Part shown: one piece after another, positions 1 through 64,000 of the stretch
Numbering within the stretch: the first letter of the stretch is position 1
Layout of the letters: each line of letters opens with the position of its first letter
Assembly (NCBI GenBank): GCA_025463215.1
Contig: JAOBWF010000234.1
Span: forward strand, 1,822-65,821
DNA length: 64,000 nucleotides
Origin: Acidobacteriota bacterium
Lineage (GTDB): Bacteria; Acidobacteriota; Vicinamibacteria; Vicinamibacterales; CAVVIG01
Direction: 5' to 3'
Program-made: the position numbers and the translations under genes
The notes under the pieces: generated by a model
Database searches by the model: none
What the model saw: only the letters and a program-made list of their open reading frames with translations
What the model was told of the DNA's origin: nothing

Positions 1-537
1 CGTCCAACGTCGCGCCGTAGACCAAATGCGCCAGCAGCGCGTAGGCATGCACCCGCGGATCGAGCCTCCGCGGGCCGCGCGACAGTCCGAGCGCCGGCAT
101 CACCCCCTCATCGGCGACGCTCCAGACCAGCGCGCCGTACAGCAAGCCCCGACCGCGGCGCAGCACGGGAACACGGCTCGCGGCGACCGCGTAGGCCATA
201 CCGACTCCGGCGCTGAAGGCGTAGTGCATGGCACTGCCGATCCACGGTTGCACATCACGATCGGGGTTGCGCCCGGCCATCGCGCGGTACACGGCTGAAC
301 CGGCGAGAATCGTGGCGTCGCAGTCGGCCGTTCGCAGCGCCTGAGGCGGCTGCGCTCCACGCCCGAATCGATCCCGACCGGGTGCGGCACCAGGCGCCTC
401 GCGTCCGTCACCGGCGATCGCGGCGACACGGCTGAACATGTTCATCGTCCAGCCGGCGATCAGACCGCCGACCAGCCCGGCCAGCAGCGGCGGCTCAACG
501 GTTCGGCCATTGTCTGCCTGCCGATCATGGGTCCTCA
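1..537 (-). CDS. Integral membrane protein, DUF1440-like; C-terminal end runs off the window
   Basis: Not in the ORF track because there is no stop inside the window. Manual reverse translation from ATG at 535-537 gives MRTHDRQADNGRTVEPPLLAGLVGGLIAGWTMNMFSRVAAIAGDG...GSAVYRAMAGRNPDRDVQPWIGSAMHYAFSAGVGMAYAVA. Hydrophobic segments and G/C-rich third codon positions. Confidence 0.5.
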
Positions 538-624
538 TGATCGCGATCGAGTTCACGAACCGTACCGTCACACGCGCTATCATCGGGCCAACGCGTCGCG
601 TCGTGCACAGGCAAGAGGTGACCC

Positions 625-1650
625 ATGACTGACCGGAACCGTTCGGCGTTCGGCGTCTTCCCGATCCTCTGCGCGCTCACCCTGGGTGCCGTCGTCGCAA
701 CGGCGCAAACGGCCCGGCCGTGGGTCCCGCCGCGTACCGCCGACGGCCACCCCGACTTTCAGGGCGTCTGGGCGAACAACACCGTCACGCCGCTCCAGCG
801 GCCGAAGCAGTGGGAAGGCAAGGACCGTCTCACCGACGCCGAGATCGCCGAGCTCCAGCGCTTCGCCGCGCAGATCGTCGAGAACGACGGCGACGCACAG
901 TTCGGCGACGGCTTCATCCTCGCGGTGCTGAACCGCATCGCCAATCCGAAGTCGTACGATCCCGGCACCGGCAACTACAACCAGTTCTGGCTGGTGGCGC
1001 GCGACTGGCACGACCGGCGGACCGCGCTCGTGACCGATCCGCCGAACGGCCGGATCCCGCCGATGACGCCGGAGGCGCAGAAACGCCGCGCCGCGGAGAT
1101 CGCGCATCGCGCGGCGCACGCATTCGAGGATCCCGAGGTCTTCCCGCCGGGCGAGCGCTGCGTCAACTTCGGCATCCCGCACGTCCAGGCGGGCTACAAC
1201 AGCTACATGCAGATCGTGCAATCCCCCGGCTACATCACGATCATGAACGAGATGGCGCACGACGCCCGGGTGATCCCGCTCGACGGCCGGCCGCACCTCG
1301 ATGCCCGCCTGACGACCTGGAACGGCGACTCCCGCGGCCGCTGGCAGGGGGACACGCTGGTGATCGACACCACCAACTTTTCAACCAAGAGCGACTTCAT
1401 GGGCGCGCACGAGCGCCTCCACCTCACCGAACGGCTGACGCGCGTCGGTCCCGCGATCCTGAACTACGAATTTACCGTCGACGATCCGACGACATGGACG
1501 GCGCCGTGGACCGCGATGATCCCGCTGAAGCTGAAAGACGAGTTGATCTACGAGTACGCCTGTCATGAGGGGAACGACGCGATCCCGGACATGTTGCGCG
1601 GCCACCGCTTCGAGGAGCGCGGCGCGGCGGGCAAGGGCCGCGAGCGGTAG
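625..1650 (+). CDS. Secreted conserved hypothetical protein
   Basis: 341-aa ORF with an N-terminal signal-like segment (FGVFPILCALTLGAVVATAQTA). Non-repetitive composition, unlike the overlapping Arg/Pro-rich off-frame ORFs. Confidence 0.75.
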   Translation: MTDRNRSAFGVFPILCALTLGAVVATAQTARPWVPPRTADGHPDFQGVWANNTVTPLQRPKQWEGKDRLTDAEIAELQRFAAQIVENDGDAQFGDGFILAVLNRIANPKSYDPGTGNYNQFWLVARDWHDRRTALVTDPPNGRIPPMTPEAQKRRAAEIAHRAAHAFEDPEVFPPGERCVNFGIPHVQAGYNSYMQIVQSPGYITIMNEMAHDARVIPLDGRPHLDARLTTWNGDSRGRWQGDTLVIDTTNFSTKSDFMGAHERLHLTERLTRVGPAILNYEFTVDDPTTWTAPWTAMIPLKLKDELIYEYACHEGNDAIPDMLRGHRFEERGAAGKGRER

Positions 1651-1656
1651 CAGCGG

Positions 1657-2529
1657 CTAGCGGCGCGCGAGGATGTCGGCGAGCGACGTTGCGGGAAGCT
1701 CCGGGAACCGGCGGTACAGCGCCGCCGGGGCGAAGGTCATGTCGATGGCGTCCATCACCATTGCCGCGCGCAGCTGACGCGCCCGATGCGGCAGGAGCGG
1801 GCCGAGCGCCGACGCGAGCAGCCGCAGCAGCGGCCGCGGCACGTGCCGCGGCGGCGCCGTTCGACCAGCCGCCTGCTGCAGCGCGGCCGCGAGGGCGTCG
1901 AACGAGAGGTTCTGCGGACCGCCCAGGTCGTACGTCTCGCCCCGCGTTGAGGGATCGACGACGACGCGCTCCACGAGTGCCGCGACATCGGACACCGACA
2001 CGAAGTTGATCGAGTTGCGGCCGCCGCCGAAGATTACCGGCCGGCCGGATGAACCGGCGGTCTTCTCGAGAAGATCGAGCCAGAACTCCGCGAACGCGGT
2101 CGCGCGCACGATCGTCCACGCCACACCGCTCGCGCGCAGCTGGCTCTCCGCCGCGTGCTTCATGCGAAACAGTTCGATCGGGTGCGCCGCGGAGGCGCCG
2201 ACGATCGACAGCATCACGACCGCCGCACCTGCCTGCGCCGCGGCCTCGACCAGATGACGGTTGCCGTCGCGGTCGACGGTGGCCGGCGACACCGCGCCGA
2301 CGTCGCCGAACCCGTGCACGGCAGACACGATGAGGTCGACACCCGGCATCGCCGCGGCGACGCTGGCGGCGTCCCGGACGTCGCCTTCGGTCACCTCGAG
2401 GCCGGCGCCGGCCAGGTGCGCGGCGCGGCGCCGATCGCGCGTCAGGACCCGGACACGCCGATCACGCGCCGCCAGGCGACGCACGATCAGGGTCCCGAGA
2501 CGGCCGCTGCCGCCGGCGACGAGGATCAC
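1657..2529 (-). CDS. NAD(P)H-binding NmrA/SDR-like oxidoreductase
   Basis: Rossmann motif VILVAGGSGRLGTLIVRRLAARDRRVRVLTRD. I place the start at GTG 2527-2529, which overlaps the TGA of the upstream gene (GTGA coupling). The 386-aa track ORF is an upstream extension. Confidence 0.75.
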   Translation of the reverse strand: MILVAGGSGRLGTLIVRRLAARDRRVRVLTRDRRRAAHLAGAGLEVTEGDVRDAASVAAAMPGVDLIVSAVHGFGDVGAVSPATVDRDGNRHLVEAAAQAGAAVVMLSIVGASAAHPIELFRMKHAAESQLRASGVAWTIVRATAFAEFWLDLLEKTAGSSGRPVIFGGGRNSINFVSVSDVAALVERVVVDPSTRGETYDLGGPQNLSFDALAAALQQAAGRTAPPRHVPRPLLRLLASALGPLLPHRARQLRAAMVMDAIDMTFAPAALYRRFPELPATSLADILARR

Positions 2530-2996
2530 GGCCGCTCCCCCGTTGCGGGCGCCGGCGGCGCGCCGCCGGAGGCGACCTGCCGGCGCACCGCGGCGTCGAC
2601 GTTCTCCCCGCCCTCCTGCACCGGCTCGAGATAGAAGCGCGCCCACGCCAGCAGCCCGGCATCGACCCCGAAAATAATGACGCCGCGCATCACGTGCGCC
2701 GAGCCGTCGCGGCGGCTGCCGCGATGCTCCCACTCGCTCCAGATCTCGCCGCCATTGACCGCGCTGCGCACCACGGTGGCGGTGATGTCGGGGATCGCGG
2801 CGAGGATCTGCCCCCAATTGCGCCGGACCTGGTCCCGACCCGTGAACCCGCGCTCAGGATGCGCCGGCGTGTCGTTGCGGTAGCCGGCGGCGAAGCAGGC
2901 GGTGATCGCGTCGAGATCGTGGGCGTTGACCGCGCGCTCGAGCCTCGCGAGCACGTCTGCGGTCTGATCGGTGGTCGCGGCGTCAGTCATGCGCAT
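2526..2996 (-). CDS. SnoaL-like / NTF2-fold protein
   Basis: 156-aa ORF (ERAVNAHDLDAITACFAAGYRNDTPAHPERGFTGRDQVRRNWGQI...) typical of SnoaL-like domains. Translationally coupled to the downstream oxidoreductase. Confidence 0.7.
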   Translation of the reverse strand: MRMTDAATTDQTADVLARLERAVNAHDLDAITACFAAGYRNDTPAHPERGFTGRDQVRRNWGQILAAIPDITATVVRSAVNGGEIWSEWEHRGSRRDGSAHVMRGVIIFGVDAGLLAWARFYLEPVQEGGENVDAAVRRQVASGGAPPAPATGERP

Positions 2997-3010
2997 CTCC
3001 CAATAATGGA

Positions 3011-3025
3011 TACAGTGTTACTGTA
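3011..3025. promoter_or_regulatory. Candidate TetR operator (inverted repeat TACAGT-GTT-ACTGTA)
   Basis: Perfect 6-bp arms in the AT-rich 50-bp divergent intergenic region between the SnoaL/NmrA operon and the TetR gene. Confidence 0.4.
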
Positions 3026-3046
3026 ATTGAATGTATACTCTGCGCC

Positions 3047-3706
3047 ATGGCGGCTGAAGTCAAGCGCCGGCAATACGACTCGGCGCGCCGCCGCCAGGCC
3101 GCGGAACGGCGCCGCGACGCCATCGTCGACACCGCGCGGCGCCTGTTCCTGCGCGACGGGTTCGCGCGGACGACGATCGCGACGATCGCCGGCGACGCCG
3201 GCGTGTCCGAGGAGACGGTCTACAAGACGTTCGGCAGCAAGACCGCGCTCGTGCGGACGATCCGCGATCGCGCGCTCGCCGGCGCCGGACCGGTCCACGC
3301 CGAACGCCGATCGGATCGGATGCAGGCCGGGGCGCACGATGCGCGCACGATCATTCGGGGCTGGGGCGTCCTCACGGTGGAGGTGGCGCCGCGGGTCGCG
3401 CCGATACTGCTGCTGGTGCGCGACGCCGCCGCGAGCGATCCCGAGCTGGCAACCTTGCGCGACGAGATGGACGCCGCCAGGCGCACGCGCATGACGCGCA
3501 ACGCGCGCACGCTCTTCAAGGCGGGACACCTGCGGCGCGGCATCACGCTCGCTGCCGCGGCCGACGTGTTGTGGACCTACAGTTCACCGGAACTCTACGA
3601 GCTGCTGGTGATCAGACGCGGCTGGGCGATCGCACGCTACGGCCGGTTCGTCGCCGACGCCATGATCGCCGCGCTGCTGCCGTCGTCGCCGCTGGCCGGG
3701 CTGTAG
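3047..3706 (+). CDS. TetR family transcriptional regulator
   Basis: N-terminal HTH signature RRRDAIVDTARRLFLRDGFARTTIATIAGDAGVSEETVYKTFGSKTALV. Divergent from the SnoaL/NmrA pair. Confidence 0.85.
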   Translation: MAAEVKRRQYDSARRRQAAERRRDAIVDTARRLFLRDGFARTTIATIAGDAGVSEETVYKTFGSKTALVRTIRDRALAGAGPVHAERRSDRMQAGAHDARTIIRGWGVLTVEVAPRVAPILLLVRDAAASDPELATLRDEMDAARRTRMTRNARTLFKAGHLRRGITLAAAADVLWTYSSPELYELLVIRRGWAIARYGRFVADAMIAALLPSSPLAGL

Positions 3707-3748
3707 CGCATCGCACGCCGGCCGCGTCGCGGTCCGACGCGATCAGCG

Positions 3749-5464
3749 TCAGCCGCGCAGTGTCTCGGGCAGCGAGCGCATGAACGCGTGGATCACGGCG
3801 ATCTCGCTGTTCTCCGAAATGAACGTGAAGGCCGTAGCGCTGATCTGGCGGGCGCGCGAACCCGGCGCGACGCCGATGCCCGCGTGCATCACCGGGCATT
3901 CGTCAATCAATCCGAGCAGCGCGGCCCAGGCCGGCAGGTCCAGAATCGCCATCACATCGAGTGCATCGCGGGCTCGCCACGGCGCCCCGGCCCGCCAGTG
4001 CTTCGTCAACGCCATTCGCAGGGCGTTGAGACCGGCCCGCGTTTCGCGGTCGCCGCCCCGCAGCGCCTTGAGGACGGCGATCAGCTGCTCCGCCGCGTAC
4101 AGACACACCTGCTGGTGAAGGACCGCCCAGCCGCGTTCGAACGCGCTGACGAGATCGTGGCCGATGAGAAAGTCGCCGGGCAGCGTCGCCGCACCGGCGT
4201 CCCAGTTCTCCAGACCAAGGTTGCAGGTCGCCACGGCCGCGCTCGAGGCCTCCTCCGCGGTGAACGGGCGGGCCTGGAGGGAACATCCCGCCGCAATTGT
4301 GTTCGCGAGAAAGGCGAGCTCCTGTCCGCGCCTCGCGAAGGCGACGGGATCGCGGTCAGCGGCGAATTGCATGAGCGCGTCGATCCGCGCCAGACGCGGC
4401 GCCGCGCCCTGCGGTCCGTCGAGGCGCGCCCGCGGCGGCTCGGGAAGGACGCCGGCGTCCCGCAGGATTTCGACGAACGTGGCCATTGCCGCGGCGGAGT
4501 CCTCGGCGAGCGGACGCTCACCGGATCCCGTCGTCAGACGAAGCGACGCGTCATCCGGCTCCTCCGTCCATTCGAGCGCCTGGAAATAGGCGCGGGCGAT
4601 CGGATTGGCGGCCGGCGTGGTGTCGCGTCCGGGTGACGACCGGCGCGCCATCTGGAGAAACGCGCGCGCCTGCGCCGGGGTCATGTAGCCCTGCTGCTCG
4701 CGGCGCCGTTCGCGGGTCACGCCGGCGTCGAACAGCACCTGTTCACGGTCGGAGAGCAGGTCATCCAAACCATCGAGCTCGCGCCCCGAGTTCGACTGGA
4801 TCCGGCAGCCGCGCATCAGCCGATGAAAGTAGTCGTGATGCCGCGAATCGAGGGCGCGCAGTACGGCGACGACCGCGTCCCACGAGTCCGTGCGTTTACC
4901 GACGACGAGGTAGCCGCCGACGCTGCTCGCCGGGCCGTCGTGCGGTGGGTCGACGACCGGCATTTCGTCTCCGTCCGCGGATTCCGAGGGCGGGGCCACC
5001 GCCGGGTCGAACACGAGCATGTGCTGTGCGAAGGCCGCCATCGCCAGATTGACGTCGATGCCGGCGACGGTGTGCGCGGCGACGGCGGCGCCGGATTCCA
5101 TCATCACTTCGAGCCAGAGGCCGAAGCGATCGGCGTCGAGCTGCTCATCGTGCCCGGGTCGCGCCGCTTTCCAGAGGTCGAGATCGAAAACGCGCGCCAG
5201 CTGCCCCGGTGTCGCCAGCGCCACCAGCTCGCCGCAGGCTTCGAGACCGCAGTACTCGATGACGCGGTGCAGCATCTCGGGCGGCAGGCGAGGGACCACG
5301 TGCGCGAGGTGCGGCGCGTCGAGAATGCGATCGAGCAGCCCGCGGCCGTCCGCCTTCGCCGCTGGCGCGAGTGTGCCGCCGCTGCTGGCGGTACGCGGCC
5401 GGCGGGAACGCTGAACCGGTTTGCGCATCGGTCCGGTCACCTTAGCAACAAACCACCGGTACAA
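3749..5464 (-). CDS. Conserved hypothetical protein (large, soluble)
   Basis: 571-aa ORF with balanced composition. The start may be an internal Met (MRKPVQRS). No family recognised with confidence. Confidence 0.65.
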   Translation of the reverse strand: MYRWFVAKVTGPMRKPVQRSRRPRTASSGGTLAPAAKADGRGLLDRILDAPHLAHVVPRLPPEMLHRVIEYCGLEACGELVALATPGQLARVFDLDLWKAARPGHDEQLDADRFGLWLEVMMESGAAVAAHTVAGIDVNLAMAAFAQHMLVFDPAVAPPSESADGDEMPVVDPPHDGPASSVGGYLVVGKRTDSWDAVVAVLRALDSRHHDYFHRLMRGCRIQSNSGRELDGLDDLLSDREQVLFDAGVTRERRREQQGYMTPAQARAFLQMARRSSPGRDTTPAANPIARAYFQALEWTEEPDDASLRLTTGSGERPLAEDSAAAMATFVEILRDAGVLPEPPRARLDGPQGAAPRLARIDALMQFAADRDPVAFARRGQELAFLANTIAAGCSLQARPFTAEEASSAAVATCNLGLENWDAGAATLPGDFLIGHDLVSAFERGWAVLHQQVCLYAAEQLIAVLKALRGGDRETRAGLNALRMALTKHWRAGAPWRARDALDVMAILDLPAWAALLGLIDECPVMHAGIGVAPGSRARQISATAFTFISENSEIAVIHAFMRSLPETLRG

Positions 5465-5616
5465 ACAGTCTTGTTGCGCACACCGGACTCAGGTACATCC
5501 GCTGTGGCAACGCGGCGGCGTCGATTCGCTGCCGGTTTGGCCCCTCAGGAAACATCCCCCTGGTCGAGATCACGCGACACCTCTCTGGCTGCGGACGCTG
5601 TTATCGACAGCGCGGC

Positions 5617-5958
5617 TCATACGTCGATGACCGGACCGCCGCCCGGGGGCGGCGGCCCGAGCTGCTGCCGTCGGCGCTGCCCGATGACCAGGGCGACGCA
5701 GCCGGTCCATGTCGGCAGCATGTCGGTGATCGGCAGCAGCTCGACGAGGAAGGTCGGCAGCAACAGCGGATGGAATCCGAGGACGCGCCAGATCAGAGCG
5801 GTCGCCGCGACATCGAGGATTTCGTCGGCACCGACCCACCCGATCGGACCGAGGACGAATTGCAGCGCGTCGGTGGCGACGGCGACCGCATACGCGAGCC
5901 GCACGCGGCTCGGCGTCAGCAGCGGCGGCGCGGCTGTGATGAACGTTGGCAGCTTCAT
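5617..5958 (-). CDS. Small membrane protein
   Basis: 113 aa with hydrophobic helices (LAYAVAVATDALQFVLGPIGWVGADEILDVAATALIWRVLGFHPLLLPTFLVELLPI). Confidence 0.5.
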   Translation of the reverse strand: MKLPTFITAAPPLLTPSRVRLAYAVAVATDALQFVLGPIGWVGADEILDVAATALIWRVLGFHPLLLPTFLVELLPITDMLPTWTGCVALVIGQRRRQQLGPPPPGGGPVIDV

Positions 5959-6176
5959 GCTCGGCGCCCTGGTTCGAGCGTAGCCGACGCGCGGCGCGCG
6001 AACAAGATGCGTGCCGCGTCACCTCGAGCGCGGGTCCCTTCCCGAATGTATTCGCCGCACGGCAGGCCGCGGTACAGATGACTCCGATCAGATGCATTCT
6101 GTATGTGAAGGGTCACGATAGAGGTGACCCCTGGACGGTCGTCAACGCAGGAGTATCTATCAACCGGAGGTGTGCC

Positions 6177-6599
6177 ATGAAGATGTCTGAGATCGCGATC
6201 ACCGAAATCGAGTTGGAGCTGCGGGCTGCGTGCCGTCACGAAATCGACGAACCTGCGCTCGACACCATGTTCAGCTGGGTTCGGCCGGAGTTCGAGCGCA
6301 TCCTGGACCGCGTCGACGGCAAGAAGCGATGGGCGGAGGTCGGCCCGCGCGTGCGCGAGGCCGGCCGTCACCTGGGCGCCTTCGCCGACTTCTTCGCCAG
6401 CCATGCCGGTGCGCCGGATGTCGGCATGGAGCAGCTGACGCAGGCGATGGCGATGATGCGCGCCGACTGCACCGTCCGGGCCGAACGCACGCCGGTCGCG
6501 TGGGAGTTCTGCCCGCGCGTGCCGGTCGATGTGCGCGCGGCGCAAGAGTACCTGCGCACCATCGCGCCGGTCCCCGAGCTCGTGAGCCGCGCCGGCTAG
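6177..6599 (+). CDS. Hypothetical protein, paralog 1 of a tandem pair
   Basis: ATG at 6177 (MKMSEIAITEIELELRAACRHEIDEPALDTMFSWVRPEFERILDRVDGKKRWAEVGPRVREAGRHLGAFADFF...). Alignable with the next gene. The upstream part of the track ORF (from 5946) looks non-coding. Confidence 0.6.
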   Translation: MKMSEIAITEIELELRAACRHEIDEPALDTMFSWVRPEFERILDRVDGKKRWAEVGPRVREAGRHLGAFADFFASHAGAPDVGMEQLTQAMAMMRADCTVRAERTPVAWEFCPRVPVDVRAAQEYLRTIAPVPELVSRAG

Positions 6600-6623
6600 G
6601 CCTCGGTCCGGGAGAGGTGCACC

Positions 6624-6992
6624 GTGAATAGCATGTCAGACGTCGCGCTCAACGAATGCGTGGCCGAACTGCGGGCCGCGTGTCGCCGGCCGATCGACGA
6701 GCCGGCCCTCGAACGGCTGCTCGACGCGCTCCGACCGAACTTCAGGCAGATCCTGGATCGTCCTGAAGGCAAAGCTCATTGGACCGACTATGGGCAGCAC
6801 ATGCGCGACAACGGCCGTCATCTCGGCGCGCTCGCCGATTTCTTCAGCTACCAAACCGACGCCGACGTCGTCGGCGACAGCCAGTTGATCCAGGCATTCG
6901 CCATGGTGGAAGCCGCGTGTCGCGTCGGCGCCCCCGCCGCGTCGGAACCACAGAACGCCGTCGGTGCGGCGGCTGAGAGACGGTCGACTTAG
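6624..6992 (+). CDS. Hypothetical protein, paralog 2 of a tandem pair
   Basis: MNSMSDVALNECVAELRAACRRPIDEPALERLLDALRPNFRQILDRPEGKAHWTDYGQHMRDNGRHLGALADFF... It shares the ELRAACR..IDEPAL...RP.F..ILDR..GK..W...G...R..GRHLGA.ADFF pattern with 6177-6599. Confidence 0.6.
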   Translation: MNSMSDVALNECVAELRAACRRPIDEPALERLLDALRPNFRQILDRPEGKAHWTDYGQHMRDNGRHLGALADFFSYQTDADVVGDSQLIQAFAMVEAACRVGAPAASEPQNAVGAAAERRST

Positions 6993-7000
6993 GACACAGC

Positions 7001-7030
7001 GGGCGTCCGCACTCCCCCCTGCGGACGCCC
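7001..7030 (+). terminator. Stem-loop after the paralog pair (GGGCGTCCGCA-N8-TGCGGACGCCC)
   Basis: 11-bp perfect stem starting 9 nt after the stop at 6992. No T-tract, so it is a candidate intrinsic terminator only. Confidence 0.4.
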
Positions 7031-7072
7031 CACTCCCCGCCGCACGCTGTTCACAGCAATCAGGTTGTCATC

Positions 7073-9964
7073 TTGAAGGAGTGGTCGCACATGTGCCGAC
7101 TTGCAAGCGTCCTTTGTGTGTGTCTTCTGGCCGCGCCGTCTCTTCGCGCGCAAACGACGGCGAGCGGCAGCGTTCGCGGGATCGCGACCGACCCGCAAGG
7201 TGCGGTCCTGCCAGGCGTCTCGATCTCGGTCGACAGCGCGACGGTTCCCGGCATTCGCACCGCCACGACCGATCAACGCGGTGAGTTTCGTGTGCCCGAG
7301 CTGCCGCCCGGTGAGTACACGTTGACCGCGGAGCTCCAGGGTTTTTCCCGGTTCGTGCGGTCGCCGATTGCCATCAGTGCCGGATTGAATGTGACCGTCG
7401 ACGTCCCGATGAGTGTCGGCGCGATCACCGAAACGGTCGAAGTCCGGCAGGAGACGCCGCTACTCGAATCCTCGAGGGCGTCACAGGCGGTGAACATCAG
7501 CGGCGAGATGCTCCGGGCGATCCCCCTCTCGGAGCGCCGGGAGTGGTTCGGCGCGCTGATGCTCGCACCTGGCGTGACCACCGCTCAATGGGTCAACAAC
7601 GAAGTGCTGATGTACGTCCACGGCGCCGACTCGTCGGCCAACGTCGTGCAGATCGACGGCGCGGACATGACCCCGTCGCTGATGGGAGGAGTTCGCTATG
7701 TCAGCCTGAACATCGATGCGATTGACGATATCCAGATCAAGACCGCGGGCATCGACGCGTCCGCGCCGCTTGGCGTCGGCGGCATCATCAACATCGCCAC
7801 GGCAAGCGGCACGAACCGGTTGAAGGGAACGGCAACCGTCTTCGTCCAGCCGCGCGCCTGGAACGCTTCGAATAACCCTGGAGGCACGAGCAGCACGGTC
7901 GATCAGGCACAGGCCGATCTGTCGGCGGGCGGGCCGCTCGTCAAGAACGCATTGTGGGTGTTCGGTTCGTACCGTCGCGTCGACGCCAACACCGGCGTCA
8001 GCCGAACGGCGGCGCAGTTGGCCACCCTTCAGGCGCTCGCGCCGCAGTACACGCCGCTCGACAGCACGAATGCGGCCAATCTCGCCTTCATCAAGTTGAA
8101 CACGCAGTGGTCTGCCGCACACCGGCTCGAGGGCTTCTATCAGCGCGACGTCAACCCCGTCACGTTTTCGGATGCCACGACGCAGTACTCCCGACGGGAA
8201 GCCACGGGGGGACGCGGCGTCTCCGTCCGGTTGTCGTCGGTGTGGTCCGATCACCTGACGACCCGCGCCGGGGCGAGCTTCAACGACAAGCGGCGCGACG
8301 GCCAGGACCCGGGGATCGGCGGGCCGCTGCAGATCGTCTACTCGAGCACGATCGCGTCGGCGGGCCGACTGGCCGGCAACGGCCGCCTCGCGAATCTCGG
8401 GTCGCCGGTCACGGCATGGAACGGTCAGCCCAACTCGAAGCTCACTCTCTCGTTCGACTCGACCTTCCTCGCGACCACCCGCACCGGCTCGCACGAACTG
8501 CAGACCGGCCTCTACGCGCAGCCGCGCACCCGCATCGGCTTGACGACGTCGTACGTGAACGGCGGCTACGTGCTCGAAGAAACGACGCTGCGGCGTCCAG
8601 GCGCGGTCGACAGCGGAATCGTACCGTTTCATCGCATCACGTTCGACGGCACGGGGCTCACCAACGCGCAGCGGGTCGGACAGGACTACGCGATCTACAT
8701 TCAGGATGCGTGGCGGCCGACGACGCAGCTCACGATCAACGCCGGCGTCCGCCTGGATCGGATCGACTGGACCGACCAGTTGTTCGACATCACCTCGCAG
8801 ACGAGCACCGAAGTCGGACCGCGGTTCGGACTCAACTACGCCATTACCTCTGACGCCCATCACATCCTCAGGGCGCATTGGGTGAAGGTCCACGATCAGC
8901 CGTCGCTGACCGCGGTGTCGGTGGGGACCGTCAGCCTCACCCAGCGTGACGCCTACGACCTGAACCTCGACGGGGTGTTCGAGACCACGTTTGTCACTCC
9001 CGCGACCCTTGCCGTCACGCCCGCGCGATCGATCGACCCCGACCTACATCAACCGTTCGTGGAGGACTGGGGTGCCGGCTACACCCAGCAATTCCGGGGC
9101 CGGACGACCGCCGGGATCGACGTCGTGCGACGCGACTATCGCGACCGCCCCACCCTGCTCGAAACCAACGGTCGCTACAACGGCAAGGTGTTCACCGGGT
9201 ACATCAACGAGGCGTTCAACCAGATCTACCTGCTGACGAACAATCGCTGGAATACGCCGGTCTACACGTCGGTCGAACTCTCCGCCACGAAGCGCACCAA
9301 CCGGATCCAGGCGGTCGGCAGCTACGTCAGGCAATGGCGCCACATCGACGGCACGTGGCAGCCCAACGATCCCGCGTCGTTCATTCAGCCGGCGGCCTTC
9401 GCCAACGATCGAGGCATCGGCAGCCCCATCGGCGCCACCGCCTCGCCGGACGACGCCAACAGCCTCTCGGGGACCAACATGTCGCAGGCCGCCACTGCCA
9501 GTGCGCAATGGCAGGACCATGTCGCACGCGCCGGTGCGACCTACCGCGCCGCGTGGGGTCTGCAGCTGTCGAGCAGCTACACGTTTCAATCCGGAGCGTG
9601 GTCCGGCCCCGTCGTCTCGCAGGGTGCGGCGGATCCAGCGTTCGGTCCGCCGACGCTGACATTGTCGAACGGCCGGGTCGTGAGCAACCCGCTCGCGACG
9701 ACCATTCGGTTCGCGTATCCCACCCGCGCCGATGGCCAGGTGCGAACCGCGCGGTTGCACGTCTGGAACGTTCGCGTCGGCCGGCAGTTCATCGTCAATC
9801 ACGTCAAGCTCGACGCGGCGCTCGACATGTTCAACCTCACGAACAATGGCGCCGATCAGAGTTTCATGTCGGGGGCCAACCAGACCTATAACCCGCTCTA
9901 CGGGCTCACCAACAACCGTCAACTGCCGCGATCCGCACAGGTTCTCCTGCGCGTCGGGTTCTGA
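7073..9964 (+). CDS. TonB-dependent-receptor-like outer membrane protein with CarboxypepD_reg-like N-terminal domain
   Basis: Signal peptide (CRLASVLCVCLLAAPSLRAQ). CarboxypepD_reg-like segment GSVRGIATDPQGAVLPGVSISV...GEFRVPELPPGEYTLTAELQGF. Plug-like VEVRQETPLLESSRASQAVNISGEML. Aromatic C-terminus ...LLRVGF. Confidence 0.8.
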   Translation: MKEWSHMCRLASVLCVCLLAAPSLRAQTTASGSVRGIATDPQGAVLPGVSISVDSATVPGIRTATTDQRGEFRVPELPPGEYTLTAELQGFSRFVRSPIAISAGLNVTVDVPMSVGAITETVEVRQETPLLESSRASQAVNISGEMLRAIPLSERREWFGALMLAPGVTTAQWVNNEVLMYVHGADSSANVVQIDGADMTPSLMGGVRYVSLNIDAIDDIQIKTAGIDASAPLGVGGIINIATASGTNRLKGTATVFVQPRAWNASNNPGGTSSTVDQAQADLSAGGPLVKNALWVFGSYRRVDANTGVSRTAAQLATLQALAPQYTPLDSTNAANLAFIKLNTQWSAAHRLEGFYQRDVNPVTFSDATTQYSRREATGGRGVSVRLSSVWSDHLTTRAGASFNDKRRDGQDPGIGGPLQIVYSSTIASAGRLAGNGRLANLGSPVTAWNGQPNSKLTLSFDSTFLATTRTGSHELQTGLYAQPRTRIGLTTSYVNGGYVLEETTLRRPGAVDSGIVPFHRITFDGTGLTNAQRVGQDYAIYIQDAWRPTTQLTINAGVRLDRIDWTDQLFDITSQTSTEVGPRFGLNYAITSDAHHILRAHWVKVHDQPSLTAVSVGTVSLTQRDAYDLNLDGVFETTFVTPATLAVTPARSIDPDLHQPFVEDWGAGYTQQFRGRTTAGIDVVRRDYRDRPTLLETNGRYNGKVFTGYINEAFNQIYLLTNNRWNTPVYTSVELSATKRTNRIQAVGSYVRQWRHIDGTWQPNDPASFIQPAAFANDRGIGSPIGATASPDDANSLSGTNMSQAATASAQWQDHVARAGATYRAAWGLQLSSSYTFQSGAWSGPVVSQGAADPAFGPPTLTLSNGRVVSNPLATTIRFAYPTRADGQVRTARLHVWNVRVGRQFIVNHVKLDAALDMFNLTNNGADQSFMSGANQTYNPLYGLTNNRQLPRSAQVLLRVGF

Positions 9965-9972
9965 GGAGGACT

Positions 9973-12900
9973 TTGATGCGACGCGTTGCCGCGGCGCTGA
10001 GCCTCACGCTGTCTGCGGCCATCATCGCGCAGCCGGCGGCGGAGTCGGGGTTGAAGCCGATGTCCTTCTCCAATCGGCTGCTGCTGAACCGTGCCGCGGT
10101 CAGCGGCGTGACCACGTTGGAGGTGATGCTGGCGCTCGCGGCAGGTGGCGTCGCGGAGACGTCCCGCCGGATTGAACGGAACGGCGGACGGATCCTCCAC
10201 AGCGATGCGGCCGTCGGCTACCTGCGCGTCGCCGTCGCCACCGACAAGCTGATCGAAGCGGTCGGTGATCCTGGCGTCGAGGCATACCAGATCGCGTCGC
10301 TGTCTCGCGGCAGCTGGTACCGCGACGGGCCGCCGCAAAGCAATGCCGACATGTACCGCGGATTCGAGCGCGTGATCGCGGATGTCCGCCCGCGGCTCGA
10401 TCAGAACCCGCAGCGCCCCTCGCTTTCGCCGGAGGACGCGAGCGGACGCGGCTACACCGGAGAGGAGGACGCCGGCGTACGGGAATGGATCGAGAAGCAT
10501 CCAACCTACGACGGCCGCGGTGTCACGATCGCGATGCTCGAGACCGGGCAGCCGGAGTTTCTGTCGTCGATTCTCGGTCAGGCAACGTCGCTCGACGGCC
10601 GCAGCGTGCCCAAGCTCGCCGGCATCATCAACGCCGTCGGTGCCGACGAACCAGACGACACGCGCGTGGTGCTGGACGTCGAGGTCTCGGCACAAACCGC
10701 GTGGAACCGTATCGGCGATCGCACCTACGCCTTTCCCCGGTCGGGCCGCTTCCGGTTCGGGATGTTTACTCTGCCGGTCGCCGTCAATCTCATCGCGCAG
10801 TTCGGGGTGCTTCAGGACGAAGCGACACACGAGGTGTGGGTCGACGCGAACGGGAACGCGGACTTCCGTGACGAAGCCGCGGTTGCCGATGTCAACCAGC
10901 GATTCGATCCCCGCACGCTGAAGGTGCCGTACCGTGGACAGACCGACCTCGGGTTCGTGATCGGCGCGGGACGCGCGCCTCATACCCTCCATGTCTATGC
11001 GAGCCGCGGCGGCCATCAGACGATGACGCTGAGCGTCGCTGCCGGAAGCCGGACCAAAGACAGTATCGCGTTCGGCGTCGCGCCAGGCGCTCGCGTTCTG
11101 CTGGTGAGAAATCAGACGCCCGACGGCCGTCTTCGCGACTTCATCGAGGGCTACCTCGAAGCCGCCAAGCGGCCGGACGTCGATCTGCTGTCCGATTCCT
11201 TCGGCGCCGTCATGGTACCCGACACCGCCGCCGACTTCGCCGGGTTGCTGTTTCACCGGATAGTCGTCGCGTACGGCAAACCCATTTTCCATAGTGCCGG
11301 CAACATGTCGCTGTTCCTCGGCAGCGTCTCTGCGCTCGGCGATGCGTTCTCGGTTGGAGGATCGATCGGTCCGGAGACGTTCGCCGCGCTCTTCGGCGGC
11401 GCCTCATTGCCGCGTCTCATGATTCATCCGATCGGGGCCGCCGGTCCGGCGATCGATGGTGCGTTGAAGCCCGACTTCGTCGCGCCGATGCACCGCGTCG
11501 CCGCCGACCTGGCCTCGGCAGTGGCGAAGACGCCGCTGCCCAAGAACGCCGCGACTGGGTATCTCCCCGCCGGGTATCAGATTAGCTGCTGTACCTCGTC
11601 GAGCGGCCCCTATGCCGCGGGTATCGGCGCCCTGCTCCTCAGCGCCGCCAAGCAGGAACAGCAGCCTTATGCGTACGCGGCCTTCGCCCGCGCGTTGCGC
11701 GTCGCCGCCCGCTTCCTGCCCGAATCACCGGCGCACGAACAGGGCAGTGGTGTGCTCGATGTGAATGCCGCGTGGGACGAGCTGAAGCGCAACGTGGACA
11801 TTCCGCGGATCGTGAGCACCGCGAACGTCGTGCATCCGCTTGCGGGGTACGCGGCACGCGGCGGCGAGGGCCACGGTATCTTCGAGTCGGAGGGCTGGAC
11901 CGCCGGCATGGCCGGCACGCGCGTCATTCGCTTCAGGCGCGAATCAGGCTCGGTGCACCCGGTGCGTTACCGCGTGTCGTGGACCGGGAATCGCGGTGTG
12001 TTTGCGACCGGCGCCTCGATCAGATTGCCGCTCGGGGAGACCGTGTCGTTGCCGGTGGTGATCAACGTGCCGTCGGCCGGCGCGCACAGCGCGATCCTGA
12101 ACCTGCACGACCCAGCCACCGACGCCGTGATCTTTCGCACCCAGGCGACCGTCGTTGCCGCCGAACAGTTCGACCACGGCGACCGCACCGTTCGCCTCGC
12201 GGGAACATTGCCGCTTCTCGGCACGCGCGCGCACTACCTGTCGGTGCCCAGCGATATCGCCGCGATCGCCGTCGAGTTGAAGGTGCTCCGCGGTTCGGTG
12301 CGAGCAACCGTGCTCCCGAGCCATGGGCTGTTTCCGAATTATTACTATCAGGTCTTTCCGCAGAGCGGACGGACCTTCAGGCCCGGGACCTACCACGTGA
12401 CGCTGCCCAATCCTGTCTCGGGCACCTGGGGGATCATGGTGGACAACACGTCGGCGTTGCGCGAACCGGACCAAAGCCTCGTCTCGACAGAGGAGGCGGA
12501 GTACACGCTCACGGTCCGCCTGCTGGACGCGTCGCTCGGGACGCGGTTGTCGAGTGCCGGTGTCCTCGGCGTCGAGCTCGAGAATCGCGGGGCGCCGCTC
12601 GCACAGGCGGCGCTTCAGATCTCGCGCGGCGTCCTGATGTCCCATCACGGAACCACGCTCGCGACCGGACTGCCGAATCAATTCGCCATCGACGTACCGG
12701 CGGGCGCCGCGTCGCTCACGCTCCGACTGCGCGGCACGTCCGCGGCGGCGCAGCTATTCGAGCTTTATCTCTACGATTGCACAACCGGGGAATGCTTCTC
12801 GTACAACTTCACCCTCCCCGCGGCCGCGGCACCCACGTTGGTGGTTCGGCGGCCTGCGGCAGGTCGCTGGATCGCGGCTGTCAACGCGGCGCCGACACCG

Positions 12901-13185
12901 CTGGCGGCACTCCCCTTCGAGCTGGATGAAGTGATCGCGACCACGCCGCTGCCACCGACAGGCTTGCCCCATTCGCAGCTGCCCGCGGCGCATTGGGCCG
13001 ACACGATGCCGCTGCCGCCGTCGACCGCGGCGCCCCCCGGCGGCACGCCGGTGCTGCTGCTGGAGCTCTTCGACCGCGCGGTGGACCGTGATGACACGGA
13101 CTACCCGTGGGAGACCCGTCCAGTCCTGCCGACACTGCGGGATCGTCCGGTCGCGATCGGCATGTCGATTCACCGGCTCCGGTGA
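9973..13185 (+). CDS. Secreted subtilase (S8, tripeptidyl-peptidase-II-like layout) with large C-terminal extension
   Basis: YDGRGVTIAMLETGQ (Asp-box region), GGHQTMTLSVAAGS...GVAPGARVLLV (His region), FHSAGN (Asn) and ISCCTSSSGPYAAGIGALLLSA (Ser region). Begins 8 nt after the receptor gene. Confidence 0.7.
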   Translation: MMRRVAAALSLTLSAAIIAQPAAESGLKPMSFSNRLLLNRAAVSGVTTLEVMLALAAGGVAETSRRIERNGGRILHSDAAVGYLRVAVATDKLIEAVGDPGVEAYQIASLSRGSWYRDGPPQSNADMYRGFERVIADVRPRLDQNPQRPSLSPEDASGRGYTGEEDAGVREWIEKHPTYDGRGVTIAMLETGQPEFLSSILGQATSLDGRSVPKLAGIINAVGADEPDDTRVVLDVEVSAQTAWNRIGDRTYAFPRSGRFRFGMFTLPVAVNLIAQFGVLQDEATHEVWVDANGNADFRDEAAVADVNQRFDPRTLKVPYRGQTDLGFVIGAGRAPHTLHVYASRGGHQTMTLSVAAGSRTKDSIAFGVAPGARVLLVRNQTPDGRLRDFIEGYLEAAKRPDVDLLSDSFGAVMVPDTAADFAGLLFHRIVVAYGKPIFHSAGNMSLFLGSVSALGDAFSVGGSIGPETFAALFGGASLPRLMIHPIGAAGPAIDGALKPDFVAPMHRVAADLASAVAKTPLPKNAATGYLPAGYQISCCTSSSGPYAAGIGALLLSAAKQEQQPYAYAAFARALRVAARFLPESPAHEQGSGVLDVNAAWDELKRNVDIPRIVSTANVVHPLAGYAARGGEGHGIFESEGWTAGMAGTRVIRFRRESGSVHPVRYRVSWTGNRGVFATGASIRLPLGETVSLPVVINVPSAGAHSAILNLHDPATDAVIFRTQATVVAAEQFDHGDRTVRLAGTLPLLGTRAHYLSVPSDIAAIAVELKVLRGSVRATVLPSHGLFPNYYYQVFPQSGRTFRPGTYHVTLPNPVSGTWGIMVDNTSALREPDQSLVSTEEAEYTLTVRLLDASLGTRLSSAGVLGVELENRGAPLAQAALQISRGVLMSHHGTTLATGLPNQFAIDVPAGAASLTLRLRGTSAAAQLFELYLYDCTTGECFSYNFTLPAAAAPTLVVRRPAAGRWIAAVNAAPTPLAALPFELDEVIATTPLPPTGLPHSQLPAAHWADTMPLPPSTAAPPGGTPVLLLELFDRAVDRDDTDYPWETRPVLPTLRDRPVAIGMSIHRLR

Positions 13186-14477
13186 GCGGAATCGAGTGCG
13201 TGCGCCAGCCGCTGCGCGCTGCGCATCCCGGCGAGCTCGCGCGCGCCGTGCACCTCGCCGCGCTCGATTTTCTGCAGCAGCCGCTGCCACCCGAGATGAC
13301 AGTCGATCAGGATCGACGCGGTTTCGATGTCGGACCAGCACGTGTCCAGCGCGAGCTGCGGAGTCCACGATGCCTCGTATGCATGACGAAGAGCGTCAAC
13401 CCACGACGGCCAGTCGGCACCCGCCCGGAGCCGGCGCGCTCGTCGCAGGAACGTTGCCAGGGGCAGCGGCGCGGCGCCGATGTGCGAGTCGTCCAGATCG
13501 ATGAACCGCACCGATTCGTCGTCGATCAGCACATTGCCGGCGTCGAGGTCGAGCGGCGCCCAGCTGCAGGGGAAATCAGCGGCGGCGACGCTGCGCTGTG
13601 CTCGGGCGATCGCCGCGTCACAACGATCGACGGTTGCTGACGACATGTGGGCACGAAGGAGTGCCCGCGCCCACTTCGAAACCATCGCCAGATCGACCGC
13701 GGGGATCGGAAACGCCGCGGCGTGATCGCTGACACGCTGCTGAATGCATCCGAGTGCCGCGACGACGAGCCGCATCCGTTCGACCGTGAGGTCCGCCGCG
13801 ACCGTCGTGCCGGAACAGTGCGCGGTCAACCACCATGCCGATCCGTCGGCACGACTTTCGAGCGCCAGCGTAGGAGCGAATGACTCAGGCAACTCGGATG
13901 ACAGGATCGACGTGACCGCCGCCTCGCGGAGGCGGTCGCCCGTCAGCCCTTTGAGATACGACTGCCCATGCGCCGTGGCAACGCGCAGCACGACTTCGTG
14001 CGGCGTGATCTTGTAGAACACCGGTGAGCCGGACAGCGGGCCGGCGACCATCTGCAGCCAGTCGCAAGCTTCGTCGAACCACGTCATCGACCCGAACGGA
14101 CCGGCGATCGATGGCACCTCTCCTGGAATCGCCTGCTCCAGCGCCCACCGCTGATAGTCGGCGATCGATGGCGAGGACTTCAGGTGTTCGAGTGGCACCC
14201 ACTGCAGGTCACGAGGCATCCCGCCCCGGCGCGCCGCGCGCGCGTCGACGATCACCAGCCAGTCGATCGCATCGTTCGTCGGCGTAAGGCGCCCGAGCCA
14301 CTGCCCCACGACGGGGCCGTCGACGCCGCGCTCAGCGGCCCAGCCGGCGACGACCGGACCCGCCCGCATGCGCTCGGTGCAGCACACGATCGGTAGGAGC
14401 CACCGTGATCCGCGGACCGTCGCCAGCCCCTCGCGGCGGTCACGATCGACGATCAGGACGTGAAGGATCTGTTCCAT
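13170..14477 (-). CDS. Aminoglycoside-phosphotransferase-fold (APH/choline-kinase-like) kinase, last gene of the lasso operon
   Basis: Brenner-like and DFG-like motifs WAPLDLDAGNVLIDDESVRFIDLDDSHIG, plus an extra domain of about 120 aa at the N-terminus. Same strand as the precursor genes and immediately downstream of them. Confidence 0.65.
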   Translation of the reverse strand: MEQILHVLIVDRDRREGLATVRGSRWLLPIVCCTERMRAGPVVAGWAAERGVDGPVVGQWLGRLTPTNDAIDWLVIVDARAARRGGMPRDLQWVPLEHLKSSPSIADYQRWALEQAIPGEVPSIAGPFGSMTWFDEACDWLQMVAGPLSGSPVFYKITPHEVVLRVATAHGQSYLKGLTGDRLREAAVTSILSSELPESFAPTLALESRADGSAWWLTAHCSGTTVAADLTVERMRLVVAALGCIQQRVSDHAAAFPIPAVDLAMVSKWARALLRAHMSSATVDRCDAAIARAQRSVAAADFPCSWAPLDLDAGNVLIDDESVRFIDLDDSHIGAAPLPLATFLRRARRLRAGADWPSWVDALRHAYEASWTPQLALDTCWSDIETASILIDCHLGWQRLLQKIERGEVHGARELAGMRSAQRLAHALDSAHRSR

Positions 14478-14483
14478 GGCAAG

Positions 14484-14516
14484 TCTCGCCTTCGGCTGCG
14501 CACACCGAAGGCGAGA
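14484..14516 (-). terminator. Stem-loop between precursor gene and kinase gene (12-bp stem, 9-nt loop)
   Basis: TCTCGCCTTCGG-N9-CCGAAGGCGAGA, located between the precursor stop (14528) and the kinase start (14477). Possible partial terminator or attenuator that sets the precursor:enzyme ratio. Confidence 0.45.
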
Positions 14517-14527
14517 GTCGAGCGTGA

Positions 14528-14668
14528 TCAGTCGTCGAGGCCGAGGGTCAAGCCGACGGGCGACTGCGACTGCTCGGAAACGCAGTTGTCACCCTGCCCG
14601 GGGAGTCCGCCCAGCACAAGCACGTGGGCTGGACCGAGGACGACGAGTTCAGGCGTTGAGTAGGTCAT
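14528..14668 (-). CDS. Lasso peptide precursor (copy 1, downstream copy), 46 aa
   Basis: Manual translation: MTYSTPELVVLGPAHVLVLGGLPGQGDNCVSEQSQSPVGLTLGLDD, stop TGA. RBS GGGAGGTG lies 6 nt upstream. Below the ORF-track size cutoff. Confidence 0.8.
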   Translation of the reverse strand: MTYSTPELVVLGPAHVLVLGGLPGQGDNCVSEQSQSPVGLTLGLDD

Positions 14669-14702
14669 GGCATTCACCTCCCTTCACGGTGGATTGCGGC
14701 GT

Positions 14703-14718
14703 CGGCGGACGTCCGCCG
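14703..14718 (-). other. 16-bp perfect palindrome CGGCGGACGTCCGCCG between the two precursor genes
   Basis: Lies 12 nt after the stop of precursor copy 2. Possible small stem-loop. Confidence 0.3.
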
Positions 14719-14729
14719 ATCGGGTCGTG

Positions 14730-14870
14730 TCAGTCGTCGAGGCCGAGGGTCATTCCGACAATCGGATTCGAGAACTGCGAGACGAGATTGTCCCCCGCTC
14801 CCGGCGTGCCGCCGAGCACGAGCACGTGTGCCGGGCCGAGGACAACGAGTTCAGGCGTTGAGTACGTCAT
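14730..14870 (-). CDS. Lasso peptide precursor (copy 2, upstream copy), 46 aa
   Basis: Manual translation: MTYSTPELVVLGPAHVLVLGGTPGAGDNLVSQFSNPIVGMTLGLDD, stop TGA. RBS AAAGGAGGTG. The start overlaps the last 20 nt of the cyclase gene. Confidence 0.8.
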   Translation of the reverse strand: MTYSTPELVVLGPAHVLVLGGTPGAGDNLVSQFSNPIVGMTLGLDD

Positions 14871-16752
14871 GGTGTTCACCTCCTTTCTGTTTTGGCGTTA
14901 CGGCGGGGCCCCGCCGATCTCGTGATGTCAACCACTGCTCGAGGCGCAAGGCGCGGCGAACCTCCGCACCCGCGGCGGCGCCGCCGTCGATCACGTCGCG
15001 AATCGCCGCGTCGAGCCGCTCGGGATCCAGCCAGCCGCGCCGCACGACCTCGAGACGATCGACCGGACGGGCGGCTTGCGCGCGCGGACGAAGCGTCCGC
15101 ATCGCGGTCGGCGGATAGTAGCCCTTCGAGGTGCGCTGCACGACGCGCGGCGGAAGCAGCTCCGCGAAGGATCGGCGCATCAGCGATCGCATCCGCCCCG
15201 GTGCGCTGAGCTCCTCACCGGGAATCGCGAGGACGAATTCGACCAGCGGACGATGAATGAACGGGTAGGCGTAAGTGATGTCGAGCGGCGGCGCTGGAAT
15301 GCTCAGTCGCGCCTCGCCGGAGTAGCCGAGCAGTTGCCGTGCGAGCGCACGTTTCGACGGCGGAAACGCGGATGCCACCGCGGCTGTCGTGTCATCCGGC
15401 AACGCCTCTGCCAGCGACCGCAGGCGGCTGGACAGAAGATAGGCGCCGCGCTGCTGTGTCTCGCTCAGGGCGGCGGGACGGACGGCCGGAAATGCCGCGG
15501 ACAGGCGCTCGCGGGCGAGCTGCCATCCGATCTCGATGAACGGCTTGCGCGTCGCCCGGCTCCATTGACGCATACCGGCCGCTGCCTTCAGCCATCGTCT
15601 ATCGGCCACATCGTCGAATACGGCGACGCTGTTGTCGAACAGGCAGCCCATCACGGCGTCGCCGACACGGCCCGACAGCACGAGTCGACCTCCGTGTTCG
15701 CGGACGTACTGAACCAGCGCGAGACCGACACCGTGCGCCGCGAGCGGCGTCGCCCAATCGGCGGCCGCATCGTCGACCTCGCGATGATCGTCGAGGATCA
15801 GGAGGCGGCTTTTCGTGCCGATGCGATCCTCGACTGCGGCGATGAATCGCCGTTCGTCGCCCTCCGGCGAGCCGGCCGGGACGTGCGAGATCGGCTGTAT
15901 CGCCGCGGCATCGACGCGCTTGTCGTTGATCAGCACGTCCGCCATGCACACGACCGACGAAGAGTCGAGTCCGCCGCTCAACTCGGCCCACGCCGTGCCC
16001 TCGGCGCGGAGCCGCGTACCGACCGCCTCGGTCCACAGCGCCCGCAGCCGTTCTTCATAGAGGCGCGGATCGCGATATCGCACGACGGCCGGCTCGAGAT
16101 TCCAGACGCGGCGTGTCTCGATGCGATCGACCGACACGGACACACAGTGCGCCGTCGGCACGGCGTGGACGCCCTCGTACGGCATCACGTCGGTCGAGTG
16201 GCGAAGCGCCATGAATCGTGCGATGAAGCGTTCGTCGATCGCATCAACGCAGCCGACCCGAGACGCCAGCTCGCCGAGACTGCTCGACCAGGCGACGAAT
16301 CGGCCGCGGCAGCCGTAGTAGTAGAGCGGCCGCACGCCCATGTAGTCGCGAGCGAAGTACAGGGTCCTCCGGCGGCCGTCCCAGATCACGAGGCTCCAGT
16401 CGCCAATCAGCCGACCCAGGCCTTCGATGCCCCACCGCTCGAAAACCGCCAGGGCGATCGCGGCATCGCTGGCGTCACGCGACGAGGTGTGCCCGAGCGT
16501 CAGGCAGAGATCGTCGCGGTTGTCCAGTCGACCATCCCAGGTCATCACGAGCCCCGAAGACGACTGTCGCGGCTGCCGCGACGTTCGCTCCCCCGCCCAC
16601 ACATGACAGGCGCCATGCGCCAGGACCGCGCCGGCGTGCGCGAACGCCGACACGCCGTCCGGCGCGATCGGCGCCAACCCGGCGGCCACTTCGCGGCACG
16701 CTTCGTCGGTTGGACGGCGGTCGAAGTACACGACTCCGGCTTGTGCTGCCAT
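14851..16752 (-). CDS. Lasso peptide cyclase (asparagine-synthetase-like, C protein)
   Basis: 633 aa. AsnB-like N-terminal domain without the catalytic Cys1, and PP-loop ELSGGLDSSSV. Sits directly after the B2 gene. Confidence 0.85.
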   Translation of the reverse strand: MAAQAGVVYFDRRPTDEACREVAAGLAPIAPDGVSAFAHAGAVLAHGACHVWAGERTSRQPRQSSSGLVMTWDGRLDNRDDLCLTLGHTSSRDASDAAIALAVFERWGIEGLGRLIGDWSLVIWDGRRRTLYFARDYMGVRPLYYYGCRGRFVAWSSSLGELASRVGCVDAIDERFIARFMALRHSTDVMPYEGVHAVPTAHCVSVSVDRIETRRVWNLEPAVVRYRDPRLYEERLRALWTEAVGTRLRAEGTAWAELSGGLDSSSVVCMADVLINDKRVDAAAIQPISHVPAGSPEGDERRFIAAVEDRIGTKSRLLILDDHREVDDAAADWATPLAAHGVGLALVQYVREHGGRLVLSGRVGDAVMGCLFDNSVAVFDDVADRRWLKAAAGMRQWSRATRKPFIEIGWQLARERLSAAFPAVRPAALSETQQRGAYLLSSRLRSLAEALPDDTTAAVASAFPPSKRALARQLLGYSGEARLSIPAPPLDITYAYPFIHRPLVEFVLAIPGEELSAPGRMRSLMRRSFAELLPPRVVQRTSKGYYPPTAMRTLRPRAQAARPVDRLEVVRRGWLDPERLDAAIRDVIDGGAAAGAEVRRALRLEQWLTSRDRRGPAVTPKQKGGEHHDVLNA

Positions 16753-16771
16753 CTCGCGCTGCCCTCCTGGA

Positions 16772-17176
16772 TCACAGACGGTCGAGGACGGTAAAGCATG
16801 TCTGGTACTGCGGCCGGTCGTTGACGATGCGGCCGTCGACTTCGACCCAGGCGTGCGATTCGAACGGAATCCCGCGGTATCCGATCACCAGTTCGGCGCG
16901 AACGCCGTATCGCCTGAGCAGGCATGTCGTTACCGCGGAGCGCTGCAGGCACGGCGCACGCTTCACATACCAGACGCACGCCTCGTCCACCGCCCAGACG
17001 ATCTGCTCCGGATCGGTTTCGCGGCCCGGCGCCTCGACACGGCAGCTGCGCACCCGCTCGTGCGCGCGCCCGAAGCCGGCGAGCAGGGCGACGTCGAATG
17101 CCGCCAAACCGAACCAGGCGCGGGCGGTGAGCCACGGCCGGCGACGCGTGGCGAAGGCGGCGCGCAGCGTCAGCAT
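16772..17176 (-). CDS. Lasso peptide leader peptidase B2 (transglutaminase-like cysteine protease)
   Basis: MLTLRAAFATRRRPWLTARAWFGL...EACVWYVKRAPCLQRSAVTTCLLRRYGVRAELVIGYRGIPFESHAWVEVDGRIVND (Cys...His...Asp pattern). I place the start at ATG 17174-17176, overlapping the B1 stop (ATGCTGA). The track ORF is extended upstream. Confidence 0.8.
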   Translation of the reverse strand: MLTLRAAFATRRRPWLTARAWFGLAAFDVALLAGFGRAHERVRSCRVEAPGRETDPEQIVWAVDEACVWYVKRAPCLQRSAVTTCLLRRYGVRAELVIGYRGIPFESHAWVEVDGRIVNDRPQYQTCFTVLDRL

Positions 17177-17472
17177 GCCGACTCCGCGGTGACGAGGCCA
17201 CGCGCCTCGAGGGCCGTGACGAACGCCCCGACGTCGCGCTGCGTGCGTTCGATCGACACGCCGTAGTCGCACGCCAGCCGGCGCGCAATCTCGAGGCAAT
17301 CGAGGCGCGACTCGAGCAGCTGCCAGATCCGCGCACCGATCGGGTTCGACGCGAGCACGATGCCGCCGTGCACGTCGAGCAGGACGAGACCATCGCCGGA
17401 GATCGACGCGCGCACCGCCGGCGAGATCTGAAAATGCGTTCGTGCTGTCCTGCGGTCGTCGATCATCGGCAC
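17170..17472 (-). CDS. Lasso peptide B1 protein (PqqD-like RiPP recognition element)
   Basis: 100 aa: FQISPAVRASISGDGLVLLDVHGGIVLASNPIGARIWQLLESRLDCLEIARRLACDYGVSIERTQRDVGAFVTALEARGLV. RBS GGGAGGG upstream. Confidence 0.8.
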   Translation of the reverse strand: MPMIDDRRTARTHFQISPAVRASISGDGLVLLDVHGGIVLASNPIGARIWQLLESRLDCLEIARRLACDYGVSIERTQRDVGAFVTALEARGLVTAESAC

Positions 17473-17500
17473 CCTCCCGGGAATCGCTGCACCGTCATGC

Positions 17501-17514
17501 GCAACGTGCGTACC
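17501..17514 (-). promoter_or_regulatory. Candidate sigma-54 (-24/-12) promoter for the lasso operon
   Basis: The minus strand reads GGTACG-CACG-TTGC, against the consensus TGGCACG-N4-TTGC (GG and GC separated by 10 nt). The -12 GC is 28 nt upstream of the B1 ATG, leaving a short leader that contains the RBS. Confidence 0.45.
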
Positions 17515-17879
17515 GCGCGCGGCAGCGGCAAATCACGTGTGAAACCGCGCGTTCACGTGCTGCGCGGCGAGCCGCGCCGTGCGCGCGCATGCGCGCCCAG
17601 CAACTCACGTTGTCACTCGGACTTTCTCCTTGTCTTCGCCCCAAGACGACGTTACGATTTTCTTGTTCGCTCGCTGAACCGGTTCGCCGGCAGCGCCCCA
17701 CCTGTCACCACGCCTGGCGCCGCCCATTCGCACCGCGCACGCTCGACGGCGAAGACCCGACGCGCGGCAACGCCAACGGTCGGCCTCACCGTCACGCACT
17801 CCGTCAGCGGCCGACCACACTGCAGTGACGCACTGCGGCCGCCGCCGTGTCGTTGCGCTGTTCTCCGAAGGAGGGTCCC

Positions 17880-18287
17880 ATGCGTCGTCGTCAACCGAAG
17901 TCCGATCCGCTTGCTGATTGGCCCTGGACACTGCGTTGGCTCATTCAGGCCGCGAAGCAGGAGTGCCCGCGTGGTCACGCCAGCGCTCTCCGCGAGCTGA
18001 CGGCGCTCGCCCTGCACAAGGTGCCCTCGCGCGGCATCTTCGATCCGGCGGTACGTGGCGAGGAGGATCTGTTCGCCGCCATCGAGGCGGTCGCGAAAGC
18101 TCATCTCGAGCTCGGCGCGGCGCGCGTCGCCTGGCGGACCGCGTTGGACGGCGGTGACCTGAACCTGGAACAACGCGACGCCTTGGAGCAGGCGGCGCTG
18201 CAGGTGCAGAGCGTATCGGACACGGCGTATTTCTACGCGGGCCTCGCGTTTGGGCTCGCATTTGTCTATGTCCACCGGTCGACGTAG
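17880..18287 (+). CDS. Hypothetical protein, upstream of the sigma-54 activator gene
   Basis: ATG 17880 preceded by GAAGGAGGG (MRRRQPKSDPLADWPWTLRWLIQAAKQECPRGHASALRELTALAL...), with a hydrophobic C-terminus YFYAGLAFGLAFVYV. Divergent from the lasso operon. Confidence 0.5.
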   Translation: MRRRQPKSDPLADWPWTLRWLIQAAKQECPRGHASALRELTALALHKVPSRGIFDPAVRGEEDLFAAIEAVAKAHLELGAARVAWRTALDGGDLNLEQRDALEQAALQVQSVSDTAYFYAGLAFGLAFVYVHRST

Positions 18288-18369
18288 ACGGAAGACCGGG
18301 AAGGCGCAAGCCAAACGAGCGATGGCGCACGTGTGCGTTTCGACGGCGCGCAGCGTTCTAGACGTCAGC

Positions 18370-19581
18370 ATGGCCATCAAGGACACGCCGCGCGGATGGC
18401 CGCGCTCCGCGACCGTGGCGCCGACGCAACGTCTGTCCGACGCGCTGTCGCTCGTCCGCCGGCGCCGTTCGACTGACGGTGCGGACGTGCTGCTCGAGGA
18501 GTGCCTTGCGTTGCTCGACCAGGTCGCCGAACAGTCGCCGTTCACGCGTGTGACATCGTCTGTCGCGGAGGCCCGCTCACGCGCCGCGCCGGCCGCCGAC
18601 GACCCGCTTCCCGAGCTGGACGGCCATTCGGCGTTGATCGAGCAGCTGAAGGACGACATCGTGTGCGTGGCGCGCGATCCGTACGTGTCTGTGCTGGTTC
18701 GAGGGGAATCCGGAACCGGCAAGGAGCGGGTCGCACGAGCCATCCACCGGTTGTCTTCGCGCGCCGCCCATTCGTTCGTCGTCGTGAACTGAGCCGGTCT
18801 GACACAGACGCTGGCAGAAGACGAGCTGTTCGGGCACGAGCGCGGCGCGTTCACCGGCGCGGTGGCCGATCGGCCGGGGCCGTTCGAGCGCGCGAACGGC
18901 GGAACGGTGTTTCTCGACGAGATCGGCGAGCTGGCGTCCGATTCGCAAATGAAGTTGTTGCGCGCGCTTCAGCAGCGCACCGTTCAGCGGCTGGGCAGCG
19001 GGCAGGAGACGCCGTTCGATGTGCGGGTGATTGCGGCCACGAACGCGGACCTTGAATTGGCGCAGCGGCGCGGGCGGTTTCGCCAGGATTTATACTACCG
19101 CCTCAAAGTCTACGAGCTGCGTGTGCCGCCGCTGCGGCGTCGCGGCGAGAGTGATCTTCGTCAACTTGCCGGGGCGATTCTGGAGCATCTCGCGGCCCGG
19201 CGGCACCGTCCGCCGGCGATCCTCGCGCCGGCCGTATGGGATGCGTTCGCACGGTACACGTGGCCGGGCAATGTCCGCGAGCTCGAGAACACACTCGAAC
19301 GGATGATCGTCGCCGCGGCAGACGACACGCTGTTGACGCGGGCGCATATGCCCGGCGAGCTCCGCGCGATGGCCGAGCGGATGCAGGGTTCGATCGACGG
19401 AGGGGCGAATGACGCGACGAGTCCGCTGCCCTCACCCGCCGAGGCGCGCGCGATCCTTCAACGGCACGATCTCAACCACGGACGAGCCGCCGCCGAGCTC
19501 GGTATATCGAGGCACCAGCTGTATCGGCTTCTCAAGCGCCGCGAGGTCGTCGACTCGGCTGCCGGCCGAGTGCCGGCTTGA
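18370..19581 (+). CDS. Sigma-54-dependent transcriptional activator (bEBP, no receiver domain) interrupted by one in-frame TGA at 18790-18792
   Basis: Walker A VLVRGESGTGKE, then ...[32 protein letters not shown] (GAFTGA), FLDEIGEL (Walker B), RVIAATN and a Fis-type HTH (AAAELGISRHQLYRLLKRR). Track ORFs 18250-18792 and 18862-19581 are in the same frame. The start is uncertain (18322 or 18370). Confidence 0.7.
18793..18815 (+). other. Stem-loop immediately 3' of the in-frame TGA of the activator gene
   Basis: GCC-G-GUCUG-ACA-CAGAC-GCU-GGC. The apical loop is ACA with no GU, so it is the weakest of the four SECIS-like candidates. Confidence 0.25.
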
Positions 19582-20290
19582 CGCGGGAATGATCGGCGGC
19601 CCTCGGCTCCTGACTGCGGCGGCGAACCGCGCGTACGACCGGCGTTCGCCGGGGCTCCCCGGCGCCGGTGATCGTCGTCGCGCCGCCCTCTTCCCGGTCG
19701 CCGCCCGCCGCTCCGTCCTGCGCCCACGCCCGCAGCCGCGCCAGCCCGCGGTAGTAATAGTGTCGCGCGCACCCCACAGAAACGGAGAGCCGCTTCGCGA
19801 CGTCCTGCATGCTGACTTCTTCGAAGCAGGCCAGTTCCAGGGTCGCTCGCTGCGGCGCGGTCAACTGTGCCAGGCCGCGTCGGATGAACCAGCGGCACTC
19901 CTGGTCCGTCAATGCCCGCGGCCGTCCACCAGCGGCCGGGTCGACGCTCTCAAGCGGCTCGCCGCGGTAGGCTGCGCGCCGGCGAAGCACGTTCTTGCGC
20001 TGCACGCTGCGCCGATAGGCGTATTGCAGCAGCCATACCCGAACCGCGCCACGCGCCGGATCGTAGAGGTGGGCCTTTCGATAGATTTCGAGGAAGACCT
20101 CCTGAGTCACGTCTTCGGCCTCCGCGTCGTCACGGAGAATGTCGGCGGCCACGCGATGGACCAGCCGGATGTACCGGCGGAACAGTGCCGCCAGCGCATC
20201 GCTTTCTGGCAGGTGCATTTCGGCGATCAGCACGGCGTCCGCTTTTTCGCCGGCGGCTCCGCGCCAGATCGTGTCGACAAAGCGTCTCAT
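19532..20290 (-). CDS. ECF-type RNA polymerase sigma factor
   Basis: Region 2 (DAEDVTQEVFLEIYRKAHLYDPARGAVRVWLLQYAYRRS) and region 4 (APQRATLELACFEEVSMQDVAKRLSVSVGCARHYYYRGLARLR). The 3' end overlaps the convergent activator gene by 50 nt. Confidence 0.8.
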   Translation of the reverse strand: MRRFVDTIWRGAAGEKADAVLIAEMHLPESDALAALFRRYIRLVHRVAADILRDDAEAEDVTQEVFLEIYRKAHLYDPARGAVRVWLLQYAYRRSVQRKNVLRRRAAYRGEPLESVDPAAGGRPRALTDQECRWFIRRGLAQLTAPQRATLELACFEEVSMQDVAKRLSVSVGCARHYYYRGLARLRAWAQDGAAGGDREEGGATTITGAGEPRRTPVVRAVRRRSQEPRAADHSRVKPALGRQPSRRPRGA

Positions 20291-20373
20291 CGTAGCGACC
20301 CTTAGGTGTTACCGTTTATCGACGTCCCTTATCGAAGCAGTGATGTCGATAGACGGTTCCAGCTTCGACGACT

Positions 20374-20790
20374 GTGAGATACACACGGCATGTGTCACGC
20401 CGCAAAGTAGCGAATGAAAAGCCCCCTCCGCGACCGGCCATCCTGCGCCCGCTCGGCAACCAGCTGCGTCGGTTGCGCCTCGAGCGAAAGCTGTCGCAGG
20501 AGCGCCTCGCCGAATTGGCGGGCTTGAACTATAAATACATCGGGCGGATCGAGCTGGCCAAGGCCGACCCCGGAGCAGACGTACTCGTCCGTCTTGCGCG
20601 TGCGCTGACGATCCCCGTCGGCGAGCTGTTCGCGACAATTACTCCCGGCGACCGCGGCCACCAGCTGTCGCCAGCCGACGTCGAAGCGCTGTCGTCAGCG
20701 CTGGGCGCTCTCACCGCCGTCGCGAATCGCATCGTCGCGCAGCAACCCCAGGCGCTGCCCTCGCGCGCGCCGCGCCGAACCCGGCGCTGA
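20374..20790 (+). CDS. XRE family HTH transcriptional regulator
   Basis: LGNQLRRLRLERKLSQERLAELAGLNYKYIGRIELAKADPGADVLVRLARALTIPVGELF. Exact start uncertain. Confidence 0.75.
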   Translation: MRYTRHVSRRKVANEKPPPRPAILRPLGNQLRRLRLERKLSQERLAELAGLNYKYIGRIELAKADPGADVLVRLARALTIPVGELFATITPGDRGHQLSPADVEALSSALGALTAVANRIVAQQPQALPSRAPRRTRR

Positions 20791-20920
20791 CCCGCAGGGC
20801 TCGCTATCGCCCTGAACGGCGACGACGATAACATCCGTCGATATCATTGTCAACGTTTGTAATACCTATAGGTGGTATCCGACGATGAAGAACGCGCGCG
20901 TCGGCCGGGCGCGTGCGCGC

Positions 20921-21286
20921 CTAGCCCGCGCGACGCCGCTTCGCACGAGCGATGATCTGCAGCGCTTCCTCGATGCACCGGAGCTCGTCATGCGTGATCA
21001 GGCACAGAGAGGTGCCGGCGGGTTCCCGGCGATTGGGAAACAGATCGACGACATCGACGGCGAGCCCGCTCGCGATCGAGGCGAGAACGTCGAGGCCGAC
21101 GTTCGTTTTGCCGCGCTCGACCTGTGAGATGTGCTTTTCCGTATTGCCCGCGCGCTCCGCCAGCTGTTCCTGACTCCAGCCGCGCTGAAGTCGCAGCTCC
21201 TTGACTCTTTTGGCCACGCGCAGCCGCACCGGCAGGTTCGCTCCCATCCGGCGGCAACTATCGGCCAACCGCGACGGGCTTACCAC
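20921..21286 (-). CDS. XRE family HTH transcriptional regulator
   Basis: VAKRVKELRLQRGWSQEQLAERAGNTEKHISQVERGKTNVGLDVLASIASGLAVDVVDLF. Same architecture as 20374-20790. Confidence 0.75.
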   Translation of the reverse strand: MVSPSRLADSCRRMGANLPVRLRVAKRVKELRLQRGWSQEQLAERAGNTEKHISQVERGKTNVGLDVLASIASGLAVDVVDLFPNRREPAGTSLCLITHDELRCIEEALQIIARAKRRRAG

Positions 21287-21288
21287 AA

Positions 21289-21329
21289 CGTATGAGTTCA
21301 GTTGTGGAGCCTAACTGAATCTATACGTC
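21289..21329. promoter_or_regulatory. Imperfect 15-bp-arm inverted repeat in the XRE/ECF divergent promoter region
   Basis: ACGTATGAGTTCAGT-N11-ACTGAATCTATACGT (12 of 15 positions complementary). A nested CCACAAC/GTTGTGG repeat lies at 21283-21307. Confidence 0.35.
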
Positions 21330-21332
21330 CTT

Positions 21333-21959
21333 GTGCCGCAGCGTAGGATGGCCGTCAAGGACGGTGTCGTGATGACGACGGCGTGTCGGGCCGACAGCAA
21401 CTCGACGACGACCTCGTCGTGGCGGCTGATCGACCGAGCGAGGATCGGCGATCGGACCGCGCTCGGCCGGCTGATCGCCCGGTGTCTTCCTGCGGTGACG
21501 CGCTGGGCGCGGCGCCGCCTGCCGCGGTGGGCGCGGACCGCGGCCGATACGACCGACTTCGTCCACGACGCCGTGCTCCGCACGCTGCGCCAGAGCGGCA
21601 CCCTCGATCTTCGCAGCCGCCGCGCGCTGGCGGGCTACCTGCGGCAGGCCGTTCAGAACCGCATCTACGACGAGCATCGGCGCATCGCCAGGCGCGGTGT
21701 TCATGACGCGCTGTCGGACGGCCTCGTCGGCCGGGATCCTTCACCGTTCGATCAGGTCATGGCGCTGGAACACGATGCCCGCTACCGCTCCGCGCTCATG
21801 CGACTCAATCCGCGCGACCGGGAATTGATCGTCGCGCACGTGGAGCTCGACTACACGCACGCGCAGCTCGGCTGCATGACGGGACGGTCGCCGAATGCGG
21901 CGCGGATGGCGCTGGAGCGCGCGGTCCGGCGGCTCGCGGCGCTGATGCGCGATGCCTGA
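21333..21959 (+). CDS. ECF-type sigma factor (kinase-associated type)
   Basis: Region 2 (DTTDFVHDAVLRTLR...YLRQAVQNRIYDEHRR) and region 4 (LNPRDRELIVAHVELDYTHAQLGCMTGRSPNAARMALERAVRRL). Overlaps the start of the downstream Ser/Thr kinase gene by 8 nt. An internal start is possible. Confidence 0.75.
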   Translation: MPQRRMAVKDGVVMTTACRADSNSTTTSSWRLIDRARIGDRTALGRLIARCLPAVTRWARRRLPRWARTAADTTDFVHDAVLRTLRQSGTLDLRSRRALAGYLRQAVQNRIYDEHRRIARRGVHDALSDGLVGRDPSPFDQVMALEHDARYRSALMRLNPRDRELIVAHVELDYTHAQLGCMTGRSPNAARMALERAVRRLAALMRDA

Positions 21960-24465
21960 CCCGCCGCGTCTTCTTGCGGAGGCGACCGCCGCATTCGTCG
22001 ATCGGACGCCGATTGATTGGTCCGCGCTGCTGTCTCGCGTGCGCACATCACCTGACCGGGCGCTGTTCGAAAACCTGTACGCGCTGTCGGCCGTACGCCG
22101 GCAGTCGCACGCCGCGCCTGGCGAGGGACGCGCCTCAGCGGCCGCATGGGCCGTCGTCGGGCTCAGTTCAGCCGAAACAGCGATCCTGCTCGTGCTCGTC
22201 GCCGGCGCACTGGTCGGCGGCGAATCCGTTGCCGACCGGAGGCCGCAGCTGGTGCTGGCGTTGGCCTTCACGCTGTCGAGTGTGCCGCTGGGCATCGCGA
22301 CCTTCCGCGACCCCCGCAGCCTGTTCCTGCTGGCAACATTCACCGCGATCGCGAGCATCTTCGCACGCAGCACGGTCGCGGGGCTGTCCGCGGCATGGTC
22401 GGGGCCGGTCGACGAACTGCTGCGGGGCGTCTGGATCGACGCGCTGGTACCCGCGTGCCTGTGGCAGTTCGCCTTGGGGTTTCCGCGCGTGCCGCGGTTC
22501 GCGCGGTTCGATCGATTCGCGAGGCCGGCAGTCGCGGCGTCCTGGATCGGCGGCGGGGTGCTGTTCTCGCTCAACATCGCGGCCAGCCGCCTCGGGATCG
22601 AAGCGGGCCCGCTCGCCTACGTCTCACCCCGTCATTCGAGCGAGCTCTTTTGGCGGCTGTTCTCCCTGTCGTTGGCTGGCGCGGCGACGGCCATCCTGAT
22701 GCGCGCGCGCCGTGCGCCGCCGTGCGAGCGCCGTAAGGTCGCGCGGCTGGCGCTGGCGATCGGCGCTGGCCTCGGCCCGTTTCTCGTGCTGAGCATCGCG
22801 CGAAGCGCGGTGCCCGCGGTTGGGCACTGGTTCCGAACCCCCGGTGCCAGCGGCGCCCACTGGGTGTATGGGCTGGTCGTCACCGCCCTTGCGGCGACAC
22901 CCGTCATGAGCACCGCCGCGATCCTCGTCGATCGGCCGTTCGACCGCCAGGTGTTCTTGGGGCGGCACAGGCGGTGGCTCGGCAACGTCGCGTTCCGGCT
23001 CTCGTGCCGGGCCGCGCAGCGTCACCGTCCCCTCGTCCGCGCCCTGGAGCGACTGTCTCGTGCGCGCGGAACGCGCGAGATGATCGCGGTGCTGTCGCGC
23101 GAGCTTGGTGAACTGGTTGGCGCGGAGACCGTCCGCATCTTGCCGTCGCAGCGCAACGGCAGCTCTGTCCACTGGTCGAACGCCACCGCGTGCGTGCACC
23201 CGGACGGCGGCCTCGCTGCGCTACTGCGTCAGGCGGCGGAGCCGCTCGACGTGTCGCCGGCCAGCGAGCTCGCGGCGCTCCTGCCGCGAGACGATCGTGA
23301 CTGGATTGCGGCGCACGCGGTCCATTTGATCGCGCCGTTGAACGGGCGTGACGGCGGGATGGCGGCGATCGTCACGATTGGGCCGAAGACCAGCGGCGCG
23401 ACGTTCGATCGCCGCGACCGATGGTTGACGCTGGCGCTCCTCGCGGCGGCGGCAGCGACCTTCGAGGGAGACGGCGGTAGCGGCGACTCGTCGGCCGATC
23501 CGGCGCGAGGCGCGATCGGCGGCGTCGCGTTCAACGAAGCGGCCCTCGAATGCCCGGCCTGCGGCGTAGTCGCGGCGTTACCGCCGTTGCCCTGCGGCTG
23601 CGCGCGTGCAGCGACACTGGCGGCGCTTCCGTCCTGGGTCACGGACAAGTTTCGCGTCCAGCGGCGCATTGGTTCGGGCGGTATGGGCGTAGTCTATCTC
23701 GCGCACGACGTCGCGTTGGCGCGCGACGTCGCCCTGAAGACGCTGCCGAGCCTGCGGCCGCGCGCCGTCGAACGCTTGCGTGAAGAAGCGCGCGCGATGG
23801 CCGCGCTCAACCACGAGTCGCTCGCCACCCTCTACGGCCTGGAGATCTGGCGCGGCACGCCGGTCCTCGTCGTCGAGTACTTGCCGAATGGAACGCTCGC
23901 CACCCGGTTGTCGCGCGGTCCGCTCTCGTGTGCAGATGCGGTGGCCCTCGGCATTCGTCTGGCGCGCGCGCTGGTGTACATGCATGCCAGAGCGGTGCAG
24001 CATCGAGATCTGAAGCCGAGCAATATCGCGTTCACCGCCTCGGGCGGCGCGAAGCTCCTGGATTTCGGCCTGGCGACGCTGTCGTCACCGCCGGATACCG
24101 ACGAGGAGGCTGCCGACTGTCGCGGCGGACTGACCGGCGAGCCGCTCGTCGGGACGCGCGGTTATGCGCCGCCGGAGGCATTCCGCGGCGTGCCGCCCTC
24201 ACCGACCAGCGATCGATGGGCGCTGGCGGTCGTCATCCTGGAGGCCGCGTCCGGCGTCAATCCATTCGCATCGGCGCATCCGTGGGCGACGCGGCGGAGA
24301 GCAACGCGGCTCGATCTGACGGACGTGTGCCCGGCGGCCGTCCGCGCCGTTCCTGAACTGCACGAATTTCTGACGCGCGCGCTGGCGGCGTCGCCGGAAC
24401 ACAGGTTCCGCACGACCGATGACTTGCTCGCGGCGTTGGAGCACATCTCTGTTCCCGGGGCGTGA
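21952..24465 (+). CDS. Membrane-anchored Ser/Thr protein kinase with large N-terminal sensor region
   Basis: N-terminal multi-TM region, Cys-rich CPACGVVAALPPLPCGC, then a Hanks kinase: FRVQRRIGSGGMGVVYLAHD...VALKTL...HRDLKPSNIAF...DFGLA...GTRGYAPPE. Confidence 0.8.
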   Translation: MPDPPRLLAEATAAFVDRTPIDWSALLSRVRTSPDRALFENLYALSAVRRQSHAAPGEGRASAAAWAVVGLSSAETAILLVLVAGALVGGESVADRRPQLVLALAFTLSSVPLGIATFRDPRSLFLLATFTAIASIFARSTVAGLSAAWSGPVDELLRGVWIDALVPACLWQFALGFPRVPRFARFDRFARPAVAASWIGGGVLFSLNIAASRLGIEAGPLAYVSPRHSSELFWRLFSLSLAGAATAILMRARRAPPCERRKVARLALAIGAGLGPFLVLSIARSAVPAVGHWFRTPGASGAHWVYGLVVTALAATPVMSTAAILVDRPFDRQVFLGRHRRWLGNVAFRLSCRAAQRHRPLVRALERLSRARGTREMIAVLSRELGELVGAETVRILPSQRNGSSVHWSNATACVHPDGGLAALLRQAAEPLDVSPASELAALLPRDDRDWIAAHAVHLIAPLNGRDGGMAAIVTIGPKTSGATFDRRDRWLTLALLAAAAATFEGDGGSGDSSADPARGAIGGVAFNEAALECPACGVVAALPPLPCGCARAATLAALPSWVTDKFRVQRRIGSGGMGVVYLAHDVALARDVALKTLPSLRPRAVERLREEARAMAALNHESLATLYGLEIWRGTPVLVVEYLPNGTLATRLSRGPLSCADAVALGIRLARALVYMHARAVQHRDLKPSNIAFTASGGAKLLDFGLATLSSPPDTDEEAADCRGGLTGEPLVGTRGYAPPEAFRGVPPSPTSDRWALAVVILEAASGVNPFASAHPWATRRRATRLDLTDVCPAAVRAVPELHEFLTRALAASPEHRFRTTDDLLAALEHISVPGA

Positions 24466-24797
24466 CCGTAGGGGCCTCATCTGATGCCATTCTCAAACGA
24501 ACGGCGAAGAACGGCCGCTGATGCCGGCCGAACTGTGACTGGTACGTGCGTCGACATTCAGACACCAGGACGGCGCCATTCTGACCAATCCGCCGCCCGT
24601 TGGTCGTCGACGCGTCAAGCGGTTTTATGAAGGCGAAGATGCGCCTCTGCTACACGCCGATCGTGCCGCTCGAGACGGAAGGAGACGCTCGCGCCGTGCC
24701 GTTCGAAATCGGCCGCGCCTGCGTGACGTGACGCGAAGAGTCAGCCGAGCGGTTCGAACACGCGCCCCGCTCTGCTGAACCCTTCGCAACCCGCAGG

Positions 24798-25988
24798 TTA
24801 CGGCCGTAACTCGAACGCCCGACGATTGACCCAGAGCCGCACGAACCCGTTTCCCTGATTCGCGATGAGAATGTCCGGCCGGCCATCCTCATCGAAATCG
24901 CCTGTTGCTAACGAGCGCGGATTGGTGACGCTGACGCCGGTGAAGCGTCCCTGGCCAAAATCAATGCCTGTAAGCGCCTCGATTCCTGGAAGGGCCACGA
25001 CGCTGTTGTTTGCGTAGGAAGCCACGGCGAAATCGTCCAACCCGTCGCCGTTGAAATCGGCCGACGCCACGTCACGGGGTGAGCTGCCCACGATGATGTC
25101 GCGGCGATCGGTGAAGAGGGCCGCAGCCTCATCGTCCTCCGACGCCGGATTCCAGAAATAGCACGTCAGCGAATTGCTTTGCGTGTTGACCACAACCAGA
25201 TCCGGATGGCCGTCGTGATTCAGATCCTTGACGATCACGTTGCGGGGCGACGAGCCCACGGGGAACGACGAGCCCAGGTAGGTCGGATCGGACTTCGCGA
25301 AGGGCTCCAGCACCCAGACGCGGTTGGTCAGCGCGTTGGTCACGATCAGATCGAGTTGGCCCCTATTGTCGATGTGGGCCACGGCGAGTCCGTGAGCGCC
25401 TCGCCCGACGCTCTGGGCCTCGCGTGTGGATGCCCAGTGCAGGCCCGTGCCATCACCGGACATGATCGCGACGGTTCCGCGCTCGTACAGGGTCACGAGG
25501 ATGTCGTTGTTCCCATCCCGATTGGCGTCGGCGATGACAACCTGGCGCGGGCTCGCTGGCGCGTCGAACACGATGTCCGGCAGGCGCGCGAAGCCGGCCG
25601 CGTGCCACGTGAAGATCGCGATCCGATCGATATCGGCAAGCGCGACCGCCAGATCCGGATGTCCGTCGTGGTTCAAGTCCCCCGCCGCGATTGAAAATGG
25701 ACCGGCGCCAGGCTGATTGAGCGCGATGTTGATTGGCCGGCCGAAGGACCCATGGCCATCGCCGAACCAGATGACGACGTCGTGCGAAGGCTGGCCGATG
25801 CCGGCAACGGCGAAGTCGAGATGGCCGTCGAGATCGAAGTCCGCGGCCACGATTCCGCGCGGCTCGCTGTGGGTGCTGACCGAGGCCGTTTCGACGAAAT
25901 CGAACGGGACGACGGTTAACGGCTGAGCCGACGCAAACGCAGCTCCGACGAGGCATGCGACGATCGTCGCGACGGCGATTTTCTTCAT
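24798..25988 (-). CDS. Secreted FG-GAP/VCBS repeat protein
   Basis: Signal peptide MKKIAVATIVACLVGAAFASA and repeated DxDxDG motifs (DFDLDGHLDFAVAG, DLNHDGHPDLAVA, DANRDGNNDILVT, DFNGDGLDDFAVA, DFDEDGRPDILIA). Confidence 0.85.
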   Translation of the reverse strand: MKKIAVATIVACLVGAAFASAQPLTVVPFDFVETASVSTHSEPRGIVAADFDLDGHLDFAVAGIGQPSHDVVIWFGDGHGSFGRPINIALNQPGAGPFSIAAGDLNHDGHPDLAVALADIDRIAIFTWHAAGFARLPDIVFDAPASPRQVVIADANRDGNNDILVTLYERGTVAIMSGDGTGLHWASTREAQSVGRGAHGLAVAHIDNRGQLDLIVTNALTNRVWVLEPFAKSDPTYLGSSFPVGSSPRNVIVKDLNHDGHPDLVVVNTQSNSLTCYFWNPASEDDEAAALFTDRRDIIVGSSPRDVASADFNGDGLDDFAVASYANNSVVALPGIEALTGIDFGQGRFTGVSVTNPRSLATGDFDEDGRPDILIANQGNGFVRLWVNRRAFELRP

Positions 25989-26226
25989 TGTGGAATCCTC
26001 ACCGGCCGAAAGGTAAACGTGTGACCATCATGCACGAGATCGCCTCGCGCTGGAGGGCCGTGTTCAAGTCTCACGCCATCAGTGCGCTTCCGAAGCACGC
26101 CTCGATGCTCCTTCCCACGCGTCCTGTTACGCCGTGCCGGCGAACGAATCTCTCGCGGCAGCCTGAGCGAAGCGATCACCGCAGCGTGGAGAGGCGATGC
26201 ACACGAGTGCTAGCATGTGCCCTGTC

Positions 26227-27675
26227 ATGAGGCGCGCGAGCGTCGCCCTGCTCTTTCTCCCTCTCGCGGTTCAAATCGTCGTCGTGGGGCAGCTGCAGGT
26301 CGGCGCGAGGGCGCTTCCCCCGCAGCGTGAGATCATCGTGTCGACGGATCGGATCGATCGTCTTGAGCGCTGGCTGAAGGCGGTGGATCAGCACGAGCCC
26401 GGCGAGATCGACGGCGCGACGAGCGAGATCGGCCGGTTCTCTGAGACCGCCCTTCGCGATCTGTGGGTGGATGCGCAGTCGCTGGTCCGCTTGATGCGCG
26501 ACCGGAAGACCTCGGTATTCCAAGCCACGAGCGGCCCACCGCCCGTTCGGACACGGATCATCTACAAGCCCGCGGACCTGCGACGGATGACGGTGTTGGC
26601 CTGCGCCGCGGCCGGCCTGCTCGACGACCGGGATTGTGTCGCGATCGATGCGGAGGGCGCGTTAGACGAACCGGCCGCGCGCCTTGCGGCGCACGCCGCC
26701 ACCAGTCGGGAGGCGGGCGACGAAGACAACTACATCCTTCGGCGCGCCGCTCTGCTGCACGCCGATGTCGCGGTGCTGGCGCCCGCCGCCGCTGCAGAGC
26801 CTGCATCCGCGTACACAACGGTGCGGACGATTGGTCCCCAGTCCGTGCGCGTCACCACGTCGGACGGGATCGACCGTTCCGTACAGCTCGTCGGTGTCAA
26901 CTGGGACATCGGGCGCAAGTTACTGGACGCTGTGCGCACGCCACGCGAGCGAATGCCCCACCCGGAGCGCGATCGGATGGTCCGCGACTGGTATCGTGCC
27001 ACGTCCGCCTGGATGATCTGGAACGAAAATTACGACACGAAGCATCTCGATCGCGCACGTGAGATCTTCCCGAACGATCAGGACATCCTGTTCCTGAGTG
27101 GCTGCCAGCATGAAGCCTACGCGCGTCCGCTGATTCAGAGCGCCGTGAAGACGGCCGTCCTCCCGACGGGGTTTTCGATCGACGTCGACTCGGCGCGCCT
27201 GGAGCTTCATCGCGCGGAGTCGTTCTTTCGCGGCGCGCTCGCGCAGGACCCGGCCGACGGAGAAGCGAGGCTTCGTCTGGGGCGGGCACTCGGGCTGCTC
27301 GATCGGCATGCGGATGCCGCATCGGCGCTGCGCGCGGCGTCCGAATCGCTCGCGGAGGCCGAGCAGCGATACTACAGCGACCTGTTCCTCGGCGCGGAAG
27401 AGGAGGCGCTCGGCCACTTCGAAGCGGCCCGCGCCGCGTATGGGCGTGCGAGACAGGGGTATCCGCGGGCGCAGTCGCCATACCTCGCGCTGAGTGAGCT
27501 CGCCCGTCGCACGGGCGACCGCGCCGGCGCGCTGCGCGCGACGAAGGAGATGTTTGACCTGTCCAAGGATCCCGCGCGCGACGATCCGTGGTGGTCCTAC
27601 TTCGTGCTGGGCGCGAGACACGCCGAGGAGTGGCTGGACGAGTTGAGACGTCCGTTCAAGCGGGCACCGCACTGA
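26227..27675 (+). CDS. Secreted hypothetical protein with TPR-like C-terminal helices
   Basis: MRRASVALLFLPLAVQIVVVG signal-like start at ATG 26227. The C-terminal helical repeats are Ala/Leu/Arg-rich (EARLRLGRALGLLDRHADAASALRAA...). Confidence 0.55.
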   Translation: MRRASVALLFLPLAVQIVVVGQLQVGARALPPQREIIVSTDRIDRLERWLKAVDQHEPGEIDGATSEIGRFSETALRDLWVDAQSLVRLMRDRKTSVFQATSGPPPVRTRIIYKPADLRRMTVLACAAAGLLDDRDCVAIDAEGALDEPAARLAAHAATSREAGDEDNYILRRAALLHADVAVLAPAAAAEPASAYTTVRTIGPQSVRVTTSDGIDRSVQLVGVNWDIGRKLLDAVRTPRERMPHPERDRMVRDWYRATSAWMIWNENYDTKHLDRAREIFPNDQDILFLSGCQHEAYARPLIQSAVKTAVLPTGFSIDVDSARLELHRAESFFRGALAQDPADGEARLRLGRALGLLDRHADAASALRAASESLAEAEQRYYSDLFLGAEEEALGHFEAARAAYGRARQGYPRAQSPYLALSELARRTGDRAGALRATKEMFDLSKDPARDDPWWSYFVLGARHAEEWLDELRRPFKRAPH

Positions 27676-27767
27676 CGAGAGCGTGCGCTACTGCGGTGGC
27701 GTTTGTGATCGCTGCCACCGTTCTGGGGGCCGCCGAGCGCAGCCAGCGGCCACACCAGAGCGACAAT

Positions 27768-27878
27768 TCACTGGGTGCGAAGCGCGATGACCGGATCCAC
27801 GCGACTGGCGAGCCCCGCAGGGATCCATACACCGAGCGGCGCCACGGCGGTCAATAGCAGTGGAATCGCCGGAGGTAA
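27768..27878 (-). pseudogene. C-terminal remnant of an FtsX/MacB-type (ADOP-like) ABC permease
   Basis: Manual translation gives PPAIPLLLTAVAPLGVWIPAGLASRVDPVIALRTQ*, the characteristic FtsX C-terminus. An in-frame TAG lies immediately upstream, so only about 36 codons survive. Confidence 0.35.
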
Positions 27879-27979
27879 CTAGGCCGGTTCCGGTTCAAGA
27901 GTGCACCCGTGAAGCAGCCTCGGTCACGCTGCGAGGCGCGTCGTACAGCGGAGTCACTCACGGCGGGCAGGCGGAACTT

Positions 27980-28624
27980 TTACTGCGGCGGTCGCTTCGC
28001 CGCCGCCAGATCCTCGCGCAGCGCCTCTGCCGTACGCCGTGGACCGTAGCCCGGCGTGTCGCGCTGAATCCGCCAGCTCTCGCTGAGCGGCCCGACGTCG
28101 ACGGTGTCGAACCCAAACTGATCGAGCAGCGCAGCGACTTCCATCTTCGCACGCGCGTCGTTGCCCGCAATCGCCAGGGCGCGGCGGTCCGGCGAGCCGT
28201 GCGGCTGGCCATGCGTCGTCAGCTCCGCCGCGTAGATGTGATTGAAGGCCTTCACCACCTTCGATGCCGGCAGATGCGCCTGCACCAGCTCCGAGGTCGT
28301 CGTCTTCTCGTTGTCGAGATCGGCCATGTGACCGTCGCGCTGCGGATAGTAGTTGAGTGTGTCGATCACGATCTTTCCGGAGAGCGGTTGGACAGGCACG
28401 TCGCGTAGATTCTTCAGCGGGATCGTGACGACGACGATGTCGCCGGCCTTGGCGGCTTCGTCGGGCGTCGCCGCGCGCGCGTGCGGACCGAGCTCGTGGA
28501 CAAGGTCGGCGAGCGTCTGCGGCCCTCGCGAGTTGCTGATGACGACGTCGTAGCCGTGCTTCACCGCCAGCCGCGCAAGTTGACTGCCGATGTGGCCGGC
28601 CCCGATCAGTCCGAGAGTCTCCAT
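27980..28624 (-). CDS. NADP oxidoreductase, coenzyme F420-dependent family (NpdG-like)
   Basis: METLGLIGAGHIGSQLARLAVKHGYDVVISNSRGPQTL... Start at ATG 28622-28624 with RBS GGAGGAGG. The track ORF extends upstream. Confidence 0.75.
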   Translation of the reverse strand: METLGLIGAGHIGSQLARLAVKHGYDVVISNSRGPQTLADLVHELGPHARAATPDEAAKAGDIVVVTIPLKNLRDVPVQPLSGKIVIDTLNYYPQRDGHMADLDNEKTTTSELVQAHLPASKVVKAFNHIYAAELTTHGQPHGSPDRRALAIAGNDARAKMEVAALLDQFGFDTVDVGPLSESWRIQRDTPGYGPRRTAEALREDLAAAKRPPQ

Positions 28625-29017
28625 GTCGCCTCCTCCGATCGATCCTATGTCAACCCGGCCTTGCACGCCGCGATCTCGCTGACGGCCTCGACAAACGTCG
28701 CGTTGAGCCAACCGCAGCAGGCGCACGAACGTCGTCTTGGGCTACCACCTGATGACGACCACGCCATTGCCGGTCCGGTTGCCCTGCGTGTGCGTCACGT
28801 TCGTGGCCGCCGGGATTGCGAACGACAGGCCGCCGCGCCGGCGACGACGACGCGATTGCCCAGCGCCGTGCCGCCCTGCCGTACGTCGGATGCGCCGCCG
28901 CCGCCGCCGGATCGCCCATCATCGTCGGCAGACTCCGGCGATTCCGAGCTTCGCTTTGTGCCGCTGCTTGCTGCCGTCTGCTGCCTCCAATGGCAAGAAA
29001 AAGGGTCTCGGCCGGCC

Positions 29018-29611
29018 CTAGACGGCGCGAACCAGCGGCGTATCGACCGCGTGTTCCGCCACGAACCAGACTTGCAGCTCGTTCTGGCGGATGACGCTGC
29101 TGACGACGAGATCGTTGGTGCCCTCGTCGCCGCGCTCCGCCGCGACCCGCGCCATCGCGCGCGATTCCTCGAGTACGATCTCGTGCGCATGCAGCAGTCG
29201 TGAGATCTGGACCGGGGCCTGCTCGCGCCCCCTGGGCGGCCGCGGGATCAGTGTCGTCTCGGCGATGTCGTGCGCCATCGCCAGGCTCACGCCGCCGAGC
29301 AACTGGATGCGCTCCGCGATCGCGTCGACCAGCTCGTTCTGCTCTTCGTAGTGCTTGTCGAACAGGAGATGAAGCTGATAGAAGGTCGGGCCCGACGCCT
29401 GCCAGTGGTGCTTCTTGTAGAGGTCTCGAAGCGTGATCACGTCGGCCAGCAACTGGTTCAGATTCTCAACGCTTTCCCGGCAGACGTTCTCGGACAACGC
29501 GATCGGCAGCTTGATCAACTGCCCGTACGGCTGCGTTTCGTGGGCCTGCTGATGCAGCATCGGCTCGGCGCGGCGCAGCGCATTCTCGTCTTCATTCGGT
29601 CGTTTGGCCAT
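29018..29611 (-). CDS. dps: Dps family DNA-protection/ferritin-like protein
   Basis: LNQLLADVITLRDLYKKHHWQASGPTFYQLHLLFDKHYEEQNELVDAIAERIQLLGG. Start at MAKRPNEDEN (ATG 29609-29611). The 546-aa track ORF is an artefactual extension. Confidence 0.85.
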   Translation of the reverse strand: MAKRPNEDENALRRAEPMLHQQAHETQPYGQLIKLPIALSENVCRESVENLNQLLADVITLRDLYKKHHWQASGPTFYQLHLLFDKHYEEQNELVDAIAERIQLLGGVSLAMAHDIAETTLIPRPPRGREQAPVQISRLLHAHEIVLEESRAMARVAAERGDEGTNDLVVSSVIRQNELQVWFVAEHAVDTPLVRAV

Positions 29612-29794
29612 GCTGAATCCGAAGGCAAAGGCGGGGCCACGTGGAAGCGTGCTGATGCCGGCGAAAACGCCGCCACGATGCGCCCTGTGCGCAAGAACGC
29701 TCACGAGTGTCTGCGTCCGGCGCGCACTCTTCACACCGTTCCCGCAACCGTTCCCACGGCGCGTGATGGCACTGATGTTGCCCCGTCGGTCCTG

Positions 29795-31267
29795 ATGATA
29801 CGCCCCGGCAGCCGCGGGTTCGCGCTGATCGCGGCGACGCTGACCTGCGCCGCGTGCGGCAGCGGGGCGGCGCCTCTCCCGGATCCGCCGGTCGTGCGCT
29901 CGCGCGACGGATTGGCGGAAATGACATTGACCGCGACGCGGGCCACCGATGGCCGTCACGCGTTCGCCTTCGACGGACAAGACGTGGCGCCGACAATCCG
30001 GATCGCGCCGGGGGACACGTTGAGAATCCACTACGTGAACGCGCTTCCACCCGCTGCCCCGCGCGCGATCCTCGCGGCGCCGATGAACATGAGCAACCTG
30101 CACTTCCACGGCCTGTCCGTCTCTCCGGACCGGCCGGCCGACGACGTGCTCGAGATGATGGCGATGCCGGGAGAGGCGCTCGACTATCGCGTGGCGATCC
30201 CGCGTCACCACCTGCCAGGCCTGCACTGGTATCACACGCACCCGCATGGCGAGAGCCATCAGCAGGTGCTCGACGGCATGTCGGCCGCGCTGATCGTCGA
30301 GGGGATCGAGGCGTACGCACCGCAGGTGCGCGGGCTGCGCGAGCGCGTGCTGGTGATTCGCGCCAGCGACATCGAACACGATCCGCATGCGGCGGCGGCG
30401 CGAGCGCGCGTCGAGGTCGATCGGGCGTCCTGCGGCGAAAGCCATGACCCGGTCGAACGGGTGTTCACGATCAACGGCGTCCTTCGTCCCGAAATAGCGA
30501 TGGCCCCCGGCGAGCGGCAGTTCTGGCGCATCGTCAACGCCGCGGCGGATCGCTACGTCGACATCGCCATTCCCGATCAGCGCTTCGAGGTGGTGGCGTA
30601 CGACGGTCAGCCGATCGCGGACCACGATCCCGCGCACCCCACGCGCCTGGTCGACCACGTGCTCGTCCCGCCCGCGGGCCGGGTCGAAGCGATTGTCACC
30701 GCCCCGGCGCGCGGGGGGCGTTCGGTGTTCCGCACGCGCTGCGTGGACACCGGGCCCGACGGTGATCCGAATCCGGCGATGGTGCTGGCCGACATCGCCA
30801 CGGCGAAGGGCGCCGCGACCCCGGCGACGTCCGCGACCGTCGTGTCGCGCCCCGCGCCGCCCTCCAGGCTGATAGACGCGCAGCCGCTCGAGCGCGAGCC
30901 GCCCGCCTTCACGCTGGTGTTTTCAGAGGACCGGCGAGGGTTCTACATCAACGGGCTCAAGTTTACGGCCGACGCCGCGCCGATGGTGCGCGCCAAGGTC
31001 GGCACCTACCAGCACTGGCTGGTCGTCAACGACTCGCGTGAGCTTCATCCGATGCACATTCACCAGGTGCATTTTCTGGCGTTCCGTGAGAACGGCCAGG
31101 CGATTGCGGACCCACGGTGGCTCGACACCGTCAACGTGAGCGCCGGTGGGTCGGTCGACGTCCTCATGGACTTCACCGACCCGGTGATCAGAGGCATGTC
31201 GGTGTTTCACTGCCATCTTCTGAATCACGAGGACAAGGGGATGATGGCCAAGATCCTGTTCGAGTAG
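29795..31267 (+). CDS. Multicopper oxidase (laccase/CueO-like), probably a lipoprotein
   Basis: Copper motifs LHFHG, HWYHTHPHG, HPMHIHQVHF and FHCHLLNHEDKGMM. Start at MIRPGSRGFALIAATLTCAACGS (ATG 29795). Divergent from dps. Confidence 0.85.
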   Translation: MIRPGSRGFALIAATLTCAACGSGAAPLPDPPVVRSRDGLAEMTLTATRATDGRHAFAFDGQDVAPTIRIAPGDTLRIHYVNALPPAAPRAILAAPMNMSNLHFHGLSVSPDRPADDVLEMMAMPGEALDYRVAIPRHHLPGLHWYHTHPHGESHQQVLDGMSAALIVEGIEAYAPQVRGLRERVLVIRASDIEHDPHAAAARARVEVDRASCGESHDPVERVFTINGVLRPEIAMAPGERQFWRIVNAAADRYVDIAIPDQRFEVVAYDGQPIADHDPAHPTRLVDHVLVPPAGRVEAIVTAPARGGRSVFRTRCVDTGPDGDPNPAMVLADIATAKGAATPATSATVVSRPAPPSRLIDAQPLEREPPAFTLVFSEDRRGFYINGLKFTADAAPMVRAKVGTYQHWLVVNDSRELHPMHIHQVHFLAFRENGQAIADPRWLDTVNVSAGGSVDVLMDFTDPVIRGMSVFHCHLLNHEDKGMMAKILFE

Positions 31268-31439
31268 GACCTGATTCACATCGTGGTGGAGGGCTCCGCC
31301 TGATTCCGTCCGGCGCCGGTCGATCGGCAAATCGTCCGTCCTGATCCCCAACCTGCTGCAACGTCGCCGAGTCCTTGTTCAGCCTGAAGAGAGGGAATCA
31401 AGACTCACCGCGCGTTGCGGCAACACGGCGGCGGTGACA

Positions 31440-33176
31440 TTAATGATCGGTGGCGTCATTCGAGACGGACCCTCTGGGAACGCCGGCTGTCCTCGCCTGT
31501 GGGTCGACGTTGGTCGGGAGGATGAAGCAAAAGCGTGCGCCGCGAGGAACGTTGTCGGTCGCCCACAAACGGCCGTCATGCGATTCCACGATGGAGCGGC
31601 TGATCGACAATCCCATGCCGATCCCCTGACGCTTCGTGGTAAAGAACGCCTTGAAGATCTCATCGGCCTCGTGCGGGGGCAGCCCTACTCCCGTATCGCT
31701 GACGGACACCAGCAGTTGCGCGCTTTCCGCGCGCTGCGACGTGATGGTGAGCTCGCGCGTCCCCTCCACCGTCTTCATCGCATCGATGCTGTTCATGATC
31801 AGATTCATCATCACCTGCTGCAACTGCACGCGATCACCCATGACCGGGGGAAGATCGGCCACGAGCTTCGTGCGGACCGAGATGGCGTAGCGCGAGACCT
31901 CGGTGCGCAGGAGGACGATCAGGTCTCGAATGACGTCGTTGACGTCGATTACCCCCCGTTCCGGACTACTCTTCGTGAAGAGCAAGCGGATCCGGCTGAT
32001 GATGTCCGCCGCCCGCGTTGCGTCCTTCACGGCTCTCGAAGCCGCTTCGCGCGCCTCTTCCATATTGGCCTGATCGCGTGTGAGCCAACGCAGGCAGGTA
32101 TTGGCATCCGTGAGGACGGCAGCGATCGGTTGCCTCACTTCGTGCGCCAGGGAGGCGGTCAGCTCCCCCATGGTGGTCACGCGGCTGGCGTGTGCGAGAT
32201 CCGCGTGCGCCTGACGCAATGTTTCTTCGGCCCGCTTGCGGTCCTCGATGTCGGTCCGCGTCCCGTACCACCGAAGGACTTGTCCCTGCTCATCCCGCAG
32301 GGGGTTGTTTCGGATCAAAAACCAGCGGTACTGCCCGTCCCGTCCCCGTATGCGTGCCTCCATCTCAAAAGGGGCACTGTGTGAACGCCCGCGCTCCCGA
32401 ATGATGGCTAACTTCTTGAAATCTTCCGGATGAAAAGTCTTGGCCAACGCGTCGGTTGACTGCACGGCGTCCAACGTCAGGCCGCTGAATTCCAGTTCTC
32501 GCCGGTTCGCAAAAAGAGGGCTCCAATTCGAATCGAACACCACGACTTGCTGCGGAATCACGTCGATCAGCTGACGAAGCTCCGTCTCGCTGTGCCGCAG
32601 CTCTTCGTTGGCGGCCTTGAGTTGTGTGGTTCGCTCGGCGACCTGTTGTTCGAGCGCCGCTGCGACACGCTTCTGCTCGCCGGAGCGCCGAGCCTCTTGT
32701 AATCCGATTCCGGCCTGATTGGTCGCGACGCGCAGGAGGAGCCGTTCGATATCCGTCGGGAAATCACTGCGCTGAGAGCCCGCCACCAACATACCGACTT
32801 CGTCGTCGAGGCCGAGGGAGAACGACGCAATTGAGACCTCACCAGCTCCGGCGGGGGCGGGCACCATGAAACGCGAAGCGGATTGGCCGCCCGTCAACCA
32901 GCGGCCGAGCGCTTGACCGACCTGCTGCGGCCCAACAGAGGAATACTCGGAGTGAGGCGACCGGACCTCTTCGATTGGCGGACCGCCACTCGAGTCGTTC
33001 ACGCGGGCGTACACGAAATCGAGACGCAGCATGGCGAGGAGCACGTCGAGCAGAGTGCCGACCATGTGCGATGGCTCACTGCCACCCCACAGAGCGGGAA
33101 GGGCCAGAACACTGATCAGATCGTTGACGCAGCGCCGCAGGCGCTTGATCTCATCCTCTGCAGGTTCTATTTCCAC
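31440..33176 (-). CDS. Sensor histidine kinase (GAF-like, PAS, HisKA, HATPase_c)
   Basis: PAS (VVVFDSNWSPLFANRRELEFSGLTLD...FHPEDF...YRWFLIRNNPLRDEQGQVLRWYGTRTDIEDRKRAEE), H-box LAHEVRQPIAAV, and G-boxes SDTGVGL and GIGMGLSISRSIV. GTG start 33174-33176. Confidence 0.85.
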   Translation of the reverse strand: MEIEPAEDEIKRLRRCVNDLISVLALPALWGGSEPSHMVGTLLDVLLAMLRLDFVYARVNDSSGGPPIEEVRSPHSEYSSVGPQQVGQALGRWLTGGQSASRFMVPAPAGAGEVSIASFSLGLDDEVGMLVAGSQRSDFPTDIERLLLRVATNQAGIGLQEARRSGEQKRVAAALEQQVAERTTQLKAANEELRHSETELRQLIDVIPQQVVVFDSNWSPLFANRRELEFSGLTLDAVQSTDALAKTFHPEDFKKLAIIRERGRSHSAPFEMEARIRGRDGQYRWFLIRNNPLRDEQGQVLRWYGTRTDIEDRKRAEETLRQAHADLAHASRVTTMGELTASLAHEVRQPIAAVLTDANTCLRWLTRDQANMEEAREAASRAVKDATRAADIISRIRLLFTKSSPERGVIDVNDVIRDLIVLLRTEVSRYAISVRTKLVADLPPVMGDRVQLQQVMMNLIMNSIDAMKTVEGTRELTITSQRAESAQLLVSVSDTGVGLPPHEADEIFKAFFTTKRQGIGMGLSISRSIVESHDGRLWATDNVPRGARFCFILPTNVDPQARTAGVPRGSVSNDATDH

Positions 33177-33182
33177 TTCACA

Positions 33183-33950
33183 TCAGACCGGTGATCGGCC
33201 GGACGCGCTGCGCGTCGTGTGTCTTTGACGCAGCTCCCGCAAGAATTCGTCCGGCGGAACGAAGAACGCGTTCTCCTGGAGGACCCCCCCGATGATGATC
33301 ATCGGATGCGTCCGCATGATATCGACGACGATCGCCCCGCCAAACTTGGCGAGATCGTAGATTCATATGACCGGGTCCTGATATCGAGGCAAGATGTAAT
33401 TGAGCCTCGTCTCGTACTCCACCAGGTCGTCAACGCCCGGTCGATCTTCCAGGGCCCAGTCCATGTGGGCGACCAACCGCGTGAGCGCGAACCCTTCTTG
33501 CATGCCGCCGTCGAGGACTTCCTCGATCAGCGCGAGCATCCTGTCCTGATCGAAATGGCCATCGCGCAGGTACGCGTCAGCCCAGTTGCATAGCTCGAAT
33601 TGGCCGCTCTTTTCCGCCGCCTCCACATCGATGCCGGCCGACGCGAGTCGCAGGCTGTGCTCCGCGCGCAGCGTGGGATCGACGATGTGGAAGGCCTTCT
33701 CGCCCCGATCGAAACCCTCTTTGATGAACGGAAGGAGCACTCGATATTCTTCGTCGGGATGGTGAAAGAACGCGCAAACGTGGCGTTGAGCGGCAAGCAC
33801 CGACCCCGCGAACCGAATCGGTTCAGGGCTGTTGATTGACGCTCGCCCGGATTTCGTACGGTCAGTGGCGGGATCCACGGGAGTCCTCCTTCGACAGGCG
33901 CGGCCACGGCTGTCGGCTGGCAGACACGGAGAATCGCTGGCAACTGTCAC
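33183..33950 (-). CDS. MEDS-domain sensory protein interrupted by one in-frame TGA at 33363-33365
   Basis: HVCAFFHHPDEEYRVLLPFIKEGFDRGEKAFHIVDP...LNYILPRYQDPVI-TGA-IYDLAKFGGAIVVDIMRTHPMIIIGGVLQENAFFVPPDEFLRELRQRH. Same frame on both sides. Ends 6 nt before the histidine kinase start. Confidence 0.65.
33330..33356 (-). other. SECIS-like stem-loop 3' of the MEDS TGA
   Basis: The minus strand reads GAUC-U-CGCCA-AGUU-UGGCG-GGGC-GAUC. The apical GU lies 18-19 nt after the UGA. Confidence 0.35.
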
Positions 33951-34089
33951 GAAGCGGAACGAAGAACGCCCGGCCGAATGCCATACGACTCCAATCTGTT
34001 GTCGTTGTCAAGTCGGTGGTCCGCCAGTCGGCGCGAGCAGACGGATCGATCGCGGCTTGAACGCGCCCATGAAATCTTCGAGCGTGGCG

Positions 34090-35583
34090 CTATGGCTTCC
34101 GGACGATCGTCGCGCTGAAGACTTCTTCCATCGCGACGCCGATCGAACAACCACCAAACGGATTGAGCTGGTTACGGCTGTCGGTCCAGATCGGATGCGA
34201 GATTCCGCCGAACGAGACGAGCCCGGCGTAGTCCCCCTGCTGATTGCCGTAGTTGATCGCGACGCACGGGAACTGCCCCCCGCAGTCGTGCTCGTTCGAG
34301 CTGACGTCGGTGACGCGGAGATTCGGCGACAGCCACGAGCCATTACCGGCGCGCAACTGCGTGAAATAAATGTCGGTCATGAAGCGATTGCCGGTCGTGT
34401 CGTTGCGCGTGTCGTAGAACGAGATGTTCGCATCGCCGGTCACCGGATCAACCGATATCCAGTGATTGAACCGGTCGACCGGTTTCGGCAGGCGATCGGC
34501 CGCCGTCGCCGCCGGCGACCACGTGTTGCCGCCATCGTCGGACGACGACCAGAAGATGTCGCTGCCGCTCGACGTCATATCCATCCACGAGCAGTAGAGC
34601 CGCCCACGATGCGCGCCGGCAGAGCGGTCGGTGTCGCACGCGGGGTAGACGAGGGCGCCGCGGCTGGCCTCGGCGGGGATCGCGATGTCGAACGCCAGGC
34701 TCTTGGCGGCGATGACGCGCGGCGTGCCCCACGTGACACCGCCATCCAGCGAACGGTTGAAGGCGATCGTGTTCGCGGCGTAGTCGTTCCAGGCCACGTA
34801 GACCTCGCCGTTCGGCCCGACGAACGGGATGGCTCCGATCGCGTGGCCGGGGCCGCGTGGATCGTCGACCCGCACGGTCGTGAACGTCGCGCCATGATCG
34901 GTCGACCGCGCCAGCCGTACACCGCCGCCGGTCGATCCGCCGGTCGCCGCGTCCCACGCGATGTACACGGAGTCGCGGAAACGGCTCGCCGGATTCGCAT
35001 CGGCGGTGATCATCGGCTTATCGTTGAAGTGCCCCGATCCACCCTCGAGCGAGAACAGCGTGAACTGCGGATAGCTTCGGCCGCCGTCGGTCGATCGCGC
35101 GACCGCCATCGCGGTGGCGTTGATGCCATTGCCGTTGCCGAAGTAGACGACGATGTAGCCGTAGAAGAGATTGCCGCTGGAATCGAAGGCCAGTGTGGGA
35201 TCGGAGCCGAAGTTCACCCCGTTGCCCTTCGGCGCCGGCAGCGGCAGGTCGACGCCACCCCACGTCGAGCCGCCGTCGGACGAGAAATAGCCGCGCATCG
35301 GCAGGCGAAAGATCTCGTTCGAGCCGCCGGCGAGCATTTTCGGCTGTGCAGAGTTCAGCGTGACGTACGTCTCGCTTTGCGGACCACACTCGTTGGACAC
35401 GTCTACGTTCGGGCCGACCTTGAAGCCGGCGTCCCCTGTGCACGTCTCGGCACCATGCGCAGCCAGATACTGATACTTATCCCACCAGGTCGGCTTCGTC
35501 GGGTTGTTGGTCTGAGCGAGCGCTGTCGTGGCGAGCGCGAGGCAGAGCACTGGGGCCGCGAGAACGGCGGTGGTTCGGAACAT
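34090..35583 (-). CDS. Secreted BNR/Asp-box repeat (sialidase-fold) protein
   Basis: Signal peptide MFRTTAVLAAPVLCLALATTALA and Asp-boxes SSDGGSTW, STDGGRSY, STDHGATF, SLDGGVTW and SDDGGNTW. Confidence 0.8.
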   Translation of the reverse strand: MFRTTAVLAAPVLCLALATTALAQTNNPTKPTWWDKYQYLAAHGAETCTGDAGFKVGPNVDVSNECGPQSETYVTLNSAQPKMLAGGSNEIFRLPMRGYFSSDGGSTWGGVDLPLPAPKGNGVNFGSDPTLAFDSSGNLFYGYIVVYFGNGNGINATAMAVARSTDGGRSYPQFTLFSLEGGSGHFNDKPMITADANPASRFRDSVYIAWDAATGGSTGGGVRLARSTDHGATFTTVRVDDPRGPGHAIGAIPFVGPNGEVYVAWNDYAANTIAFNRSLDGGVTWGTPRVIAAKSLAFDIAIPAEASRGALVYPACDTDRSAGAHRGRLYCSWMDMTSSGSDIFWSSSDDGGNTWSPAATAADRLPKPVDRFNHWISVDPVTGDANISFYDTRNDTTGNRFMTDIYFTQLRAGNGSWLSPNLRVTDVSSNEHDCGGQFPCVAINYGNQQGDYAGLVSFGGISHPIWTDSRNQLNPFGGCSIGVAMEEVFSATIVRKP

Positions 35584-35891
35584 GGCAAGCCCTCCTGGAT
35601 GGTGACGGTCGATTATATCCAGAGGTTGGGCTCTGCTGTGACAAAGCGCGGGACGCGCAACCGGTTCTGGCGCTTGGCGATCGCCGCGCCGACGTTACCG
35701 AAGATCATGCTGGTCGTGACAAATGACCCGACGATTCGACCGAGGGGTGACGTGGAGGAACTGTGAGATCGCGGCTTTATGGACTTTGACGCGCCAGTGC
35801 TCCATTGAGAAATGGCTTCGGGACCTGATAGCGCAGTACTTCCTCGATACGAGCACGCCGACGACGTGCACGAACAACACCGGTGACCGAA

Positions 35892-36518
35892 TCATGTCCC
35901 GCCGGTGAGCCCGACGACGTGATGCGTGTGTGAACCGTGCTCGAGCTCGCCGAGCAGAAAATGAGCGACGTCCGCGCGACTGATCGAAGCCAATGCGCTC
36001 CGACCTGGCAGATGTCCGTTCTCGGCGCGGTATCGGCTGGTGAGGGAGCCGTTCGTCAACCGCGGCGGGCGCACGATCGTCCAGTCCAGTCTGCTCGCCA
36101 TGACGATGTGCTCCATTTCGGCGGAGTCCTCCGCCACGTTCTTCAGGAGCGTGTGCCGCAACACCCCGCCCAGAAACCCAAGATCGCGAAACAGGACGGC
36201 CGCTGAGACCACGATCAAGCGGCGCGGGCCGGCGATCTCCATGGCGTCCACCGTGCTGCGCGCCGCCGCGCGAAGGATCGTCGTCGGTCCGGGGCCCGGC
36301 GGCCCGAGCACCGACAGCACGGCGGCGTGCCCCGGAAGTACTTTTTGGAGGTCGGCGACGCTGCGCGGATCGCCCTGACGTACCGTAACGCGATCGATCA
36401 GTGAACCGAGTTTCTGCGGCGAGCGTACAAACGCGGTGATCTCGTGGCCCCGTTCGCCGGCCTGCCGAATGATCGCCCTTCCGGTGCCGCCTGTCGCGCC
36501 AAGAACCAGTAGCCTCAT
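35892..36518 (-). CDS. NAD(P)H-binding (atypical SDR / flavin-reductase-like) protein
   Basis: MRLLVLGATGGTGRAIIRQAGERGHEITAFVRSPQKL. Confidence 0.75.
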   Translation of the reverse strand: MRLLVLGATGGTGRAIIRQAGERGHEITAFVRSPQKLGSLIDRVTVRQGDPRSVADLQKVLPGHAAVLSVLGPPGPGPTTILRAAARSTVDAMEIAGPRRLIVVSAAVLFRDLGFLGGVLRHTLLKNVAEDSAEMEHIVMASRLDWTIVRPPRLTNGSLTSRYRAENGHLPGRSALASISRADVAHFLLGELEHGSHTHHVVGLTGGT

Positions 36519-36585
36519 GGATGCTCCTCTGAACGTTCGTTATTAGAGGAGACCATCGCCGCCCCCGTTTCGTGACAGGGCACGC

Positions 36586-37482
36586 TTAGCACGGCGGCGG
36601 AGGCAGGTGGGACAGCTTCTCGGGATTGGTCACGATGTAGATGGCGCGGATGCGCCCATCGTGCACCTCGATCGTGAACACCGATTGAGGCCGGCCCGCG
36701 ACGTAGCTCACGATACCCGGCTCGCCGTTGATCTCGACGATGCGCTGAAGCGGATTCAGCGTCTTGAGCTTCGAGAGCCCAAACACGCTCGCGCGGGCGA
36801 CCTTGTCCGGGCCGTAGAGCGGCAGCGGCAGGGCGTTCGCTTTACCACCGCCGTCGGTGTGCATCACCACGTCGCTCGAGAGCAACGCGAGCAGACCGTC
36901 CATGTCGCCGCTTCCCGCTGCTCGAGAGAAGCGTTCAAGCAGCTCCGTGTGTTGGCGGCCGGACGCGCTGAAGCGAGGGCGGTGCGTGCGGACGTGTTGC
37001 CGGGCCCGCTTCAGCAGTTGCCGGCAGTTCGCTTCACTGATGCCGAGCATCCCGGCGATCTCCGCGTGCGTATAGTCGAAAATCTCGCCCAGGAGAAACA
37101 CGGCGCGCTGGACAGCAGTCAGCCGTTCCAGCAGGAGGAGCATCGCCATCGACACCGATTCGTCGACCTCGGCGATGCGCGACACGTCGCCTCCTGGATC
37201 AGTGACGAGTGGTTCGGGCAGCCACTCGCCGACGTACGTCTCGCGCTGCACGCGGGCCGACTGCAGATGGTTGACGCAGAGGCGGCTGACAATGGTCACG
37301 AGGAATGCCTTGGGCGATCGTACGTCTGTCTCGGACGCCCGCTGCCAGCGGATGAACGCGTCTTGCAGCGCGTCTTCGGCGTCGGCGACGCTTCCCAGCA
37401 TTCTGTACGCGATCGAGAAAAGCAGACGGCGATGATCCTCGAAAACGGACGTCCTGGCCGCGTCGTTGGATTCGTCGTTCAT
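36586..37482 (-). CDS. ECF sigma factor with SnoaL-like C-terminal extension (ECF41/SigJ-like)
   Basis: MNDESND...HRRLLFSIAYRMLGSVADAEDALQDAFIRWQ...LTAVQRAVFLLGEIFDYTHAEIAGMLGISEANCRQLLKRAR, plus a C-terminal domain of about 110 aa. The start overlaps the DoxX stop (TGATG). The track ORF is over-extended. Confidence 0.8.
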   Translation of the reverse strand: MNDESNDAARTSVFEDHRRLLFSIAYRMLGSVADAEDALQDAFIRWQRASETDVRSPKAFLVTIVSRLCVNHLQSARVQRETYVGEWLPEPLVTDPGGDVSRIAEVDESVSMAMLLLLERLTAVQRAVFLLGEIFDYTHAEIAGMLGISEANCRQLLKRARQHVRTHRPRFSASGRQHTELLERFSRAAGSGDMDGLLALLSSDVVMHTDGGGKANALPLPLYGPDKVARASVFGLSKLKTLNPLQRIVEINGEPGIVSYVAGRPQSVFTIEVHDGRIRAIYIVTNPEKLSHLPPPPC

Positions 37483-37904
37483 CAGGCTGTCTTTCGTAAG
37501 ACGTGGCCGGTCGCCATCGGGTCCCCGCGGCGGTTGAGGAACAGGGCGTACGAAGCGATCAGCGCGCTCAGGAACAGCAACGGATCGATCACGAACAGCG
37601 CAGGGTCGCCAACGGACAAATGGGCGATGCTGGCGGACACAAGCGTGACGCCGAAGCCGAAGTAGGCAAATTCCTTCGCCTTGCGCGGAACACCCGGCAC
37701 CAGCAGGGCAAGGACACCCAGCGCCTTCGCCACGGTCAGTTCGATCCGGAAATAGCTGGGATATCCCAGATGGGTGAACGCGCCTTTCATCGGGCCGAGG
37801 GGTTCCTTCAGATTGAAGTTCACGGCGCTGAACGCCATGACCGTGCAGACGGCACCGGTGGTCAGCCAATAGATGATCGTGTCTCTCCTGCGCGTCCGGT
37901 TCAT
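37482..37904 (-). CDS. DoxX family membrane protein
   Basis: MNRTRRRDTIIYWLTTGAVCTVMAFSAVNF...YFRIELTVAKALGVLALLVPGVPRKAKEFAYFGFGVTLVSASIAHL. ATG 37902-37904 is preceded by GGAGG. Confidence 0.75.
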   Translation of the reverse strand: MNRTRRRDTIIYWLTTGAVCTVMAFSAVNFNLKEPLGPMKGAFTHLGYPSYFRIELTVAKALGVLALLVPGVPRKAKEFAYFGFGVTLVSASIAHLSVGDPALFVIDPLLFLSALIASYALFLNRRGDPMATGHVLRKTA

Positions 37905-37923
37905 TGCGGCCTCCACTACTCAA

Positions 37924-37950
37924 GACCGGACAGCCTCGCCGAACGTGACA
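37924..37950 (-). promoter_or_regulatory. Candidate ECF41-type promoter (TGTCACG-N16-GGTC) upstream of doxX-sigma operon
   Basis: The minus strand reads TGTCACG TTCGGCGAGGCTGTCC GGTC, ending about 10 nt before the RBS. It resembles the TGTCACA-N16-CGTC motif that I recall being described for ECF41 sigma factors. Confidence 0.4.
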
Positions 37951-38212
37951 GCCCACCCGCCGGCGGCGACCAAAGGCGCCGCCGGCGGCGTACAAATGCT
38001 GAGCTGCGCCGACTCGCAACGCATACAGCCCGGCTGTAATACCTTGTTCAGAATCCCGAGGCAGCGCGGAATGTTCCGCGGTCCGGCGGAGCTTTCACGT
38101 ATAGTGGCGCACTGATCACCCCAGCGGCGCGATCACGACGCGCGCGCGACACCCGACTGGGCCGTCTGTGCATTAGAGCCGAGCGGGCTCACGCGAATAC
38201 CGGAGGCAGCGA

Positions 38213-40972
38213 ATGGACATGCGCACAATGCTCGCACTACACGGTCGGCGATCGTTCACACGGTGGGTTGGGATCGGCGTGCTCGTCGCAGCCGCCGCGA
38301 TCGCCGCGTCGCCCCTGGTCGCGAAGCGCTCGACGCGGCCGGCGCCGACCGCCGCCGCCGGATTCGTGGTCAAGAAGAGCGGCGCCGATCGCGTCGAACC
38401 AGGCGCCCACAAACGAGCGCTCGTCGGGCTCGACGAAGCGCGCGGGGTCGACTACACGCCCGCGGTCGAGTCCTACCTGCTGCGCGCCTATCCCGAAGCG
38501 GAAGTACCGGGAGAGGCGACGCTCGCTGCGCGTGATGGCTGGAACGCGCTGAATGCCGGCGCCCATTCGACCGGCACCTGGCAACTGATCGGACCGAGCA
38601 AGGCGACGTATCCTTCGGTGCTCAATCCCTTCCTCTTCGACGGCGCACAGTACGTCGCGAGCGGCCGCGTCACCGCGATGGCCATCGCGCCAACTTGCAC
38701 GCAGGCCAGCTGCACCCTGTATGTCGCCGCCGCCGGCGGCGGCGTGTGGCGGACGGACAAGGCATTGACCGGATCGAACTGGCAGTTCGTGTCGGCCAGC
38801 CTTGGCACCAACGCGATCGGCTCGCTGCTGATGGACGCCGCCGATCCGTCGGGCAACACGCTATATGCGGGCACCGGCGAACCGAACGCGTCCAACGATT
38901 CGGAGGCCGGCGTCGGCATCTACAAGACGATCGACGGCGGCCAGAGCTGGAACCTGGTGCCGGGCAGCGACATCTTCTTCCAGCGCGCCATCGGCCAGAT
39001 GGCCTTCGACAAGGACGGCAACCTGCTGGTGCCAATCGCCAGCGCCGTCCGCGGCGTCAGCGCGGTGACCAGCGGCGCCTCGTCGAGCGGTGCCACCGGG
39101 CATCCGCTCGTCACCCGCGGGCTCTACCGCCAGAGCGGCGCCACGTTCGCGCTGATTCGGCCGATCGTCGCGGTCGCGACGGCGCGCGGTTCGAGCACGG
39201 TCAAGACCGACCCGACGCACCCTGGCGTTCTCTACGTCAACGAATTCTCGCGCGGTGTCTGGCGCTCGCTCGACAACGGCGCGACCTGGGCGCAGATCAA
39301 GACGCCGCTCAACGCCGCGTCGGCCAGCGATCGTGCCGAGTTCGCCGTCACGACACTGCCGAACGGGAACACGCGCATGTACGTCGGCGTCGGCAACAGC
39401 GTTGACAGCGGCGCCAACCGGGCGCGCGTCTACCGCAGTGACGACGCCTCGGGCACGGCCGCGTTCGCCGACCTGACCACCGCGCAGAACATCGGCTACT
39501 GCACCGCGCAGTGCTGGTACGACAACGTCGTCTACACGCCGGCCGGCGCGCCGGACGTCGTCTATCTCGGCGGATCGTTCTCCTACGGACAGCTGCATGG
39601 CGAGTCGAATGGCCGCGCCTGGCTGCTCGCCACCGACGGCGGCGCGACGTGGAGCGACCTGACGCAGGACGGCGACCCGAATCACGCCGAAGTGATCCAC
39701 CCCGACCAGCACGCCATCGTCACGGTGCCGGGGAAGCCGCTGCAGTTCATCACCGGCTCGGACGGCGGCGTCGTGCGCTCCGACGGTAACTTCGCCGACG
39801 TCTCGGCCAAATGCGATGCGCGCGGCATGTCGGCGGCGGGCACCGCCTACTGCAAGAGCCTGCTGAACCGCGTGGCCAACCAGTTGGTGAACATGAACAA
39901 CGGCCTGTCGACGCTGCAGTTCCAGAGCCTGTCGGCGAGCGCGCAGCGGCCGCAGAACCTGCTGCAGGGCGGCACCCAGGACAACGGGACGTTCCAGTAC
40001 AACGGCTCGCGTAACGTATGGCCGCAGGAAATCTACGGCGACGGCGGCCTGTCCGGCTTCAACGCCGGCAACGACGCGCTCCGTTTCAACAGCTTCAGCG
40101 GCCAGGCCCATGATGCGAACTTCCGCAATGGTGATCCGACCAAGTGGGTGATCATCTCGGCGCCGATCCTGTCGAGCCCGGAGGGCTCGTTCTTCTACGC
40201 GCCGATCGTCGCCGACCCGCACCCGGCGATGGCCGGCTCGATCTTCGAGGGCTCGTTCTCGGTGTGGCGCACGCAGGACTGGGGCGGCAATCAGGCGTAC
40301 CTCGAAGCCAATTGTCCGGAGTTCACGGCATCGGCGGTTCAACCCGGGTGCGGCGACTTCGTCCGCATCGGCACCGCCGCCCCCTCCACCAACCTGACCT
40401 CGCCCGCCTGGGGCAGCCGCAATGGCGGCGCGGTCGCCTGGATTCAGCGGACCGAACAGAACACCGGCAGCATGTGGGCGGCGACCAGCGCCGGCCGCGT
40501 CTTCATCACCGACAACGCCAACGCAGTGGCGGCTACGGTGGTCTGGAACCGGATCGACCCGACGCCGGCGCTCAACACACCCGGCCGCGCGATCAGTGCC
40601 ATCCAGGTCGACCCGGCCAACCCGCATCACGCGTGGGTGTCGTACAACGGCTACAACGTGAATACGCCGGCGCAGCCGGGCCACGTGTTCGAGGTGACGT
40701 GGAGCGGCGCCGGCCCGGCGACCTGGGTCGATCGCAGCTTCGACCTGCCCGACTTCCCGATCACCGCTGTCGTGCGCGACGACGTCACCGGGAATCTGTA
40801 TGCGGCGTCGGACTTCGGCGTGATGACTCTCGCGAACGGCGCGACGTCGTGGACCGTCGCCGGCAGCGGGCTGCCGATGGTGGAAGTCGCCGGCCTGACG
40901 ATCGTGCCGAATGCGCGGATTCTCTATGCGGCGACCCACGGGCGCAGCGCGTGGTCGCTGACGCTGCCGTAA
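38213..40972 (+). CDS. Large secreted BNR/Asp-box beta-propeller repeat protein
   Basis: N-terminal signal/anchor (WVGIGVLVAAAAIAASPLVA) and Asp-box-like motifs TIDGGQSW, SLDNGATW and ATDGGATW. 919 aa. Confidence 0.75.
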   Translation: MDMRTMLALHGRRSFTRWVGIGVLVAAAAIAASPLVAKRSTRPAPTAAAGFVVKKSGADRVEPGAHKRALVGLDEARGVDYTPAVESYLLRAYPEAEVPGEATLAARDGWNALNAGAHSTGTWQLIGPSKATYPSVLNPFLFDGAQYVASGRVTAMAIAPTCTQASCTLYVAAAGGGVWRTDKALTGSNWQFVSASLGTNAIGSLLMDAADPSGNTLYAGTGEPNASNDSEAGVGIYKTIDGGQSWNLVPGSDIFFQRAIGQMAFDKDGNLLVPIASAVRGVSAVTSGASSSGATGHPLVTRGLYRQSGATFALIRPIVAVATARGSSTVKTDPTHPGVLYVNEFSRGVWRSLDNGATWAQIKTPLNAASASDRAEFAVTTLPNGNTRMYVGVGNSVDSGANRARVYRSDDASGTAAFADLTTAQNIGYCTAQCWYDNVVYTPAGAPDVVYLGGSFSYGQLHGESNGRAWLLATDGGATWSDLTQDGDPNHAEVIHPDQHAIVTVPGKPLQFITGSDGGVVRSDGNFADVSAKCDARGMSAAGTAYCKSLLNRVANQLVNMNNGLSTLQFQSLSASAQRPQNLLQGGTQDNGTFQYNGSRNVWPQEIYGDGGLSGFNAGNDALRFNSFSGQAHDANFRNGDPTKWVIISAPILSSPEGSFFYAPIVADPHPAMAGSIFEGSFSVWRTQDWGGNQAYLEANCPEFTASAVQPGCGDFVRIGTAAPSTNLTSPAWGSRNGGAVAWIQRTEQNTGSMWAATSAGRVFITDNANAVAATVVWNRIDPTPALNTPGRAISAIQVDPANPHHAWVSYNGYNVNTPAQPGHVFEVTWSGAGPATWVDRSFDLPDFPITAVVRDDVTGNLYAASDFGVMTLANGATSWTVAGSGLPMVEVAGLTIVPNARILYAATHGRSAWSLTLP

Positions 40973-40984
40973 CACATCGCCGCT

Positions 40985-41016
40985 CGGTGCGGGGTAGAGC
41001 GCTCTACCCCGCACCG
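40985..41016. terminator. Perfect 30-32 bp palindrome between convergent genes (bidirectional terminator candidate)
   Basis: GGTGCGGGGTAGAGC|GCTCTACCCCGCACC, located 13 nt after the stop at 40972. Confidence 0.5.
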
Positions 41017-41226
41017 GCCTCCACCGATCCCGCCCGCCAAAGCGCACTGCGATGGCGCCACGCAGACGACGCGAAGGCGCGACCGACCGTTCAACCCGAC
41101 TTCAGCTCGTTTGCCGTGCAGCAGGTGCTCGAGCAGCGTCGTCCAGCCAGCCAGCGAGCGCGATGTCGCCGGCGGCGGGCGATCTTCCTCAGGATCGCCG
41201 GCCGATATGAATGTAATCGATGTGGT

Positions 41227-44112
41227 CTATGGGCGGGCGTCTGGCATCAGAATGACCCGCACGTAGCGCGCCGGATCCAGGTAGCGGACGGCGGCTCGTG
41301 ACACCGCATCCGCGGTAAGGGCCTTGATCTCCGCTGCTCGTTCGCTCACGACATCCCGACCGAGCGGCTCGCCGCCTTCGTAACGACGCAGAATCTGGCT
41401 CAGAAAGTAGCCGTTCTCCTGACTGCTGCGATCGAGCTCGCGCTGAAGGTAGCTGCGGATCCGGTCCATCTGGTCCTCGGTCAACCGCGTCTCCCGCACG
41501 GCGGCTACCTCCTGGAACACACGCTGCACCAGGCTCTCGACTTGCGCGGGATCGCAGGTCCAATCGATGCTGACGCGATACTGGGGCTGCGGATACCGAC
41601 TGGTTTCCGAATCGGCGGAGATGGCGTACGTCGCACCGAGTTGCTCGCGAATCGTCTCGCTCAACCGCGATTGCAGCAGGCTCGTGACCGTCTGCAGCGC
41701 GAGCTGGGTTGACGGGGTGAACTCGAACGGTCCCGTGAACGCAATCGCCACCTCGCTTTTCGGTGCGATCCCCTTCCGCAGTGTCGTCTCGACGACGTTG
41801 CTGGGTGGTTTGACGCCCAGATCGCGCCAGGTCTCACGGCTGTGAGTCGCCGGTAGGCTCGCAATGTACGTTTCGATCATCGGACGCATCGTCTCGAGCG
41901 TAAAACTGCCGACGAAGACGAATGTGAAGTTGCTGGCGTCGGCGAAGCGCGCCTTGTAAAAGGCCAGCGACGTGTCGAGATTCCACTTCGCCACGGTGGC
42001 CGGCGTCTCGGGCTGGCGGCGTGGATGGTTCCCACTCAGCGCCGAGGCGAGCGTCTGGTTGAAGAGGACGCGAGGGCCCGCCGATTGATCCGCCAGCATC
42101 GCGAGCGCGCGCCCCTTCATCGCGGCGAACACTGTTGGATCGGCACGCGGCGCCGTAAAGCGCAAATACATCAACTGGAACATCGCCTCGAGGTCGCGCG
42201 GCGAGCTGCCGCCGCTCATGCCTTCGCGGATCTCCGTGATGAACGGCTGGACCGCGAGCGATTTTCCGGCCAGCAGCTTGTCGACGACGACTTCGGACAA
42301 TGCGCCGACTCCACCTGCGGGGATCACCTCGTCGGCGACCCGAGCCGCAAAGAAATCGGCGTCGTTGGCGAGCGATGTCCCGCCAGGCGCCGTGGCCCTG
42401 AACAGGATCTGATCGGCCTTCAACGTCGTTGGCAGCAGGGCCACCGTCGCGCCGTTCGACAGCGTCCACTCGGTCACATTGCCATTGAGCGCGGTCTTGA
42501 CGATTCGGCCTGGTGCCGGGGGACGTTCCATCAACGTGTGTCCGGCGCCGGCATCGACGAAGGCGGTCACGGGTCTGGCTGACGCCGCTTCGACCGCCGC
42601 GGCCAGCTCCGACTCAGAGGGCGGTACCCGTCCCGCCACCTCCGGCGTCAACGCGACCACCAGGCGATTCGCCTCTGGAAACCAGTCAGTCGCGAGCGCG
42701 TTCATGTCGTTCACTGCGATCTCCGGCAGGAACCGACGATGAAACGCCAGCTCGTGCCAGATGGTCGGCAGTGCTTCACGCTGGAGAAAGTTTCGGGTGT
42801 ATTCATCGGCGCGGCTCGGCGACTCGCGGTCGGGGCTTTCCTCCGCCGCACGCTCGGAGGCAGCGAGGTTCGCCCGCTTCGCGCGATCCAGTTCGGTGGC
42901 CGTGAAACCGAACGTCGTGACGCGCTTCAGCTCGCTGACCAGCGCGTCGAGGCCCCGTGCGATGCCGTCGTTCGGCACCAGGGCCTGCAACGTCGCTTCG
43001 TCACGCGTCGTCGGCGCGGGGAACAGGTTGCGGCCGGCGGCGGCGCGCAGGAACGGGGGGCGCTCGCCCTGCGCGATCTCGTCGAGACGATCGCCGAGCA
43101 TCTGTGCAAACAGCTGATCCTTCACGATGTCGCGATAGCCGCCGACCGATCCCTGATCGCGCGCCGGTCGGAGATCGCTGAGGCTCACCGCGGTGTTCGT
43201 GGTTTCCTTGTCCGCGAGGATGGCGTAGCGGGTGCCGCGATGCTCGGGAACATCGAAAATCGGCCGCGGCCGCTCGGGCACCGGATCGACGATCGACGAG
43301 AAGTGCCGCGCGATCATCGCCGCGACGGCATTCTTGTCGACGTCGCCGACGACGATCACCGCCATCAGATTGGGCCGGTACCAGTCGCGATAGAAGCGCA
43401 CCAGCTGTTCACGCTGCGCGGTCTGGATGACGGTCGGATCTCCGATCGGCGAGCGGTTCTCATAACGCGAGCCCTCGAGCTGGACGTGCCGCAGTTTGTC
43501 GGCCGTACGTTCGTCGGCACCAAGATTTTGGCGCCACTCGGCGAGCACGATGGCGCGCTGACGCTCGATCGCCGCAGTGTCGAAAGCGGCGCCGCCCGCC
43601 CAGTCTTCGAGCACGGTCAACGCGGTATCGAGAACGCCCGGACGATCGGTCGGCACGCGCAGCGTGTACTGCGTGTCGTCGAAGCTGGTCACGGCGTTGG
43701 CGTCAGAGCCGATGCTCAGGCCGATGGAGGCCAGGAAATTGTCGATGCTCTGTCCCGGGAAGTGGCGTGACCCCTGGAACTGCATGTGCTCGACGAAATG
43801 TGCGAGGCCGCGCTGATCGTCGTCCTCGAGTACGGATCCGGCCTTCACGACCAGCCGCAGTTCGGCCTGGCGCGCGGGCCTGGGATTCGGCCGGATGTAG
43901 AAGCGCAGGCCATTCGGCAATCCGCCGATCAGCACTTCCGGATCGACCGGCATGTCCGCCGAGAGCGGGTAAGCCTCCACCGATGCGGCGGTTGTTTCGC
44001 GACCGCTCGACGTCTGCGCGGACGGCGATCCGGCGACCGTGGCGACGAACAGACAGACCAGCCGACAGGTGGTCACGCGCAGAGGTGTGCGAACAGACTT
44101 GAACATGGTCAT
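41227..44112 (-). CDS. M16 family (pitrilysin/insulinase-like) zinc peptidase, two-module
   Basis: Inverted zinc motif GLAHFVEHMQFQGS (HxxEH), signal-like N-terminus, 961 aa. Confidence 0.85.
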   Translation of the reverse strand: MTMFKSVRTPLRVTTCRLVCLFVATVAGSPSAQTSSGRETTAASVEAYPLSADMPVDPEVLIGGLPNGLRFYIRPNPRPARQAELRLVVKAGSVLEDDDQRGLAHFVEHMQFQGSRHFPGQSIDNFLASIGLSIGSDANAVTSFDDTQYTLRVPTDRPGVLDTALTVLEDWAGGAAFDTAAIERQRAIVLAEWRQNLGADERTADKLRHVQLEGSRYENRSPIGDPTVIQTAQREQLVRFYRDWYRPNLMAVIVVGDVDKNAVAAMIARHFSSIVDPVPERPRPIFDVPEHRGTRYAILADKETTNTAVSLSDLRPARDQGSVGGYRDIVKDQLFAQMLGDRLDEIAQGERPPFLRAAAGRNLFPAPTTRDEATLQALVPNDGIARGLDALVSELKRVTTFGFTATELDRAKRANLAASERAAEESPDRESPSRADEYTRNFLQREALPTIWHELAFHRRFLPEIAVNDMNALATDWFPEANRLVVALTPEVAGRVPPSESELAAAVEAASARPVTAFVDAGAGHTLMERPPAPGRIVKTALNGNVTEWTLSNGATVALLPTTLKADQILFRATAPGGTSLANDADFFAARVADEVIPAGGVGALSEVVVDKLLAGKSLAVQPFITEIREGMSGGSSPRDLEAMFQLMYLRFTAPRADPTVFAAMKGRALAMLADQSAGPRVLFNQTLASALSGNHPRRQPETPATVAKWNLDTSLAFYKARFADASNFTFVFVGSFTLETMRPMIETYIASLPATHSRETWRDLGVKPPSNVVETTLRKGIAPKSEVAIAFTGPFEFTPSTQLALQTVTSLLQSRLSETIREQLGATYAISADSETSRYPQPQYRVSIDWTCDPAQVESLVQRVFQEVAAVRETRLTEDQMDRIRSYLQRELDRSSQENGYFLSQILRRYEGGEPLGRDVVSERAAEIKALTADAVSRAAVRYLDPARYVRVILMPDARP

Positions 44113-44346
44113 GGCGCTGATCGCTGGCAGCTCGAGTGGACCCCCGCGACGCGTTTATCCACATCGCCGAGTTCTCACCCATTATCATCGCGAAAGGAAC
44201 CTCAAGAGGCTTTTCGTCGACGACGTGTCGCTCACGTGTGAACTCCCCGGGTTTCCTGTGGTTGTGAGCAGGACAACAGACGAACGGCGGCGGCGAGATC
44301 CGTTGCCGTGCTTTCAGCCAAGTGAATGGCTGCAGCGGGCAATCGC

Positions 44347-45498
44347 CTATCTGGACGCCTTCTGGCGGAGCTCCCGCTCGACGTGCCGTGCCAGGCGGCG
44401 CGATGCCAAGTTCGCCTCGAACAGGTGCCCGCGCAGGCTGTGGGTGAAACCGACGAAGTACAGACCGGCATACGGGGTCGGTTCGCCGGACAGGCCGCGC
44501 GGTTCGCCGTGCGCATTGAGCGCGCCGGGGGCGTCCAGGATCGATTCGAGGCCCGTGACAAAGCCGGTTGCCGCGACGATCGCGTCAAACGGTTCGCGGC
44601 TCCGGTCGATAAAGACCGCGCCTTCGGACGTGAGCCGCTCGACCGCGGGCCTGACGGTCACGCGCCGCCGTTTCAGCGCATCGACGAAACCGACGTCGAT
44701 GAGCGGCACGCGACGGGTCGAGTACGGCGCGAACGTGCCGTGCGGCATCCCGTAGCGGGTCAGGTCGCCAATCACCAGGCGCGCGGTCACCTGGCCGAGC
44801 CGATTCGCGATCGCCGGCGGCAGCGCGCTCAGCAGGATGCTGGTGCGCTGCACCGGCATGCCGAACGGATCGCGCGGCACGATCGGCGGCGGCGTCCGCA
44901 CGCTGATCGCGACCGACGCCGCGCCATGCTCCGCGAGATCGGTCGCGATCTCCGCGCCGCTGTTGCCGGCGCCGACCACGAGCACGCGCTGACCGGCGTA
45001 CGGTGCCGCGTTCGAGTAGGCGGCGGAATGCACCAACCGGCCTCCGTAGGATTCACGTCCCGGCCACACCGGAATCATCGGCCGCCGATACTGTCCCGTG
45101 GCGATCACGACGACGCGGCCTTCCCAGCCCTCACCCTCGCCGGTCTCGATGCGCCATGCCTGATGCGCTTGTCCAGACCGTGCCACGCGCCGCGCGCCGG
45201 TCCCGGTGACGACCCGCAGCCCGAAATGGCGGGCGTACTCCTTCAAGTACTCGACCACTTCGTCACGGGAGAGATATTTTGGATAGCGTCTCGGAATCGG
45301 AAAGTGCGCGAGGCCTGAGAACTGGCGAGTCGTATGGAGATGCAGACGGTCGTAGCGACGCGCCCAGGTGCCGCCAAGCTCGGCGTCGGCCTCGAGCACC
45401 ACTGACTCGATGCCCCGGCGCGCCAGCGCGCCTGCCGTCGACAATCCCGCCGCACCGCCGCCGACGACGATCACTTGTGCGCTGTGTAATGTCGCCAT
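44347..45498 (-). CDS. Flavin-containing monooxygenase-like NAD(P)/FAD-dependent oxidoreductase
   Basis: FAD motif VIVVGGGAAGLSTAGALARRG and a second dinucleotide motif VLVVGAGNSGAEIATDLA. Confidence 0.8.
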   Translation of the reverse strand: MATLHSAQVIVVGGGAAGLSTAGALARRGIESVVLEADAELGGTWARRYDRLHLHTTRQFSGLAHFPIPRRYPKYLSRDEVVEYLKEYARHFGLRVVTGTGARRVARSGQAHQAWRIETGEGEGWEGRVVVIATGQYRRPMIPVWPGRESYGGRLVHSAAYSNAAPYAGQRVLVVGAGNSGAEIATDLAEHGAASVAISVRTPPPIVPRDPFGMPVQRTSILLSALPPAIANRLGQVTARLVIGDLTRYGMPHGTFAPYSTRRVPLIDVGFVDALKRRRVTVRPAVERLTSEGAVFIDRSREPFDAIVAATGFVTGLESILDAPGALNAHGEPRGLSGEPTPYAGLYFVGFTHSLRGHLFEANLASRRLARHVERELRQKASR

Positions 45499-45763
45499 AG
45501 TTGGTGCAACGCTTCACGACTCGCGCATCGAGCACCTGGACGGCTGTTTGCGCAAGGCGTCAAGATCTCCGCTTTGTTCGTTCTGCTGCATATCCCCGCG
45601 ATTCGCGGAACACAGCGTGAACATTGAGAGCATCGTTCCTTCCGATCTCGAGGCACTCCCGTGAGCGGGTCGAGCAGCACCGCCAACCGCACAATTCGGA
45701 CGGACATCTGCGGGCCGCGTCATTGATGCGCGACACCTCGAGTGAGAATGGACAGGTCGGAGC

Positions 45764-46408
45764 CTACCGTCCCACTACTAAGTGCATCGCCGCCTCGGTG
45801 CAGACGTGCTCCTTCACTCTGTAGCCGAGCGCGGGAAGGTCGATGCCTTCGAGCAGGGGCTCGCCTTGGCCGAGCAGGATCGGCGAGATAGCGAGGTGAA
45901 TCTCGTCGAGTAGTCCGGCCTGCAGATACTGACGGATGGTGGCTGCTCCGCCGCCGATTCGCACATCCTTACCGCGAGCGGCCGCCCGCGCCTGGTCCAG
46001 CGCCGCCTCGATCCCCTCGGTGACGAAATGGAAGACGGTGCCGCCTTCCATCTCCAGCGGCGGGCGCGCATGGTGGGTCAGGACGAAGACCGGCACATGG
46101 TACGGTGGATTGGCTCCCCACCAGCCTTTCCACTCATCGTCCGGCCAGGGTCCGCGCACCGGTCCGAACATGTTGCGGCCCATAATCCAGGCGCCGAGAT
46201 TCTCGAACGAGCGTGCCGCGAAGTCGTTGTCGATGCCGGTCGTCCCGCCGTCTCGCATCAGGACGTTCCGCTGGAAGGTGCGGGTTGGAAGGAACCACTG
46301 GTGCAGCTGTTCGCCGCCGCGGCCGAGCGGTTGGTCACGGCCCTGGTCGGGGCCGGCGCCGAAGCCGTCGGCGGACACGGTAAAAGCGTTCACGCGAAGC
46401 TTGGACAC
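45764..46408 (-). CDS. Dihydrofolate-reductase-like (RibD C-terminal domain) protein
   Basis: MSKLRVNAFTVSADGFGAGPDQ...GRNMFGP...WWGANPPYHVPVFVLTHHARPPLEMEGGTVFHFV...IRQYLQAGLLDEIHLAISPILLG. Confidence 0.8.
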   Translation of the reverse strand: MSKLRVNAFTVSADGFGAGPDQGRDQPLGRGGEQLHQWFLPTRTFQRNVLMRDGGTTGIDNDFAARSFENLGAWIMGRNMFGPVRGPWPDDEWKGWWGANPPYHVPVFVLTHHARPPLEMEGGTVFHFVTEGIEAALDQARAAARGKDVRIGGGAATIRQYLQAGLLDEIHLAISPILLGQGEPLLEGIDLPALGYRVKEHVCTEAAMHLVVGR

Positions 46409-46736
46409 CGGCGTCTCCTTGACTGTCGCTGCATGTGAATTCTTGAATCGTGATTCTCACACCGGTGGGGGGGCAGTGTCACGTGGCCATAGGGTTGCCG
46501 CCTGCGGTGAGACCTTCGGCCGCCACGCCGTGAGGCGGGCCTGGTCACCCTTCGTCATCGTGCCTCCGCCCAGGCTGACAAGCCTAAAGAAGAGAGCTGG
46601 ATCTCACCTTCGTCTAGGGATTCCACTGTCACCCATGTGACCGGAATAGACCTTAAGGAGTTGGCTCGGTGCACTGGACAATTTCCGCAACTGGCGCATC
46701 CACGAGGCTGCGTGAAGCTTGACATGCGAACAGCAT

Positions 46737-46750
46737 GCGAGCATGCTCGC
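46737..46750. promoter_or_regulatory. Candidate vapBC operator: 14-bp perfect palindrome GCGAGCATGCTCGC flanked by GACATG/CATGTC
   Basis: Ends 3 nt before the antitoxin ATG. The outer arms lie at 46721-46726 and 46753-46758. Confidence 0.4.
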
Positions 46751-46753
46751 TAC

Positions 46754-46984
46754 ATGTCAAAGATGGTGCAAATCCGCAACGTGCCAGACGGGCTGCACCG
46801 AAAGCTCAAGAGCCGGGCGGCAGAGTCAGGACAAACGCTCTCCGATTTCCTCTTGGCCGAGCTCGAGCGTCTGGCCGCACGACCGACGCGCGACGAGATG
46901 CTGACCCGAGTCCACAGTCGAAAGCGCGTGACGTTGAAGACGCCAGCAGCGGTCGTCATTCGAGAGGAGCGCGAGTCGGCGTGA
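46754..46984 (+). CDS. vapB: Type II antitoxin (ribbon-helix-helix, VapB/FitA-like)
   Basis: MSKMVQIRNVPDGLHRKLKSRAAESGQTLSDFLLAELERLAARPTRDEML. The stop overlaps the GTG start of the PIN gene (GTGA). Confidence 0.75.
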   Translation: MSKMVQIRNVPDGLHRKLKSRAAESGQTLSDFLLAELERLAARPTRDEMLTRVHSRKRVTLKTPAAVVIREERESA

Positions 46985-47376
46985 TCGTCCTCGACGCCTC
47001 GGCGCTCCTCGAATTCCTGTTGCAGACTCCGCTTGGCACCCGGGTCGAGGCGCGCCTGTTTCGGGATGGCGACGAGTTCCATTCGCCCCATCTTGTAGAC
47101 GTTGAAGTATCTCAAGGTCTCCGACGCCTCGTCCGGACCGGCGAGGTGTCACGTGACCGAGCGGCCGACGCGATTGCCGATCTCGCCGACTTCGATCTCC
47201 ACCGTCACCCCCATCTCGACTTCCTGAATCGCGCGTGGAAGTTGCGGGAGAACGTCACCGCGTACGACGCCATGTACATCGCCCTCGGCGAAGCGCTCGA
47301 TGCGCCGATCGTCACCTGCGACGCGCCACTCGGCAGAGCGCCGGGTCACCGGACGCACATCGAAGTGATTGCGTGA
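46981..47376 (+). CDS. vapC: PIN-domain toxin (VapC-like ribonuclease)
   Basis: VIVLDASALLEFLL...HLVDVEV...TAYDAMYIALGEALDAPIVTCDAPL, giving the conserved acidic PIN residues. Confidence 0.8.
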   Translation: MIVLDASALLEFLLQTPLGTRVEARLFRDGDEFHSPHLVDVEVSQGLRRLVRTGEVSRDRAADAIADLADFDLHRHPHLDFLNRAWKLRENVTAYDAMYIALGEALDAPIVTCDAPLGRAPGHRTHIEVIA

Positions 47377-47568
47377 CGCTTTTTCACGCGTGAGGTCGTC
47401 GGTCCCGTTCAGACGGCATCGCGCAGGTCGCCGATCTCTCGACTGCTCGTGAACGGACGAATTCCCCGAGTGGAAGACGGCAATGAGGCAAGGCGATCCG
47501 CGAGACAGGCACGACGTCAGCGGGCGGTCGACGGTCAATGATCAATGGTCAGTGGTGGACACTAAACG

Positions 47569-48123
47569 ATGACTCGTTGTAGCTGGTGCGGTGACGACCC
47601 GCTCTACGTCGCGTATCACGACGAAGAGTGGGGCGTGCCGGTCCATGATGATCGGCATTTGTTCGAGATGTTGATTCTCGAAGGCGCGCAGGCAGGGTTG
47701 TCGTGGATCACGATTTTGCGCAAGCGCGAGGCGTATCGAAAAGCATTCGACGAGTTCGACGCCAGGAAGATTGCCGACTACAAGTCACCAAAGTTGCGCG
47801 CGCTCATGAACGACGCCGGCATCGTGCGCAATCGGTTGAAGATCGAAGGCACGGTCAAGAACGCGAAAGCGTTCCTCGCCGTGCAGAAGGAATGTGGCAC
47901 TTTCGACCGGTTCATCTGGCAGTTTGTGGGCGGCGCGCCGATCGTCAACCGGCTGAAGCCAGGCGACAGCATCGCCGCGACCACTCCCGAGTCGAACGCG
48001 ATGAGCAAGGCGCTCAAGAAGCGCGGATTCACCTTCGTCGGTTCCACGATTTGTTACGCGTTCATGCAAGCCACCGGCATGGTGAATGACCATGTCGTTG
48101 GGTGTGTGGCCAGACGTCGGTAA
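47569..48123 (+). CDS. tag: DNA-3-methyladenine glycosylase I
   Basis: MTRCSWCGDDPLYVAYHDEEWGVPVHDDRHLFEMLILEGAQAGLSWITILRKREAYRKAF. Confidence 0.9.
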   Translation: MTRCSWCGDDPLYVAYHDEEWGVPVHDDRHLFEMLILEGAQAGLSWITILRKREAYRKAFDEFDARKIADYKSPKLRALMNDAGIVRNRLKIEGTVKNAKAFLAVQKECGTFDRFIWQFVGGAPIVNRLKPGDSIAATTPESNAMSKALKKRGFTFVGSTICYAFMQATGMVNDHVVGCVARRR

Positions 48124-48462
48124 AATGTATTGAAGCGCTTTATAGATGAGGTGACTCCTCAGGTAGGATCGGCGCGCGTCCTGTGCGTATTGGTCGAGCA
48201 CTGACTGCCGCTCGCGGTCATCGTCCTGTCATCAACGGCGCCTCTCCCAACGCCATCAATTGTCGGCAATTTGTCACGCGCTGCGCTCGACCAAATGGTA
48301 AGGTCGAAGCAGTCTCTCGCGAATGCCGTCGAACGCCGGTTCCGCATCGATGCTGCTGAGTATCGGTGACGCCGGCATGCTTCTGTGCTTCGAACGGGCC
48401 GTCCACCGCGTTGTGCCGACGCGTGTGATGCATATCCCGTGAGCCGCGGGGTGTTCACCTGC

Positions 48463-49932
48463 ATGGATACTCTCCTTAGTCTTCGCGCGATCGTTGTCGC
48501 GGGTCTCGTCCTCGTCGCTGCTGCACCAGGACACGCGAGCGTGTTATTCAGCGACGACTTCGAGTCAGGGAAGGCGGCAAATTGGACGACCGTTTCGGGC
48601 ACGTGGGCAGTGTGCGCCGCGCCGACCGGCAATCGGTATTGCCAGTCCGATCCGGCCTTCCTCCCACCGCTCGCGTTCGCCGGCGATGTCGGCTGGGCAG
48701 ATTACTCAGTTCAGACGTCAGTGCGGCTAGATGACGACGCGAAGGGGCGCGTAAGCGTGCTCGGTCGTGTTCAGGACAAATACCACTTCTACGAACTGCG
48801 CCTCGAGAAAGACACCGCAGGCGTGAAGCGGTGGTGGATCGCGAAGAACGTCAGCAATCTGTACACGATTCTCGCGTCGGGTCCGCTCGATTACGCACGC
48901 GATACCGACTACGTCCTGAAGTTGACGCTCACGAGCGCGGTCCTGCGCGCTTCGGTATCGACGGATGGCGGCACGACGTACCAGGCACTCGGCAGTGCAA
49001 CTGATAGGCAATACCGCGTGGGCCGGATCGGTCTGAAGACGAAATCCACGGGCGCCGCGTTCGATAACGTGACGGTCCTCAGCGCCGGCGGGACGCCGCC
49101 GAACACGCGGCGGTTCGGCCACATCGTTCTTGTGACTCTGGAGAATCACAGTGCCAGTGAAGTGGTCGGCAGCCCGTATTTGCCCTACTTCAACGAACTC
49201 GCGTCCCAATATGCCATTGCGACGAATTTTTACGCGAATGCCCATCCATCGGCCCCAAACTATTTCGCGTTCACCACAGGCCGGCTGTTCAATCAGACGA
49301 CGCCGTTGCCCACCGGCACGAACAACGTCGTCCGGGCGCTGAACGCGGCCGGACGTTCGTGGCGGGCGTACTTCGACGAGCCGCTGAGCTCGGCAAATGT
49401 CTTTCCATTCCTACCCGAGGTAGCGGCCGACGCTAAACAGGCCGCCAACATCGTTTCAATCACGCCCTCGTTCATCGACGCGGTCAACAACAACGTGTTA
49501 CCGCGTTACGCGTTGGTCCATCCGCGATACGCGGACAATGGGCATGCGTGTCGAGGGGCGCAGCCGTGTCTTGGGACGACGGATATCTGGCTGCAGAAGT
49601 TCATCGCTCCGTACATCGCGAATCCGTCGTTCGCGGCAAATCACGATCTGCTCATCATCACGTGGGACGAAGGCAACCTCCTCGACCACACGTGCAGCAC
49701 CGGTCCAACCACCATTCTGCTCACGTCCGACGCCCAGAAGGCGGGCGCTTGGACCTGCGGCGGGCACACGGTGTTCCTGCTGATCGGCGCGGACGTCAAG
49801 CCGCGGTACGCGTCGACGACGATTTATCATGACGAGGCGCTGCTTCGCCTGATGCTCGAAGGTCTCGGGGTCACGAAGAACCTGCCGGGCGCCGCCTCGT
49901 TCGCGCCGAACATGAACGAATTCTTCAGGTGA
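48463..49932 (+). CDS. Secreted phosphoesterase-family (AcpA/PLC-like) protein with N-terminal lectin-like domain
   Basis: ATG 48463 (MDTLLSLRAIVVAGLVLVAAAPGHA). N-terminal LFSDDFESGKAANWTTVSGTW jelly-roll-like module, then HIVLVTLENHS...PNYFAFTTG, typical of phosphoesterases. Confidence 0.65.
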   Translation: MDTLLSLRAIVVAGLVLVAAAPGHASVLFSDDFESGKAANWTTVSGTWAVCAAPTGNRYCQSDPAFLPPLAFAGDVGWADYSVQTSVRLDDDAKGRVSVLGRVQDKYHFYELRLEKDTAGVKRWWIAKNVSNLYTILASGPLDYARDTDYVLKLTLTSAVLRASVSTDGGTTYQALGSATDRQYRVGRIGLKTKSTGAAFDNVTVLSAGGTPPNTRRFGHIVLVTLENHSASEVVGSPYLPYFNELASQYAIATNFYANAHPSAPNYFAFTTGRLFNQTTPLPTGTNNVVRALNAAGRSWRAYFDEPLSSANVFPFLPEVAADAKQAANIVSITPSFIDAVNNNVLPRYALVHPRYADNGHACRGAQPCLGTTDIWLQKFIAPYIANPSFAANHDLLIITWDEGNLLDHTCSTGPTTILLTSDAQKAGAWTCGGHTVFLLIGADVKPRYASTTIYHDEALLRLMLEGLGVTKNLPGAASFAPNMNEFFR

Positions 49933-50145
49933 TGGGTCGCATCATCACGGCGTATGCGTATTCGCGTTCATACTCCTGTGCGTAGGCGGAGCGGGCTGGC
50001 GCACTCGCAGCATGACGAGGGTGCCCGGGCGCGAGACGCCGGGGACCAGGGCTTCATTTCAAAGCCATGTCCGGCGCACTTCCTCGACGCACTGGCCTGG
50101 CGCCGCCGCTCCTAGTCACGGCCGCTCGTACGCGTCGTTCCTCGC

Positions 50146-51090
50146 TCAGAAGTTCACCCGGACGCCGCCGTTGATCACGCGCCCATCCGGCGGCGCCCAT
50201 GCGTCCACCGTAAAGCGCCCGTCGGGCGCCCGCGCGGTTCGCAGGAGCGGACTCCAGTCGGTTTGCCGGACGTTGCCCAGGCTCTCCACGTTCACGAACA
50301 GGCGCAGGCGTCCAATCCGCGCTCGACCAATCCACTGAACAGCACGTACGCGTCGCTCTCGCGCCGGTACGGATTGTCCTCGAGCCGCTGCCGGCCGGCG
50401 CCCGCGCCGTCAACACGTACCGGCCGGCGGGAAACAAAGATTGACGACGCCGGCAAGTGCGCCCGCTCCGTAGAGCGCGGACGCGACGCCTTTGATGACT
50501 TCGACCCGCCCGAGATCTGTCGGTGGAATCTGGAGCAGACCGAGACCGCCAACCGCTTCGCCGAACAGCGGCAGGCCGTCCGAGAGCACGCGCGTGTAGC
50601 GGCCGCGCATATCCTGGACGCGCACACTCGCCGCGCCGAGCGACGGCGACGTCGCCTGCACGCGCACGCCGCCCATCTCGTTCAGCATCACGACGATGTC
50701 GCCGGGGGTGATCAGCTGCTTTTCTCGATCTCGTCGCGATCGAGCACTTCGACGCGCATCGTCTGATCTTCGAGCCGCTTGTCCGACCGGGTCGCGGACA
50801 CCGTCACGGTCTCCTCAACCGTCGGCATGGCTTCCAGCTCGATCGTCACGTTCTGCGGCGGCCCGGACGACGATCGTCGTCGTCACCGGTGCGAATCCGA
50901 CTTTGGTCGCGGTGACCTCCAGCCGGCCTGGCGCGATGTCGATCCGGCTCTGACCGTGGCCATCCGTCACGTCGGTCCTTCCTGCAACGACAACCTCCGC
51001 ACCGGCCAGCGGCGCGCCGCCGGCCGTCACCGTGCAGACGAAACCTGACGGAGCCGCTTGTAACGACAACAGCAATGCCAGCATTGCCAT
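50146..51090 (-). pseudogene. Decayed TonB-dependent receptor (CarboxypepD_reg + plug + last beta-strands only; frameshifts and large internal deletion)
   Basis: Three frames carry consecutive pieces. First: MAMLALLLSLQAAPSGFVCTVTAGGAPLAGAEVVVAGRTDVTDGHG. Second: ...TVSATRSDKRLEDQTMRVEVLDRDEIEK / QLITPGDIVVMLNEMGGVRVQATSPSLGAASVRVQDMRG...VEVIKGVASALYGAGA. Third: ...RLRLFVNVESLGNVRQTDWSPLL...DGRVINGGVRVNF*. About 0.95 kb in total, far too short for a barrel. Confidence 0.65.
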
Positions 51091-51457
51091 ACACGCCTCC
51101 CCTGCATCCACGAGGGTCGAGACGATTCGCGGCGTTAGATGGTGCGAGGAGAGTGGTCGAGGTCGGTGTGAACATCCGCGATCGGTGCCGGTGCACCCGG
51201 CTCACAGACCCGGCTCACGATCTCGAGACGGACGAGGTCACTGACTCGGCGGGAGGCCGCGGCGGAGAGCAGGTCGGACAGTCTGCGCTCATCGCTGTTG
51301 ACTGCGTGGTTGTGAGGCCGCGTTGATCGCATCCGTCCGAGCAGAACCGCGGATCGAGGCACGCGATCGTGCCGAGGAGCACGAACAAGGCTGAGGCGAC
51401 GAGGCGCTCCGCCAGAGTATAGGGCTTGCGCGGTCGCTCGCCCACGCGCAGAATTGA

Positions 51458-51820
51458 GTGATGCAGCGCCGCTCACGACTCCGCGTCATCACCCGGACGC
51501 TGGTCGTCGTCGCGTCGATCGCGGTCAGTTCGTTCGCGGATCTCAGAGCCGCCGCGACGGCGATGGACTGCTGCCTCAAGACCAACTACGCATGTGCCGG
51601 GTTGAGCGCGCCGGACGATTGCTGCCAGCACATGGGTCACACGCGCGAGACGACCGCGGCCGGGACGCTGGTGACGGCGCCCGCTGTGGGCCCCGCTCGT
51701 CAACCCGTCGCTCCAGAACTCGGCCCCGATCCTGGTGTTCCGACCAGAGATCCGGTGGCCGCCGCGTTCACACGTCCGCACGATCCGCCCCACCTGCATA
51801 CGTTCAGCCTGCTGATCTGA
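51458..51820 (+). CDS. Secreted Cys/His-rich small protein (putative metal-binding)
   Basis: Signal-like RLRVITRTLVVVASIAVSSFA followed by MDCCLKTNYACAGLSAPDDCCQHMGH. First gene of the mer-like operon. Confidence 0.55.
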   Translation: MMQRRSRLRVITRTLVVVASIAVSSFADLRAAATAMDCCLKTNYACAGLSAPDDCCQHMGHTRETTAAGTLVTAPAVGPARQPVAPELGPDPGVPTRDPVAAAFTRPHDPPHLHTFSLLI

Positions 51821-51877
51821 TTCCCGCCGACGCGTCACATCTCGGGGTGTGCCTCCACGTCTGAAAGGTAGGGAATC

Positions 51878-52255
51878 ATGCGCGAACGCTTCGTCAGTCT
51901 GCTCGGCCTGACATCATCGCTGACCACGCTCGTCTGTTGAACGCTGCCGATTGTATTCGTGAGCCTAGGTCTAGGCTCCGTCATCGGCTCGGCATTCGAA
52001 GCGGCTCCATGGCTGATGCAGGTTGGCCGTCATAAGACGGCGATCTTCGTCATCGTCGGTGCGCTGCTCTGTGTCAATTACTGGCTCGCCGTCGTCCGGC
52101 CGAGGCAGATGAACTGCGCGCCTGGCGAGATGTGTCACATCGACAGCCCCGCGATGCGCGCCAACCGCGTGCTGTTCTGGATCAGCGTCGCCATTTACGC
52201 CGGGGCCGTGTCGTTCACCTATGCGGCGCTCTGGTGGGTACGGATGCAGTCATGA
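51878..52255 (+). CDS. MerT-like metal transporter with in-frame TGA at 51938-51940 (second position of the TM1 Cys-Cys motif)
   Basis: MRERFVSLLGLTSSLTTLVC-TGA-TLPIVFVSLGLGSVIGSAFEAAPWLMQVGRHKTAIFVIVGALLCVNYWLAVVRPRQMNCAPGEMCHIDSPAMRANRVLFWISVAIYAGAV. Compare MerT ...ACCLGPLVL... and ...CKPGEVC... The track ORF (GTG 51959) is the same frame. Confidence 0.6.
51961..51978 (+). other. SECIS-like stem-loop 3' of the MerT-like TGA
   Basis: GAGCCUA-GGUC-UAGGCUC: perfect 7-8 bp stem with apical loop GGUC (the same tetraloop as the E. coli fdhF SECIS apex). The GGUC lies 28-31 nt after the UGA. Confidence 0.4.
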
Positions 52256-53103
52256 ACATGAAACTGAGAACCGTGTTGGCCGCGGGCGCCCTACTGGTCA
52301 GCGCGCGCATCGCCGCGGCGTCCGGCCACGGGCCGGTGTTCGGCGCGGCCACGCCCACGCTCGGTCGCGGCGGCTGGAGCGTGGACCAGGCGTGGACGCT
52401 CCGCGGCGGCGATGACGACCAGCGTCAGCAGATGCTGAAGACGATGCTGTCCTTCGGGATCACGGAGAACCTGCAGGTGTCGGGTTCCGTCCCGCTGGCG
52501 ATGAGCGACGGCCGGCTGGCGCCGGCCCGAATGATGAGCGCGATGTCGAGCGATCGCGAGTTCGAAGGACTCGTCTCGTACCGCTTTCAGCGCCGCGCCG
52601 TCGGCATCGGCGGACGTCAGGAGAGCACCGCTTTCATCGGCGGTACCGCGCCGCTGGAATCGCGCCGCGACGGTGTCGGCGCCGGCCCGTCCATCGAAGC
52701 GGGCGCGTCGACCGGCTACGCCTCACGCGCGCACTACGTCTGGGTCGGCGGCAGCGTGCAGCACTTCACCGATCGCGAGGGCGATCGCCTCGGCGAATCC
52801 CGTCTCGTGACGTTCGTCTACGGGTACCGCCCTCCCGCTTTGCGGACAGAAGCCGGCAAGCCGGACCTGCGCTTCTTCGTCGAGGCCACCGCTGAAGATC
52901 GAGGCGCCGCGCGCCTCTCGGGCATCGAATCAGGAGGCTCCGCCCGCACGGTGTTCGTGGGGCCCAGCAGCCTGCTGTTGCACAAGGCCGTCGCGCTCGA
53001 AGCCGGCGTGCTGTTCCCGGCGTATCAGATCGTACCCGCCGGATCGGTGAAGGAGCGCGTCCGCATCACGGTCAACGTCGCATATTTCTTCTGGCTAAAA
53101 TAG
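52252..53103 (+). CDS. Putative outer-membrane beta-barrel protein
   Basis: MNMKLRTVLAAGALLVSARIAAASGHG signal peptide, alternating-pattern strands and aromatic C-terminal strand VNVAYFFWLK. ATG overlaps the MerT-like stop (ATGA). Confidence 0.55.
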   Translation: MNMKLRTVLAAGALLVSARIAAASGHGPVFGAATPTLGRGGWSVDQAWTLRGGDDDQRQQMLKTMLSFGITENLQVSGSVPLAMSDGRLAPARMMSAMSSDREFEGLVSYRFQRRAVGIGGRQESTAFIGGTAPLESRRDGVGAGPSIEAGASTGYASRAHYVWVGGSVQHFTDREGDRLGESRLVTFVYGYRPPALRTEAGKPDLRFFVEATAEDRGAARLSGIESGGSARTVFVGPSSLLLHKAVALEAGVLFPAYQIVPAGSVKERVRITVNVAYFFWLK

Positions 53104-53111
53104 GAGCAGCC

Positions 53112-53534
53112 ATGACCTTCACGCACATCGTGTCGACGACACTCGCGCTCGTCCTCCTGGCCGCCGTTCCGGCGCGCGCCGAGCTTCACCACACCGAGAT
53201 CAAGACGCTCGGAATGGATTGAGAGATCTGCGCCCACGCCGTGCGCGTGGCCATGCAGAAAGTGGACGGCGTCGAGACGGTTCGTGTCAGCCTGAAAGAT
53301 GGTCTGACGATTCTCGATCTCAAACCAGGGAACAGTGTCACCTTGGCGAACCTTCGCCAGATCATCAAGAACAACGGGTTCGTCTCCAAAGAGGCGACCG
53401 TCGACGCATCCGGGCGGCCGGATAGCTCCGACACGTTCGTCGTCAGCGGAACGAACGAGCGCATTGCGATCGCACGGCCACCGCAATCAGTCGGAGCCGA
53501 CTGGCGGCTATCCGTGACGGCGCCGAAGCGGTGA
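53112..53534 (+). CDS. MerP-like periplasmic heavy-metal-associated (HMA) protein with in-frame TGA at 53220-53222 (first position of CxxC)
   Basis: MTFTHIVSTTLALVLLAAVPARAELHHTEIKTLGMD-TGA-EICAHAVRVAMQKVDGVETVRVSLKDGLTILDLKPGNSVTLANLRQIIKNNGF. Compare the HMA signature GM(T/D)CxxC. The track ORF 53241-53534 is the same frame. Confidence 0.6.
53234..53250 (+). other. SECIS-like stem-loop 3' of the MerP-like TGA
   Basis: CCACGC-CGUGC-GCGUGG. The stem starts 12 nt after the UGA and the loop GU lies 19-20 nt after it. Confidence 0.35.
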
Positions 53535-53580
53535 GGAGGCCTGATGACTCGCAAGAGTCACTGGGGAACAGGTGTCACAT

Positions 53581-53769
53581 CTATCCCATCAAACCAAGCT
53601 GCTGCGCGACAGTCAGCCGATCGACAACCTGTCGATGTCCGATGATCCGGCCGTCCGCGAACGCGGCGAGAGAGGTCAGGATCCGAACTTCGAAGAACGG
53701 ACAAGGACGAGTTCTGCCGGTAGACCTCTTGCGCGAGATCGACCAGGAGGCCCGTCGACTCGTCGCCAT
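53581..53769 (-). pseudogene. C-terminal remnant of a SnoaL-like (ester cyclase) gene
   Basis: The tail ...FFEVRILTSLAAFADGRIIGHRQVVDRLTVAQQLGLMG* resembles the FADGKI.EHW.V.D...L.QQLG ending of ester cyclases. No credible N-terminal half. Confidence 0.3.
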
Positions 53770-53789
53770 TACGGAAGGAGGTTCGTGCG

Positions 53790-54500
53790 CTACTGCGTCG
53801 CCAAGGCCACGCTGGTCGCGGCCTTCGCGATGACCGTTGCCACGGCCTTGGGCTGTGACACGTACACAGCGTGACTGCCCTTGACTTCGGTCACCGTCGC
53901 ACCGGCGCGCCTTGCCATCGCGCGTTGCGCGTCCGGCGGAATCATCCGGTCGTCCGTCGAGACGAGATACCAGCTTGGCTTCGTCTTCCACGCCGGAGTG
54001 CTCACCGCGCCGTCGAGCGCGTCGAGTCCCCATGGCACCTGAGAATCCGCCATGAACGCCGCTGCGTCAGCGTTGACGTCCGCGGCGAACGACGCGCGGA
54101 ACTGCGTGCGATCGAGATACAAGTAGCCGTCCTGAGGCGGCAGGATCGGAGGGACTGGCGCACCCGGCGGCGGGTTCTTGATCAGCGCGGACACCGACTC
54201 GCCCGTGTCGGGAGCAAACGCGGCGATGTACACGAGCCCCGCGACCTTGGGATCGTTCCCGGCCTCCGTAATGACGACGCCGCCATACGAATGGCCCACC
54301 AGAATCGCCGGGGCGTTCTGCGCGGCCAGCGTGCGCTTCGTCGCCGCAACATCGTCGGCCAACGAGACGGTCGGATTCTGGACGACCGATACGTTGTAAC
54401 CGTCCTGCGTGAGAACGTCATAGACGCCCTGCCAACCGGACCCGTCTACGAACGCGCCGTGCACCAGAACGACGTTCTTGATACCCTGAATTGTCGACAT
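53790..54500 (-). CDS. Alpha/beta hydrolase
   Basis: MSTIQGIKNVVLVHGAFVDGSGWQGVYDVL...ILVGHSYGGVVITEAG (nucleophile elbow GHSYG). RBS GAGAGGAGAA. Confidence 0.85.
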   Translation of the reverse strand: MSTIQGIKNVVLVHGAFVDGSGWQGVYDVLTQDGYNVSVVQNPTVSLADDVAATKRTLAAQNAPAILVGHSYGGVVITEAGNDPKVAGLVYIAAFAPDTGESVSALIKNPPPGAPVPPILPPQDGYLYLDRTQFRASFAADVNADAAAFMADSQVPWGLDALDGAVSTPAWKTKPSWYLVSTDDRMIPPDAQRAMARRAGATVTEVKGSHAVYVSQPKAVATVIAKAATSVALATQ

Positions 54501-54817
54501 CTGATTCTCCTCTCTTTTTCTGTGTCGTGTTGGACCCGGCGCCCGCAGCGCACATAATCACGAAAGTTCTCGCGAATCATCCACTCGTGGACGTACGCGG
54601 GACAGCGTGCCAGCCGCATGCCCTGCGTTTCGCACTGCAGTAAGAACCGGACGACCTCCACGTCTACGAGGCTCACCTCGCTCAGGTCGAGGACGACGTC
54701 GCTCGCGTGCTCGCTTTCGACCAATCGGCGGAGGTCGCGCAACTGCCCCGCGTCAATTCGCCCACTCACGATCAGCGTGGTCGTCCCGGCGTTCTTTAGG
54801 CGTGTGATCTTCAGCAT
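54446..54817 (-). CDS. STAS-domain protein (anti-sigma-factor-antagonist-like)
   Basis: MLKITRLKNAGTTTLIVSGRIDAGQLRDLRRLVESEHASDVVLDLSEVSLVDVEVVRFLLQCETQGMRLARCPAYV. The 3' tail overlaps the hydrolase start. Confidence 0.6.
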   Translation of the reverse strand: MLKITRLKNAGTTTLIVSGRIDAGQLRDLRRLVESEHASDVVLDLSEVSLVDVEVVRFLLQCETQGMRLARCPAYVHEWMIRENFRDYVRCGRRVQHDTEKERRIRCRQFRVSRTSFWCTARS

Positions 54818-54968
54818 CGGGATCGATTACTGCGGTCGCCATGAATGGAGCAAGGGGGATGCCGGCCGTAAATCGTTGCGTCCTATACGTGTCCGGCGGC
54901 TTTGGCGCGAAGCGTCGTGAGCATCACTCGCGGCGATTCGCGAGCCAGGCAGACCGCGACGTCCTGGA

Positions 54969-55301
54969 ATGGCTTCTCGGCCGAGGGCCGATTTTCACGT
55001 GACCGAGCCACGCGATCCAGCCCAGGCCGATCTCGAACGGCTGATTCTCGGCGCAACCGGAGAGAGCTTCCGGCTGATCGTCGACAAAATACCCGGTCTC
55101 ATCGCGGTCATGACGCCCGAAGGCGGAGTCGAGCACGTCAACCGCCAGGTGGTCGAGTCTTTCGGGCGAACGCTCGAAGAATTGAAGCAATGGCGGACGA
55201 CAGACGCGGTTACGGTACGCGCCTGCATGGCACGTCGCAGGATCACACGGGCTCGCAAGTGCGTCCCGCGAACGTGCAAGCCGAGCTCTGCGGTTTTATG
55301 A
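54969..55301 (+). pseudogene. Truncated PAS-sensor fragment
   Basis: FRLIVDKIPGLIAVMTPEGGVEHVNRQVVESFGRTLEELKQWRTTDAV is the first half of a PAS fold. It then degenerates into an Arg-rich tail, and no kinase core follows. Confidence 0.4.
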
Positions 55302-55344
55302 TCAGGCACTCTGTTTGCACTTGTTCGCGTCGCAGAGGTGAACA

Positions 55345-55896
55345 ATGAAACGAACAGCATCCATGGCGGCGGCGATCTTTCTTGCGACTACGTTGGGGGC
55401 AATGGCGCAGAGCCCGAGTACGACGACCGCGAGCAGCAGCACGACCGCCAGTGACAAAATTACAGTGAGTGGATGCCTGCAAGACGGATCTGGCGGTTCG
55501 AGCACGACCGCGAGCGCCTCGACCACGGCGTCGCAGTCGGGCAGCTACGTCCTGATGGCGAGCGCGCCGCCGAACGCGGACACCGCCGCCGGAACGAGCG
55601 GCAGCACCACGAGCAGCACGACGGCAACTGGGACGACCGGCACCACGAGCAGCGCGGGCTCGTCGATGCACAACGCCTCGTACGTGCTCGAGGGCAGCAG
55701 CAATGAGCTGAAGAATCATGTCGGCCATCGCGTTGAAGTAACGGGAACGCTCGAGAACAACACGGACCATGGCGCCGCGTCGACGGCGACATCGACGACT
55801 ACCAGCGGCTCGGCATCGTCCCGCATGAGCGACGGTGCGAAGACGCTCAAGGTCTCTTCGGTCCGGATGATCGCTGCGGACTGCTCGTCGAAGTAG
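55345..55896 (+). CDS. Secreted Ser/Thr-rich low-complexity protein
   Basis: Signal peptide MKRTASMAAAIFLATTLGAMAQS. Two similar modules (KITVSGCLQDGSGGSS...SYVLMAS and SYVLEGSSNELKNHVGHRVEVTGTL) are separated by T/S/G/A runs. Confidence 0.6.
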   Translation: MKRTASMAAAIFLATTLGAMAQSPSTTTASSSTTASDKITVSGCLQDGSGGSSTTASASTTASQSGSYVLMASAPPNADTAAGTSGSTTSSTTATGTTGTTSSAGSSMHNASYVLEGSSNELKNHVGHRVEVTGTLENNTDHGAASTATSTTTSGSASSRMSDGAKTLKVSSVRMIAADCSSK

Positions 55897-55941
55897 ATCG
55901 ATCGTCCATGGCGCCTCGTTCAGGCGCCGTGGACATCCGCC

Positions 55942-57294
55942 ATGCTCCCCTCGCTGCTCATCACGGTCGCGCTATCCATCCGGCCCCTGTTCTCCGGCGT
56001 CGAGCCGATCCAGTTGACCATCGAGGCGCCGCTCGCCGATCTCATGTCCCACGATCGGGACGACGACTACGGCGTCAACGGGACCCTGACCGTCGTCGAC
56101 AACGGCCGCTCTGTGCGCGTCGGCGATGTGCGGATCTCGCTGCGCGGCCACACCAGCAGGCGCGAGAGCGAGTGCGATTTCCCGAAGCTCAAGGTCGAGC
56201 TCCCGGCCGGCTCACTCGACGCGACGCCTCTGCTTGCGGGCCTTCACTCGATTAAGATCGGGACGCACTGCGGCGAGGCACCTGACGGGGAGCTCACAAC
56301 GCGATTCGGCCGCCTGGCCAACCAGCACTCGCCGCATCGTGAAGCGTTCATCTATCGATTGCTCGCGGCACTCGACGTCCCGGCGCTGTCGGCGCGGCGC
56401 GCGAAGATTGCGTATCTCGAGACCGGTGCCACCGACGGGGCACGGCAGCGGCCGCTGGTCCGTGATGCGCTCCTGATCGAAGACACCGACGATGCGGTGC
56501 GACGGGTCGGCGCAACGCGTGCGATCGGGGAGGACGAGTTTTCCGACGCCCAATCGCAGCTCACCGCCGCGGACACCGTTCGTTTGGCGTTCGCCGAGGC
56601 GCTGATCGGCAACTTCGATTGGTGCCTGAAGATGGCACCGAATGACACCTACCGTTGCGACGCGCGTCATCCGGTCTGGAATATCGTCGCGGCGCAACGC
56701 GCGGACGGCGGCGTCGTGCCTCTGATCTACGACTTCGACGTCGCCGGCATGGTCACCGGGCGCCACCCGTGGTTCGGGAGTGTCTTCAGTCGCGCCTTCG
56801 CGCCGTCGCGTTCCGAGGCGGAGATCGAGGTCATCGCGCAGCTGCAACGCGCGCGGACGCTGTTCACGCGCCGCGACCTGGACGGGGCGCGCCAGGCGTT
56901 CATCGCCCGCAAGCCGCAGGCGATGCAGTCGCTGGCCGCGGCGGATCTGGATCCCGAAGGCGAGACGATCGCGAAACGATATCTCGACGGTTTCTACACG
57001 CAGATCGAGTCCGACGACGAGTTCTATGGCCCCGTCGTGCGGACGGCGCAGACCAAGGTGTACGCCGCGGCGGATGGTGCGGTGGTCTGCGGTAACCGCT
57101 CGGTCGTTCCGGTCGGCACGCCGGTCAGCAGCACGTTGCAGCGCATTGGCGATCGAGTTCAGGTGATGGTGCTCGACGTGCTCTGGTATTGGACGTCGCC
57201 AGACCCGTGTGAGGCGATCCGGCGCGGCCCCGTCTGGATCGATGCTGGCGCGATCGGCACCGACTTTCCCCCGTCGCCAGAGATGCAGAAATAA
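55942..57294 (+). CDS. Conserved hypothetical protein
   Basis: 450-aa ORF with balanced composition (…RISLRGHTSRRESECDFPKLKVELP…IGNFDWCLKMAPNDTYRCDARHPVWN…). Confidence 0.6.
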   Translation: MLPSLLITVALSIRPLFSGVEPIQLTIEAPLADLMSHDRDDDYGVNGTLTVVDNGRSVRVGDVRISLRGHTSRRESECDFPKLKVELPAGSLDATPLLAGLHSIKIGTHCGEAPDGELTTRFGRLANQHSPHREAFIYRLLAALDVPALSARRAKIAYLETGATDGARQRPLVRDALLIEDTDDAVRRVGATRAIGEDEFSDAQSQLTAADTVRLAFAEALIGNFDWCLKMAPNDTYRCDARHPVWNIVAAQRADGGVVPLIYDFDVAGMVTGRHPWFGSVFSRAFAPSRSEAEIEVIAQLQRARTLFTRRDLDGARQAFIARKPQAMQSLAAADLDPEGETIAKRYLDGFYTQIESDDEFYGPVVRTAQTKVYAAADGAVVCGNRSVVPVGTPVSSTLQRIGDRVQVMVLDVLWYWTSPDPCEAIRRGPVWIDAGAIGTDFPPSPEMQK

Positions 57295-57592
57295 GCGGAT
57301 TCGTTCGATCTGCCTGCTGTTCGCCGACAAACACGCGTCATCGCCGACCATCGCAAGCTGCCCGGCTGATCCACCCTCACCGCGTCTACGATGACTGTGA
57401 ACGGTGCGTTCGCATCGGCCGGCGCTCCGACTATCAGTGCCGGTGACGATGTCCAGGTGATCCGTCTGATGAGGCGTGCGACCGCGTGGTTGCTGCACGC
57501 GCTACCCTGAGCGCACGCTGACCGTCAATGCTCGGTGACGGGCTAGTGCTCGGTCACGCCGGTGCGCGTCGGTCGTCGCAGATCCCCGCCTC

Positions 57593-60500
57593 TCAGAACA
57601 ACACCTTCACTGCGACCTGTCCCACGCGCGGATCGAGCGCGGTCGTAATCGTACCGAACGCCGCCGAACCCGCGACGCCGTTGGGGGCGCCGAGGTTGGG
57701 CGTGTTGAAGAGATCGAACACTTCCGCGCGAAGTTCGATGGCCGTGCCGGATCGGAGCGATATACGGCGGATCAACGCCAGATCGACGTCGCGGTACGAC
57801 GGTCCACGCACCGGGTCGCGCGACGCATTGCCAATCGTGAAGACGGGCGCGATGGCGAACGCCGCGGTATTGAACCACTGGCTCGGCGTGCGTTGCTCAG
57901 CCGGCAGCGTCGGATCGGCAATCAGGTTCGGACGCTGCACACCAAAGCCCGCGAACGCGTTGAAGTTCGTCGTCTGTGTCACCGCGATCGGAACTCCCGA
58001 CTGCATGGTGACGAGAGCCGTCACCGTCCAATCGTTGGCAATCGCGCCCATCACCCCGTGCAAGTGATGCGAGCGCCCTGCACCCATCGGCAGCTCCCAG
58101 ACCACGGACGAAACGAAATTGTGCGGGATGTCGCCGGTCGAGTAGTCGCGTTCGAGCGCGCGGTTAAAGCTGTCGGCCACCGGCGACGTCGCGACCGCGC
58201 CGGCGGCAAACGGATCGAAGACCGCCGACGCATCGTCAACCAGCTTGGAACGCGTGTATGCGGCGGTATACAGCAGGCCGTGCGCCAGCCGCTGGCGAAG
58301 GCTCAGCCCAAGGCCGGCGTAACGCGTGGTGCCGACGTTGTTGCGGTAGAGGCTGACCGTGGTGTAGGCCGGGAACGGCTTGAGCAGTTGCGCCACCGGG
58401 ATGGTCGGATTGCCGAGCGTGGACGACCGCGGCACGATGCCGAAGTACGGGTTGGGAACCGACGCGTTCAGCGACGCGCCTTGCGCGAGCTGACTGCCGC
58501 TGAGCTGATTGATGTTGGTATCGGGAATGCCCACGTGGGTGATGAACGAGCCGACGTACGAGGCCTCGATGGTCGTGTTGGTCGTCAACTCACGCTGCAC
58601 CGACACGTTCCACTGCTGGACGTAGCCCGACCCGAGCGTATTGTCCACCGCGAGGACCCCCTGGCCCAGGCCCGCCGTCGGCGTCTGGCCGATCGGCGCC
58701 ACCGTCGGCCCCTTGGCGAGCACGAACGCCGGGTTGATCGTGTCGAGCGCTCGCTGCGACACCGTCTGCAGGAACGGGAACGTCGGCGTGGTGAACGGCG
58801 TGGTGATGCCCGCCATCTCGATCCAGATCAGACCGTAGCCGGCACTCACGATCGTCTTGTCGGTGAGGCGGTACACACCGCCCATACGCGGCCCGAAGTT
58901 GTTCTTCTTGAGTGGCCGCACCGGGTTCGCGCCCGGATACTCGAGCAGCTGCGTTTGCAGATTGAAAACCGCAGTCTGCCCGTTAATCTCCGTCGACGGG
59001 AAATTCAGCGTGTAGCGTAGTCCCGGATTCAAGGTGAACCGATCAGACACTTTCCAGTCGTCCTGGATGAAGTACTCCTGGAAGTGGGCGCGGTCCTGAA
59101 ACTGGGACTGCTGCAGGTCGATCGAGAAGTTCTGTACCTGACCGAGCAGAAAGCTGGCCAGCGGCGTGCCGGTGTTCGCGGTGCCGGGCAGATCGCTGCC
59201 AACGGCGCTGAAGGTGAACGAGCCGGTCGGCGACGGCGGCTGGATCACGTTCAGGCGTTCCCACCGCCAGTCGAGCCCCATTTTGAAAGTGTGCCTCCCC
59301 CTCACCCAGGTCAGCGAGTCGGCCACCTCCGTTACGCTGGTGTTGAAGTCCGACGCCGTGTTGACCGGCGAGCCGAGCTGCTGGTAGCCGCCGATGAGAA
59401 ATGTCGGCAGCGAATTCGGGAACTGCGCGTTCGACGGAATGCCGGGAATGCTCAGCGCGCCGCCCGCCGCCGATGCCAGCTGCGCCGCGGTACGGACAAC
59501 GGTACGGCGCGTGTCGCCGACGCGCACCTCGTTCAGCAGGTTGCTTGAAAAGGTGTGCTGGTAATTCGAGGCAAAGGCCCAGGCCGCAGTGTCCTGCGGG
59601 CCGCCGATCACGCCGCTGGCCAGGCCGCTGCCGTCGGGCAGCGGCGTCACCGGCACGAAGCCGTCGCGAAAAAACGACAGGCGGCCGAAGATCTGATCGC
59701 GATTCGTCGCGAACTTGTGATCGATACGGGCGTCCCATTGGTCCTGGTTATCGACTTCGTCGTTCGTCCGGCTGAAGTTGTTCGCGACCGCGGAGGACGT
59801 CGGCAGCGGATACCGCTGCAGCAGCGCGAGCGCCACGGGGTCCATCCTCGCCGTCGGGATGACGCCGCCAGCAAACACCGTCCGCGTCGAGCCAAGGGTC
59901 GTCGACGGGTCGTAGATCACTGGCACGCGCCCACCGATCGCTTCCGTGAAGATTCCCTGCCGCTGCAGCAATGTCGGGACCGTCGAGGTCACCGTGCGGC
60001 CGATCGACTGACGTTGTCCCTGGTAGTCGACGAAGAAGAACGTCTGATCTTTGACGAAAGGGCCGCCCAGCGTGCCGCCGAACTGGTTCCGGCGGTACTC
60101 AGGCTTCACCGGGTTCGTGGACTGGAAGAAGTTGCGCGCGTTGAGCCCTTCATTCCGCAGGAACTCGAAGCCAGCGCCGTGGAACGCGTTCGACCCTGCC
60201 TTGGTCGTCAGGTTGATGACGCCGCCGTTGAAGCGGCCGAACTCGGCCGGCGGACTGTTGCTCTCGATCTTGAATTCCTGAATTGCGTCGACGACCGGGA
60301 AGAAAGCGACCGTGCCCGGCTCCGGCTGCAGCACGGAGATCCCATCGAACAGGTACTCGTTCGTGCGTGGCCGCCCACCGTTGATGCGCGGCAGTTGGGA
60401 ATTGGGCGGCAGGGCGACGCCCGGCGCCAGACCGGCGAGCAGGATGAAGGCGCGACCGTTCAGCGGCAGCTGCACGACCTGGTCGTGCGCCACCACCGCT

Positions 60501-60919
60501 CCCAGGCTCGCGGTCTCGGCCCGCACCATCGGCGCGTCCGCCACGACGGTGACCTGCTCGTTCACCGTCCCCACCGCGAGGTCGAAATCGACGCGAGCTT
60601 TCTCGCCGGTCGACAAGTGAATACCGGCGCGGCGGACTGGCTTGAAACCGGTCAACTCGACATCGACCCGGTACTCGCCTGGCGCCAGGCTCGCCGCCGT
60701 GTAGACACCTTCTCCGGTCGAGATGATGACGCGCTGCCGGTTCGTGGCGATGTCGGTCACGATGACGGTCGCGCCAGAAACGGCGGCAGCCGCTTGATCC
60801 CTCACGACACCGGTAATTTCACCAGCGGCGACTTGGGCCCGGGCGGGGCGCGCATCGAGGGCAACGCACGCCACGAGGAGCAGAGACAGCGGTACGGAAC
60901 AACGACGGACGACGGGCAT
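57593..60919 (-). CDS. TonB-dependent-receptor-like outer membrane protein with CarboxypepD_reg-like domain
   Basis: Start MPVVRRCSVPLSLLLVACVALDARPARAQ (ATG 60917-60919, RBS GGAGG). AGEITGVVRDQAAAAVSGATVIVTD...GEGVYTAASLAPGEYRVDVELTGF. C-terminus ...VAVKVLF. Confidence 0.8.
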   Translation of the reverse strand: MPVVRRCSVPLSLLLVACVALDARPARAQVAAGEITGVVRDQAAAAVSGATVIVTDIATNRQRVIISTGEGVYTAASLAPGEYRVDVELTGFKPVRRAGIHLSTGEKARVDFDLAVGTVNEQVTVVADAPMVRAETASLGAVVAHDQVVQLPLNGRAFILLAGLAPGVALPPNSQLPRINGGRPRTNEYLFDGISVLQPEPGTVAFFPVVDAIQEFKIESNSPPAEFGRFNGGVINLTTKAGSNAFHGAGFEFLRNEGLNARNFFQSTNPVKPEYRRNQFGGTLGGPFVKDQTFFFVDYQGQRQSIGRTVTSTVPTLLQRQGIFTEAIGGRVPVIYDPSTTLGSTRTVFAGGVIPTARMDPVALALLQRYPLPTSSAVANNFSRTNDEVDNQDQWDARIDHKFATNRDQIFGRLSFFRDGFVPVTPLPDGSGLASGVIGGPQDTAAWAFASNYQHTFSSNLLNEVRVGDTRRTVVRTAAQLASAAGGALSIPGIPSNAQFPNSLPTFLIGGYQQLGSPVNTASDFNTSVTEVADSLTWVRGRHTFKMGLDWRWERLNVIQPPSPTGSFTFSAVGSDLPGTANTGTPLASFLLGQVQNFSIDLQQSQFQDRAHFQEYFIQDDWKVSDRFTLNPGLRYTLNFPSTEINGQTAVFNLQTQLLEYPGANPVRPLKKNNFGPRMGGVYRLTDKTIVSAGYGLIWIEMAGITTPFTTPTFPFLQTVSQRALDTINPAFVLAKGPTVAPIGQTPTAGLGQGVLAVDNTLGSGYVQQWNVSVQRELTTNTTIEASYVGSFITHVGIPDTNINQLSGSQLAQGASLNASVPNPYFGIVPRSSTLGNPTIPVAQLLKPFPAYTTVSLYRNNVGTTRYAGLGLSLRQRLAHGLLYTAAYTRSKLVDDASAVFDPFAAGAVATSPVADSFNRALERDYSTGDIPHNFVSSVVWELPMGAGRSHHLHGVMGAIANDWTVTALVTMQSGVPIAVTQTTNFNAFAGFGVQRPNLIADPTLPAEQRTPSQWFNTAAFAIAPVFTIGNASRDPVRGPSYRDVDLALIRRISLRSGTAIELRAEVFDLFNTPNLGAPNGVAGSAAFGTITTALDPRVGQVAVKVLF

Positions 60920-61219
60920 TAGGCCTCCGTGAGAGCCGTGAATCGCACGACTGTATCTCGGATAAAAGCAATACTCAAATCGGACTGAATCGACTCGAAT
61001 AGTCACGAACATGCGCCTCCACGACGCGTCTGCCTCAACCGTCCGCGTACGGAACCGTCGGCCGGCTGTTCAAGCTCAGTTCACTGAACGCGCGAACCCT
61101 TCGGCCAACATCGCGGAGTGGTCGGCTGCCGAGCTCTCGAGCGCCAGAGCATGGCGCCAGGCTGCACGTCGCGGAATGGCGTTTGCTCTCGTCGCCGCAC
61201 ATATAAAGGAGGTGTGCGA

Positions 61220-61798
61220 GTGTTGAAACGTAGCGTCCAAAATGTGGGAATCGGTTTCTGTTTCGCGGCAGTGTTTGCTGCAGGGGCTGCTGCCAGCGAC
61301 GCCACGCAATACTGGTCGGTTACGGGCTCGACCGGCATCGTCGATGAAGGGAGCGCTTCACTCGTCAGTTTCTCGGATACCGGATCGGCGACGATACGGA
61401 ACGGCGTTTCGTCCGGCACCGTTCAACTGCGCTTCCCGGTTCTTCCTGTCGGCGAGCTGGCGCGCAACGTCGACTATAAGACGGCGCACTGGTGCCTGGG
61501 CATGCTGTACAGGGACGATGGGGCGCACGCGCGAGTCGTGGTCACGTTGAAGTCAGTGAATGTGACGACCGGAGTGACGACTGTTCACGGCAGCGTCGAT
61601 TCGGATGCGTCGAGCACGACGGGAGCCGCGTATACGAATCTCACGCTGTGCAGGCTGACCAACGGCGATGGCACCACGATGACCTCGTTCTTTAGCGGCG
61701 AATCCGCATATTACGTTGACGCGAAACTGATCCGGACCGCCGCCGACGGCAACCCGGGGTTGCGCGCGGTACAGATTATTTCCAACGACACGCAGTAA
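61220..61798 (+). CDS. Secreted hypothetical protein
   Basis: GTG 61220 preceded by AAGGAGG. Signal-like LKRSVQNVGIGFCFAAVFAAGAAASDA. Confidence 0.55.
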   Translation: MLKRSVQNVGIGFCFAAVFAAGAAASDATQYWSVTGSTGIVDEGSASLVSFSDTGSATIRNGVSSGTVQLRFPVLPVGELARNVDYKTAHWCLGMLYRDDGAHARVVVTLKSVNVTTGVTTVHGSVDSDASSTTGAAYTNLTLCRLTNGDGTTMTSFFSGESAYYVDAKLIRTAADGNPGLRAVQIISNDTQ

Positions 61799-62129
61799 CG
61801 TCGCGCGAGCACTGCCGGGGCGTTCGTCGGGCCCGACGAACGCGTCCGTGGCGCGACCCGGCGTGAATACGACTTCGGCACGCCGACGGCAGTCCTCCGC
61901 TCACCCTGCGCCGGCTTCCTGATCATCGACCGCCCTCCGCCGAACGAAGGCCGTCACGCGCGCACCGTCAATCACTCGTGGCCGAACTCGGCGCCGCGTT
62001 CCTCTGTGCCGATCTTGATCTGACGCTTGAACCGCGTGAGGACCACGCTTGTCGTTCGCCAGAATTTGATCATCGCCTGCGCTAGTGTTGGTTTCAGCAG
62101 CCACTCCCGCGACGATCAGGCGTGTCTGA

Positions 62130-62560
62130 ATTGACCTTGTTGCTCCTGCGGGCGATCATCATGATCTGCCGGGCCACCACGATTTCGTCCTCGAGAATCT
62201 GGCGCTCCGCCACCAGCTGCGAACCTTGCAACGACGGGTGAAGCGCCCTGACCTGCGCACCCGTGACCGCATGTTTTGGGTCCTGTTGGCGACCGCTTGG
62301 CGCCGGTGGCGGTCGGCATTGGTTCTCGTCCAACCCGAGACCGTTGTCCGATGGCATCGCAACTGGCTGCGTCGCCGGTGGGCTCGGCGCTCAGGACGCA
62401 ACCGCGCCGGTCGACCGCCGCTCGATCCTGCCGTGGCCAGACTCCTCACCGACATGGCCGGCGCCAATCCGCTGTGGGCGCCCCGCGCATTCACGGCGAG
62501 CTGCGGAAGCTGGGGATTATCTCCGAGCGTCGGCGTGAGCGGCGTCTGCCCACATGTTCC
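62130..62560 (+). mobile_element. Transposase/integrase N-terminal remnant (frameshifted, catalytic domain missing)
   Basis: ...DFVLENLALRHQLRTLQRRVKRPDLRTRDRMFWVLLATAWRRWRSALVLVQPETVVRWHRNWLRRRW...RPPLDPAVARLLTDMAGANPLW. It then shifts frame to GAPRIHGELRKLGIISER. No rve core follows and I found no inverted repeats. Confidence 0.55.
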
Positions 62561-63084
62561 GCGTTTCAATTCCGATGGGGTGCGCGGCGAGAATGCGCTT
62601 TGCCGATCGATCGGAGCTACCGCTCATAGCGCCGACGACGTGCGGACAGCCTTTTGGCGAACCACAGGCACAAACATGGGCACAAGGAATGTGCCGGTCG
62701 CGTCAGGATAGCTGTAAGTGCTGAAACGATTGGCTCGCCGCACTGGGCGATTTGCGCAACTGGCTCATCCGCGAGGCGGCGTGATGTTGTGACTGGCGAA
62801 CGGAATTGTGGGCTTTGTCGCTCTCTTCCTCTCGGGCCGGACCAAACTCGAGAACGCGCAGTTGAACGGCTCCGCCCATGAAGGGACAATCGAGAAAACC
62901 CCTTCTCGGGTCGTCGGACGCACGTACTCTGCTGGGCTGAAACGCGGTTTTGAACAACCACGAATTCGTGTAAACAATTGCAAGGCCGCGGGTGGATGAT
63001 GGCGTGAGCGTCGGCCACTGAGGACGAACGGGCTGATCCCAGAAATGACACCGTCGCCATCGCTGCGCTTGGAAAGGATCGCTC

Positions 63085-64000
63085 ATGCCCGCTCGACGCC
63101 GCGAGCCGCTGGCCAGAGAGGAGCCGGCGGAACTGCAAGTTGCCGCGACGAACGGCAACATCGTCACCGACTCGCGCGGCAGGAAGTACATCGACTTCGT
63201 GATGGGCTGGTGCGTCGGGAATTTCGGGTGGCGCCCCGCGGCAATCGCGAAAGCCATCGAACGCTTCAAGGGCCCCGATTACGTTTATCCCGGATATGCG
63301 TATGCGCCGTGGACGGAGCTCGCGCGGCTGCTCGCGTCGCTGGCTCCCCGTCCATTGACCACATGCTTCCGCGCGACCGGTGGATCCGAGGCGGTCGACC
63401 TCGCGCTGCAGGCCGCGATGATTCATACGGGCCGCCGAGCATTTCTGTCGCTCGAAGGCAGCTACCACGGCAACTCGCTTGCCGGGTTGAGCGTCGGCGC
63501 GTCCGACAACCGCGAGCGCATCAAGAACCTGCTGCCGCACTGCGGCAAGATTGCACCGCCCCTCGACGCGAAGGCGCTGCGCCGCGTCGAGCAGCGGCTG
63601 AAACGGCGCGACGTCGCCGCATTCGTCATGGAGCCGATCAGCATCAATCTCGGCGTCCTGATTCCAGAGAAGGACGCTATCCGGCGTGTGCGCGACCTGT
63701 GCCGCCGTTACGGCACGCTGTTCGTCGCCGATGAAGTCGCGTGCGGATTCGGCCGGACCGGTCGGCTGTTCGCGTTCGAGCACTTCGACCTCGATCCCGA
63801 CATGCTGTGCGTGGCGAAAGCGATGAGCGGCGGACTCGCGCCGATTGGCGCAGTGATCGCAACCGCACCGATCGCGACGTCGATGGAGGAGAACGGCGGG
63901 GCCTTTTACTCGACCTACGGCTGGCATCCGCGCAGTGTCGCCGCGGCGATCGCGACCCTGCGCGATCTCAAGGCAAACCGGCCCCGGCTGCTCGCCAGCG
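63085..64000 (+). CDS. Class III (PLP-dependent) aminotransferase; 3' end runs off the window
   Basis: Not in the ORF track (no stop). Manual translation from ATG 63085: MPARRREPLAREEPAELQVAATNGNIVTDSRGRKYIDFVMGWCVGNFGW...FRATGGSEAVDLALQAAM...VMEPI...FVADEVACGFGRTGRLFAFEHFDLDPDMLCVAKAMSGGLAPIGAV. Confidence 0.75.
   Translation, partial: MPARRREPLAREEPAELQVAATNGNIVTDSRGRKYIDFVMGWCVGNFGWRPAAIAKAIERFKGPDYVYPGYAYAPWTELARLLASLAPRPLTTCFRATGGSEAVDLALQAAMIHTGRRAFLSLEGSYHGNSLAGLSVGASDNRERIKNLLPHCGKIAPPLDAKALRRVEQRLKRRDVAAFVMEPISINLGVLIPEKDAIRRVRDLCRRYGTLFVADEVACGFGRTGRLFAFEHFDLDPDMLCVAKAMSGGLAPIGAVIATAPIATSMEENGGAFYSTYGWHPRSVAAAIATLRDLKANRPRLLAS

What the first reader, a model, noticed from the sequence alone, without database searches (positions are those of the whole stretch)
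53220..53250. MerP-like HMA protein with UxxC in place of the CxxC metal-binding motif
Seen: a signal peptide followed by ...EIKTLGMD-TGA-EICAHAVRVAMQKVDGVETVRV..., which is the canonical HMA beta-alpha-beta start G-M-(T/D)-C-x-x-C with TGA at the first Cys. The frame is identical to track ORF 53241-53534, which on its own would lack both the signal peptide and the metal site. The hairpin CCACGC-CGUGC-GCGUGG starts 12 nt after the UGA, with loop GU at +19/+20. UxxC is the classic redox or metal selenoprotein motif.
Basis: partly seen in the sequence, partly recalled or inferred. Interest (0 to 1): 0.7.

Follow-up and report, generated by a model that had tools for sequence, protein, structure and literature searches.

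The report
Secreted selenocysteine metal-binding HMA protein
The "stop" codon at 53220 almost certainly encodes selenocysteine in the metal-binding site of a secreted MerP/CopZ-like protein, one of two probable selenoproteins in a four-gene metal-handling operon that is common in soil Acidobacteria and is annotated in public databases as truncated hypothetical proteins.

Summary

- **The gene.** TGA 53220-53222 joins a signal peptide plus first beta-strand (53112-53219) to ORF 53241-53534. The result is a 140-residue HMA-fold protein with a G-M-D-U-x-x-C site.
- **Conservation.** All 93 close relatives recovered carry TGA here, with protein-level conservation on both sides. These come from 11 Vicinamibacteria/Acidobacteriota genomes and about 80 soil contigs. 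More distant relatives carry Cys (GMDCxxCAH).
- **The hairpin.** The 17-nt hairpin at 53234-53250 shows no synonymous variation across 76 distinct sequences. Distant relatives keep it through a compensatory change. Distant Cys forms lack it. It occupies the same nucleotides relative to UGA as the E. coli fdhF SECIS.
- **A second selenoprotein.** A MerT-like gene two genes upstream has its own conserved TGA (51938, a C-U motif) and a GGUC-loop hairpin.
- **The operon.** It also encodes a predicted outer-membrane barrel and a Cys-rich protein, which suggests a soft-metal relay.

HMA and MerT selenoproteins are already known, so this is a new, unannotated family of a known kind. Two things were not shown: Sec machinery in the same genome, and selenium in the protein.

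The parts
53112..53534 (+). Full gene for the secreted HMA-fold selenoprotein: 140 residues, ATG at 53112, Sec codon at 53220, true stop TGA at 53532-53534. A GGAG ribosome-binding site lies 5-8 nt upstream.
   Evidence: reading frame; Pfam HMA 24.9 bits; CopZ/MerP/UxxU hits, all below cut-off; HMA fold.
53112..53180 (+). Signal peptide MTFTHIVSTTLALVLLAAVPARA, ending in an A-x-A cleavage motif.
   Evidence: Read directly from the sequence. Relatives differ in sequence here but keep the hydrophobic core and A-x-A end. Cleavage is inferred, not predicted with a tool.
53220..53222 (+). In-frame TGA, the proposed selenocysteine codon and first position of the U-x-x-C metal site. The partner Cys codon TGC is at 53229-53231.
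   Evidence: TGA in 93/93 close relatives. Cys (TGC) at the aligned position in 68 of 150 family representatives and in loci L094-L096.
53234..53250 (+). SECIS-like apical hairpin CCACGC-CGUGC-GCGUGG: 17 nt, beginning after an 11-nt spacer, with loop G and U at nt 22-23 from the U of UGA.
   Evidence: No synonymous variation at codons +4 to +9. Upper stem paired in 99.7% of cells across 63 distinct sequences. Compensatory C-G to U-A change in L101, and a different hairpin at the same place in L102. Same nt 15-31 span as the E. coli fdhF hairpin.
53227..53259 (+). Possible lower-stem extension of the hairpin (UCUGCG / UGCAGA).
   Evidence: Weak. 88% of cells pair, but one pair breaks in 26/63 sequences (the Lys-for-Gln subgroup) and covariation is no better than shuffles.
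51878..52255 (+). MerT-like inner-membrane protein gene with an in-frame TGA at 51938-51940. The MerT TM1 Cys-Cys pair reads Cys-Sec here (TTLVC-U-TLP). The cytoplasmic-loop pair is C-APGEM-C.
   Evidence: reading frame. Pfam MerT covers profile positions 12-115 of 116 once the TGA is read through: 30.8 bits against a cut-off of 32.9. TGA in 43/43 relatives with enough upstream DNA, 1180-1600 nt (mostly about 1280) upstream of the HMA TGA.
51961..51978 (+). SECIS-like hairpin of the MerT-like gene, GAGCCUA-GGUC-UAGGCUC.
   Evidence: Rare codons CTA and GGT are fixed in 39/39 sequences. There is a G-C to C-G compensatory change in 3 sequences and 97% pairing, and no shuffle reaches the observed covariation score. 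The loop GGUC is identical to the fdhF loop.
52252..53103 (+). Gene for a 283-residue secreted protein predicted to be an outer-membrane beta-barrel. Its ATG overlaps the MerT-like stop codon (ATGA). It lies directly upstream of the HMA gene in both Sec-type and Cys-type systems.
   Evidence: No Pfam or NCBIfam hit. AlphaFold pLDDT 75, about 12-14 long strands. Foldseek best matches are FapF and the COG4313 channel, TM about 0.6. Synteny in L001, L095, L096, L097, L102, L103.
51458..51820 (+). Gene for a 120-residue protein with an N-terminal hydrophobic segment, the motif CC-x6-C-x9-CC-x-H-x2-H, and a conserved C-terminus RPHDPPHLHTFSLLI.
   Evidence: Sequence. Conserved upstream of the MerT-like gene in L001, L023, L053, L054 and L078. 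No family hit.

Best explanation
The gene 53112-53534 encodes one 140-residue secreted protein. UGA 53220 is decoded as selenocysteine. This is most likely done by a SelB-type elongation factor that binds the 17-nt hairpin starting 11 nt downstream of the UGA.

The mature protein is an HMA (beta-alpha-beta-beta-alpha-beta) metallochaperone-type domain with a beta-rich C-terminal extension. Its metal-binding loop reads G-M-D-Sec-E-I-Cys.

It works in the cell envelope together with three co-transcribed products:
- a predicted outer-membrane beta-barrel channel;
- a MerT-like inner-membrane protein whose first-helix Cys-Cys pair is Cys-Sec;
- a small Cys/His-rich protein.

The proposed mechanism follows the MerP-to-MerT hand-over of mer operons. 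A soft, thiophilic metal ion, Hg(II) or Cu(I)/Ag(I), enters or is captured in the periplasm. It is bound by the selenolate/thiolate pair of the HMA protein, passed by ligand exchange to the Cys-Sec pair of the MerT-like protein, and then to that protein's cytoplasmic C-x5-C loop.

Shown here: the recoding signature, the fold, the conserved operon and the Sec/Cys alternation. Inferred: Sec rather than another amino acid at the UGA, metal binding, which metal, and the direction of transport.
For: 1. **Conserved UGA.** TGA is present in 93/93 close relatives. The peptide AELRHVEIKTLGMD and a variable but always signal-peptide-like N-terminus are conserved in the same frame upstream.
2. **Sec/Cys alternation.** Of 150 family representatives at 50% identity, 68 are full-length GMDCxxC proteins and 75 are truncated immediately after the site. 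Two of these 150, and four further gene calls among the close hits, read the TGA as W.
3. **RNA-level selection on the hairpin.** Codons +4 to +9 are GCC CAC GCC GTG (C/A)GC GTG with zero synonymous variation. Other invariant residues carry 1.3-1.9 bits.
4. **The hairpin tracks the UGA.** Distant Cys forms encode the same A-H-A/G-V with other codons and have no hairpin (L095, L096). A close TGC form (L094) still has it. Among distant Sec forms, L101 keeps it through a C-G to U-A double change, and L102 has a different hairpin at the same position with GU at nt 22-23.
5. **Geometry.** The hairpin spans nt 15-31, the same span as the E. coli fdhF hairpin.
6. **A second recoded gene.** The MerT-like gene in the same operon independently shows a conserved UGA, a hairpin with rare codons fixed, and a compensatory G-C to C-G change.
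7. **TGA is otherwise a normal stop.** It ends 17 of 36 high-GC3 ORFs in the window.
8. **Fold.** pLDDT is 82.6. PDB matches are CopZ, HMA7, ATP7B, Atx1 and MerP, with target-normalised TM 0.8-0.86.
9. **Metal context.** In other loci the neighbours include a MerR-family regulator, zf_CopZ and DUF1775 genes, or a PadR regulator with an RND (CusB/CzcB-like) efflux system.
10. **Phylum.** Acidobacteriota include Sec users (PMC1794560, PMC12013277, PMC13582414).
Against: - No selA, selB, selD or tRNA-Sec was found in the window or in 483 kb of related loci. These genes need not be linked, but the Sec trait is unverified for this lineage.
- There is no Rfam SECIS match at gathering or relaxed thresholds.
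- The hairpin's upper stem is invariant within the close clade. Covariation therefore rests on two distant sequences for this gene, plus the sister MerT-like gene.
- The single-sequence folding energy is not unusual.
- No merA or other obvious cytoplasmic sink for an imported toxic metal lies in the operon, so the metal and the direction of transport are guesses.
- The Pfam HMA score only just reaches its cut-off.
Confidence: 0.82

Rival explanations
1. UGA 53220 is read through, but not as selenocysteine. One route is Cys delivered by a Sec-like tRNA-Cys with a SelB-like factor. Another is Trp or Cys inserted by near-cognate suppression that the hairpin stimulates.
For: No Sec machinery could be found in the sequence held. 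Natural recoding variants of the Sec system have been described; this rests on my own knowledge, not on a test here. The hairpin and conserved UGA would look the same under this reading.
Against: The hairpin has the geometry and GU loop of SelB-dependent SECIS elements. Homologues alternate only between TGA and Cys codons at a metal-ligand position, which is the classic Sec/Cys pattern. Keeping an inefficient UGA in 93/93 genes, in two genes of the operon, is hard to explain if plain Cys were the product, because TGC would do. The one TGC form (L094) shows that this route is open.
Confidence: 0.08
2. UGA 53220 is an ordinary stop. The locus makes a 36-residue secreted peptide and, separately, a protein of about 93-97 residues starting at GTG 53241 or ATG 53253. 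This is how public gene callers annotate it.
For: Gene callers produce exactly these two ORFs. GenBank lists the downstream piece as a hypothetical protein (HEV3060750.1, HYB95430.1). UGA recoding is never 100% efficient, so some termination product is expected in any case.
Against: - The stop would cut an HMA fold between beta-1 and alpha-1. That removes the signal peptide, the first strand and one metal ligand from the rest.
- Full-length Cys homologues are continuous across the site.
- The frame and peptide are conserved on both sides.
- The start codons of the called downstream ORFs shift between relatives, to profile positions 38, 43 or 47.
- Synonymous-site freezing of the hairpin is left unexplained.
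Confidence: 0.05
3. The organism uses a genetic code in which TGA is a sense codon (Trp or Gly), as some automatic calls imply: four JGI proteins read W at the site.
For: P0001, P0002, P0003 and P0013 were called with W at the site.
Against: TGA ends 17 of 36 high-GC3 ORFs in the window, including this gene and the MerT-like gene. All genome hits are Acidobacteriota, which use the standard bacterial code. The W calls come from contigs of about 1 kb.
Confidence: 0.01

Closest known systems
MerP, the periplasmic Hg(II)-binding protein of mer operons (TIGR02052; PDB 1afi, 1osd)
   Same: Signal peptide followed by one HMA domain. Metal site G-M-x-C-x-x-C in the beta-1/alpha-1 loop. Encoded in one operon with a MerT-type membrane protein. 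Structural match with target-normalised TM 0.74-0.80.
   Different: The first ligand is Sec, not Cys. It scores 37 bits against the equivalog cut-off of 92.55. It has an extra beta-rich extension of about 45 residues. No merA or merR is in the window. The outer-membrane barrel gene lies between the MerT-like and HMA genes.
Known HMA-type selenoproteins: the UxxC N-terminal domain of an E1-E2 cation-transporting ATPase, the UxxU metal-binding protein NF041115, and the MerT/CopZ fusion-like selenoprotein NF045683 (reviews PMC9312934, PMC13188914)
   Same: Sec replaces a ligand Cys of the HMA CxxC site. A SECIS lies in the coding region just downstream. The predicted role is in heavy-metal handling.
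   Different: It scores far below the cut-offs of both NCBIfam models: 31.6 against 95, and 19.9 against 375. It is a free, secreted, single-Sec protein with a C-terminal extension. It is neither a cytoplasmic ATPase domain nor a fusion. Its lineage and habitat (soil Vicinamibacteria) also differ. The reviews' tables contained none of the terms I searched that would name such a family.
MerT-family selenoproteins with a C-U motif (Haft preprint 10.1101/2022.07.06.499078; 'putative mercuric transport protein', PF02411, in PMC9312934)
   Same: The partner gene at 51878-52255 has the C-U dipeptide in the first transmembrane helix, where MerT has C-C.
   Different: It is below the Pfam and NCBIfam MerT cut-offs: 30.8 against 32.9, and 27.7 against 150. 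Here it is paired with a second selenoprotein that would be its metal donor.
E. coli fdhF SECIS, the reference bacterial selenocysteine insertion element
   Same: A 17-nt apical hairpin occupying nt 15-31 from the U of UGA, with G and U in the loop. From my own knowledge, the 11-nt spacing and the loop G-U are the reported requirements for SelB binding.
   Different: The loop is CGUGC rather than GGUC. There is no bulged U. The stem sequences are unrelated. No Rfam SECIS model matches.

Membership tests
Bacterial selenoprotein gene (UGA-Sec with an in-ORF SECIS) | In-frame UGA conserved among orthologues, with protein-coding conservation on both sides | tested here: met
   93/93 loci have TGA, and the flanking peptides are conserved in frame.
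Bacterial selenoprotein gene (UGA-Sec with an in-ORF SECIS) | Homologues with Cys aligned to the UGA | tested here: met
   68 of 150 representatives have GMDCxxC. TGC confirmed in L094, L095 and L096.
Bacterial selenoprotein gene (UGA-Sec with an in-ORF SECIS) | Stem-loop shortly downstream of the UGA, with G/U in the apical loop, maintained by selection | tested here: met
   Hairpin at nt 15-31, the same span as fdhF. Synonymous variation is zero. Compensatory or alternative hairpins in L101 and L102. Absent in distant Cys forms. No Rfam model match.
Bacterial selenoprotein gene (UGA-Sec with an in-ORF SECIS) | selA, selB, selC (tRNA-Sec) and selD in the same genome | not testable with these tools
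   None in the 64-kb window or in 483 kb of related loci. Whole genomes could not be scanned. Only phylum-level literature support exists (PMC1794560, PMC12013277).
Bacterial selenoprotein gene (UGA-Sec with an in-ORF SECIS) | Selenium found in the protein | not testable with these tools
   Requires an experiment.
HMA domain (Pfam PF00403) | Profile score at or above the gathering threshold | tested here: met
   24.9 bits against 24.8, with Cys substituted for Sec. This is borderline.
HMA domain (Pfam PF00403) | Beta-alpha-beta-beta-alpha-beta fold with the metal site in the beta-1/alpha-1 loop | tested here: met
   AlphaFold model with pLDDT 82.6 and elements E24-32, H36-48, E53-59, E64-69, H77-86, E90-98. 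Foldseek matches to CopZ, Atx1, ATP7B and MerP.
MerP (TIGR02052 equivalog) | Score above the equivalog cut-off | tested here: not met
   37.1 bits against 92.55.
MerP (TIGR02052 equivalog) | Part of a mer operon with merR, merT and merA | tested here: not met
   A MerT-like gene is present, but no MerA or MerR was seen among the window ORFs scanned. A MerR-family regulator is next to the operon in L097 only.
UxxU metal-binding (seleno)protein NF041115 | Score above the cut-off, and a UxxU motif | tested here: not met
   31.6 bits against 95. The motif is UxxC.
MerT/CopZ fusion-like selenoprotein NF045683 | Fused MerT and HMA in one protein, scoring above the cut-off | tested here: not met
   19.9 and 21.1 bits against 375. 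These are two separate genes with another gene between them.

The most novel reading that the evidence does not exclude
Abundant soil Vicinamibacteria (Acidobacteriota) carry an unannotated four-gene envelope system in which both hand-over sites of a MerP-to-MerT-type metal relay have been upgraded to selenocysteine. The sites are U-x-x-C in a secreted HMA protein and C-U in the membrane protein. The relay is fed by a dedicated outer-membrane barrel. This would be a selenium-dependent high-affinity pathway for capturing or importing a soft metal (Hg, Cu, Ag or similar), and it would link selenium availability to metal cycling in soils.
Probability: 0.45. Interest if true: 0.65.

Novelty: new member of a known kind. 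Interest (0 to 1): 0.55.

Why it matters
**Annotation.** Hundreds of public sequences of this family are filed as truncated "hypothetical proteins". Examples are HEV3060750.1 and HYB95430.1 and 114 of the 120 nearest database hits. A specific family model would correct two genes per operon across a common soil lineage.

**Biology.** The operon adds a secreted, MerP-like member to the short list of metal-handling selenoproteins. It shows donor and acceptor sites of a metal relay both carrying Sec. That gives a direct experimental handle on why selenium is preferred over sulphur for binding soft metals.

**Ecology.** It extends selenoprotein use in soil Acidobacteria, which the selenoproteome reviews I searched do not mention.

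Tried and rejected
- **Single-sequence folding.** The energy is no better than shuffled sequence (z = 0.04), so this test is uninformative in 66% GC DNA.
- **Rfam.** No family matched at gathering thresholds over the whole window. A relaxed search over 51850-53350 gave no SECIS match, only chance snoRNA and miRNA hits.
- **tRNA-Sec.** None in the window or in 22 related loci.
- **Sec machinery.** tblastn with E. coli SelA, SelB and SelD against the window and all held loci gave no hits. Pfam on ten further large window ORFs showed no Sec genes.
- **Lower stem of the hairpin.** Covariation was not convincing.
- **Literature.** A search for Vicinamibacter with selenocysteine terms found nothing relevant.
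- **Database look-ups.** The DNA for the Cys-form protein P0160 was not available.
- **Genetic-code reassignment.** Considered and rejected on stop-codon usage.

Full report
**Observation**

The + strand frame starting at ATG 53112 reads MTFTHIVSTTLALVLLAAVPARA ELHHTEIKTLGMD, then TGA at 53220-53222. It continues in the same frame as EICAHAVRVAMQKVDGVETVRV... to a stop at 53532-53534. A mechanical ORF list splits this into a 36-residue ORF (53112-53222) and a 97-residue ORF (53241-53534).

A possible lower stem extends it to 53227-53259. Taken alone, its folding energy equals that of shuffled sequence (z = 0.04). The window contains no tRNA gene and no Rfam match. The description is therefore accurate, but the single sequence does not establish significance.

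**What the joined protein is**

With Cys substituted for the TGA, the 140-residue protein reaches the Pfam HMA threshold (24.9 against 24.8 bits). It also gives sub-threshold NCBIfam hits to:
- CopZ and MerP;
- the UxxU metal-binding selenoprotein NF041115;
- the MerT/CopZ fusion selenoprotein NF045683.

An AlphaFold model of a full-length relative has mean pLDDT 82.6. It shows beta-1 (24-32), a loop carrying G-M-D-U, alpha-1 (36-48), beta-2, beta-3, alpha-2 and beta-4. A beta-rich extension follows at about residues 100-135.

The best PDB matches are CopZ (2qif), the HMA7 and ATP7B metal-binding domains, Atx1 and MerP (1osd, 1afi). Target-normalised TM scores are 0.74-0.86. The TGA therefore falls exactly on the first ligand Cys of the HMA site. 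A stop there would cut the fold between its first strand and first helix.

**Comparative evidence for recoding**

A protein search found 452 relatives. Of the nearest 120, 114 begin just after the site, and four are full-length with W at the site because the TGA was read under another code.

A search of one genome per species returned 12 loci, all from Vicinamibacteria or other Acidobacteriota MAGs. A metagenome scan returned 80 loci; samples whose proteins matched most closely are soil-type JGI and ENA sets.

Every one of the 93 loci that contains the N-terminal part has TGA at this codon. Upstream of it, the peptide AELRHVEIKTLGMD is nearly invariant. The signal peptide varies in sequence but not in character.

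An exhaustive profile search across 50%-identity representatives listed 150 family members:
- 68 are continuous GMDCxxCAH proteins;
- 75 are truncated right after the site;
- 2 carry W at the site;
- 5 did not fit any of these classes.

This is the Sec/Cys alternation expected of a selenoprotein family.

**The hairpin is under RNA-level selection and tracks the UGA**

In 76 distinct sequences, the codons at +4 to +9 are GCC (73/74), CAC (76/76), GCC (76/76), GTG (76/76), CGC or AGC, and GTG (76/76). This is essentially zero synonymous entropy. Other invariant residues nearby (Val+20, Leu+24, Gly+27) carry 1.7-1.9 bits. The only variable base inside the element is the last loop nucleotide (C or A). 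The upper stem is paired in 99.7% of cells across 63 distinct sequences.

Because the stem never varies within this clade, covariation comes from further afield:
- L101 (GMD-U-MTCAHVVNV) turns the closing C-G pair into U-A by changes on both sides.
- L102 (GMD-U-MTCAYAVRG) has a different hairpin, GCCU-A-CGCG/GUU/CGCG-GGGC, at the same place, with G and U again at nt 22-23.
- L103 and L104 keep the original hairpin.

The distant Cys forms L095 and L096 encode A-H-A/G-V with other codons (GCT CAT GCC GTC; GCG CAT GGG GTT) and have no hairpin. One close TGC form (L094) still has the hairpin, as expected after a recent Sec-to-Cys switch.

Folded side by side, the E. coli fdhF element and this one both occupy nt 15-31 counted from the U of UGA. 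The loops lie at nt 22-25 (GGUC) and nt 21-25 (CGUGC) respectively. From my own knowledge, a 17-nt apical hairpin 11 nt after the UGA, with loop G-U, is the minimal SelB-binding SECIS in E. coli.

**A second recoded gene in the same operon**

ORF 51959-52255 matched only the C-terminal half of MerT. Reading upstream shows ATG 51878 and an in-frame TGA at 51938-51940, in SSLTTLVC-U-TLPIVFVSLGLG. With the TGA read through, the match covers MerT profile positions 12-115 of 116 (30.8 bits against 32.9). The MerT first-helix Cys-Cys pair is therefore Cys-Sec here.

All 43 related loci with enough upstream DNA have this TGA. It lies mostly about 1280 nt before the HMA TGA.

Downstream lies GAGCCUA-GGUC-UAGGCUC. 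In these high-GC genomes the rare codons CTA and GGT are fixed in 39/39 sequences. Three sequences carry a G-C to C-G compensatory change, and no shuffle reaches the observed covariation score.

C-U MerT selenoproteins have been described (preprint 10.1101/2022.07.06.499078; PMC9312934). Two independent UGA-plus-hairpin signatures in one operon make chance, sequencing error or a pseudogene untenable.

**Excluding simpler readings**

TGA ends 17 of 36 high-GC3 ORFs in the window, including both genes discussed, so the code is standard. A true stop is contradicted by the fold, the continuous Cys homologues, the frame conservation and the frozen synonymous sites.

What cannot be excluded here is read-through with an amino acid other than Sec. 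No selA, selB, selD or tRNA-Sec is present in the window or in 483 kb of related loci, and whole genomes could not be scanned. Acidobacteriota do include Sec users (PMC1794560, Table 2; PMC12013277, Table 2; PMC13582414).

**The system and how it probably works**

Four genes are packed on one strand:
- a 120-residue protein with a hydrophobic N-terminus, a CC-x6-C-x9-CC-x-H-x2-H motif and a conserved RPHDPPHLHTFSLLI end (51458-51820);
- the MerT-like selenoprotein (51878-52255);
- a 283-residue secreted protein whose ATG overlaps the previous stop (52252-53103);
- the HMA selenoprotein (53112-53534).

The 283-residue protein has no family hit, and all 120 listed of its 973 database relatives are unnamed or called hypothetical. 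It models as a beta-barrel of about 12-14 long strands (pLDDT 75). Its closest structural matches are FapF and the COG4313 outer-membrane channel (TM about 0.6). It sits directly upstream of the HMA gene in Sec-type and Cys-type systems alike, so barrel plus HMA protein is the conserved core.

Neighbouring genes elsewhere also point to metals. One locus has a MerR-family regulator with zf_CopZ and DUF1775 genes. Another has a PadR regulator with a CusB/CzcB-type RND system.

By analogy with MerP handing Hg(II) to the MerT Cys pair (established knowledge of mer operons), I infer a relay. It runs from the periplasmic U-x-x-C site to the membrane C-U site, and then to the cytoplasmic C-x5-C loop. 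It would carry a soft metal that passes the barrel. The metal and the direction are not determined. The lack of merA argues against classical mercury detoxification.

**Comparison with what is known, and novelty**

Sec in an HMA site is already known in three forms:
- a UxxC P-type ATPase domain;
- the UxxU protein NF041115;
- the MerT/CopZ fusion NF045683.

MerT C-U proteins are also known. This protein fails the cut-offs of all those models. It differs in being a free, secreted, single-Sec HMA protein with a C-terminal extension, partnered with an outer-membrane barrel.

Term searches of the two selenoproteome reviews found no such family, and neither review mentions soil or Acidobacteria. 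GenBank annotates members as truncated hypothetical proteins. I therefore rate it as a new member of a known kind. It is of moderate interest to specialists and useful for annotation. The two-selenoprotein relay is the most novel aspect.

**Verdict**

Confidence is about 0.8 that this is a genuine selenoprotein gene. Confidence is lower for the proposed metal relay.

Noticed in passing
window 51878-52255 (TGA at 51938-51940; hairpin 51961-51978): A second probable selenoprotein gene. It is MerT-like, with the first-helix Cys-Cys pair turned into Cys-Sec. The TGA is conserved in 43/43 relatives, and the GGUC-loop hairpin is held by rare codons and one compensatory change.
   Followed up: yes
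window 52252-53103: A 283-residue secreted protein with no family assignment. It is predicted to be an outer-membrane beta-barrel (FapF / COG4313-like). It is always directly upstream of the HMA gene, in both Sec-type and Cys-type systems. Its start overlaps the MerT-like stop (ATGA).
   Followed up: partly
window 51458-51820: A small protein with the motif CC-x6-C-x9-CC-x-H-x2-H and a conserved C-terminus RPHDPPHLHTFSLLI. It is conserved at the head of the operon in several relatives and has no known family.
   Followed up: partly
L094 158-568 (protein P0121): A close relative has TGC (Cys) at the site but still carries the intact hairpin GUC CAC GCC GUG CGC GUG GC. This looks like a recent Sec-to-Cys switch that left a fossil SECIS.
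   Followed up: partly
L102 3835-4203: In a distant Sec-type system the MerT-like gene lies downstream of the HMA gene. It appears to lack the C-C / C-U pair, reading ...GTLLLLSRPSLL... at the aligned place.
   Followed up: no
L013 5399-5653: This is the one genome locus where only the C-terminal two-thirds of the HMA protein is recognisable. No signal peptide or metal site lies upstream. It may be a decayed copy.
   Followed up: no
window 50054-51111, minus strand: Several short overlapping ORFs read by eye like the N-terminus of a TonB-dependent receptor (carboxypeptidase-regulatory-like and plug segments) split across frames. This may be a disrupted gene. A TonB-dependent receptor also flanks the Cys-type system in L095.
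   Followed up: no
window 29270-31267: A three-domain multicopper oxidase gene lies about 22 kb upstream of the operon.
   Followed up: no
window 55345-55896 and L097 5998-6939: Ser/Thr-rich secreted proteins with weak DUF5818 hits occur near the operon in both the window and L097.
   Followed up: no
proteins P0001, P0002, P0003, P0013, P0156, P0166: Automatic gene calls on short metagenome contigs translated the Sec codon as Trp, apparently by choosing a TGA=Trp code. These are mis-annotations that mask selenoproteins.
   Followed up: partly
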